55,099 bases of DNA from an uncultured Candidatus Peribacteria bacterium (GTDB lineage: Bacteria; Patescibacteriota; Gracilibacteria; Absconditabacterales; Absconditicoccaceae): contig CAZBFX010000001.1 of the NCBI GenBank assembly GCA_964491325.1, forward strand, positions 1,807 through 56,905, read 5' to 3'. Within the stretch, counting starts at the first letter, position 1; each line of letters opens with the position of its first letter. The notes beneath the pieces were generated by a model. That model had not been told where the DNA came from and did no database searches. It saw only the letters and a list, made by a program, of their open reading frames with translations. Positions 1 through 55,099 of this stretch are shown here, piece after piece. A program made the position numbers and the translations under genes.

Positions 1-45
1 TCTCACAATAGGCTATTATTTCATTGGAAAGGTGTGTAATGATTT

Positions 46-468
46 ATGCGTAATGATCTCATGATTATGGAATCGCAACTATATATCCCTTCTACTGTTG
101 AGAGAAAGAGAGTTGTTACCTACTTCGTTTTTCTTGGCTTATTGATGATTTTCGTTATGCATAAGCCTTTATCGGTCTATGAGAGATATTATGCAGAGTT
201 GATGATAGGATGGTGGTCGTGTATGTTCTTGTCGTTGTTGCTTGCTATTATTGCCTTACTGATGCCGATCATCGGATGGTTGTATGTGGTGTATTTATTA
301 GTCTGTCTCGCACTGCGAGTCGTGGCGATGATGCAATCCTGGCAATGAATATATGGTATGACATTCCCCGTATATCGCTTTCTCGGAGGTATAGGGTCAT
401 GGATTCTTAATCTCTTCGATATTCAGATAGATCCATCATCTTCGTCAGATACGTCTTCGTTATTATAA
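46..468 (+). CDS. small hydrophobic membrane protein, unknown function
   Basis: ORF 46..348 reads through in-frame TGA (346-348) to TAA at 466-468. Several hydrophobic helices (FVFLGLLMIFV, LSLLLAIIALLMPIIGWLYVVYLLV). Start uncertain. Confidence 0.45.
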
Positions 469-501
469 TATATTCTTTTAGTTTATCATTGCATTAGTCC
501 T

Positions 502-1308
502 ATGTCTGTATCTATCGATCTTATCAAAAAATTGAGAGATATTACTCTTGCACCTCTTGGTGATTGTAAAGATGCCTTGGTGGAATCCAATGGTGATCTT
601 GTCGCTGCACAAGAGATACTAAGAAAAAATGGAGCGATCAAGGCAGATAAGAAGTCTGACAGAGAAACGAATGCATGAATAGTGAAATTTTCTGTGACTG
701 ATGCTGGTCTTGTTGGGGTAAAACTCCTATGTGAGACTGATTTTGTTGCCAAGAATGATGCATTCTCGACGCTTGTTGATCTTCTTTTGACTGATATTGC
801 TGCATATGCGGGTGATATCGATCCTGATGCTATCCCTGAATCACTCATGGCTACGCTCACGACACATCTACAGGATCATGCTGTCACTATTGGTGAAAAT
901 ATGAAGATAGGCTATGTCATCAAGAAATCTGGTAATGTCTATGCATACAATCATATGGGTAATACTATCGCTTCTGCTGTCTTCTATGATGGTGTGCTCG
1001 GTGATAATGCTCAGCAAGCAGCAAAGGATGCTGCATTACAGGTTGCTGCTATGAATCCTTATTATATATCTATGGATACTGTCCCAGCAGATCGTACTGC
1101 TACATTGCGTGCAGAATTTGAAGCAGAGATGGCGACAAGTGGTAAACCTGCCGACATTATTGCTAAGATAGTTGATGGCAAGATTAGTAAGGCATTGCAA
1201 GATGATGTACTTCTCGAGCAAGCATCTATCAAAGATCAGAGCAAGAAAGTAAAAGAGACGCTTCCGACCGGGATGTCTATTCTTTCTATGGTTAGAGTGT
1301 CAGTCTAG
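502..1308 (+). CDS. tsf: translation elongation factor Ts
   Basis: N-terminal UBA-like [44 protein letters not shown] joins ORF 682..1308 ([10 protein letters not shown]) across TGA 676-678. Ends at TAG 1306-1308. Confidence 0.9.
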
Positions 1309-1366
1309 TTGTCTATAGTATCGCTTTTGTTTTCATAATTTCTCTTTACTCTTTTTTTCTTCGTCT

Positions 1367-1738
1367 ATGAAGCCTTATGAACTTGTACTTGTACTTCATG
1401 CCTCTCTCTCCGCAGATGCAAAAAAAGAAGTTCTCGATGCTGTTGAATCTATTATATGATGAGCAGATAGTATCAAACAGAAAGATGATGCTGGTGTTGT
1501 CCCTGCCGCATATCATCTTGGTGGCAAGAAAGATATCACACATATCAATATTGTTTCGTATTATATCCATGTCGATCCATCTTCTATCAAGAAGTATAGT
1601 CAAGAGTTTGCTTTTGTGAAATGACTCTTGAGACATTTCTTCTACACTATGGCCACAAATGAAAAGTTTATGACTTTCGCAGAGGTACAAAAGATGCTAG
1701 AGACTACTATGCCTGTTGTAGAAGAGAAGAAAAAATAA
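1367..1738 (+). CDS. rpsF: 30S ribosomal protein S6
   Basis: MKPYELVLVLHASLSADAKKEVLDAVESII.. is an S6-like N-terminus. In-frame TGAs read as Gly. Stop TAA 1736-1738. Sits immediately upstream of S18, the conserved order. Confidence 0.8.
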
Positions 1739-1763
1739 TATTTTAACTTTTTGTTTTCCTCCC

Positions 1764-1973
1764 ATGCTAAAGAAAAAAAACAATCTTCTTAATCACGAAA
1801 GATTTGCTTCGTTGATAAGCTGGAAAGCTCTACCTTTATTGAGAATGTATACGACAAGGTTTGACGATATCAAGCCCAGGAAATATAGTAATCATCCTGT
1901 CAGCATTCAAAAGAAAATGAGAAAAGCTATCATAAGAGCGAGAGAGATAGGTCTCTTACCCTATACTAAGTAA
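1764..1973 (+). CDS. rpsR: 30S ribosomal protein S18
   Basis: ORF with ..KPRKYSNHPVSIQKKMRKAIIRAREIGLLPYTK, the S18 C-terminal signature. True TAA stop. Confidence 0.9.
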   Translation: MLKKKNNLLNHERFASLISWKALPLLRMYTTRFDDIKPRKYSNHPVSIQKKMRKAIIRAREIGLLPYTK

Positions 1974-2027
1974 TTTTTTGTATGAGTACTTTCGAATATA
2001 TACTTTTTATATCCCCTCTCATGTATT

Positions 2028-2210
2028 ATGGCAAGCAAATTGAGAAGAGTAAGAAAATACCAACGAACGAGTGGTAAAAGACTGCGTAAGCATGGTCGAA
2101 GAGCAAAAATGGCTACAAAAAATGGAAGAAGAGTCTTGAGTAGAAGAAGATTGAAATGAAGACATACCCTCACTCCTCAGAGACCACAGAAGAAAGCTCT
2201 GCAATGATAG
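2028..2210 (+). CDS. rpmH: 50S ribosomal protein L34
   Basis: [48 protein letters not shown].. matches the L34 core (HGFR.RM.T.NGR.VL..RR.KGR). The G in KGR is a TGA. Stop TAG 2208-2210. Confidence 0.85.
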
Positions 2211-2369
2211 TATTTCATTGTTGTTTCGTATAAAAATCCACCACTTTATGCTATTCTGCTCTTGCGATATGATCATTTCTCCTGTGATCATTAGTGTATG
2301 ATCCCTTTAATATACATCTAGGCCTTTTTGGCCCTTTTTCCGTTATTTTATTCTATGATATTATCCTCT

Positions 2370-6092
<3,723 letters not shown>

Positions 6093-6142
6093 AGTGATTG
6101 TATCTTTGTTTTGTATCTCTTTATTTTTTCTTCTCTAGCCAT

Positions 6143-9973
<3,831 letters not shown>

Positions 9974-9998
9974 CTATTATATGTTCAAATATATGAAA

Positions 9999-10025
9999 AC
10001 AAGGGCAAAGCCCTTGTTTTTTTTT
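9999..10025 (+). terminator. rho-independent terminator after rpoC
   Basis: Hairpin ACAAGGGC-AAA-GCCCTTGT (9999-10017) followed by a T8 tract. Confidence 0.6.
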
Positions 10026-10057
10026 AATAAATTATCTCTTATAGCCTTCCTATTAAT

Positions 10058-10453
10058 TTAGGAGCATTGATGGCATTTCCCACTGAGCTCTATCGCTCAT
10101 GCACTGAGTCAGAGAGATTTTTTTATAGTCGAGTCGAGGTGTGTTTCGGCGATACTATGACAAGAGCTACAGATAATCATGTCATGAACCTTATCGCAGG
10201 ATTTGTGATCATGGGTACATGGTATATATCATCCGAGACTATGTACTTTATGCACAATTCCCAATGACTCGAATAGTTCAAGATTTCTGTAGATGGTAGT
10301 AATATCTATATTTTTATCATGACTTTGCTCTAGGAGTTCATAGGGATTGAGTGGTTTTTTGATATGTTCAAGTTGTTTAAGAATCCGTAGGCGAGTCTTG
10401 GTTTGTTTCTGCTTATTGTTTCTGAGTGTATGTAGTGATTGTTCTATGAACAT
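10058..10453 (-). CDS. Fur-family metalloregulator (probably Zur)
   Basis: ORF 10229..10453 (winged helix RILKQLEHIKKPLNPYELL..TIYRNLELFESLGIVHKV) continues through TGAs to TAA at 10058. C-terminal half has HDH and two Cys pairs (CSSCHS, CHQCS). Divergent from a COG0523 gene. Confidence 0.8.
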
Positions 10454-10588
10454 CTGATTGATAGTATAAAAGCTCTATTAATTATACATATTAACGATTA
10501 TTGCTTTCAATTGCAAGTTTATTGCATTTCTTATTGCAATAGTATTGCTTCTTAGTTATATACAGTATATTTATCAATAATATTATGT
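10454..10588. promoter_or_regulatory. divergent promoter/operator region with repeated TATTGC motifs
   Basis: Four copies of (T/G)TATTGC between about 10496 and 10550. They include the perfect 10-bp palindrome TATTGCAATA (10532-10541) and CAATTGCAA (10508-10516). AT-rich. Confidence 0.35.
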
Positions 10589-11725
10589 ATGAAGCCTGTC
10601 CCCGTCACTGTCCTCTCTGGATTTCTCTGAGCTGGTAAGACTACCGTACTCAAGCATATCCTTACTCAGAGAGGAGATAGAAAGATTGCCCTGATTGTGA
10701 ATGATATGGCTGAGCTCAATATCGATGCTTCATTGATCAAACATGGTGTAGAGCTTTCACAGACTGAAGAGAAACTCGTCGAGATGTCTAATGGGTGTAT
10801 TTGTTGTACGCTGAGAGATGATCTGATCCAAGAGGTTAGGAAACTCTGTGAAACATGAAGGTATGATGCTTTGATAATAGAAAGTACCGGAATATCTGAA
10901 CCAGTCCCTGTCGCACAGACATTCTCATACACTGATGAAGAGACAGGTATTGATCTGGGGCAACGAGCCAGACTAGATACGATGGTGACTGTCGTCGATG
11001 CCAAAGACTTTCTCAAACAATTATATAGTGCGGAGAGTTTATATGCTCTGTGACAACTTGATGATGGAGAAGATACTCGTACGATTAGTCATCTGCTTGT
11101 AGAGCAAGTAGAATTCGCAAATATTATTGTGATTAATAAATCCGATCTTATCTCAGAGCAAGAACTTTCGAAACTGGTCGGCATAATTCGTTCGTTGAAT
11201 ACTGATGCTCGCATTATGACGACTTCTTATGGAGAGGTGAATATCGCTGATATTGTCGATACGGGATTATTTGATTATGAAAAAGCATCCCAAGCTCCGC
11301 TATGGGTCAAAGAGATGGAATGATGATGACATGCTGCCCATACAGCTGAGACTGAAGAATATGGCATTTCGTCATTTATCTATACGAGACAGCAACCATT
11401 CGATATGGTAAAATTAACAAAAACATTACACGAATGATTGCCGGGAGTGGTGAGAGCGAAAGGTGTTTGTCGATTGGCTGATGATAATGCGAATGCATTT
11501 GAGTTTGCTATTGCGTGATGAGAGGTTTCTATTATGCCCTTCGGAAGACGGATGGCAGCTCAGACGAAACAAGAACTTGAGACGAATGGGCAACGAGAAG
11601 AGTATCTTAACATTAAAGATACACCTAATCAAGATAGAGTGATACAATTGGTTATTATAGGAGTAGATGTAGATAAGAATCAGATAGAACAATTATTAGA
11701 CAATGCTCTTGTAAGTGATATGTAA
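10589..11725 (+). CDS. COG0523-family GTPase metallochaperone (CobW/YjiA/ZigA-like)
   Basis: Walker A GFL(G)AGKTT (TGA 10628-10630), metal-binding [21 protein letters not shown]-terminal CobW_C-like part. Fragments 10871, 11129 and 11534 are in one frame. Stop TAA 11723-11725. Confidence 0.85.
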
Positions 11726-11783
11726 TTGCTCTATTCTTGTTTATCTTCGTAGTATGCTGAAGTAGTTTTATTTTTCTTTTTCT

Positions 11784-12260
11784 ATGTTTATGAAAGTGAA
11801 TTCTTGGAGATCTTTTATGCAACATCTTTTACTTTTTGTCTTTATTGAAGTTGTATTTGTTTTGCTTATTTTTAGAGAGTTTCCGCAGACGAACCTCCTG
11901 ACAATCATTGGCGTATTGCATACTTCGTACTGGCTAATTGTGTTGCTAGCAGGTTGGTTGAGAGAGAAATATGCATATCGTGTCTGGCAGAAGTTTCTTT
12001 GTACTTATGTGCCAGTAGTATATCATGTTATTATCCATATCATCGCTGGTCTAGTGACGATAGAGGAGATGTCCGATCATATCGGCGAAGAGCATCATGA
12101 TGAGCATAGTATGCTTTGGTTAGTGCTTGGGGCTATCGGTGCCGGTATCTTGATTGCTTTGGGTGAATATCGACTCCATCGTACGAGACACTGCGATACA
12201 CATCATAGTACTGCTCATAAACACTGTCATGATGATGCATGTGAGAATGATCATTTATAA
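11784..12260 (+). CDS. His-rich membrane protein, unknown function
   Basis: Intact ORF. About four hydrophobic helices plus His/Cys/Asp clusters (DHIGEEHHDEHS; HRTRHCDTHHSTAHKHCHDDACENDH). Directly downstream of the COG0523 gene. Confidence 0.6.
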   Translation: MFMKVNSWRSFMQHLLLFVFIEVVFVLLIFREFPQTNLLTIIGVLHTSYWLIVLLAGWLREKYAYRVWQKFLCTYVPVVYHVIIHIIAGLVTIEEMSDHIGEEHHDEHSMLWLVLGAIGAGILIALGEYRLHRTRHCDTHHSTAHKHCHDDACENDHL

Positions 12261-12271
12261 TATATAAGGAT

Positions 12272-12508
12272 ATGAATATCTCTGTCTATATACATCCAGG
12301 ATCAAAAAAATGACCCTTGCTGACACAAGAGATCGATATGCGATGAAAAACGATATATCATGCGTGGATTCGTGAGAGGCCTATCGACGGACAGGCAAAT
12401 GATGCATTAATTGTGTTATTGGCAAATTTCTTCTCTATTGCTAGAAGTCATGTGGAGATCATACATGGTCATACATCGAGACATAAGATCGTTTCTATTT
12501 CTCTGTAG
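12272..12508 (+). CDS. DUF167 (YggU-like) protein
   Basis: MNISVYIHPGSKK(G)P..AWIRERPIDGQANDALIVLLANFFSIARSHVEIIHGHTSRHKIVSI matches the DUF167 pattern (P.dGkAN.al...La......v.i..G..sr.K.v.i). Stop TAG 12506-12508. Confidence 0.65.
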
Positions 12509-12794
12509 TTTGATACATCGGTTTGATGACCGATTCGTATGCTCAGGGATGATTTTTGAGAGACTTAGCAACTCTCGCAACAGTCGTCGATGAGACGCCT
12601 AATGCTTCTTGGATAGAGACATAGGAGTGACCGAAGATAAGCCTCGCTGCTATATCGAGCCTTTGTTGTAGATCATTCATTTCTTCTGATGTCAGTAGAC
12701 CACCCAAGAAGTGATATACTTCCTCATGATTATCTAAGTAGAGGAATGCTTGACTGAGTGTTGAGCTATCTGCTTCACTTTTTTTTGTTGCCAT
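12495..12794 (-). CDS. TrpR/YerC-family small DNA-binding protein
   Basis: ..FLGGLLTSEEMNDLQQRLDIAARLIFGHSYVSIQEALGVSSTTVARVAKSLKN is a YerC/TrpR-like HTH. Reads through TGA 12543-12545 to TAG 12495-12497. Convergent 14-nt overlap with the DUF167 gene. Confidence 0.65.
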
Positions 12795-12863
12795 ACTATA
12801 TGGAGAAATAGATAAAATATCCTTATATTATATAGGTACTTTACTCTAGTGATGCAAGAGATT

Positions 12864-14210
12864 TTATAACTTTTGTAATATATATCATTCTTTGCTGTCG
12901 TGACTTTCTCGTCATGCTTCATTGATTTGCTTTCTGATGGCGTCAGCTTTTATATAGTCTTTATTTGCTTTTGCTTGTCGGCGTTGTTCTGCTAGTTCTT
13001 GTATATTGATCGGCATAGTGATAATGCGTTCTTCATCTGATGTATAGAGCTTATAGATGCTATTTAACTTCTCTGATATCCCATGCTTATGCAACTCTGC
13101 CAAGAATGCTGCTGTATTGAGATCGTTGAGAAGTGTTGCAGTAACTTCTGCATAAGGGTATCATGCATCTGATACTAGTCTTAGTTTTTTTCTTCACTTA
13201 CTTGCTGCTTCGAGATGTTCTCGAGTAAAGTCTTGGAATGATCTATAATGTGCTTGGAAGAAGAAATAACGAATGTCCTGTGCAGTGTATCACTTATCAA
13301 AAACATCTTGGAGTGTTATGACATTGCCTAATGATTTGCTAATCTTTTGTCCATTGATATTGAGAAACTGATAATGGATCCGATAATTTACCCATGGATG
13401 CTCTGCACAGCTACACTCTGACTGGACTATCTCATTGCTATGATGGACGGGGATATGATCGATACCTCCTGTATGTATGTCAAAATGTGTCCCGAGGTAT
13501 TTGATACTCATAGCACTACATTCGATATGTCGACCAGGAAAGCCGACTCATCGAGGGCTCTCTCGTTCCATATCTCTCTTCTTCCCTGTGGTATTGAACT
13601 TTCGGAGAGCGAAATCTGTTGTATTTCTCTTGCCTTCATCGTCTATCCTTGCTCCTGATTGTAGTCAGGCAATATGTTCCTTATAATGAGGTCACATGAG
13701 TTGTCCATAGCTTTCTATGCTACTTGTGTCCATGTAGATTCCATCATTTGCTATCGTATAGGTATATCATCTATCTTCCAATTGTTTTATCATCGCTATC
13801 TGCTCGGCGATATGATCGGTGGCACGAGGGGTGATGTCAAATGCATCCAGGAGGAGAGTACGGCAGTTCTCATGAAAGAGTGCTTCATATTTCTTCGCGA
13901 CATCTCGAGCAGTGAGTCATTCTCTACGAGCTCATTTTTCCATCTTGTCTTCGCCATGGTCGGCATCGCCTTCGTTCTCTCCAGTGAGATGCCCGACATC
14001 CGTGATATTGACGACATGAGTCGTTGGATAGCCACAGATGTGCTTGATGGTATTTTTGAGGAGATCATCGATGAAATACTTACGCATATTCCCGATATGT
14101 GGTGCTCCATAGACGGTAGGACCACAGGAGTAGATACGCACATTGCTTGGATCGATAGGGACAAATTCTTCAAGAGAGCGGGAGAGAGTATTATAGAGTT
14201 TTAGTGACAT
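12864..14210 (-). CDS. cysS: cysteine--tRNA ligase
   Basis: [18 protein letters not shown].., HIGN (HIGH motif), KISKS (KMSKS motif). Fragments 12912, 13290 and 13932 are in one frame, and I checked that no TAA/TAG lies between them. Stop TAA at 12864-12866. Confidence 0.9.
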
Positions 14211-14267
14211 TATGTGTAGTATGGTATAAAGCTTTCCTAGTATAGTGAGTTTCCTTGGTGATCGCAA

Positions 14268-14296
14268 TAAAAAATCTCATGATCGATGCCATGAGA
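14268..14296 (-). terminator. weak candidate rho-independent terminator (minus strand)
   Basis: 7-bp stem TCTCATG/CATGAGA with an 8-nt loop, followed on the minus strand by T6. About 110 nt downstream of the stop at 14406. Confidence 0.3.
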
Positions 14297-14405
14297 CTTT
14301 GTATTATACTCTACTGACTTTATAAATCAGAATATATGGATTATACCTATACTGTATAACCATATATCGTCGATACATTTCGATGTATTTCGTTGATGTA
14401 CTCTA

Positions 14406-16382
14406 TTACAGAGTATTTTCTTGTTTTTTTCGTCTCACTTTCTCATCCCAGAAGAATGATCCAGGACTTTTGCCACTCTTCGCCTCTTTGAGTTTCTCTC
14501 TATCTCATCATATATCTTCATAGAGCGATTCGAAGAATTCTTCATTACCTTTTTTGACTTTGTAGTTGCGATCAATATATGTCTGTACCGTATCGTCTTT
14601 TTCCCATTGCGAGAGATTGATCGGTTTTGTTCATCGGCTTCTTTGGTATTCTTTGTTGTCAGCGACGGCTTGCAGATATGACTGTATGCTATTTCATAGA
14701 GTAGTATTTATCTTGCCTATGCTTATAGATGGGTTGTCTTTATGGTATTGCTCGAGCTTTGTATTCTTTAATACTTTCCTATATTCTTGGAGTCATTCGC
14801 TGTTGTATATAAAATTACCCCTTTGTGCTTTATTGGTAAATGTATTGAAATATTGTCTCTCTCTCGCCGGCATAACTTGCTCTAGTCATACAGTTGATCT
14901 TAAACTATTTTCAAGTTTATCCAAACCTTCAGATCATTTATTTTTTATATCTATTGTATCTTTTATTTCACTTATCTTATCTCTTCACCATTTATACGCA
15001 CTACTCGTACCTATACTTTTGCCACCACCTATTGGTATGATCGGTATAGAGCCGAGTAGTTGCGATGATAGATCTTTCATCTTGCCGATGGCTGCTCCTC
15101 AGATACCTGGCTCACTGTACTTGCTGATACCCCATATCATCCCTCGAAGGAGTCCGATCGTGATAGCAAACATGAGCAGATCACTGAATACATTTTTTAC
15201 TCTATCGCCATTGTTGCTATCACCGAAGAGATCTCATTCGATAGTAGTAGAAAACATATTCATCCCTGCTATCGTTGATGCTCCATTGCTTTCTTGCTTT
15301 ACAGAGATAGTATCGTTTATGCTAATGTTATTTGATTGGATAACGCTATCCATCGTCACGACTAGTATGAGGAGTATGCCTATCAGAGCAGTACTGACGA
15401 CAGGAGCAAATATTATCTTGATGACATTTTCTACGCTAAAATTTTCTAAGATTGATCATGCTAATTCTTCGCCCTTTCACATTCGGTCACCGCTTTGCAT
15501 GACTGCCAGGAGAGGAGCGAGACAGATGAGAAATCGTATCGATATGATTCTATAGAGATTTATAGCTATCAACATAATCAATGCTACCGTGAAGAGTAGG
15601 ATGATTCATACTCTGGTGAGTAAGAGCAGGAGGATGTCAGAGGTGGATGTTTGTGCATCTATACTAGAAAGATTGCTAGCTTTGAGAACATAGGCACCGA
15701 TATAGATTAGCGGTCACGACATGCTATTCTCACGGGGCATGATAGTATCCATGATTTCGTCCTCAGTCATGGTATTTACTTTGCCATCATCGTGCGTGAT
15801 CATATTGCCTGAATCTCGTTCTTTAGATAAGTCTATACTCATTTTCTTATTATTAACGCTTTTGATATTTGTGATGATCTCTTCTCTTAGTTGTGGCATC
15901 GTACTCATATAGGTCGATGGAAATGATCAGACTGCTATTGTCGCTACGGTACTTACATCTATCAATGCTCCGATCAAGAAGAAGCTCATATTTGCTAATA
16001 TAATCCCTTTGATGAGGCCTAGTATGGTTTTGGATATTTTACTGAAATCCAAGTCTTTTTCTATAATACTTGTCACAATAGTATACATAAACACAGCTAC
16101 CGCTACAAAATTTGCAAATGTCTGTGATATGCCCCATATCAGTCTGAGTACCTTTCCTAGATTGAGGAAGTCTCCGTAGACCATCGTATTGGTCATCAAT
16201 GCTCCTGCAATACTGGCGAAAGGTATTCGCAACCATGAAAGGAGCTGGAGTATGATATTTAATACATCAACAATGTCTTTGGTCAGCATCGTATCGTTTC
16301 ATGCTGCAAAAACACTATCTGACAAACACAATGTGCAGATGATGAAAGTGGTGATGATTGTGAGACGACGTGTGAGTGACAT
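14406..16382 (-). CDS. large polytopic membrane protein, paralog B (658 aa), unknown family
   Basis: Hand-translated codon by codon with TGA=Gly. Signal-like N-terminus MSLTRRLTIITTFIICTLCLSDSVFAAG, multiple TM helices, and motifs shared with the upstream paralog. Charged C-terminal region. Stop TAA 14406-14408. Confidence 0.7.
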
Positions 16383-16406
16383 GATTAATTGGTGCTGGTA
16401 ATTGGT

Positions 16407-19133
16407 TTAATTTACTGATGCATTTGGATCAATCGGTTTTGTTCATGTAGTAGTTGTAGATGGTTTATCAGAGATGGTAAACTCTTTGTTTATGTCATCG
16501 TACATTAATACTTGATCAGATCATTCTATCTCTACTGGTCAGTTTGATATCGTGAAGCTACTTCTATTATTATCTATTAAGTCTTTGTTTTCGGTTGTAT
16601 TAAACTCGCTTAAGAACTTTTTTGCTTGCTCCATATTCGCCACTTTTTTATCGATTACATAGCTTTTCATTTTATTGTCTATATCATTTACTTTCCTCTC
16701 TTTTTGAATTATGTCTGTTAAGGCTGTTTTCTTTGCTTGATTTACTCATTCGAGTTCTTTGATAAACTCTTCTAACTGTTCATTATTCATATTATTGATA
16801 GATGTTATTAAGTCGTCCGTACTCTCACTGTTTTCTTTAGCTTTAGTTTGGATGATGTTTTTTATCTCACTAGATTTACCGAGGTTTTTGCTATTTAACT
16901 CAGTTGCTATACTTGTCTTTGTCTTCCCTGAGAGAGATCAAAAGATACTGGTAGCTCATGCATTGCTTGTTGTGTTATTTCATAGTTTGTTGTTCATCTT
17001 CTCTTCTAGTTCTTGTAGTGAGCGTTCTCCTGCGGTAGTGATTTGATTGAACTTACTACTTGCTACATTGCTAATCGTATCGGGCACTTTGAGAAGACTA
17101 CTGGCACTGAGTTTGGCACCTCATGTGCCTGGTATAGGAATGAGTGGTATAGATCAGAGGAGGTTTTTGCCCATATCGAGCGTCTTGTTTGCTATGCTGG
17201 ATGTGATCGAGCTTGCGGCAAAGGATGCTTTTACAATCGCTCGCATGATACCTATAGCGAGTATATTGAGTATGATCCATCCGAAGAGATCATTATAGAT
17301 AGATCCAGTCTCCGTATCGCTACCAGTATCATAACACATCTCGGTGAGTCACCAGAAGTCAGCACATGTTTCGTTGTTATCATCTTTGTTGTCGCCTACT
17401 CAGCTTGCTTGGAAGTTTACTCCCAAGAACCCTCGAGTACTCTGTGATTCGCCGAGTCACTCATGCATACGGAGCTGGAGCGTCTGTATGATGATCATGC
17501 CTATCCCCAGAGCGAAGACTGGTACGACAGGAGCGAAGATAAGTCATATAACTGCCTTGGCACTTGTATAGCTTTCTGTGCTTCCTGATATACTTGATAC
17601 TATACCGCTTTCTTTGAAAACTCGTAATACGACGATAAATGGTGAGAATGCTATAATCGCTCGAAGTATTCATACTCTCATCAGTAGGACTAGTGCGAGA
17701 GTGATGAGCGGTATGATCATAAAGATGGCAGCCACCGCTTTCATGATAAACTCTATGATGACGCCCACACTTGTCGTATCTTTCATCGTATCGGATACTG
17801 ATGTGATATTGGAGAAATCCAAGATGGATATATAGATCGTGACCAATGGTCAGACAAGTCATTGTGACTTTTCCATCAACTCTTCGAGAAAGAGTCATCA
17901 TTGTCCTTGCATGCGACTATCGCCACTAATGATCGCCATGAGGCTTGATGCTGATGCGACATTATTGATAGTTTGACCACAGACTTTCTTGTTTTTGTCA
18001 TTGATGTTGGTGCCGATAGCACTACTCATGAGTTTTTCTATATCATTTTTGCCGATAGTGCTGTACGTGCCTGTTATTTCATTGCATGTGCCGCTTGAGG
18101 CTATGTGATCGAGGATGATTGATACTTCATGATTGATACGCTTATTGATTTCGTTCTCTTTGGCATTTACATTTATATCGTTATCTATACTTGCTTGGAT
18201 GCTATCATAGAGTATCGCTCTTTTGTGTGTCTCGAAGTCTTTGAGATCGATAGCTATAGTCGGTCAGAGTGCACAATAGAGGTGTTCACAATTGCTCGAT
18301 TTTCATGGGGCACAGGTATTGGCGAAGTTTATCCCACTCATTGGTTTGCCATGTTTATCTAGTACATATGGGTATTGTGTTGCACCGATAATATATCCCT
18401 TATGGACTTCACAGGTCGGTATAGTGACTGATCATCGTGAATAGTAGACATGATTGTTTATAAAACTATTATACTTCAATAATGAGGTCGTTATATCATC
18501 ATCTGCTGTGGTGCTTCATGGAGTAGTGGGAGTGTCGCTATCATCGGTCGAAAGATTGAGATAGGAGTGGATCATCATGATAGGCATCTTCTCCTGACGG
18601 ACCTGATTTAGTGTCGTCATCGGTAGAGCACCGATGCCATAGGTAGCCACCGTCGATACATCGAGTAATGCACCCAAGACAAATCGGCTTGCATTGATGC
18701 CGATACCGGCAATAACAAGATTGATAACTATCTTTTTTTTATCAACGTTTTCGCCACTTGCCATCTTGATAATCTCGGTGATGAGTATGGCGACGAGGAG
18801 GAAGTTTGCGAATGTTCTCGATATATTTCGTAGCAGAAACAGAGGTTTATCGAGGTTGATAAATCAGCCATAGATGAGAGTATTGTCCATGGCAGTGCCT
18901 GCCAATACGAGTATTGGCCATATGATGATATAGATGATATTGAGTATGACTCCTAGTAGTATCTTGATACTGTCAAATATATCACTACCGGCATCTGCAG
19001 TGGCATCTGTTACTCCTTGGGCAAAGGCATGATCTCCTGCAGTGACAAATACTACTATAGCAAAAATACTGAGCAATAGCGGTAGATGCTGTCTTATCTT
19101 TTGATATAAAGATGAAGGTGTGTTGCTGATCAT
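16407..19133 (-). CDS. large polytopic membrane protein, paralog A (908 aa), unknown family
   Basis: Hand-translated. Signal-like N-terminus ..LLLSIFAIVVFVTAGDHAFAQG, a Cys-containing central soluble region, TM bundle, and Asn/Lys/Glu-rich C-terminal region that looks coiled-coil by eye. Fragments 18864, 18516 and 17154 are in one frame. Stop TAA 16407-16409. Confidence 0.7.
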
Positions 19134-19308
19134 GAAGAAGAGATGGACAAAGTATATCTCTAGTATACTCTATTTACTCTTTCATACCAAAAATACCCAT
19201 TCTCTGATGCTTCTTGTGTTGACTTGTCGCTATGTTTCCTTATAGATGTTTTGTGTGATATTCTTCATGATATATGTCATTTATTCTTTATTGTTTGATT
19301 ATATGTTT

Positions 19309-19899
19309 ATGCACCTTGGACTAGATCGTGTCCTGATATGTTCTGCTCTTGGTCAGACGATAGTGCCATTTGCTGCTATTGATACTGTTTTACCACAAGT
19401 AGTCATTGATCTTTATCAAAAATCTCAGCCAGACACGATCTATGTTATCACTGGACCATGATCGTTTACGAATGTAAGAGTAGGTGTGTTGGTGGTGGAT
19501 ATATTGATGATGATCGCATGATCTTGTCGTATCATGCAGACAGATAAGATATCTTTATACAAGTCATTGTGGATGCATCACCTTCTCCCGGCATCGCTAC
19601 TATTGTATATCGGTCAGAGAAAGAATCTGTGGTATTATGATTTTTCACAGTCTGATGAGCATCAGGTCATCACGCATACTCTTTTTTCATCACTCCTGCC
19701 AGCAAATCACTATGCTGTAGATATGATGATAGATGATGAAACGCCTTTTTCTTTCGATGCTGAGAAGATTATCTCACGGTGATGGTGAGAGGAGGGGCCA
19801 TGTGTGTTGTATCAGGGCAATAACTTACCCTGTGCATCTTTCTTTACACCTACAGAAAAACTACAGCCATATTATGCCATGCATGCGAATTTAGCATAG
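19309..19899 (+). CDS. tsaB: tRNA t6A37 threonylcarbamoyl-transfer protein TsaB (YeaZ)
   Basis: ..IYVITGP(G)SFTNVRVGVLVVD has the GPGSFTG.R.G signature, with TGA at 19459-19461. Stop TAG 19897-19899. Start ATG 19303 or 19309. Confidence 0.75.
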
Positions 19900-19907
19900 A
19901 GTTCCTG

Positions 19908-20993
19908 TTATTGTATTTTCTCTACATCTTGTGGAGAGAAGTGTATAGTATAGCTATTGGGCATCTTCTTGATCCGAAAGATATAGATATGTATCCCAAA
20001 AAAAAGTAAGCCCATCATGACGAATAGTATCCATTTATTGATGCTATTGGTTCATTGTAGGAGCATGAGGATCATCATAACGAGTGACCATATCCATACA
20101 AACCATCTGACTTCGGATCTTGACCAGCCATTTGCTAGAAGCCTATGATGCAGATGTGTATAATCTCATTTCATGGGATTCTTTTTTAGGATGAATAATC
20201 TATTGAATATAACCCATATAAAGTCAAATACCACTAATGAAAGTACGACAATAATCGTTCATACTTTGACGCCTCATAATAGCGAGAGATAGGCAAGAGA
20301 GAATCCATAAATGATCGTTCCTATATCTCTCACTAGCCCATGGGGTTTGTATTCTACGACAGTATATACAAGTGATGCTATAGTGACTGCTAATGCGAGA
20401 TATGATGTGATACTCAACTGCTCGTAGGTGGAAGGATTCAGAGAGATATACTCTTGGAGTATGATGAAATTGATAACGAACCATATACTTCCTGTGCCGA
20501 TAGCTGTGACGCCACTAGATTGTCCTTCGATACCATCAAAAAGATTGATAGCATTTGTACATATAATGAACCAGATAATACTGATAATCATCGCAAATCG
20601 ATGCGGTAATGATAGTACTTCATCTCATCAGAGGCGTATAGAGTCTATAGCGATTCATCCATATCATACGACTATGGTAAAAGTGAACAGTTGCATACAC
20701 AATCTGAGCCGAGAGGGGATGGGACGGTAGAGATCTATCGTACTGATCGTTCAGAGTACGATGATGGCTCAAGCATAGATCAAGAACGAAGGATGATCTC
20801 GATATTGTGGAGCAAGTATGATAAAGCCAGCAAGGATGCTAATGCCGGTTCGTATTCATTGTGCATTAACGACGGGCTTTCTCTTGTAAAAATCTGCTCG
20901 TTTTTTGTGTTCTCGTATACCAAGATAGCGAAAAAGTGCTATGCCTGACAGAGCGATGCTTATTATAGCGATGCAAGCTATGATATAGTTCAT
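19908..20993 (-). CDS. glycosyltransferase family 4 polyprenyl-phosphate HexNAc-1-phosphate transferase (WecA/TagO-like)
   Basis: NAINLFDGIEGQSSG (NA.N..DG.DGL), DYTHLHHRLLANGWS (WecA-type D..H.HHRL), about 10 TM helices. Continuity checked. Stop TAA 19908-19910. Confidence 0.85.
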
Positions 20994-21022
20994 GAGAGCG
21001 AAGAGTAATAAACGCACAGATT

Positions 21023-22189
21023 TTATCTATGCATGTCGATAAAATGAGGAAGAATGATGCAATGAGCGTCAGGATGTCGTTGGTGTACTATGTCTTGCAT
21101 AAATCATGAGGGTACTATATGTATATCGATAGATTGACGCAATTGTTTATGGATAAGTGATATGAGTATATATTTGTATATTACAGCGACTATGATGAGA
21201 GGGTTTCGTGTTCTTGCTGAACATATTCGTCATCGTAGTGACCACGCAGCGGGCAGTTGTTGGATATGTGAGACGCTATGGGGGAAAGGATGAAAGAGTC
21301 CTAGATCATGATAGGTTATCATTGTCTGTAGTGTGGGTTTGTGTGGTTTTGTATGGCTTGCATATTTTACTTTCTGGATCTGTGCGAGCGTATACCATCC
21401 TATATGTCTCAGGATACTATGATACCAGATAGTCCCATCTCAGTGTATCCTATGAGAGAGCCATGACCACGGTTTTCAATTATATATACTGAGGAACATA
21501 TGCCATAGTCTCTGAATCTTTCATTTCATTCATGGTAATCAGCCACTTTGCCGTAGATGTATGTTGTATCACATAGCATCTAATTTGCTCCGTATAGTAT
21601 CGAGATGTGTTTCGATACCTCCGAGCTGTTTGTTGCTATAATCGCTCATGAGGATGATGGTGTGATGCTGTATGATATGCGAGATTGACTTTGCTCGCGA
21701 TTCGGCAGTGAAGTTTTTTTGTATATTGTGTATTCGGTCAGTAAATATATCTTTTGTTATATTTCATCTGCTTATGCTGTCGAGTGTGTTTGCAAGATCC
21801 TTTGGGGCGGTCTGTATATTATCAGTATCAATATGCAGGAGAGGATGGATAAATGGCTCACATCATCATTTTTTATTGCCTATAACGGGAGTGCCAAGCA
21901 TCAGTGATTCGAGAGCAGTGAGTCCAAATGTCTCTAAAAATGTCGATGGCATGATCATATAATCACATGACTGTATATGGTGTTTAATTGCTTCTTTCCA
22001 TACTCGGCCATGGTAGATGATGTATCATTCATTATGTGCTATACCTTTGATCTTATCGGTATATGCTCACACACCACAGATGTGTAATATATCCTCAGGA
22101 TGTTGTGTATGATGTGCTAGAAAAGCGTCAATTAATATATCTATACCCTTTTCTCTATCTAATCTCCCGATAAACAGATATGATGTCAT
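21023..22189 (-). CDS. GT-B (GT4-like) glycosyltransferase with circularly permuted domain order
   Basis: Single 388-aa reading frame, every codon checked. The first half is a GT4 C-terminal domain (FIGRLDREKGIDILIDAF..PSTFLETFGLTALESLMLGTPVIG). The second half looks like a GT4 N-terminal domain (HTIILMSDYSNKQLGGIETHLDTIRSKLDAMGYNIHL..IVPSGFMQDIV..IILPHFID). Confidence 0.65.
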
Positions 22190-22333
22190 GGACACTATTT
22201 TTATAGTAAAGTGCATTTTGCTCTATTTTGTATTGCATTCGTCGGTGATAATATGTATATTGCTGTGTATTGTCAAATCATAATGATCTGTCTATCTGTC
22301 CGAACTCAGACTTTGCTTATCAAAATATGCTCC

Positions 22334-22404
22334 TGGGGAATCATCTAATGGTAGGATAGTGGCCTTTGAAGCCATATGTCAAGGTTCGAATCCTTGTTCC
22401 CCAG
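22334..22404 (+). tRNA. tRNA-Gln (UUG)
   Basis: Cloverleaf: acceptor TGGGGAA/TTCCCCA, anticodon loop CTTTGAA, T-arm CAAGG-TTCGAAT-CCTTG. No encoded CCA. Confidence 0.85.
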
Positions 22405-22462
22405 CTTTTGCAGGCTTGGATTGTCAGAGAATTATATTTGCCGTATGATCGTACAACATGTC

Positions 22463-22543
22463 GCCGGGGTGATGGAATGGTAGACATGCCTGGCTTAGAA
22501 CCAGGTGCTTTACGGTGTGCAGGTTCAAGTCCTGTCCCCGGTA
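22463..22543 (+). tRNA. tRNA-Leu (UAG)
   Basis: Acceptor GCCGGGG/CCCCGGT, anticodon stem-loop CCTGG-CTTAGAA-CCAGG, long variable arm, T-loop TTCAAGT. Confidence 0.85.
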
Positions 22544-22573
22544 TGTTGTTCATTTGTATGTTAAATTGTTTGT

Positions 22574-22645
22574 ATGCGGGGTAGAGAAATGGTGTCTCGT
22601 CGGGCTCATAACCCGAAGATAGGTGGTTCGATTCCATCCTCCGCA
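22574..22645 (+). tRNA. initiator tRNA-fMet (CAU)
   Basis: Close to the E. coli tRNA-fMet layout: GCGGGG.., anticodon stem with three G-C pairs (TCGGG-CTCATAA-CCCGA), ..CCTCCGCAA 3' end. Confidence 0.8.
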
Positions 22646-22657
22646 ATGATAATTTCA

Positions 22658-22730
22658 ATCGGAAATAGCTTAATTGGTAGAGCATCTGACTCTGAATCAG
22701 AAGGTTCAAGGTTCGAGTCCTTGTTTCCGA
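22658..22730 (+). tRNA. tRNA-Gln (CUG)
   Basis: Acceptor TCGGAAA/TTTCCGA, anticodon stem-loop TCTGA-CTCTGAA-TCAGA, T-arm CAAGG-TTCGAGT-CCTTG. Confidence 0.8.
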
Positions 22731-22797
22731 GTATTGATTTTGTCTTGCATTACAGGAGGAGATTATTATACATGCACTTACCGATTTACATATATTT

Positions 22798-22870
<73 letters not shown>

Positions 22871-22907
22871 TATTATCTCATTTTATTAGTTTATATATCT
22901 GTGACGT

Positions 22908-23174
22908 ATGCCAATAACATCTTCCGCTAAGAAAGCTATGCTCCAATCTAACAAAAAAAGATTGGTCAATAAGAAATTCAAAGATGATATGAAGATATCT
23001 ATGAATGTTTTTGTTAAGAAAATAGAAAAGAAAGAAAAACTGACTGATAAGGATGTAAATACTGTCTATGGTAGGATAGATAAAGCTCTCAAGAAAGGTA
23101 TTATTCACAAAAATAATGCCGCAAGAAAGAAGTCTTCCATAGCAAAAATGTTTAATACAGTATCAGGAAAATAG
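22908..23174 (+). CDS. rpsT: 30S ribosomal protein S20
   Basis: Intact ORF MPITSSAKKAMLQSNKKRLVNKKFK...GIIHKNNAARKKSSIAKM, the S20 signature (HKN.AAR.KS). Confidence 0.9.
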   Translation: MPITSSAKKAMLQSNKKRLVNKKFKDDMKISMNVFVKKIEKKEKLTDKDVNTVYGRIDKALKKGIIHKNNAARKKSSIAKMFNTVSGK

Positions 23175-23213
23175 TTATATCCTCTCGTTGATCATTAGCA
23201 CATAATCTTTTTT

Positions 23214-23285
23214 GCCAACTTAGCTCAGCGGTAGAGCTACCGCCTTGTAAGCGGTGGGTCAAGAGTTCAAATCTCTTAGTTGGCT
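23214..23285 (+). tRNA. tRNA-Thr (UGU)
   Basis: Acceptor GCCAACT/AGTTGGC, anticodon stem-loop ACCGC-CTTGTAA-GCGGT. Confidence 0.85.
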
Positions 23286-23295
23286 TTCTTTTTTT

Positions 23296-23369
23296 GGAGT
23301 GGTAGTTCAGTTGGCTAGAACGCCCGCCTGTCACGCGGGAGGTCACGGGTTCGAGCCCCGTCCATTCCG
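23296..23369 (+). tRNA. tRNA-Asp (GUC)
   Basis: Acceptor GGAGTGG/CCATTCC, anticodon stem-loop CCCGC-CTGTCAC-GCGGG. Confidence 0.85.
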
Positions 23370-23413
23370 AATTCTTATACATTTATTGGTCTAGACAGTG
23401 ATCTGTTGCCACT

Positions 23414-23488
23414 GGTCTCATAGTTTAGTGGTTAGAACAGGGGACTTTCAATCCTCTAGTCGGGGTTCGATTCCCCGTGGGACCGCCA
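23414..23488 (+). tRNA. tRNA-Glu (UUC), CCA encoded
   Basis: Acceptor GGTCTCA/TGGGACC, anticodon loop CTTTCAA, 3' GCCA encoded. Confidence 0.85.
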
Positions 23489-23495
23489 TTAATTT

Positions 23496-23572
23496 GGGTG
23501 ATTAGCTCAGTTGGCTAGAGCATCTGCCTTACAAGCAGGGGGTCGTAGGTTCGAGTCCTACATCACCCACCA
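23496..23572 (+). tRNA. tRNA-Val (UAC), CCA encoded
   Basis: Acceptor GGGTGAT/ATCACCC, anticodon stem-loop TCTGC-CTTACAA-GCAGG, 3' ACCA encoded. Confidence 0.85.
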
Positions 23573-23610
23573 TTATTATTATGGACATATGTCCCTACCT
23601 TCTCTTCTCA

Positions 23611-23684
23611 GGGCCTATAGCTCAGCTGGTTAGAGCAGTCGACTCATAATCGATTGGTCCCTCGTTCAAGTCGAGGTAGGCCCA
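23611..23684 (+). tRNA. tRNA with CAU anticodon, probably tRNA-Ile2 (lysidine) rather than elongator Met
   Basis: Acceptor GGGCCTA/TAGGCCC, anticodon stem-loop GTCGA-CTCATAA-TCGAT. The variable region TGGTC and T-loop TTCAAGT resemble E. coli tRNA-Ile2. tilS is present in this window. Confidence 0.7.
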
Positions 23685-23701
23685 ATCTTATCTCTTTTTA
23701 T

Positions 23702-23775
23702 GCGGATGTAACTCAATTGGCTAGAGTCACTGCCTTCCAAGCAGTTGGTTGCGCGTTCGAGTCGCGTCGTCCGCT
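23702..23775 (+). tRNA. tRNA-Gly (UCC)
   Basis: Acceptor GCGGATG/CGTCCGC, anticodon stem-loop ACTGC-CTTCCAA-GCAGT. Confidence 0.85.
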
Positions 23776-23789
23776 AATGTTATTCAAAT

Positions 23790-23824
23790 AATTACCTTTC
23801 TAGGTAATTTTTTTTTATTTTTTT
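23790..23824. terminator. rho-independent terminator after the tRNA array, possibly bidirectional
   Basis: Hairpin AATTACCT-TTCT-AGGTAATT (23790-23809) followed by a T-rich tract. Confidence 0.5.
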
Positions 23825-23845
23825 ATGCAATAAGCAACCAGGAAT

Positions 23846-25267
23846 CTATTTTCCTTTGCCAACAAACAATACTGTAACAGTTGCTAGTATAATATAGAGA
23901 TCAAGAAAAATAGACCAGTTTTGTAAATAGAGGAGTTCCTTTTCTGCTTCTTCGTCGAAGGAGATGGTGTCTCTTCCATGTATCTGGGCATAGCCAGTAA
24001 TGCCTGGTTTTACTGAAAGCACTCTTTTGTGCCGAGCTTTATACTTTTCTATCTCATGAGGCATATGTGGTCTGGGTCAGACCAAAGACATTTCTCCCAT
24101 CAATACATTTCGTAGACTAGGTAATTCATCAAGCGATGTAGCTCTTAGAAATTTACCTACAGGAGTCACTCTCGGATCATTTTCTATTTTTGCTAGTTCT
24201 CATTTTCTGACATTTGCTTTTGAGTTTACTAACTTTTGGTATAGATCTTCGGCACTCTTGCCTCCATAATCTTTTCAGGGACTAAGATGTGTATACATAC
24301 TACGAAACTTCACAAACGTAAATGATTTCATATTTCTCCCTATTCTTGTCTGTTTGTAGAATATAGGTCCCGACGAGTTTACTTTGATAGCTATCCCAGT
24401 GATGATAAACAGCGGTAATAGTATAGCCAATCCTAGAGCACTTACTATAGTATCAAAAAATCTTTTGATAAGTATTCACCATCATTCTAACTCTGTCGCT
24501 CTATATCTTAAAGCCAACATATTCCCTATTTTACTTGTTTCATAGGATACATCCTCAAGAAAGTGATTGTCTGCTATATGATACAGCTGTTGATTGTGTA
24601 GTCTCACACTATCAAATATGTTTTGTATGGCATCTTTATCATAGCTTCCAATAAGTACTATCGTATTAAAATTATTGATATCTACTTTATTGTATGAGTT
24701 AGTATAATCTACATATGTAACAGAATAGTAATGTGGTCGTTTATGATCTTTGATATTATGATAATGTACTTCTTCACGATACAGTATGAGAATCTTTTCA
24801 TTATCTTTTTTAAATAGATGGTGTGAAATGCGTTGCCAAAATATATCAAAAAGAGGTATAAATATAAGCGTCCCTGTGGCTGCTCGTCCAATAATAAGTC
24901 TCGATATGCCATAAGGGAAAAGAAATCCTTGACCAAAATATGCTAAGCATATCAAGATAATCGTTCGCTGTCACCACACATACAAAAATGAACCATTACT
25001 TGTGATGCCTATGTCTGTCAGATTGTATCGTTTTTTTACTATTCCTACGCCGATAAATACTACAACACTGATGATGGCGAATAGTATTAATTCTGTTGTG
25101 TCAATGAATGGTATTCTGAGATGCCATCATGGTATGCCATCTGTTATGAGACGAGTATAGTATCCTAGAAAATATAAAAAGAATATAATCAGACTGTGGA
25201 AGAGAGGTCTCGCTAGATTAATAAATAGGTCTTTATGATCTTTTCGTCGACTATTATGCATCATCAT
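23846..25267 (-). CDS. polyprenyl glycosylphosphotransferase (WbaP/EpsL-type bacterial sugar transferase)
   Basis: C-terminal PF02397-like domain: [61 protein letters not shown]-terminal TM region. Fragments 23846 and 24482 are in one frame, and the gap was checked for stops. True TAG stop. Start is one of the ATGs at 25259-25267, or 25297. Overlaps the rsmI 3' end. Confidence 0.85.
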
Positions 25268-25961
25268 TGTCACTATCAATAAAAGCTCCTCATCCATGAG
25301 GATAGATGCCTATAACAAACTCTCCCTTTAGAGGGATGATGTTTTGATTTATTGCTCCTTGTATTTCTTCTAAAGTACCGGTATAGTATTGTTCAAATAC
25401 TTTTGATATTTCTCTTGTTATGCTCAGCTTACCACTGAATCACAATGTTGTCAGCTGTGAGAGAAGTTTATCGATTCTATGGACTGATTCGTAAAAAAAT
25501 GATGCATGATCTGCATGTATCATTTGCTTGAGTGCCGTTTCTCTTCACTTTTTATGAGGAAGGAAACCATAAAAAGACCGCTTTACTGTGGGAAATCATG
25601 ATCCAATAACCGCTGGTATAATGGCATTTGCTCAGGGAAGTATACTATATGGAATATTGTTTTCTTGTGCCCATAGTATCAGTAACTTTCATGGATCAGA
25701 TAATCCGGGAGTTCACGCTTCGCTGACCATACAGACATCTGACTCTTTCATTATATGTATAAAGTTTTCTTTATGGCGAAGATCATGTGATGTGAACTTT
25801 ACAAACTTTTTTGTGCTATAGCCTATATTGTGTATGCCAAGAAGTCTTTTGATACTTTGAGTGTTCTCACAAAAAATGATGCTCGTCTCAGTCAGCAACT
25901 TTAGTGCTCTGAGTGTAATATCATCTTTATTGCCAATAGGTGTCGGTACAATGCATAGCAT
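25254..25961 (-). CDS. rsmI: 16S rRNA 2'-O-ribose C1402 methyltransferase RsmI
   Basis: MLCIVPTPIGNKDDITLRALKLL..IFCENT..VSEA(G)TPGLSDPG is the tetrapyrrole-methylase-fold RsmI signature. Continuity checked. Stop TAA 25254-25256. Confidence 0.85.
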
Positions 25962-25972
25962 GTTGGGTGATA

Positions 25973-26773
25973 TTACTTTTGAAACATTGTTCTTAATTTT
26001 GCCTTTATGAGAATCTTATTTTGATACATCATTTGTATCACAGCAAAGAGTGTTGATGTAATGATGTATAATCCGATACCTGCAGCCACATTATAGACGA
26101 ACCATCCTATCATAACAACAAGGAATATATTCATAAACCCCATCATCTTACTCATGTCGGGCATATTTGCTCAAGGAATACTTGGAGTAGCTGGTCTCAC
26201 TCGAGTCATAATCTTCATATTCAAGAACATAACAACTCATGCTATACATGCTAGTATGACATTCTTTGGTGTGAGCATATCCATCCCGAGAAAATTGGTC
26301 GCGATATTTGTTATGTCTATCATAGCATGTGCATACGGATAGACAAAGCTATATGTCATGTCTATGAGATTTGTAGGAAACTTCATTCGTTGTTGCATAT
26401 TTTCAGGGTTTGCAATATTAGATACTACCGCGTAGAGTCAGAGGAAAACAGGCATTTGTAAGAGTATGCCAAGACATCATTTGAGTGGTCAGACACCATC
26501 TTTTTTAAGTAATGTCATCATTTCTTGTGAGAGTTTTTCAGGATTGTCTTTGTATTTCTCTTGTAGTTCTTGCATTTTCGGTTGCATAGCACCCATGCCA
26601 GATTGCATGGCATTAGCTTGAGATGATGATTTTGAAAGCAGCAATCTGACTAAAACTGTCAGGGCAACAATCGCTAATCATAGATTTCCATTAAAGAGCT
26701 CAAGAAAAATCAGGAGGAAGTTATATACGGGGCGAAGTATAAGTTCGTTTCGGAAGAGTTGTATAATTCACAT
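25973..26773 (-). CDS. yidC: membrane protein insertase YidC (short form)
   Basis: ..GLAIVALTVLVRLLL..MQPKMQELQEKYKDNPEKLSQEMMTLLKKDGV(G)PLK(G)CLGILLQMPVFLGLY.. and C-terminal AGIGLYIITSTLFAVIQ. Continuity checked. True TAA stop. Confidence 0.85.
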
Positions 26774-26797
26774 GAGAGAGAATGAAAGTAAAACTTA

Positions 26798-27337
26798 TTA
26801 TATTGTTGTTATGTCATCATGTTTCCCTTTGACCATGGTATCAATACTATCATTAAACTTTTTTGTTATGGCGTCAATGTCAGATTCTTTGTTTTTCTTT
26901 TCATCTTCGGAGATTATCTTTTCTTCAAAGAGTTTTTTTACCTCCTTTAATTCATCCTGTCTTGCTACTCTTATCCTTGCCTTACATTCTTCAGCCATCT
27001 TTGATACTTGTTTTTTGAGTTGTTCCCTTCTTTCAGTTGTGAGTACTGGTATTTTTATAAGGAGATATCATCATTGATTTTGAGGTGCAAGTCATGTCGC
27101 TGCGTCATAGATTGCTTTCTCTGTTGGTGCGAGAGATGATTTATCTCGTGGTTCTATCTTGAGTGTCTGTGCATCGACGACACTTATATTTGCTATTTGT
27201 CCTATAGGCATATATCCATATGATGTATCTATTTTGATGTGTTCTACAAGTCATTTATTTGCTCTTCCAATTTGTACTCCTGTTAGTTCTGTTGCAAGAT
27301 AGTCCACAATTTTTTGCATATTTACTTCACAGTCCAT
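26798..27337 (-). CDS. frr: ribosome recycling factor
   Basis: ..GVQIGRANKGLVEHIKI..IPVLTTERREQLKKQVSKMAEECKARIRVARQDE.. is an RRF pattern. Continuity checked. Start 27337 (alternative 27319). Confidence 0.85.
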
Positions 27338-27362
27338 GAGATTGTCATTAATAAAATAAAGA

Positions 27363-27791
27363 TTATAGGAAGAATTTTGCTATACCGAGAGTCATATAGA
27401 TAAGACTCTTTTTGATCTTTTCAGAGCGATCTTTTATAGAAAATGCAAGACTATATATATTGTCAGATACTTTCCATTCGATGGGGAGTGTGATCGTGAA
27501 GAATTGTTCTAGATATTCTATGTCTTTTTTGAGGAGAGGGTAGTTTGTTTTATAATCTCTTTGTGTTTCATCGGCCATCATCGTTTGCATATAATTGTAG
27601 AGGATGGGTAGGCTCTCATGTATATTGTAGATGTTCTGTCTATTTGCATATATGACAAGATTTTGTTTATAGATTATTGTATCGATACTTTTTGCTAGTA
27701 GTTGTGTAATATGCTTATCGGTCTTCTGGACATAGATATACAATGCTATTAGTATAATAACAAAGAATAGATATCAGATAATCAAAAGCAT
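27363..27791 (-). CDS. hypothetical membrane-anchored protein
   Basis: Extends ORF 27363..27743 upstream through TGA to ATG 27789-27791. N-terminal TM MLLIIGYLFFVIILIALYIY. No recognisable motif. Confidence 0.45.
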
Positions 27792-27945
27792 ACTAGAGGA
27801 TAGTGCTCTATCGCCTAGTAATCATGTCACATTATATATCTGTGATCAAATATAATATATATATTCTTGTCGTCATGCTTGCATAGAGATATAATATGTT
27901 TTTCTCGATGATATATCAAGAGAAAGTACTATATATTTGAGAGCT

Positions 27946-28908
27946 TTACTCTTTTATTTTGATAATAGATATATACTTTTTGCTCTGTATGGCTATGCCT
28001 TTATAGCTTATAGATGCATTATTATGTTGTAGTTGTTCAGCGAGTCTCACGAGTGTTGTTGTTCTAGGACGTATACTCTTATTATGTTGTTCGTATATCA
28101 TATAGAGTAGACCTGCACTTCGCTCCTTAGGATCTATAGTGAGTATCCGTGTTTGGGCTTCGTTATATGATGGATGGTAGTGATATCATCATAGCCTATA
28201 GTTGGTTTCTATATGTTGCTCATTGTTTTTGCTCTCGTAATGATTATATATTCTTTTCCGACTTTCTTTGAATTTGTTATTGCCGCTGAGTATCTGTATA
28301 TATTGTCTGATGCCGTTTCTGGTTGAGGTCTGTATGTCTTTATTTGTTGGATCAATATGGTATGGTATCATATGTTTTTGACATTCTTTGAGGATCTCAT
28401 CTTTGGTCTGCCAAAGAAGGGGTCTGACTATTGTTATAGATGGATCGAGAAAGTGTTTCTCTTTCACCGACATTCACATAAATCACTTTTTCCCACAACC
28501 CTGTTGCATATGCAGTAGTGTGGTCTCGATACGATCATCAAGATGATGTCCCAGATAGATGAGTCAGATATTCTCTTTATGTGCATATTTGATAAATTCT
28601 CTATGTCTTCGTTGTCTCAGGGCATCTTCTGTTGTTTTCCCCCCGAAATACTGTATACATTGTCGAATATGGGTATTGCTATATCATTTTACTGTTGTCA
28701 TTTCCTCAGCGATTCATAGTCTTGTTTGGTGATCGCAGCTTATAATATGGATGTTCTCTGGTGAATATGCATTCTCTCTAAAGAAATTCTTTAATGTCCA
28801 AAGAAGATACATACTATCAGGTCATCATGAGACTCATACTAAAATCTTAGTATCTTTCGTAATAGGCTTTTGCCATACTTCCCTTATCTTTATTTGTTTA
28901 TTAGCCAT
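27946..28908 (-). CDS. tilS: tRNA(Ile)-lysidine synthase
   Basis: PP-loop ILVGVSGGPDSMYLL, GHHLDDRIETTLL, VRPLL..K.EI, DPTN..TSTRNGIR. Every codon checked. Stop TAA 27946-27948. Confidence 0.85.
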
Positions 28909-28909
28909 T

Positions 28910-29401
28910 ATGTCTCGTTTATGTGTAATAAAAGTATCAGACTTATTGAGAAATGCAACATATGCCGATGAAGTAGCTATCGAAGACTGTATGATTGCTA
29001 TACCACATCTGCGTGCTCCTGGAGTCTCGGCAGTATGTCGTCTCCAATCCACTAATGATGGTATGATAGTGGCGACTCTCTCTGATATAGTTGCACAGAT
29101 TGATGATATATGTGATTTATCAGGAGAGAGTTATATAAGATCTGTCTATATTGACTCATATCAGTGAAAGTTTAATGCTGATGTTGCTTTTCATGCTGAT
29201 CCCAATTATGTTTATGAAGATGATTTCCCCTTTCTTCCTGATGGAGAGTCTATAGATATTGAAGATATGCTTGTACAGGCTATTGTATTGCAAGAACCTC
29301 TGATTCATATAAAGCCCGGTAATGAGCATATTATAGATGAGATACATGAAGATCAAGAAGAATATACTGCATGAACAGTTTCATTTCGTACAGCACCTTA
29401 A
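28910..29401 (+). CDS. DUF177 / YceD-family protein
   Basis: 163 aa. Acidic C-terminal half ..EDDFPFLPDGESIDIEDMLVQAIVLQEPLIHIKPG.. is typical of DUF177. Reads through TGAs at 29168 and 29372. Stop TAA 29399-29401. The ATG is 1 nt from the tilS start on the other strand. Confidence 0.6.
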
Positions 29402-30267
29402 CGCATCCTTGTGGTGTCTCGGTGTCTATGAGATTCTTTTACTTCAATGCTTTGTAATTTATTATAAAAGTATTTCCCATCTAGTAATTTATCAATAAAG
29501 AGATATTTCTCTGTCAGTATACTATTGTTTGAGATGATTGTGCGAAAGTATTGATTATGATTCATATAGAGCTGAAAACATTCTGCGAAGTCTTCAAAAG
29601 GATTACTCATCCCATAAATACTACAAAAGGCTTCTTTTGTATGAGTTGATTTTTTTTGATGTTCATTTTCCCATGATATTTTATAATATGTGAGAGATGG
29701 GTCATCTATAGAGAATTCTTCTTTATCAAATTCTGTGAATAATCTACTTTTCTTCCTATCGCTTCATAGTACGACAGATAGGTCGATGATATGTCATAAC
29801 TCATGTGTTAGTACCATCATGTACTCTCTATAGGACATTCACGGTATATGAAAGAACATAGTATTATGTGTCGCATAGGCTCTTCTATTGTTTCTTTGAG
29901 ACGAAATGGTTATCTTCTTTAAGATTCTCGATGTAATATCATCTCATAGAATAGTATCAAGCTTTTTTATAAAATACATGCTTATTGTTCAATAGGTCTC
30001 TTTGTTGTCTCATACATATATTCATTCATACTTTATGATACTACATAATTTCTTATACTTCTTGCATAAAATACTATGTATGCTTTTTACTTCATCGTTG
30101 TTGTTAAACAATATGCTGTTCTGTATTGTTCATGATGTCGTCGTGCCGCTACTATGATCCTTCTCTTCACGAGAAACCGTATATCATATATACAGCATCG
30201 AGCATATAATGGCTATTCATCAGATTAAAGATATTGTATGCCTAAGGTGCATATCGCAATATATCAT
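29398..30267 (-). CDS. membrane-anchored zinc metallopeptidase (HExxH), family uncertain
   Basis: N-terminal TM ISLIGGIAIICSMLYIGY, HELGH (VLTHELGHIIDL), downstream NPFEDFAECF (MtfA/M90-like Glu motif). Codon-checked. Alternative starts 30252 and 30198. Its stop overlaps the DUF177 stop within TTAA. Confidence 0.6.
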
Positions 30268-32389
30268 TATAAATAAATCATTCTCGTTGTTTTGGTATAT
30301 GACATATAATAATGTTTTCTGTTTTTATGTTTGCCGATCGTATATTGAGTAGATAGTGGTATCAGCCTATCATCACAAGTAGTTTGCCATCTTTTGCTCA
30401 TCATTTTGCCACATTTTTTTGTATTCACCCTGTAATATATTCGGCCAATATCTCTCTGTTTTTCATATAGTCTTTTTGACGTATGGATGCAAATATTTGT
30501 TTGGTTTTTTCGCTATTATGTGATATTATAAAAACATTCTTTCAAGATGAGTTAATGATATTCTTTTCTATGTCACTTATCGATTGTAATGATTGTATAG
30601 ATATATCCTTATGTCTTATACCTTCTTTAATAGTCGTATATTCTGGTCTATTTGTAGATAAGAAACAATATATATGTTTCGCAAAAAGGTCATTATATTC
30701 ACTAAAATCGATATACTTATGCACAGGAGTAAGGGTATAGTATGATCCCTTTCCCGTGGATTCGCTATATTGTATGATAGATTCTTGATAGAGTAGTCTA
30801 TTCATCTTCTCCATCATCTTATCTAGATACGATCAGACATGTTTTTTGCTTATATTGTTCTTCCATCAGTTATAAATATTGTCCCATAATCATATACTGC
30901 GTGTATAGTTTTCATTATTGCTACAGATAGACTCTCGTTTATGTTTTTTCTTTTCTCTATAGATACTTTCGCATTCTATATAAAACACACCCAAAAACAT
31001 TAACATATCATTGTATATACTTTTGTTTAATTCGTTGCTACTTTCTTTTTTAACTATTACATCATTCGTCTCATGATAGAGTAATTCTTCTCGATGGAAG
31101 AGTAGTGCTTGTGGATTAAAGTACTTCGAAGAGTAGTCATTATAGGTAATATATCGTCGATCAATATCCCGCATACATATAGTATATTTACTTAATTGTT
31201 CTGATCGATCACTATGCTGATCTCTATATGCATACCATCATCCATGCGTACAGAGTATATGATTTTCATAATTTTTATTGCTTTCTTTTTTTGTAATATA
31301 CGATAATATATGTTTATGCTCAGTAATTACCGCCTGTATGATACTATATCATAGTAAAGCATGTGATACATAGAGGATGCAAAATAGCCATTCAGACATA
31401 GAAAGAGATTTCTTTTGTGTTCGTTGTTCATAGAGAGCGAAATCTATTATTTGATCTTCTTTGAGATAATTAAACCTGTATCATGGGCATGCATTTTTGA
31501 TAATATCAATTTTTGATGGATGTGATACTGCTATGATGGATGGCATCGGAAGTTCATTTATTAGCTCTTGAATATGTAATCACTTCATTGATATCTTTCA
31601 TCCTTGTCCAAGAAATAGAGGATTTATCTTTTTGTCGTTTTCGAGAGATTTACTCTTCTTATTTGATGGTCTTTCAATATGTGGCATAGACATTATTTCG
31701 CTTTCTTTGTCTTTATGATTATTTATTATTTCTATATAGTTATTTCACTCGTCTACTTTACTATAAAGATGTGCTACATATGGGAATTGTATAAAGATTT
31801 TTACGAGATACTGTATTCGCCATTGTATGATACAATAACATATCATGCTATCGTATAGCGCATCATGTGATTTCTCTCTATTTCCTAGTACTATTTTCTT
31901 CGCATTGTCATATATTGTGCGATAGCCTTCTTCTGTGGAGAGATGCGTATGAATATTTTCTAATGCATAACTCTTGAGATAGGGTATACTTGATCATATA
32001 ATATCAAAGGTATCTATACTATGCGATCGACGAAGAGAGGGAATACTTTTCTCTAAGAATCCTAGATCAAATCATATATTATGTCCTATAATAACAACAT
32101 TATCATCAAAGAAACTTTCTATGTCTGAAGAGACTGCGCTTAGCGATGGTGCATTGATGAGGTCTTCTTTTTTTATGTCAGTGAGATGTGAGACTGTATC
32201 GCTAAGATTGAGAAAATCTTCTCATGGTTTGATGTATGAGCAAAATGTATCAATAACCTTGCCAGCATGATCTATTTTTATAATTCCTATTTGGATAATA
32301 TGGTCCTTCTCTTTATCTAGTCATGTGGTTTCGAGGTCAAGACATATATAATTATAGCTTTTATTGAGATTTACTTGCATATCATTCAT
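30242..32389 (-). CDS. DinG-like protein: DEDD (DnaQ-type) 3'-5' exonuclease fused to a degenerate helicase-like region
   Basis: 715 aa. No TAA/TAG in frame, all lines checked. Exo motifs CLDLETTGLD, IIGHNIGFDLGFL, SHDALYDS. The C-terminal end (KLLVMIGGYHYLLNIRSANIKTENIIICHIPKQ) resembles the DinG HD2 end. No Walker A seen. Confidence 0.7.
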
Positions 32390-32419
32390 AGATGTGACGT
32401 ATGGTAAAGGTATCGTTGA

Positions 32420-33883
32420 TTATGAATGATATAATATTTCTTCTATAGTTCATTTAATTTCTTCGTATTTTTCTTTGTTTTCTGCTTCTGCATAAAATCT
32501 TATCACAGGTTCTGTGTTACTTGGCCTGACGACAAATCGCCATTTTTCTGCGTTTATTCTTACGCCATCTGTATAATCTTGATTATGATTCTTGAATGTC
32601 TCTTTGATGGTTTCTATTGCTCATAGTGTATTTGTAACTTTGAAGTTTATAATGGCTGGTTTATAGTATTTCATGATACTATTTTGAAGATTGCTCATGG
32701 TCTTATAGTATTGGCGTTCTAGGAGCATAATGATGATCGGCATGATAGTCGATTCAAATCCCCCCAACTCTTTGAAGAAAAGGTGTCAACTAAGCTCTCA
32801 TGCAAAGACAGCATTACTTTCTTTATACTTCTCTTTGACAAACCTGTGGCCGACTCTACTGACGACAGGTATTCAGTCATACTTTTTAATCATATCGACG
32901 ATGCAATTGGAACTGGTAATGTCGTAGACGACACTTGATCATTTCGGAGACTGTTGCAGATACCATTCTGCTATAGCAGCGACAGTGATATCTCCGCTTA
33001 TTATGTTTCCTTGCTCATCGACAATACCTATCCTATCTGCATCTCCATCAAACATAAATCATATATCTGCATCATGCTCTATGACGGTTGCTTGAAGTTG
33101 TTTGTATTCATCATAATTTGTTGTGTCAGAAAGATGTGCACCAAACTGACTGTCAGCTAGTGTATTTATTTCTATTAATTTCTGATTATACTTTTCGCAA
33201 AGATGATGTAATATTTGTCTCTCATATGCTATACTTGCACCATTAGAATAATCTATAACGATTGTCGATCATGCTCATGTTTTTGCACAATAAGACTCCA
33301 ATAAGGTCAGAATTGTTTTATATTTGTTTTCTATAATTGTTTTTTCTTTGCTTGTGTGTAATGCTTGTATAAATTTATCGCACTGTTCTTGGTCAAAGTT
33401 ATGTGGAAGTGCTTTATATGTTTCTCATACATATGATTTTAGTATGCTAGTCTCTATCAGTTCTGCATTATGGTCGACGATTTTCATGCCGACGTATTCT
33501 GGAGGATTGTGTGATGCTGTGACAGGTATGCCAAATGTAAATGATCATTGTGTAAAATAATACATCATACTGGTGCTACAGACTCATCGGATTTGTTGTT
33601 GATTATCTATTGCTTCGACAGGTATTCATGCATTAGTTATAGACTGCACTCCCGCCTCTTTGAGTCATACAATCAATCGATAGATAAAAGTATTGTTGTG
33701 TTCTCTCACATCAGAACCAATCAATATCTTTGCACCATCTCCATCTCTCTGTATCGCCTCCTTCCCCAATCATAGACCTATATTGTAGGCAAATATATCA
33801 TCAATATGTTCGCCATAGATTCATCTTATATCGTATGCTTTGTATGCTTTATTATAGTCTTTTTTTTGATCAAGAGAATCCAT
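32420..33883 (-). CDS. phosphohexomutase (phosphomannomutase/phosphoglucomutase family)
   Basis: Active-site TASHNPPEY, Mg site FMFDGDADR, C-terminal RPSNTEPVIRFYAEA. All lines checked for stops. Stop TAA 32420-32422. Confidence 0.9.
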
Positions 33884-33955
33884 TGTAATTTGTTAGAGAA
33901 ATAAATAGTATAGAAATCACTATAATGATTTGTTTTATTATTTGCAAGTACCATT

Positions 33956-34504
33956 ATGATTATTAGTATTGGCTGAAGAATATGATCTGGCAAGAGCACG
34001 GTTGCTCATATGCTTGCAGAGAGAATTAATTATACCGTCATAGGTATAGGCGATATGAAAAGAGAGCTTGCCAGACAGCAATGAATGACCATCTTGGAAC
34101 GAGATCAGCTTGGTCGGAACGATCCTACAAAAGCAAAAGAGCATGACACGCAATTTGATGACTATCAGAAGTCGCTTCCTTTGGATGCAAAAATTATTTT
34201 GGATAGTAAACTATGATTTTGGAATCAACCTCACTCGTTTAAGATATTTATCTCCGTCTCTGATGCAATAGGTGCACAAAGAGTTTTTGACCAACAAAGG
34301 GACTCCGATGCTCGTTCTTCCTATGAGGAAGTACTGCAGACCAATATCCAGAGACATCAGTGACATGCAGAAAACTATAGGAAGATGTATGGAGTGGATA
34401 TATTTGATATGTCGCATTATGATCTTGTTGTCGATACGACAGATATGACTCCTCAGGAGGTGCTTGATCGTATTATGGCTAAGCTTGATCTTCTCATCGT
34501 TTAA
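33956..34504 (+). CDS. cmk: archaeal-type cytidylate kinase-like P-loop kinase
   Basis: MIISIG(G)RI(G)SGKSTVAHMLAERINYTVIGIGDM.. and ..YGVDIFDMSHYDLVVDTTDMTPQEV.. match the short (~180 aa) Cmk type. Two P-loop glycines are TGA (33974, 33983). Confidence 0.7.
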
Positions 34505-34513
34505 TCAAAAAAA

Positions 34514-34586
34514 AGCTGCGAACCAGAATCGAACTGGCGACCTCTCCCTTACCATGGGAACGCTCTACCGACTGAGCTATCACAGC
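34514..34586 (-). tRNA. tRNA-Thr (GGU)
   Basis: Reverse complement GCTGTGATAGCTCAGTCGGTAGAGC.. with anticodon stem-loop TTCCC-ATGGTAA-GGGAG and T-arm GCCAG-TTCGATT-CTGGT. Confidence 0.8.
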
Positions 34587-34669
34587 ATATTAATTATTTG
34601 GCGTTTTAGCATTTTATTTTCAGAATATCACTATAGAGAAAGAGTCTTTTTATTTCAATAGTAAATACT

Positions 34670-35539
34670 ATGAAAGTCATTATTCCTGCTGCATGATTTG
34701 GTACACGTTTTCTCCCTTGGACGAAAGCCATGCCCAAAGAAATGCTTCCTATAGTTGATAAGCCAGTTATTCAATATGTGGTCGAAGAGATTGTAGAGAG
34801 TGGATTGAAAGATATTATCATCGTCACTGGTGCCCAGAAGCGTGCTATTGAGGATCATTTTGACATGCCCAATGAGAATCTTATTCAAAATCTTCTGCTT
34901 GGCAATAAACATGAATATATCGATGCGGCAAAGGCAATTGCTGATATGGCAAACTTCTATTATATTAGACAAAAATGACCATATGGTAATGGTACGCCAG
35001 TATTGTGTTCAGAAAACCTTATCGGCAATGAATCATTTGCCGTGCTTCGAGGAGATGAGTTTATCCAAGGTACGCCACCAAGACTACAACAGATGCTGGA
35101 TGTCCATAGGCAGTATCCAGATGCTGTGATTATATCAGCTCTTCGCATTGCCAATAAGGCAGATCTTAAACGCTATGGTATTGTGGATGTCACACTTATC
35201 AAAGATAATATCTATGAAATCAATACTATTGTGGAAAAACCGAATCCTGACGATGCACCAAGTAATCTTGCTGCTTTGTGAGCATATATTCTTCCTCCTG
35301 CAATTTTTTCTGCTCTGAGAGAAGTAGGTATTGGTACTGGATGAGAAGCATATCTCACTGATGCTATCAATCATCTGAAAGCACAGGGCACAAAGGTAAT
35401 CGCAGTGGAAATAAAGGATGCAATCTATTTCGATACCGGTAATAAACTCGAATATCTCAAGACCTGTATCTACTTTGCTCGTCGTCATCCCGAATTAGGT
35501 CAAGCATTTGATGATTATTTGAGATCGATACTTTTATAA
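34670..35539 (+). CDS. galU: UTP--glucose-1-phosphate uridylyltransferase
   Basis: MKVIIPAA(G)[31 protein letters not shown] is the GalU signature. Fragments 34730 and 35003 are in frame. Stop TAA 35537-35539. Confidence 0.9.
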
Positions 35540-36357
35540 TCGAGAGTGTATTTTCCTCATGCAGAGACTATATATTCTCGCTTCTTTTCTTGAATAAAGT
35601 GGATAGATCATGTGTGGAAGATCGTAATTTTAGTGACTTGGTGATTTGGCAATTTTGTGTCTCTATAATCTATTGAGCAACTTGCAAATATGTCTTTCAA
35701 TGTATTTCGTCCATGGAAAGTTTGTTTTTTTTGATTGAAGAATGAGCAGATAGTGCGTTGGAGAGTAAAGTAACTATAGTGTAGAGGGATTATTGTATCG
35801 ACATTTGCATCTTTGAAGTATTTGAGATCTTCTTTGACTATCTTATTGACCAATATCTGTCTTGGAGAAAGTAGTCTGAGCAGGTAATTCCACACTGGTA
35901 CTTCTCTCGTCCAGAGAGCAAAAGGAAAGATAAACTTTTTTGTTTGCGTTTGATATTCTGTTTTTTGGTAGTTTTGACTCTGTTGTGCGACATATGCTTG
36001 TATATGACTGAGGTCGCTATATCATCCGATGATTCATAGTCTGCCACTGCGGCTATGATGAAAACACCAGGAGAGGTATGATGCAAAAAGAGGAACAATA
36101 TATGTCTGACTAAACTTCTCATCATGTATTGATAGTCATAGCTCAATTGATGGAGAAACAATGTAATGATATTTTTTTGCTCATTGTTCTTGATGCTGGA
36201 GTATGATTTTCTTTACTCTCTCGAGTATGGTATTATGTTCTCTGTCATCATAGGGTCGAGCAATTGTGTCCACAATAACTTCATAAGGAATGGCATATGT
36301 CTGACAGAGTTTTATAATGGAGAGGTTCTCTGGTCCAGAGCCTATAATACAGATCAT
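35515..36357 (-). CDS. hypothetical protein with weak Asp/Glu-racemase-like pattern
   Basis: Frame-0 fragments 36181..36456 and 35608..35895 are joined by TGA, and the gap lines were checked. MICIIGSGPENLSIIKL.., ..LGIIGGYSDL.., ..VDTIIPLHYSYF... Start taken at ATG 36355-36357. The 3' end overlaps galU by 25 nt, so the end is uncertain. Confidence 0.4.
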
Positions 36358-36407
36358 AGGGGGGTGATAATATATAAAATGATATCTATTGCTTTGTCTA
36401 GTAAAAG

Positions 36408-37412
36408 CTACTTTATAAGCTTGTGTTGTTGTAGTGCTGTGGTCAACAATGGCCAAAATGCAATCTCATCGCTGTTTCCTGATTTGAGTTCAAAATCAAA
36501 CTCTAATATATCATTATACAGTCAGAGGAAGTCATTTGCATGTTCTTTGATGGAGTCTTTGTAGCTTTTGTATTTGGCGAGAGTGAAGGGTGGGACTCCT
36601 AGGATTGATGCTAGGGATAGCCCGTCGTGGTCGTATTGCATGATCTTTGCATAGCTGATTATGATTTTCAATCACCGTAATATTCATCAAAGCATCTCTT
36701 GTATTGCTTTTCATTCATGACGAATATTGTGTATTATGCTATTGATGTTTTTGTTTTGCATGACAATCGCATCCATGAGTCCAAACATCGTATCTTGTGC
36801 TTGTCATGTAATAATTGATGATACATTATCGTAGTTTAGTGTTTTACCAGAATTGACAGAGTATGACAGCTTTTGACATTCCCCATTGATAAGCCAGAGG
36901 TTCGATTGTGTTCTCTCTATCAAGATATTTATACTATCTTTGTCTAGTTTTGTGTCTTTATGTGTTTCATCAAGATATTCATACATTTCCTGCTCGATAT
37001 GTTTGATGAGAGCTGGGCCAGTCAGATGTTCGAATATTTTCACTTGGCAGTTTTTGGGATCAGAAAAAAACTTATATGCTTTTTTTCTTTTGTCTGGTTT
37101 GCTCGATACGAAGATGATAAAATAATCAGGGTTGATAGATCACCACATTTGTATGATCTTCTCTTCGAGGTCGCTCGTTCCTCCTGGAGAGGTTGTTTCG
37201 CCAGGCACTCCTTGTATAATGAGTAACTTTTCATTGCTAAATAATCAGGTATTGGTCATCTGTTCGATGATCGCATTTACTGAGTATTCTGGTAGTGAGA
37301 GTTGTAAGACGTTCTCTGGTCCATACTTTTCACTAAAATTCTTCTTTCGTTTGAGAATTTCTTTGTGTGTGAGATATGTCTCTTCGCCGGTAAAAAAATA
37401 TATTTTGGACAT
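36408..37412 (-). CDS. holA: DNA polymerase III delta subunit
   Basis: MSKIYFFTGEETYLTHKEI.. and overall HolA-like pattern (..NLWLINGECQKL..). 334 aa. All lines checked for stops. Stop TAG 36408-36410. Confidence 0.7.
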
Positions 37413-37509
37413 CGAGTTTATAGGTTTGTAAAGCCCGTCTGACGAACAGGTAGATTATAAAGTTTGTAAAGTGCTTGCAATTATTGCTCGTGAATAGTAT
37501 ATTACGGAT

Positions 37510-39300
37510 ATGACTTCTTTTTTCAAATCAATTATTGTCTTTTGTATTCGTCTCTATCAGTATACACTTTCTCCAGATAGATGATTGCTCTCACCTCGAT
37601 TGCGTGGTCGTATTTGTAGGCATCAGCCACATTGTAGTGAGTACTGTCTCCAGACAGTCAGACAGTATCCTTTTTTTACTTGAATATGGCGTAGTATGGA
37701 TAGAATAAGTCGTTGTGGACCAGGTCAGGGAGGTGGCTACGATCCTGCAACATATCGTGTTGTTTTTTGTAGTAGTGCTCCTATTGGTGTACCTTTTTTG
37801 GAGGCATTGTGGCATGATGATCGTTATGATGTCGTGGGTGTCTTGACGATGCCCGATATGCCCAGTGGGAGATGATTGCAGATGCAGGAGAATATTATCA
37901 AGACGAAAGCGAAAGAGTTAATGCACAATGCAGAATGAATAATGCACAATAATAAATATGCAGTTAAACCTATACCTAAAATAATACTAGTACATGGTAA
38001 AGATACTGATCCCTCACAAAAGCGGTATCCTCATTTTATAGATGATATCAAAGATGCTTGAATAAATGCTTTTGCACCTCATTTGCCTCATAGTTCAGAT
38101 CCTTTGTTACCAGAATGGTTAGGCGAATTAGGTAATCTCAATATAGATGAAGATACTATTTTGGTCTGACATTCTCTTGGAGGTGTCGCTATTTTACGCT
38201 ATTTAGAGAAAACTCAGCAGAAAGTAAAGAAAGTTATTTTGGTGGCTACGAATGACTCGATATATTCTGAATCGAGTAATGGTTTTTTTTCGGACAAGGA
38301 TTACGATTATACATTACTGCAATCTGTCTGTCATGATTATGTCGTGTATCATTCGACTGATGATGAGCGAGTTCCTTTTTTACATGGAGAAAAGATAGCG
38401 AAATGACTTAATGCTAAGTTTTTTACTTATCATGACAAATGACACTTTGGTAAGAGTCTTATTGATAATAAATTTCCAGAGCTTATAGACGAAGTTTTGA
38501 TAAATACTACATTTATCCAAACTACTCACTCGCTGCGTCTGGACTCGAAGAAATATGCACACGAAGCAGCAGAGACCTATGATCGATTGCAGGCATTGGA
38601 TATCGATTATCTCGTTGTCATCGCTTATGGACATATCATCCCGCAACACATTCTCGATATCCCTCGTATCGCTCCTATCAATATTCATGGATCGCCACTT
38701 CCGCTTTACCGTGGTGCATCGCCTATCCAGACAGCATTGCTTGATGGGCAGGAAGAGACAGGTATTACTATTATGAGGATGGTAGCTGAGCTCGATGCAG
38801 GAGATATGATCCGTTCCTATCGTTTTCCTCTTCCACTGTCTTGGACTGCGAGAGATGTGATCGACAAGATGCAATCTGTCTGACCGCATTTCTTGACAGA
38901 GACATTGGATGGACTGTCACATGGTGAGTATGGCTATACCCCCCAGGAGTCAGATAAAGCTACTTTTTGTGGTAAGATTGAGAAAGAGGACGGTGAGCTT
39001 TCTTTGCTCCATGAGAATCTTATGCATATATACAACAAATATAGGGCTTATTACCTCTGGCCAAAGATATATTTTCGAATGTATCATACACAGACAGAGG
39101 AGAAGAAGAGAGTTATCATCGAAGATATGCAGCTCGATGAGTGACTGTATCTGTTGCATAGCCATAAGCCTTTGTGTGATAGGCATTATATGCTCAACTG
39201 TACTCTCGTATCATGTTCGGTGAAAGTGGAAGGCAAGAAAGCTATTACTCGAGCTGAACGAGTAGCTACCTATACGAAGAACAATCGATCCATGCTTTAG
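37510..39300 (+). CDS. fmt: tripartite fusion: YidD + methionyl-tRNA formyltransferase interrupted by an alpha/beta-hydrolase (YdeN/RBBP9-like) domain
   Basis: One 596-aa frame, every codon 37510-38500 checked, no TAA/TAG. YidD: SP..CRHQPHCSEY..RISRCGPGQGGGYDP. Fmt N-terminal part: YRVVFCSSAPIGVPFLEAL..VVGVLTMPDMPSGR(G). Insert: ILVHGKDTDP..LV(G)HSLGGVAILRYL..D..H. Fmt remainder: VVIAYGHIIP..INIHGSPLPLYRGASPIQTALL..ETGITIM. Confidence 0.8.
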
Positions 39301-39314
39301 ATTTAAGTCTTTCT

Positions 39315-40190
39315 ATGTTATTCTTTCTTCTTCTCTTTATTCTCGGTACGATATTTTGATCTTTTGGATCGGTGCTTTTGTTGAGATTGGATTGAAAGTA
39401 CTCATGGGAGGCGATACGAAGTATTATTACTGGGCGTTCGCAATGTCCATCCTGTCATCATGTACTTGCTCCATGGCAGCTTATTCCTCTATGGTGATGG
39501 ATTGTCCAGAGATGAAGATGTAGCTTTTGTCAGCAAAAGATATCGACGCTGTATCCTGTCTGTGAGATTGTCTCTTGATTGGTTTTTGTATTGCGATGAC
39601 TGCTAGCCACAAATTACGATTGGTGAATGTCTCATATCATCCTGTTGCCGATATGGTGGTTGATGGGTCTGATTCTCGTATGGGATATGTATAGCTATGA
39701 GCTCCATACCAAGATATGGTTATTATTGTCTGTTGTGGTTATTGTGTGGATAGCGATTATTGGTGATTGGCATCTCGTGTGGTGAGCTGCGATAGGATTA
39801 TCTGTCTTTGTGTTGTTATATCTCTTTGCTCGTCTGTATGTAGCCATACGCTTTGCTGGTACAGAGAGACATATAGGTGAGGGCATGGGCATGGGTGATG
39901 TGATGATGGCACCCATTATCGGATCGTTGATCGCATTCGCTCTCACATGATCACAGACTCTCTGGACACAATCTTTTTTCCTTGTCGATATGTCAGTTAT
40001 TGGTATTATTCAGTTGATTATTGTCTTCATCCTCGGGACATGTCTGTTGTGACTATGCTGGTATGCTGTGAGTCGTCTTTTTTTCTCAAGCAATCTGCAT
40101 CATCCTGACTGGAGTCAGGGTGCGGGTCCGGTTATTCCTTTTTTGCCTTCGATGATTATGATGTATTGGATCATAGTTTTTTTCTTGTAA
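39315..40190 (+). CDS. pilD: type IV prepilin peptidase (A24 family)
   Basis: N-terminal Zn-knuckle CPSCHHVL..(G)RCSFCQQKISTLYPVCE, polytopic, GMGMGDVMM (second catalytic Asp motif). Stop TAA 40188-40190. Confidence 0.85.
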
Positions 40191-40229
40191 TACTCTATTT
40201 ATCATAAGATTACGAAATGTCATTACTTT

Positions 40230-43200
40230 TTGTCTGCGGAGGCTGTCTCTTTTTGCTTTATTATGATATCAGCCTATACTTTCGGTAGAAATATTTTACC
40301 CATATGGTATAGACAGATGGCATCAGGACAATCACAGGATCATGCACAGGATCGTATTGATCTTCATATCAGTCAGACGGGGAATACATTCTCTGCTAGT
40401 GATTTACAGAAGATCGATACTATTCTCGAAGCGTATATAGTCGACAATAGCGATAATTTCCATAAACTTATCGAGAATAACCCCCAGACTTCACTGGATG
40501 ATATCATAGACAATGCCTGATTATTGCTCGATGATATGCTTGTATCTCCCGATAAAGGTGAGAAAGAGATATGGCAGTTTCTCATCGATAGCAAACTAGC
40601 ATGATTGGAAAAACATACAGAGATGTTGGCAAATATCACGCAGTACAAGAGCGAACTCAAGTGACTCAAGATAGCTGTCGCTCAGCGAAACCTTGGCGGG
40701 AATGCTCCGTCAGATAAGACGAGTGTCGTCAAAGCGACCACGAATACTGTCTCTGGAGATGAAGAACAATCAAGGGGTAAGTCTATTGATCAATCCTGTG
40801 TCGGTTGTAAAATACCTGTTTTAGAACATGAAGTGTCAGATACAGAAGATATGCAGCATCCAGCAGTCGATGTGGTTCCTGGTAAACAATGAGAAAGACT
40901 CGAAGATCGTGCATGACCTGATAATACAGTCAGCAAAGTTCCTTTTGGTCCGCTCAAATGATATGTCCCTGGACAATGATATCTTGTCGATAATAAGGGT
41001 GCAGATGGAGGAGAGAATACGAGATACGATATCGATGGGAAAAACGAGAAAAGAGTCGATAGAAAAGCCATGAAAAAACTTTTCCTATGAGGCATAAGTT
41101 GATTTCTCAATCGTCCAGAGAAAGAAGTCGATATGGTCGTCGAAGGAGAGAAGATAGGACCAAAGCATAAAAATGAACTGAAGCAGTTCTGGAAAGCTGT
41201 CAGAAAAATGGGTGTTGATAATTTCGGTGAATACTTTATTGATGTAAGAGATGCTTATGGAGCTGGTCATGATATTACATCCAAAGACTTCTGGAAAGAT
41301 GCAGACTATACTAGTAAAGTAGCTAAAAGAAAAGAATCTAAAACACTTGCTCTCATCGGTACTATCTATACGAACTATAGAGATCTCGAAAATAAACCAT
41401 ACTCAGGGACATATATGGAGAGACTTATTGGTACAATCGAAAATGATATCGCCGATAATGCACGAGAAGATAATATTGCTGGCGAAGATAATGCTGATGC
41501 AGAAGGTAATACTTCTTATCAGTCATTCGATGCAAGTAAATCCTACAACAAACATAATGATAATGCCGAGGTGACACTTGCTGATGATCACCATATCTTG
41601 ATCAATAAAACAAGTAGACTTAATGAATCGCTCAATATCGATGAGAGAAAGTGAGTGAAAGAACTCTTCAAGCTTAATGGAGATAGAGATACTCTCTATG
41701 ACTTCGATGCAGTGATGAAAGTAGTCCGTCAGCATGAACATAAGAAGATCGATGTCGCTAACGTCATCAATGCAACTGCCAAGTGAAAAAAACTCATCGG
41801 TCCTAATGGTAGTCTCAATGATCAGGAGAAAGAACTCTATGAGACACGACAGCAAATCGATAATGATGATACATCGACGCAGAGGATGGTCATGGAGTGA
41901 CTTGCTATGGGTATGAGACCAGAGTATATCGCCAATGTAAAGATGTTGATCGATAAGACAGGATATATTGATGAAAATGAAGTATTTCATGAGAACTGAT
42001 TAGATCATGAGCAATATGGTAATGAAGCAGATGGTGGCATTATTACTCCTGAAGTTCACTTCGTGGGATGTATCGAAGATATCACCGTCAATGGTAAGAC
42101 AGACTTCGGAGATAAAGGTATCATGAGTGGTCTCCAGTTTCGTGCACTGTTTCAGACGGCAGTGAATGAGATAGCATTTGATAGATCATGTTCACACCAT
42201 GAAGCTCAGCAGAGAGCAGTCTACAATATCGTCTGTTTCGTCTCTCAGAAAGCTCTCGAACTCTGACACTATGATCTTCATAGTCACCTCCAAGCTGTCT
42301 TATCGAAGGCAGTCGATGGGAAACTGGATGCGACATGACTAGTGAAGAGTGGTGATGGGTTTCTCTCTCTTCACCCTGGCTATCTCAAAGGATTTCAGGA
42401 TATTATGCTCCAGAGTCCTGTCCCTGTCGATGCCATCATGAAGTATGGTACTACTGGCTTTGTTGAAAATCAAAAAGAAACGAAGCGTTCATTCGATAAG
42501 TATGCAGAACAACTCGGTGTATCCAAAGAAGAACTCGATAAAATCAATAACTTTGGTAGTACGCAATGGAAGAATCTCATGTCTGAAGCTGCTGAGAGAA
42601 GTATGACAGATATGATTGCGGGAGAAAGAGAGGCTTTTATCCAACAGATCAATGCTGCTGTCCTTGACTATGTCATCCAAACGAGAAATGCTGGATGAGT
42701 CGGTGTAGGAGTAAGTGCATCACTTGATACTATACTCAAAGGACTCTCTGCACATCTCGCTCTCGGTGTGGTCTGATGAGATGGGTCAGGTAGTTCGCCT
42801 ATGGTATGATTCTCTCTCGGGCATCATGTCGATATGGGAAGATGACGATCACTCAATACATGAGCGTGATCGAGTCTCACACTTGCTGGATTTACACCAT
42901 TTCTCGGACAATCGATCAGCAAAGAACGAGAACTCAATAAAGATAAACTCAAGAAAACACTCGATGCAAAGCCTCTCGTCACTGCACATGTCGGTGTCAA
43001 CTATGGTGTCGTCATGTTTGGTCCTATCGTCTCACCGACTATCGGTATCCACACTGGTATCGACATCAATCGTCAAGCAGGTATCGAACGTGAATATGCT
43101 GCTATCCGTACGAAGATGAAATCCGTCACCGATAAGCTCTTCAAGATTGATTGATTACTCCCAGATCTTACGACTATTAGAAGCTCTGCTGTCCTCTTTG

Positions 43201-55099: not shown

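What the first reader, a model, noticed from the sequence alone, without database searches (positions are those of the whole stretch)
21023..22189. Circularly permuted GT-B glycosyltransferase
The 388-aa ORF was fully codon-checked and is bounded by TAG upstream at 22223 and TAA at 21023. It begins with what is normally the C-terminal Rossmann domain of a GT4 enzyme (FIGRLDREKGIDIL.., E-x7-E region PSTFLETFGLTALESLMLGTPVIG). It then continues into what looks like a normal N-terminal domain (TIILMSDYSNKQLGGIETHLDTIRSKLDAMGYNIHL ... IVPSGFMQDIV..IILPHFID). Its C-terminus is the segment that in canonical GT4 proteins leads directly into FxGRL. This is the signature of circular permutation by duplication and truncation. 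The gene lies directly upstream of the WecA-like initiating transferase, so it is probably functional in the same glycoconjugate pathway.
Basis: partly seen in the sequence, partly recalled or inferred. Interest (0 to 1): 0.7.

Follow-up and report, generated by a model that had tools for sequence, protein, structure and literature searches.

The report
Circularly permuted GT4 sugar transferase
This gene encodes a sugar-transferring enzyme whose two halves are joined in the reverse of the order typical of this enzyme class; the reversed form is conserved across a whole group of tiny TGA-recoded bacteria, where normal-order and two-gene split relatives also exist, so it is a natural test of how much chain connectivity this common enzyme fold needs.

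Summary
Read with TGA=Gly (code 25), window 21023-22189(-) is an intact 388-aa ORF. Residues 4-115 match Pfam Glycos_transf_1, normally the C-terminal domain of GT4 enzymes. Residues 190-387 match Glyco_transf_4, normally the N-terminal domain. A profile test is decisive: the native family profile hits a canonical GT4 profile as two non-collinear pieces, while an artificially un-permuted profile gives one 360-column alignment (E=3.5e-39). The new termini lie in the inter-domain linker, and the old C-terminal helices run straight into N-domain strand 1. AlphaFold2 gives pLDDT 89.8 and pTM 0.87. The gene is not an artefact: the same gene is in three independent assemblies, 259 collected proteins and 76 loci share the order, and 255 clusters at 50% identity score E<=1e-30. 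All come from Gracilibacteria/Absconditabacteria-type genomes, and catalytic motifs are invariant in both halves. New here: the closest relatives include a canonical-order clade (34 clusters) and split versions, one MAG encoding the halves at unlinked loci. The likely role is a retaining GT4 acting on lipid-linked envelope glycans (WecA-like, Wzy_C or MurG neighbours). The origin route is unresolved. I found no prior description, but the literature search was cut short.

The parts
21023..22189 (-). CDS of the permuted GT4 glycosyltransferase: 388 aa plus TAA, with 13 in-frame TGA=Gly codons. An alternative start at ATG 22216 would add 9 residues.
   Evidence: Most homologues start 2-5 residues before F-x-G-R-L, which favours 22189.
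21677..22189 (-). First half, residues 1-171. This is the donor-binding 'C-terminal-type' Rossmann domain (Glycos_transf_1) with FIGRLDREKG, E86-x7-E94 and GNKKGG, followed by the helices that end canonical GT4 chains.
   Evidence: Pfam 77.9 bits. hhalign aligns query 6-179 to canonical 214-382, E=1.4e-25. The native profile aligns to within about 5-15 residues of the C-terminus of solved GT4 chains. Invariant residues are R9, L10, E13, K14, M80, S82, F84-F88 and K107, and E94 is kept in at least 90% of members.
21662..21676 (-). Junction, residues 172-176 (IIQHH). The old C-terminal helix is joined directly to strand 1 of the N-type domain.
   Evidence: The AF2 model of P0001 has helix 171-179, a loop, then strand 186-191, with pLDDT 93-95 over residues 171-190. 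hhalign boundaries are.
21026..21661 (-). Second half, residues 177-388. This is the 'N-terminal-type' Rossmann domain (Glyco_transf_4) with TIILMSDY...GGIETH, HS..R, YHDLGLFHPFP, HIVPS and LPHFID. The chain ends where canonical GT4s enter the inter-domain linker.
   Evidence: Pfam covers profile 2-169 of 170 at 16.4 bits here, and 34-48 bits (above cutoff) in P0029, P0041, P0045 and P0049. hhalign aligns query 184-385 to canonical 2-204 with probability 98.1%. The AF2 model of the half-only protein P0051 has pLDDT 91 and matches GT-B enzymes. Invariant residues are D183, E193, N237, R261, H294, K339, H357, P360, S361 and H382.
19908..20993 (-). Downstream gene, 361 aa: a WecA/MraY-family polyprenyl-phosphate sugar-1-phosphate transferase, 29 nt after the GT stop on the same strand.
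   Evidence: Pfam PF00953 scores 50.5 bits against a cutoff of 27. In NCBIfam, WecA TIGR02380 scores 53.8 bits over the full length but below its cutoff, and MraY scores 29.4 bits. The pairing is conserved in L001-L003, L005 and L008.
22248..22276 (-). Best sigma-70-like match (TTGACA-17-TATTAT, 11 of 12) just upstream of the GT start. It is only a candidate promoter.
   Evidence: The number of such matches in the region is not above the shuffled expectation.
23846..25297 (-). A second initiating transferase, 483 aa (Bac_transf / EPS_sugtrans), upstream on the same strand beyond the tRNA array. It is part of the conserved neighbourhood.
   Evidence: Pfam PF02397 scores 207.7 bits. NCBIfam TIGR03025 scores 303.9 bits, above its 295.55 cutoff. 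The same synteny is seen in L005 at 35% GT identity.

Best explanation
The gene encodes a functional GT4-type (GT-B fold) glycosyltransferase that is a natural circular permutant. The nucleotide-sugar-binding Rossmann domain, normally the C-terminal one, comes first. Its terminal helices, which in canonical enzymes end the chain, run through a 5-residue connector into strand 1 of the domain that is normally N-terminal and generally binds the acceptor. The chain stops at the P-H-F-I-D motif, where canonical enzymes enter the inter-domain linker. The active-site cleft is therefore built from the same two domains, but they are tied by one covalent crossover (old C-terminus to old N-terminus) instead of two, with free ends at the former hinge. 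These points are shown: the swapped homology, the exact break and join points, a confident two-domain model, and conservation of donor-side (R9, K14, E86, E94, K107) and acceptor-side (D183, E193, H294, H357-x-x-P-S, H382) residues across a family of at least 255 clusters at 50% identity, found only in Gracilibacteria/Absconditabacteria-type genomes (79 of 82 family ORFs carry in-frame TGA). The family's nearest relatives include a canonical-order clade and split two-gene forms. These points are inferred: the enzyme transfers a sugar from an NDP-sugar to an undecaprenyl-(pyro)phosphate-linked envelope glycan intermediate. In this genome that would be the product of the adjacent WecA-like enzyme. 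In other lineages the pathway would use the adjacent Wzy_C-type polymerase or ligase, or sit next to MurG. The existence of split versions shows that neither inter-domain connection is indispensable, which explains why the permutation is tolerated.
For: Pfam coordinates are swapped in the window protein and in 9 of 9 relatives tested, while the control P0062 is canonical. In hhalign, the native profile gives two non-collinear hits (E=1.4e-25 and 1.3e-13), and the un-permuted profile gives a single 360-column hit at E=3.5e-39, with a score of 289.6 against a sum of 300 for the two pieces. That alignment runs straight through the artificial junction. The native profile reaches the C-terminal end of solved GT4 chains, and the un-permuted profile crosses the junction collinearly in WaaB, BshA, WbnH and PaGS. 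AF2 gives pLDDT 89.8 and pTM 0.87, with the junction at 93-95. Foldseek aligns only about 170 columns per GT-B target, TMq about 0.35. The second half folded alone has GT4 enzymes among its top matches, TMq 0.45-0.51. Three independent assemblies carry the same gene, with 8 nucleotide differences in 1194. Synteny is conserved at 35% identity. Twenty-five columns are invariant, spread over both halves of 42 sequences. 259 of 318 collected proteins and 76 loci show the C-then-N order, and 255 representatives score E<=1e-30. For context, the WecA-like gene is adjacent here, Wzy_C is adjacent in 33 of 76 loci, and RsmI/MurG in 7 of 76.
Against: There is no biochemical evidence, so donor, acceptor and stereochemistry are unknown. 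The window protein's own Glyco_transf_4 hit is below Pfam's cutoff (16.4 bits against 28.5), so the N-type assignment rests on family-level profiles and models. I could not run a permutation-aware 3-D superposition because the model coordinates are not exposed. Foldseek output does not say which residues were aligned. Genomic context varies, and 33 of 76 loci have no recognised glycan gene within about 4 kb. The model was built from P0001, which has Trp at the 13 TGA positions.
Confidence: 0.85

Rival explanations
1. The domain order is an artefact: a chimeric misassembly, a gene call spanning two adjacent genes, or a decaying pseudogene.
For: The table-11 translation shows 13 apparent stops. 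A few relatives are frameshifted (L066, L071, L077).
Against: All internal stops are TGA in a genome that reads TGA as sense. The same gene and neighbours occur in three independent assemblies. More than 250 collinear homologues exist down to 26% identity, with invariant motifs in both halves. A tRNA array lies upstream and the WecA-like gene downstream, so there is no partner half-gene to be mis-joined.
Confidence: 0.01
2. The permutation arose by tandem duplication and in-frame fusion (N-C-N-C) followed by loss of the outer N and C domains.
For: By my own knowledge, this is the textbook route for circular permutation. The new termini fall cleanly in the linker, and about 3-5 linker residues are retained on each side.
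Against: No N-C-N-C, N-C-N or C-N-C relatives, and no degenerate domain remnants, were seen among the 318 proteins collected or the top 150 representatives. Longer members have low-complexity tails or loop insertions, not partial domains.
Confidence: 0.35
3. The permutation arose by gene fission into separate N-type and C-type subunits (a heterodimeric GT-B), rearrangement of gene order, and re-fusion in the order C then N.
For: Natural split forms exist in the same subfamily. L093 has a C-half gene, a Sua5 gene and an N-half gene, each with its own ATG and TAA. One MAG (JBDHUX01) encodes the C-half (L085) and the N-half (L098) on different contigs. Stand-alone C-halves conserved in four species end exactly at the junction. 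Canonical, split and permuted forms are nearest neighbours in both domain trees.
Against: L093 sits in the same RsmI...MurG slot as fused permuted genes, and both its halves are nearest the P0239/P0240/P0070 permuted subgroup, so that split looks secondary. The root of the family could not be placed, because the outgroup distances are saturated. Completeness of the MAGs is unknown.
Confidence: 0.4
4. The permuted protein keeps the fold but has lost catalysis and acts as a scaffold or regulator for neighbouring envelope enzymes.
For: Its Pfam N-domain score is weak. No NCBIfam model covers it. The context is variable.
Against: The donor-binding and catalytic signature residues of GT4 (G-R-L-x-x-E-K-G, E-x7-E, the Gly-rich loop, and His and Asp in the N-type domain) are invariant or nearly so across 42 diverse members. 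That pattern is not expected for a pseudo-enzyme.
Confidence: 0.07

Closest known systems
Canonical GT4 retaining GT-B glycosyltransferases (for example PimA, PimB', MshA, BshA, WaaB, PglA, TarM, GtfA and P. abyssi glycogen synthase)
   Same: It has the same two Rossmann-type domains and the same sequence signatures (F-x-G-R-L-x-x-E-K-G, E-x7-E, a Gly-rich loop after N-strand 1, H-x-V-P-S, P-x-F). These are the best sequence, profile and fold matches.
   Different: The domain order along the chain is reversed. The inter-domain linker is cut and about 8-10 residues are missing, and the old termini are fused. Foldseek can align only one domain at a time (TMq about 0.35). No NCBIfam model covers the protein end to end.
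The canonical-order sister clade found here (P0168, P0185, P0207-P0238; 406-425 aa)
   Same: It carries the same subfamily-specific motifs. Its N-domain scores 145-184 bits on the permuted family's second-half HMM, against 12-23 bits for generic GT4s. It comes from TGA-recoded genomes. It forms a clade with the permuted family (195 of 200 bootstraps).
   Different: It has the N-then-C order with an intact linker (LPHFVFDSD...NLISFGR). Its genomic neighbourhoods differ, with no Wzy_C, WecA, RsmI or MurG nearby.
   Same: They show that the two GT-B domains can work without a covalent linker. The split relatives found here (L093; L085 plus L098) are the GT4 counterpart.
   Different: Alg13/14 belong to the GT1/GT28-like lineage, not GT4, and they are split rather than permuted. 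The window protein is a single chain.
Other natural circular permutations in carbohydrate-active enzymes, such as GH70 glucansucrases relative to GH13 (PMC11046441)
   Same: The catalytic fold and motifs are the same, with the sequence order rotated.
   Different: That case is a permutation within a single (beta/alpha)8 barrel of a glycoside hydrolase. This one is a swap of whole domains in a two-domain glycosyltransferase.

Membership tests
GT4 / GT-B glycosyltransferase | A nucleotide-sugar-binding Rossmann domain with the Glycos_transf_1 signature (G-R-L-x-x-x-K-G, E-x7-E) | tested here: met
   PF00534 scores 77.9 bits against a cutoff of 26.4 on residues 4-115. R9, K14 and E86 are invariant and E94 is kept in at least 90% of members. 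hhalign E=1.4e-25.
GT4 / GT-B glycosyltransferase | A second Rossmann domain of the Glyco_transf_4 type | tested here: met
   The window protein is below cutoff (16.4 bits against 28.5) but covers nearly the full profile. Relatives score 34-48 bits, above cutoff. hhalign probability is 98.1%, E=1.3e-13. The half-only model has GT4 structures among its top matches.
GT4 / GT-B glycosyltransferase | Canonical chain order: N-type domain, linker, C-type domain, terminal helix | tested here: not met
   The order is C-type, terminal helices, N-type, and the linker is cut.
GT4 / GT-B glycosyltransferase | Two-domain GT-B three-dimensional arrangement with an inter-domain cleft | tested here: inconclusive
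   AF2 gives pTM 0.87 and pLDDT 89.8, and each half matches GT-B enzymes. A permutation-aware whole-structure superposition could not be run.
GT4 / GT-B glycosyltransferase | Glycosyl transfer from an NDP-sugar with retention of configuration | not testable with these tools
   This needs an enzyme assay. Only conservation of the signature residues was shown.
Circularly permuted protein (relative to its family) | Both segments are homologous to the canonical protein but in rotated order, and re-rotation restores one collinear end-to-end alignment | tested here: met
   The native profile gives 2 hits (6-179 to 214-382; 184-385 to 2-204). The un-permuted profile gives 1 hit (7-376 to 2-376, E=3.5e-39).
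Circularly permuted protein (relative to its family) | The old termini are joined and the new termini are created at a former internal site | tested here: met
   The first half reaches the end of solved GT4 chains and continues after 5 residues into N-strand 1. The new ends flank the linker position.
Split (bipartite) GT-B enzyme | The two domains are encoded by separate genes | tested here: not met
   The window gene is one uninterrupted ORF. Split forms exist only in relatives.
WecA/MraY polyprenyl-phosphate sugar-phosphate transferase (the neighbouring gene) | PF00953 domain; WecA or MraY equivalog score | tested here: inconclusive
   PF00953 is met at 50.5 bits against a cutoff of 27. NCBIfam WecA scores 53.8 bits against a cutoff of 326, and MraY 29.4 against 192. 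It is a family member, but the subtype is not assignable.

The most novel reading that the evidence does not exclude
One GT4 subfamily, confined to Gracilibacteria/Absconditabacteria-type genomes that read TGA as sense, preserves all three connectivity states of the GT-B fold: canonical N-C, split into two genes, and permuted C-N. This may be a living record of circular permutation by fission and re-fusion. The heterodimeric form would be a functional GT4 enzyme, and the order may have flipped more than once, since in the unrooted tree the canonical clade attaches among the permuted lineages.
Probability: 0.3. Interest if true: 0.8.

Novelty: new variant of a known kind. Interest (0 to 1): 0.68.

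Why it matters
By my own knowledge, GT-B glycosyltransferases are one of the two dominant glycosyltransferase folds and are described as having a fixed order of N-terminal acceptor domain followed by C-terminal donor domain.

- **Fold mechanics.** A conserved natural family with the reverse order, plus split relatives, shows that neither inter-domain connection is required. This gives a natural system for testing how hinge connectivity affects the open and closed motion and catalysis.
- **Evolution.** Canonical, split and permuted forms occur within one subfamily, which is an unusually complete set of states for studying how circular permutations arise.
- **Annotation.** Pipelines under-describe these proteins. 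The Glyco_transf_4 half often falls below threshold, no NCBIfam model fits, and code-4 or code-11 gene calls fragment them or insert Trp for Gly.
- **Biology.** The gene is widespread and associated with envelope genes in episymbiotic or predatory CPR bacteria such as SR1 HOT-345 and Vampirococcus. Their surface glycans are essentially unknown.
- **Engineering.** The family offers a precedent for engineering permuted or split GT-B scaffolds.

Tried and rejected
- **Structure job rejected.** I used P0001, the same protein with W at the TGA positions.
- **Single-sequence permutation test.** phmmer of the native versus the un-permuted protein against PDB was nearly uninformative (33.3 versus 35.8 bits, C-domain only). 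Profile methods were needed.
- **First tree invalid.** The first NJ and bootstrap run is invalid because the distance correction produced NaNs. It was redone. Even then, outgroup distances are saturated, so the root, and therefore the direction of change, is unresolved. I do not claim that the canonical clade is ancestral or derived.
- **dN/dS not possible.** The window gene and L001 differ at only 8 sites, which is too few.
- **No taxon names for the canonical clade.** The listing of cluster members returned no names for its members.
- **Phage origin rejected.** Only first-half (Glycos_transf_1 region) hits were found in phage records.
- **Promoter scan not significant.** The scan gave one good match, but the count was not enriched over shuffles.
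- **Literature incomplete.** Two searches succeeded and found no natural permuted GT-B. Eleven later literature calls (ten searches and one paper look-up) failed with timeouts.

Full report
**1. The ORF and the genetic code**

Under table 11 the region 21023-22225(-) is broken by 13 stops. All of them are TGA. The only TAA or TAG codons are the flanking TAG (22223-22225) and TAA (21023-21025). ORF coverage of the whole window rises from 0.21 to saturating when TGA is read as sense.

At the TGA positions that fall in conserved columns (41, 108, 109, 207, 220), homologues show only G, or W where TGA was translated under code 4. The one code-25-translated relative, P0045, has G at all five.

From ATG 22189 the product is 388 aa. 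ATG 22216 is an alternative start. Most relatives begin 2-5 residues before F-x-G-R-L.

**2. Domain order**

Pfam puts Glycos_transf_1 on residues 4-115 (77.9 bits). It puts Glyco_transf_4 on residues 190-387, covering profile positions 2-169 of 170, but at only 16.4 bits, below the cutoff. In nine relatives the order is the same, and in the more divergent ones (P0029, P0041, P0045, P0049) the second-half hit is above the gathering score at 34-48 bits. A canonical control, P0062, has the opposite order.

**3. Formal permutation test**

I compared the family alignment with a profile of canonical GT4s (P0054-P0065) using hhalign.

| Query profile | Result |
|---|---|
| Native | Two non-collinear hits: 6-179 to 214-382 (E=1.4e-25) and 184-385 to 2-204 (E=1.3e-13, probability 98.1%) |
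| Rotated at residue 172 | One hit of 360 columns: 7-376 to 2-376, E=3.5e-39, score 289.6 (sum of the two pieces about 300) |

The single alignment runs straight through the artificial junction. '...ILPHFIDMHR | MTSYLFIGRL...' matches canonical '...kpNFv-(linker)-lFIGRL', with about 8-10 linker residues missing.

Against solved structures, the native profile's first half runs to within about 5-15 residues of the chain end of PimB', BshA, TarM and GtfA. The rotated profile crosses the junction collinearly in WaaB, BshA, WbnH and P. abyssi glycogen synthase. So the old termini are fused and the new ones lie in the inter-domain linker.

**4. Structure**

AlphaFold2 was run on P0001. With 42 sequences it gives pLDDT 89.8 and pTM 0.87. 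The model shows two beta/alpha domains, and the junction is confidently modelled at pLDDT 93-95.

Foldseek is a sequential aligner. It aligns only about 165-185 columns to each GT-B target (P. abyssi glycogen synthase, PimA, MshA, TarM, GtfA), with TMq about 0.35. That is the behaviour expected for a permutant.

P0051 is a database fragment covering only the second half. It folds with pLDDT 91. GT-B/GT4 enzymes lead its PDB matches (GlgM, MshA, 7mi0, 7qsg, BshA, PglA, TreT), interleaved with some dihydroxyacid dehydratases, over 214-236 columns with TMq 0.45-0.51.

Model coordinates are not exposed, so I could not run a permutation-aware superposition.

**5. Not an artefact, and under selection**

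The same gene with the same neighbours is present in three independent ENA assemblies. The nucleotide sequences differ at 8 of 1194 positions. P0011 is 35% identical, lies on an 822-kb contig, and has the same YidC - RsmI-like - Bac_transf - tRNAs/S20 - GT - PF00953 order as the window.

Across 42 members, 25 columns are invariant and they are spread over both halves. They include R9, K14 and E86 on the donor side and D183, E193, H294, H357, P360, S361 and H382 on the other; E94 is kept in at least 90% of members.

**6. Size and distribution of the family**

- A first search found about 50 full-length collinear relatives.
- An exhaustive profile search of 1.84 billion representatives found 255 clusters at E<=1e-30. 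Nearly all of the top 150 are single collinear full-length matches.
- In GTDB species representatives, about 76 loci carry the permuted gene. All are labelled SR1, Absconditabacteria, Gracilibacteria, Patescibacteria or (by NCBI) 'Peribacteria'. They include SR1 HOT-345 and Candidatus Vampirococcus lugosii.
- 79 of 82 family ORFs contain in-frame TGA, with a median of 8.
- No full-length relatives were found in phage records.
- No NCBIfam model covers the protein.

**7. Three architectures in one subfamily (beyond the original finding)**

*(a) Canonical order.* A clade of 34 clusters (P0168, P0185, P0207-P0238; 406-425 aa) carries the subfamily's own motifs with an intact linker. Its N-domain scores 145-184 bits on the permuted family's second-half HMM, against 12-23 bits for generic GT4s. 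When this clade is used as the query, the next-best hits after its own members are permuted proteins aligning over only 47% of the query. Permuted plus canonical forms make a clade against generic GT4s (195 of 200 bootstraps), and the canonical set is monophyletic (198 of 200).

*(b) Split forms.*
- L093 has a 179-aa first-half gene, a Sua5/YrdC gene and a 199-aa second-half gene. Each has its own ATG and TAA and full HMM coverage (168 and 217 bits).
- Four species carry a conserved stand-alone first-half gene of about 185 aa that ends in TAA exactly at the junction.
- Stand-alone second halves exist: P0189, P0199, P0203, P0204 and P0205.
- In MAG JBDHUX01 (Absconditabacterales AS-MESO-3CA.148) the first half (L085, contig 30) and the second half (L098, contig 47) are on different contigs.

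*(c) Frameshifted copies.* L066, L071 and L077 are frameshifted versions of the permuted gene.

Both halves of L093 are nearest the permuted subgroup P0239, P0240 and P0070, which is also the permuted set closest to the canonical clade. L093 occupies the same RsmI...ComF-MurG slot as fused genes in Vampirococcus and in L100. That particular split is therefore probably secondary.

The root of the family could not be placed, because outgroup distances are saturated and the earlier run is invalid. The route to the permutation, whether duplication and truncation or fission and re-fusion, remains open. No duplication intermediates were seen.

**8. Likely function**

The downstream gene is a PF00953 WecA/MraY-family transferase that scores closer to WecA than to MraY. 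A Bac_transf initiating transferase lies upstream.

| Neighbour within about 4 kb | Permuted loci (of 76 non-redundant) |
|---|---|
| Wzy_C gene immediately upstream | 33 |
| RsmI/MurG (with or without ComF) | 7 |
| WecA-like gene | 3 |
| None of these | 33 |

The best-supported reading is a retaining GT4 that extends an undecaprenyl-linked envelope glycan. This rests on context and motif conservation and has not been shown directly.

**9. Prior knowledge**

Two full-text searches that worked returned no natural circularly permuted GT-B enzyme. The only relevant precedent they returned was the GH70/GH13 barrel permutation (PMC11046441). All later literature calls timed out. Split GT-B enzymes such as Alg13/Alg14 are known to me from memory only. 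I therefore rate this as a new variant of a known kind, with the caveat that the literature check is incomplete.

Noticed in passing
window 1-55099: The whole window uses TGA as a sense codon (Gly; code 25). Table-11 tools fragment every gene, and many database homologues are code-4 translations with Trp at Gly positions.
   Followed up: yes
window 22334-23775 (+): There is an array of 11 tRNA genes (Gln, Leu, Met, Gln, Asn, Thr, Asp, Glu, Val, Met, Gly-UCC) with the ribosomal protein S20 gene (22908-23174) embedded in it. It lies between the GT operon and the Bac_transf gene on the opposite strand. No tRNA with a UCA anticodon is present in the window.
   Followed up: partly
window 14406-16406 (-) and 16407-19169 (-): Two adjacent large predicted membrane or surface proteins (658 and 908 aa) are paralogues (43% identity over 111 aa and 24% over 335 aa). 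They have no Pfam hit in the syntenic locus L005, and they are conserved next to the GT/WecA pair there.
   Followed up: partly
window 40191-45929, 45890-49114, 49123-55099 (+): Three giant ORFs (1912, 1074 and at least 1992 aa). The last two have signal-peptide-like N-termini and share repeated segments (25-27% identity). They are probably surface proteins and were not analysed.
   Followed up: no
L093 4910-6600: A split version of the enzyme: a C-half gene, a Sua5/YrdC gene and an N-half gene, in the same RsmI...ComF-MurG slot as the fused permuted genes.
   Followed up: yes
L085 2345-2953 and L098 484-1113 (both from MAG JBDHUX01, GCA_039809405.1): The stand-alone first-half and second-half genes of the family lie on different contigs of one genome, which suggests a heterodimeric GT4.
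   Followed up: partly
L079, L080, L081, L084 (ORFs of about 185 aa): A conserved stand-alone C-type domain subfamily with T-H-R-(I/L)-D-x-E-K-G in place of (V/F)-G-R-L-D-x-E-K-G. It ends at the junction position, and no partner was found within about 4 kb.
   Followed up: partly
L088-L092 (P0168, P0185, P0210, P0232): These are the canonical-order sister clade of the same subfamily in TGA-recoded, very low-GC (22-26%) genomes. Their neighbourhoods are unrelated to those of the permuted genes.
   Followed up: partly
P0041, P0043, P0045 and the canonical clade: An insertion of about 20-30 residues at the same site in the donor domain (between the G-x-G strand and the next strand) is shared by one permuted subgroup and the canonical-order clade. 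It is a possible shared derived character, but I did not test it.
   Followed up: no
L066, L071, L077: Permuted genes interrupted by frameshifts. These could be sequencing errors or pseudogenes.
   Followed up: no

What the first reader, a model, noticed from the sequence alone, without database searches (positions are those of the whole stretch)
37510..39300. YidD fused to Fmt, with an alpha/beta-hydrolase domain nested inside the formyltransferase
A single 596-aa frame was checked codon by codon and has no TAA/TAG. It starts with a complete YidD membrane-insertion-factor motif set ending in GGYDP, then runs with no intervening ATG into the Fmt N-terminus (RVVFCSS..MPDMPSGRG). After ..KTKAKELM, about 190 aa of a YdeN/RBBP9-type serine hydrolase are inserted (ILVHGKDTDP.., nucleophile elbow G-H-S-L-G-G, later D and H). 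Fmt then resumes at the strand that normally follows (INTTFIQT..VVIAYGHIIP..HGSPLPLYRGASP). I do not recognise this YidD-Fmt fusion or domain-in-domain arrangement as a described architecture. It might link initiator-tRNA formylation, a hydrolase activity (deformylase- or esterase-like?) and membrane insertion in a reduced genome.
Basis: partly seen in the sequence, partly recalled or inferred. Interest (0 to 1): 0.78.

Follow-up and report, generated by a model that had tools for sequence, protein, structure and literature searches.

The report
YidD–Fmt fusion with swappable nested hydrolase
In this TGA-recoded candidate-phylum bacterium, the enzyme that formylates initiator tRNA is fused to a small membrane-insertion factor and carries a complete serine hydrolase spliced into one surface loop, and across the lineage that same loop holds different inserted domains or none, which makes it a natural hot spot for domain insertion in an essential gene.

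Summary
Window 37510-39300 (+) is one 596-codon ORF under code 25 (10 in-frame TGA, no TAA, one terminal TAG). Pfam finds YidD (aa 7-79), Fmt split in two (aa 80-138 and 335-596) and a YdeN/RBBP9-type serine hydrolase (aa ~157-330) nested between Fmt helix α2 and strand β3. Three other assemblies carry the same ORF (1 mismatch in 1791 nt, no gaps). AlphaFold2 models are confident (pLDDT 92-94.5, pTM 0.85).

The architecture is not unique:
- YidD-Fmt is the standard Fmt of Absconditabacterales/SR1: 72 of 74 complete ORFs in 80 species representatives.
- The insert is strain-variable. A 96%-identical relative and a 77%-identical one lack it.
- The same loop is a lineage-wide hot spot. It holds at least four hydrolase types, a DUF559 nuclease, a GNAT-like domain, hairpin mini-elements, or stacks of two or three domains. 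Hosts 87-92% identical carry different cassettes.
- The insert equals a whole free-standing ~180-aa Patescibacteria hydrolase (~50-54% identity).

Best reading: an autonomous hydrolase passenger in a permissive loop, gained by recombination with another fmt allele. A functional link to formylation is not supported but not excluded. No description was found in the searchable literature.

The parts
37475..37503 (+). Promoter-like site (TTGCAA-17-TATATT) in the 97-nt divergent intergenic region shared with holA; its -10 element ends 7 nt before the ATG
   Evidence: Consensus scan only; not evidence of function
37510..39300 (+). Single 596-codon ORF (code 25) encoding YidD-Fmt with the nested hydrolase; stop TAG at 39298-39300
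   Evidence: identical in three other assemblies
37510..37746 (+). YidD domain (aa 1-79), ending in GGYDP; invariant C/H/C motif CxHxPHCSxY...C
   Evidence: PF01809 64.6 bits and TIGR00278 58.2 bits, both above cut-off; invariant columns in alignment A3
37747..37923 (+). Fmt N-domain, first part (aa 80-138): β1, α1, β2, tRNA-binding loop 1 (PDMPSGRG, Arg121) and helix α2
   Evidence: phmmer aligns aa 81-140 to Fmt residues 7-63; Arg121 is conserved in 74/74
37899..38513 (+). Replacement tract: 615 nt here versus 45 nt in the 96%-identical relative L001 (net +570 nt, +190 aa); GC 33% against 43% for the host gene
   Evidence: blastn and mismatch maps; GC and TGA usage
37920..37950 (+). 10-nt direct repeat AATGCACAAT x2 (37920-37929 and 37941-37950), encoding M-H-N twice at the left linker; the second ATG (M145) may be the relic start codon of the once free-standing hydrolase gene; low-confidence linker in the model
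   Evidence: Read from the sequence; pLDDT 54 for P0001 residues 81-90; free-standing homologs start 2-10 aa before ILVHGKD
37978..38499 (+). Nested α/β-hydrolase domain (aa ~157-330), YdeN/RBBP9 family (PF06821); catalytic Ser222 (38173-38175), Asp285 (38362-38364), His312 (38443-38445)
   Evidence: Pfam; PDB sequence hits 1UXO and 2QS9, about 1e-12; Foldseek 1UXO TMt 0.86 and 7OEX TMt 0.82; triad conserved 86/86, 86/86, 87/88; co-linear end to end with free-standing ~180-aa proteins
38512..38904 (+). Fmt N-domain, second part (aa 335-465): β3 onward; catalytic Asn391 (38680-38682), His393 (38686-38688), Asp429 (38794-38796); unique L-to-P at codon 396 (38695-38697) in the SLLP motif
   Evidence: PF00551 profile positions 67-180; residues conserved 74/74; SPLP found in 1 of ~200 homologs
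38905..39297 (+). Fmt C-terminal (tRNA-binding) domain, aa ~466-596
   Evidence: PF02911 weak, 20.2 bits against cut-off 21.1; the model aligns to whole Fmt, 2FMT_A TMt 0.80

Best explanation
The gene makes one polypeptide. Its scaffold, YidD fused directly to methionyl-tRNA formyltransferase, is the ordinary Fmt of Absconditabacterales (SR1). YidD probably tethers Fmt to the cytoplasmic face of the membrane (inferred from what is known of E. coli YidD). In this lineage a complete, catalytically intact YdeN/RBBP9-family serine hydrolase has recently been spliced into the α2-to-β3 loop of the Fmt Rossmann fold. It arrived by homologous recombination with another SR1 fmt allele that already carried the cassette. 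Such a loop lies on the side of the fold away from the formyl-transfer site, so both enzymes fold and most likely work independently. Fmt still formylates Met-tRNAfMet. The hydrolase acts as an autonomous aminoacyl/peptide-type hydrolase, like its free-standing Patescibacteria relatives, and simply shares the expression and location of an essential gene. The loop is a lineage-wide permissive hot spot where domain cassettes (several hydrolase types, a DUF559 nuclease, a GNAT-like domain, hairpin elements) are gained, lost, swapped and stacked. Shown here: the architecture, its distribution, the cassette variability, the origin of the insert, intact catalytic residues and the foldability. Inferred: recombination as the mechanism, independence of the two activities, the substrate class and membrane tethering.
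For: Architecture and integrity; four assemblies agree; no internal terminators or convincing internal promoter. Fold: AF2 pLDDT 92 and pTM 0.85 for the window protein (P0001), and 94.5 and 0.85 for the full-length three-part homolog P0007; Foldseek gives Fmt 2FMT_A TMt 0.80 spanning the insert, YdeN TMt 0.86 and RBBP9 TMt 0.82. Fusion is lineage-wide: about 400-aa PF01809+PF00551 proteins dominate the 120 listed hits (508 at E<=0.001); 80 of 80 species-representative loci match across the junction, and 72 of 74 complete ORFs hold both motifs, all with in-frame TGA. Recent gain: L001 (96% nt identity) and L002 (77%) lack the insert and share a homologous 19-aa loop. The α2 end and β3 start were replaced together with the insert, and mismatches cluster just 3' of it (5 in 25 nt, Poisson P=0.0014), so the donor tract included fmt sequence. 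Code-25 residency: 5 of 13 insert Gly codons are TGA, against 35% window-wide. Hot spot: loop length runs from 14 to 577 aa at one alignment position; contents are confirmed by Pfam (DUF559 5.7e-28, weak GNAT signal, several hydrolase types); tandem stacks occur in P0004, P0006 and P0038, continuous under code 25; cassette-bearing proteins are scattered over the core tree; hosts 87-92% identical carry different cassette types that are only ~25% identical to each other. Origin: the insert is 50-54% identical, end to end, to free-standing ~180-aa hydrolases of Parcubacteria, Falkowbacteria and others. Selection: hydrolase triad and Fmt Asn/His/Asp invariant; omega = 0.20 for the host core against L001. 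Independence: contexts of free-standing homologs show no fmt/def/map linkage.
Against: No coordinates were available, so the distance between the hydrolase Ser222 and the Fmt active site or tRNA path was not measured; placing the loop on the distal face rests on the general rule for α/β folds. α/β-hydrolases of one Pfam family make up about 70% of domain-size cassettes and were captured as at least four divergent types, which could mean selection for a hydrolase-Fmt pairing rather than mere tolerance. pTM 0.85 suggests a defined inter-domain arrangement rather than a loosely tethered one. The window allele has a unique L-to-P change in the conserved SLLP motif, so full Fmt activity is not certain. 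The direction of change (gain here rather than two losses) is by parsimony only. No expression or protein evidence exists.
Confidence: 0.6

Rival explanations
1. Functional coupling. The nested hydrolase works on Fmt's own substrate or product stream. It might deacylate un-formylated or mischarged aminoacyl-tRNAfMet (an ester with a free α-amine), or trim N-terminal residues of nascent chains at the membrane. The three parts would then form one initiation and quality-control machine.
For: RBBP9, the characterised family member, forms an aminoacyl-enzyme with single hydrophobic residues including Met, requires a free α-amine (AcMet-AMC is not cleaved), and may cleave amide, ester or thioester bonds (PMC8866121). 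RBBP9 Glu108, which anchors the α-amine, aligns with a Glu in the insert, present in 49 of 69 aligned family members. Hydrolases of this one family are the commonest cassette and were captured repeatedly, even in tandem. pTM is 0.85. Precedent from general knowledge: the CP1 editing hydrolase domains nested in the Rossmann fold of class Ia aminoacyl-tRNA synthetases.
Against: A 96%-identical strain does without the insert. About 85% of species lack any domain-size cassette. Unrelated cassettes (DUF559 nuclease, GNAT-like, an unknown domain, hairpins) use the same loop. Free-standing homologs are common in standard-code Patescibacteria with no fmt/def/map neighbourhood. The insertion point is an α-to-β loop, normally opposite the active-site face.
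Confidence: 0.2
2. Tolerated but functionless passenger. The insert is a neutral or slightly harmful insertion fixed by drift in a small population, and the hydrolase activity is irrelevant or decaying.
For: The acquisition is very recent. The insert has lower GC than the host gene (33% against 43%). The host carries a unique L-to-P change in the SLLP motif. SR1 genes also tolerate in-frame hairpin elements.
Against: Ser222, Asp285, His312 and the HG oxyanion motif are all intact, with no frameshift or stop, in four assemblies. Related cassettes keep the triad over divergence down to ~25% identity. The model is confident.
Confidence: 0.12
3. Self-propagating (homing-type) mobile cassette. The insert spreads through its own or a partner nuclease rather than by host recombination and selection.
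For: In relatives the same loop carries DUF559 (Vsr-like nuclease) cassettes bracketed by perfect GC-rich hairpins, and solitary hairpins. In P0038 a DUF559 cassette sits directly upstream of a hydrolase.
Against: The window's insert has no nuclease, no hairpins at either junction and no intein-type motifs. No GC-rich hairpin elements were found in the 55-kb window.
Confidence: 0.05
4. Artefact or pseudogene: a chimeric assembly, a frameshifted gene, or separate genes misread because of the genetic code.
For: The ORF needs 10 TGA read-throughs. TIGR00460 scores below its cut-off because the match is split.
Against: The code is window-wide. TGA sits at invariant Gly positions. Four independent assemblies agree without gaps. 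The same architecture recurs in dozens of divergent genomes. omega is 0.20. The models are high-confidence.
Confidence: 0.02

Closest known systems
Bacterial methionyl-tRNA formyltransferase (E. coli Fmt, PDB 1FMT/2FMT; TIGR00460; PF00551 + PF02911)
   Same: Two-domain layout; Asn/His/Asp catalytic residues; loop 1 with the conserved Arg; Foldseek TMt 0.80 to 2FMT_A.
   Different: N-terminal YidD fusion; a 190-aa hydrolase domain in the α2-β3 loop; SLLP changed to SPLP; TIGR00460 score 169.6, below the 201.5 cut-off, because the match is split.
YidD, membrane protein insertion efficiency factor (PF01809 / TIGR00278; E. coli YidD, Yu et al. 2011 as cited in PMC8082313)
   Same: Full-length match above both curated cut-offs, with the conserved Cys/His motif set.
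   Different: Not a separate ~85-aa protein in an rnpA-yidD-yidC operon. Here it is fused to Fmt, and yidC lies about 11 kb away next to frr.
YdeN (B. subtilis, 1UXO) and RBBP9 (human, 2QS9/7OEX) serine hydrolases, PF06821; free-standing ~180-aa Patescibacteria homologs (P0121-P0175)
   Same: Same fold (TMt 0.82-0.86); Ser-Asp-His triad; same length; 50-54% identity to the Patescibacteria proteins over the whole length.
   Different: Nested inside another enzyme instead of free-standing; encoded with TGA-Gly codons. Substrate unknown. RBBP9's aminopeptidase activity is a lead, not a test.
Nested (domain-in-domain) enzymes, e.g. the CP1 editing domains inserted in the Rossmann fold of class Ia aminoacyl-tRNA synthetases (general knowledge)
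   Same: A hydrolase domain inserted in a loop of a Rossmann-type domain of a tRNA-handling enzyme; the parent fold closes around it.
   Different: CP1 is ancient, universal and functionally integrated. This insert is strain-variable, interchangeable with unrelated domains, and derives from a free-standing gene.
In-frame selfish insertions in coding genes: Rickettsia palindromic elements, and inteins with homing endonucleases (general knowledge)
   Same: In relatives, GC-rich hairpin elements and a DUF559 nuclease cassette are read through in frame at the same Fmt loop and elsewhere in the gene.
   Different: No splicing domains. The window's own cassette is an ordinary enzyme with no hairpins or nuclease.
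End-to-end formyltransferase fusions (ArnA, 10-formyl-THF dehydrogenase, HypX, the F domain of gramicidin synthase)
   Same: A formyltransferase domain combined with other catalytic domains in one chain (hits).
   Different: Those are serial fusions with a fixed partner and coupled chemistry. This one is nested and variable.

Membership tests
Methionyl-tRNA formyltransferase (Fmt) | N-terminal formyltransferase domain with catalytic Asn-His-Asp | tested here: met
   PF00551 at 3.1e-25; Asn391, His393 and Asp429 present and 74/74 conserved in homologs
Methionyl-tRNA formyltransferase (Fmt) | Conserved HxSLLPxxRG motif | tested here: inconclusive
   The window has HGSPLPLYRG. Pro at the first Leu occurs in 1 of ~200 homologs; its effect on activity is unknown.
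Methionyl-tRNA formyltransferase (Fmt) | Fmt-specific loop 1 with conserved Arg, and a C-terminal tRNA-binding domain | tested here: met
   PDMPSGRG with Arg121 (74/74). PF02911 is weak at 20.2 against cut-off 21.1, but the model aligns to whole Fmt, TMt 0.80.
Methionyl-tRNA formyltransferase (Fmt) | Equivalog HMM score above the curated cut-off (TIGR00460) | tested here: not met
   169.6 bits against 201.5. The match is split in two by the insert, so the shortfall reflects architecture and not divergence.
Methionyl-tRNA formyltransferase (Fmt) | Formylation of Met-tRNAfMet | not testable with these tools
   Needs a complementation or enzyme assay
YidD (PF01809 / TIGR00278) | HMM scores above the curated cut-offs with the conserved motif set | tested here: met
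   64.6 bits (cut-off 27) and 58.2 bits (cut-off 40); invariant C30/H32/H35/C36/C63 and D72/P73 in A3
YidD (PF01809 / TIGR00278) | Small free-standing protein encoded next to yidC/rnpA | tested here: not met
   Fused to Fmt; yidC is at 25973-26773 (-) beside frr and an RsmI-like gene
Ser_hydrolase PF06821 (YdeN/RBBP9) | HMM score above cut-off and the α/β-hydrolase fold | tested here: met
   45.4 bits in the whole protein and 49.1 bits for the isolated insert, against cut-off 22; Foldseek 1UXO TMt 0.86 with rmsd 2.2 Å, 7OEX TMt 0.82
Ser_hydrolase PF06821 (YdeN/RBBP9) | Ser-Asp-His triad with a G-x-S-x-G elbow | tested here: met
   G-H-S222-L-G-G, D285 and H312; conserved 86/86, 86/86 and 87/88
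Ser_hydrolase PF06821 (YdeN/RBBP9) | Aminopeptidase / aminoacyl-hydrolase activity needing a free α-amine (shown for RBBP9) | not testable with these tools
   Only a Glu aligned to RBBP9 Glu108; needs an enzyme assay
Intein / homing-endonuclease insertion | Hint splicing domain or a nuclease domain within the insert | tested here: not met
   No such Pfam hit in the window protein. DUF559 occurs only in relatives' cassettes.
Palindromic in-frame mini-elements (RPE-like) | GC-rich hairpin at the insert or its junctions | tested here: not met
   None at 37899 or 38513, nor elsewhere in the window. Present in relatives L011 and L012.

The most novel reading that the evidence does not exclude
The Fmt α2-β3 loop of Absconditabacteria is a docking site for enzymes that act on the initiator aminoacyl-tRNA or on new N-termini, not merely a tolerant one. 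On this reading the nested RBBP9-type hydrolase is an editing or quality-control deacylase, or an N-terminal trimming enzyme. It would remove free-amine (un-formylated or wrong) aminoacyl groups, with formylation protecting the correct product. The GNAT-like cassette in relatives would be an alternative N-acylating module. This would be a newly evolved, still-polymorphic analogue of the CP1 editing domains of aminoacyl-tRNA synthetases, positioned at the membrane by YidD.
Probability: 0.12. Interest if true: 0.85.

Novelty: new variant of a known kind. Interest (0 to 1): 0.64.

Why it matters
There are three reasons it matters.

1. It shows that a whole order of uncultivated, TGA-recoded bacteria makes its initiator-tRNA formyltransferase as a fusion with the membrane-insertion factor YidD. 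I found no paper describing this pairing. It raises a testable question: is formylation, or Fmt itself, localised at the membrane or insertase in these organisms?

2. It documents a natural, ongoing domain-insertion experiment in an essential enzyme. One loop accepts, swaps and stacks complete enzymes between near-identical strains. That is directly useful for protein engineers looking for permissive sites in Rossmann folds. It also bears on how multidomain and nested proteins arise, because intermediate states are rarely caught while still polymorphic.

3. It suggests a route by which very small genomes with little regulatory space can acquire and express accessory enzymes, by recombining them in frame into a constitutively expressed gene.

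There is also a practical point. Annotation pipelines name these proteins either "YidD" or "Fmt" and miss the nested domains.

Tried and rejected
- **Regex anchoring:** anchoring the loop with regular expressions failed for about a third of sequences. It was replaced by an E-INS-i alignment referenced to the insert-less L001 protein.
- **Code-25 input refused:** I used the database copy P0001 (code-4 translation, W at TGA positions, starts at M62) and the full-length homolog P0007.
- **Misassembly or frameshift:** rejected after three further assemblies matched.
- **Fresh import from a standard-code donor:** rejected, because 38% of the insert's Gly codons are TGA.
- **Direct capture of a free-standing gene at this locus:** disfavoured. 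The α2 end and β3 start changed together with the insert and look like fmt sequence from other lineages, and mismatches cluster just after the insert.
- **Hairpin or nuclease-mediated insertion for the window cassette:** no hairpins at the junctions or elsewhere in the window.
- **Deformylase in the window:** no EGC[LMI]S or HExDH motif in any frame. This says nothing about the rest of the genome.
- **Conserved neighbourhood linking free-standing hydrolases to fmt/def/map:** not found in four contexts.
- **Single ancestral insertion with vertical descent:** rejected for the loop as a whole, because hosts 87-92% identical carry cassette types only ~25% identical. Within type A, the module tree is roughly congruent with the host tree, so older vertical inheritance with losses is not excluded for that type.
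- **Literature:** five of the six literature searches (YidD + formyltransferase; Absconditabacteria + formyltransferase; YidD + CPR terms; domain insertion + Fmt; YidD + YidC) found no description of the fusion or the hot spot.
- **Searches deliberately not run:** I ran no further search on type-B cassettes, or the representative-library search, because neither would change the verdict on the window.
Full report
**1. The observation**

Window 37510-39300 (+) is one open frame of 596 codons if TGA is read as a sense codon. It contains ten in-frame TGA, no TAA, and a single TAG at the end. The nearest upstream in-frame stop is at 37495. The whole window is recoded: the rpoB- and rpoC-sized ORFs carry 28 and 29 TGA. 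In this gene TGA falls on positions that are Gly in relatives. One example is the first Gly of the nucleophile elbow G-H-S-L-G-G, a column where 72 of the 86 sequences in alignment A2 (free-standing and nested) have Gly. The GRG of Fmt loop 1 is another. Code 25 is therefore the right table.

Pfam finds:
- YidD at aa 7-79 (64.6 bits).
- Ser_hydrolase PF06821 at aa 196-315 (45.4 bits).
- Formyl_trans_N at aa 352-465, covering only profile positions 67-180.
- A weak Formyl_trans_C at aa 489-535.

TIGR00460 hits in two stretches. phmmer against PDB chains aligns aa 81-140 to Fmt residues 7-63 and aa 354-526 to residues 75-246. The hydrolase is thus nested between Fmt helix α2 and strand β3. YidD runs into Fmt β1 with only a three-residue linker and no possible start codon.

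**2. It is not an artefact**

The database copy of this protein (P0001) is encoded on three further contigs from two ENA assemblies and one NCBI assembly. They share the same neighbours: holA-like on the other strand, prepilin peptidase downstream, then a giant ORF. The 1791-nt ORF differs by one substitution and no gaps. The gene has no internal terminator-like site. A promoter-like site sits just upstream of the ATG.

**3. Fold**

I ran AlphaFold2 with a composite alignment of nested, insert-less and free-standing hydrolase sequences. It gives mean pLDDT 92 and pTM 0.85 for the window protein, using the database copy, which starts at M62 and has W at TGA positions. Only the N-terminal linker into the insert is uncertain.

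Foldseek aligns the model to whole Fmt, with the insert spanned as a gap (2FMT_A, TM 0.80 on the target). The insert aligns to YdeN (1UXO, TM 0.86, rmsd 2.2 Å) and RBBP9 (7OEX, TM 0.82). A full-length three-part homolog (P0007) models at pLDDT 94.5 and pTM 0.85, with the YidD part at 89-96 and a long N-terminal helix.

**4. The YidD-Fmt fusion is the lineage norm**

The 120 listed hits of the homolog search (508 in all at E<=0.001) are dominated by ~390-420-aa proteins with PF01809 + PF00551. Sources name them either "YidD" or "methionyl-tRNA formyltransferase", from Absconditabacterales/SR1. Candidatus Absconditicoccus praedator is among them.

I then scanned one genome per GTDB species with an alignment of the YidD-to-Fmt junction region. 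It returned 106 relatives, of which the best 80 were kept. All 80 match across the junction and all use in-frame TGA. Of the 74 complete ORFs, 72 contain both the YidD and the Fmt catalytic motifs. These include the complete SR1 genome RAAC1_SR1_1, oral taxon HOT-345 and Vampirococcus lugosii.

In the window, yidC lies about 11 kb away next to frr. So yidD has left its usual rnpA-yidD-yidC setting.

**5. The nested hydrolase is recent and strain-variable**

The closest relative (L001, 96% nt identity on both sides) and the next (L002, 77%) encode YidD-Fmt without the insert, in the same synteny. In the window, 615 nt (37899-38513) replace 45 nt of L001.

The two insert-less relatives share a homologous 19-aa loop. 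One gain in the window lineage is therefore more parsimonious than two losses.

The replacement takes the C-terminal half of α2 and the start of β3 with it: TKAKELM…INTTFIQTTH here against ATSWKLKDKSVDFSIQTPH in L001. Mismatches also cluster in the 25 nt after the insert (5 observed; Poisson P = 0.0014 at the background rate). The donor DNA therefore contained fmt sequence. In other words, it was another fmt allele that already carried the cassette.

The insert uses TGA for 5 of its 13 Gly codons, like the window average of 35%. So it has long lived in a code-25 genome. Its GC content is 33%, against 43% for the host gene.

**6. The loop is a hot spot**

I aligned the database hits plus the window protein and its two insert-less relatives (120 sequences). 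The segment between ENIIK and SLRLDSKKY ranges from 14 to 577 aa. Besides short ordinary loops it contains:
- α/β-hydrolases of at least four or five types, only 21-29% identical to one another.
- A DUF559 (Vsr-like) nuclease, Pfam 5.7e-28.
- A GNAT-like segment (weak Pfam hits).
- An unknown 110-130-aa domain.
- Short GC-rich palindromes read in frame.

Cassettes are also stacked: DUF559 + hydrolase (P0038), two hydrolases (P0004), and GNAT-like + two hydrolases (P0006, 978 aa). All are continuous under code 25.

In the unbiased species sample, 60 of 77 classifiable loci have ordinary loops, 6 have hairpin-size inserts and 11 have domain-size inserts.

Cassette-bearing proteins are scattered over the tree of the host core. 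Closely related hosts differ in what they carry:
- P0012 (type A) and P0026 (type B) are 90% identical in the core.
- P0040, P0011 and P0101 carry three hydrolase types at 87-88% core identity.
- P0057 (GNAT-like) and P0084 (hairpin) are 92% identical.
- P0017 (hydrolase) and P0048 (none) are 91% identical.

Cassette content is thus uncoupled from host descent.

**7. Where the insert comes from and what it may do**

Searched alone, the insert is 50-54% identical over its whole length to free-standing 175-195-aa proteins. Sources label them as Patescibacteria, Parcubacteria, Falkowbacteria and Jorgensenbacteria. Some are fused to NUDIX, and one genome has two in tandem. The nested segment corresponds to the entire free-standing protein, from a few residues before ILVHGKD to PELI/LDEI. 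A second ATG with a 10-nt direct repeat in the left linker may be the relic of its start codon.

The catalytic Ser222, Asp285 and His312 are invariant across nested and free-standing members (86/86, 86/86, 87/88). The Fmt Asn391, His393, Asp429 and loop-1 Arg121 are invariant across hosts (74/74). The host core has omega = 0.20 against L001.

The best-characterised family member is human RBBP9. It is an aminopeptidase that forms an aminoacyl-enzyme with single hydrophobic residues, Met among them. It needs a free α-amine, and its authors note it may cleave amide, ester or thioester bonds (PMC8866121). A Glu in the insert aligns with RBBP9 Glu108, which holds that amine.

Contexts of four free-standing homologs show no association with fmt, def or map. 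Peptidase genes (S51, C15) are sometimes nearby.

**8. How it most likely works**

Shown here:
- One chain with three folded parts.
- Both catalytic centres intact.
- A scaffold that is universal in the order.
- An insert that is recent, interchangeable and derived from a free-standing gene.

Inferred:
- YidD anchors Fmt at the membrane. This rests on the E. coli work by Yu et al. 2011, cited in PMC8082313; I could not read the original.
- The α2-to-β3 connection lies on the face of the Rossmann fold opposite the C-terminal strand ends where formyl transfer occurs. This is the general rule for α/β folds; I had no coordinates to measure it.
- The loop therefore tolerates insertions, and the hydrolase acts independently, probably on aminoacyl or peptide-type substrates.
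- Cassettes move between fmt alleles by homologous recombination through the very conserved flanking codons. In some lineages, hairpin elements and the DUF559 nuclease may help.

I put about 0.6 on this passenger-in-a-hot-spot model. About 0.2 goes to real functional coupling with Fmt's substrate or with nascent N-termini, and about 0.12 to a tolerated but useless insert. The remainder goes to a homing-type element or an artefact.

Two points argue for coupling: hydrolases of one family predominate among the cassettes, and RBBP9's chemistry fits an aminoacyl ester with a free amine. Three points argue against it: the near-identical strain without the insert, the unrelated cassettes at the same site, and the lack of any fmt linkage for free-standing homologs.

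**9. Comparison with what is known**

Each part is a clear member of a known family (Fmt, YidD, PF06821). Two formal exceptions follow from the architecture. TIGR00460 scores below its cut-off because the match is split. YidD is neither free-standing nor next to yidC.

One feature is uncertain: the window allele has HGSPLP where about 200 homologs have L, I or, rarely, another residue. Pro occurs only here.

Nested domains as such are well known, for example the CP1 editing domains of aminoacyl-tRNA synthetases. So are in-frame selfish insertions, such as Rickettsia palindromic elements and inteins. What I did not find described is the YidD-Fmt fusion, or a polymorphic multi-cassette insertion site in an essential enzyme. 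The proteins are in public databases but are named as plain YidD or Fmt.

**10. Verdict**

The more interesting result is the wider pattern: an order-wide YidD-Fmt fusion whose α2-β3 loop is a natural hot spot for gain, exchange and stacking of whole domains, with the window capturing a very recent gain. I rate it a new variant of a known kind, with interest about 0.64.

Noticed in passing
window 38695-38697 (codon 396): The window allele has Pro in the conserved formyltransferase SLLP motif (HGSPLP). The 96%-identical relative has Leu, and Pro occurs in only 1 of ~200 homologs. This may be a mild functional change in Fmt that arose around the time the insert was gained.
   Followed up: partly
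L012 557-1870 (P0084) and L011 4001-5599 (P0032): Relatives carry GC-rich perfect DNA hairpins read in frame inside fmt (e.g. CCCTCTTTG…CAAAGAGGG and CCCCTTTGCAAAGGGG, encoding …KEGEGGDF-type peptides). The DUF559 nuclease cassette is bracketed by two such hairpins. This resembles Rickettsia palindromic elements. Similar peptide motifs occur in a second loop of the Fmt C-domain (P0012, P0057, P0109).
   Followed up: partly
L010 3001-5937 (P0006, 978 aa); P0004 (797 aa); P0038 (777 aa); L019: Up to three complete domains (GNAT-like plus two different hydrolases) are stacked in tandem in the same Fmt loop as one continuous code-25 ORF.
   Followed up: partly
window 25973-26773 (-), 26798-27337 (-), 25254-25961 (-): yidC (60KD_IMP, 4.6e-41) lies next to frr (RRF) and an RsmI-like methylase, about 11 kb from the yidD-fmt gene. 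So yidD has been uncoupled from its usual rnpA-yidD-yidC neighbourhood.
   Followed up: partly
window 37920-37950: A 10-nt direct repeat AATGCACAAT occurs twice, 21 nt apart, in the left linker of the insert. It encodes M-H-N twice. The second ATG may be the relic start codon of the once free-standing hydrolase gene.
   Followed up: no
P0089 / L063 (579 aa); P0146, P0149, P0160 (311-314 aa): A NUDIX domain is fused to the C-terminus of YidD-Fmt in one SR1 lineage. The free-standing relatives of the nested hydrolase are themselves fused to NUDIX in Falkowbacteria-type genomes. NUDIX thus recurs as a partner of both components.
   Followed up: no
L095 5001-5546 and 5573-6151: Two free-standing PF06821 hydrolase genes sit in tandem in a standard-code Patescibacteria genome, mirroring the tandem nested hydrolases seen in SR1 Fmt loops.
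   Followed up: no
window 40230-45929 (+) and 45893-49114 (+): Two very large ORFs (1899 aa with 50 TGA, and 1073 aa with 27 TGA) lie directly downstream of the prepilin peptidase. They are conserved in synteny in L002 (1945 aa, no Pfam hit). They may be pilus or surface proteins of this epibiont.
   Followed up: no
window 37475-37510: The promoter-like -10 element ends only 7 nt before the ATG, and there is no clear Shine-Dalgarno sequence. The gene may be expressed from a leaderless or very short-leader mRNA.
   Followed up: no
L002 and L005 (both from assembly ERZ27249658): The insert-bearing species and its 77%-identical insert-less relative co-occur in the same sample, which gives an opportunity for recombination between fmt alleles.
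   Followed up: no
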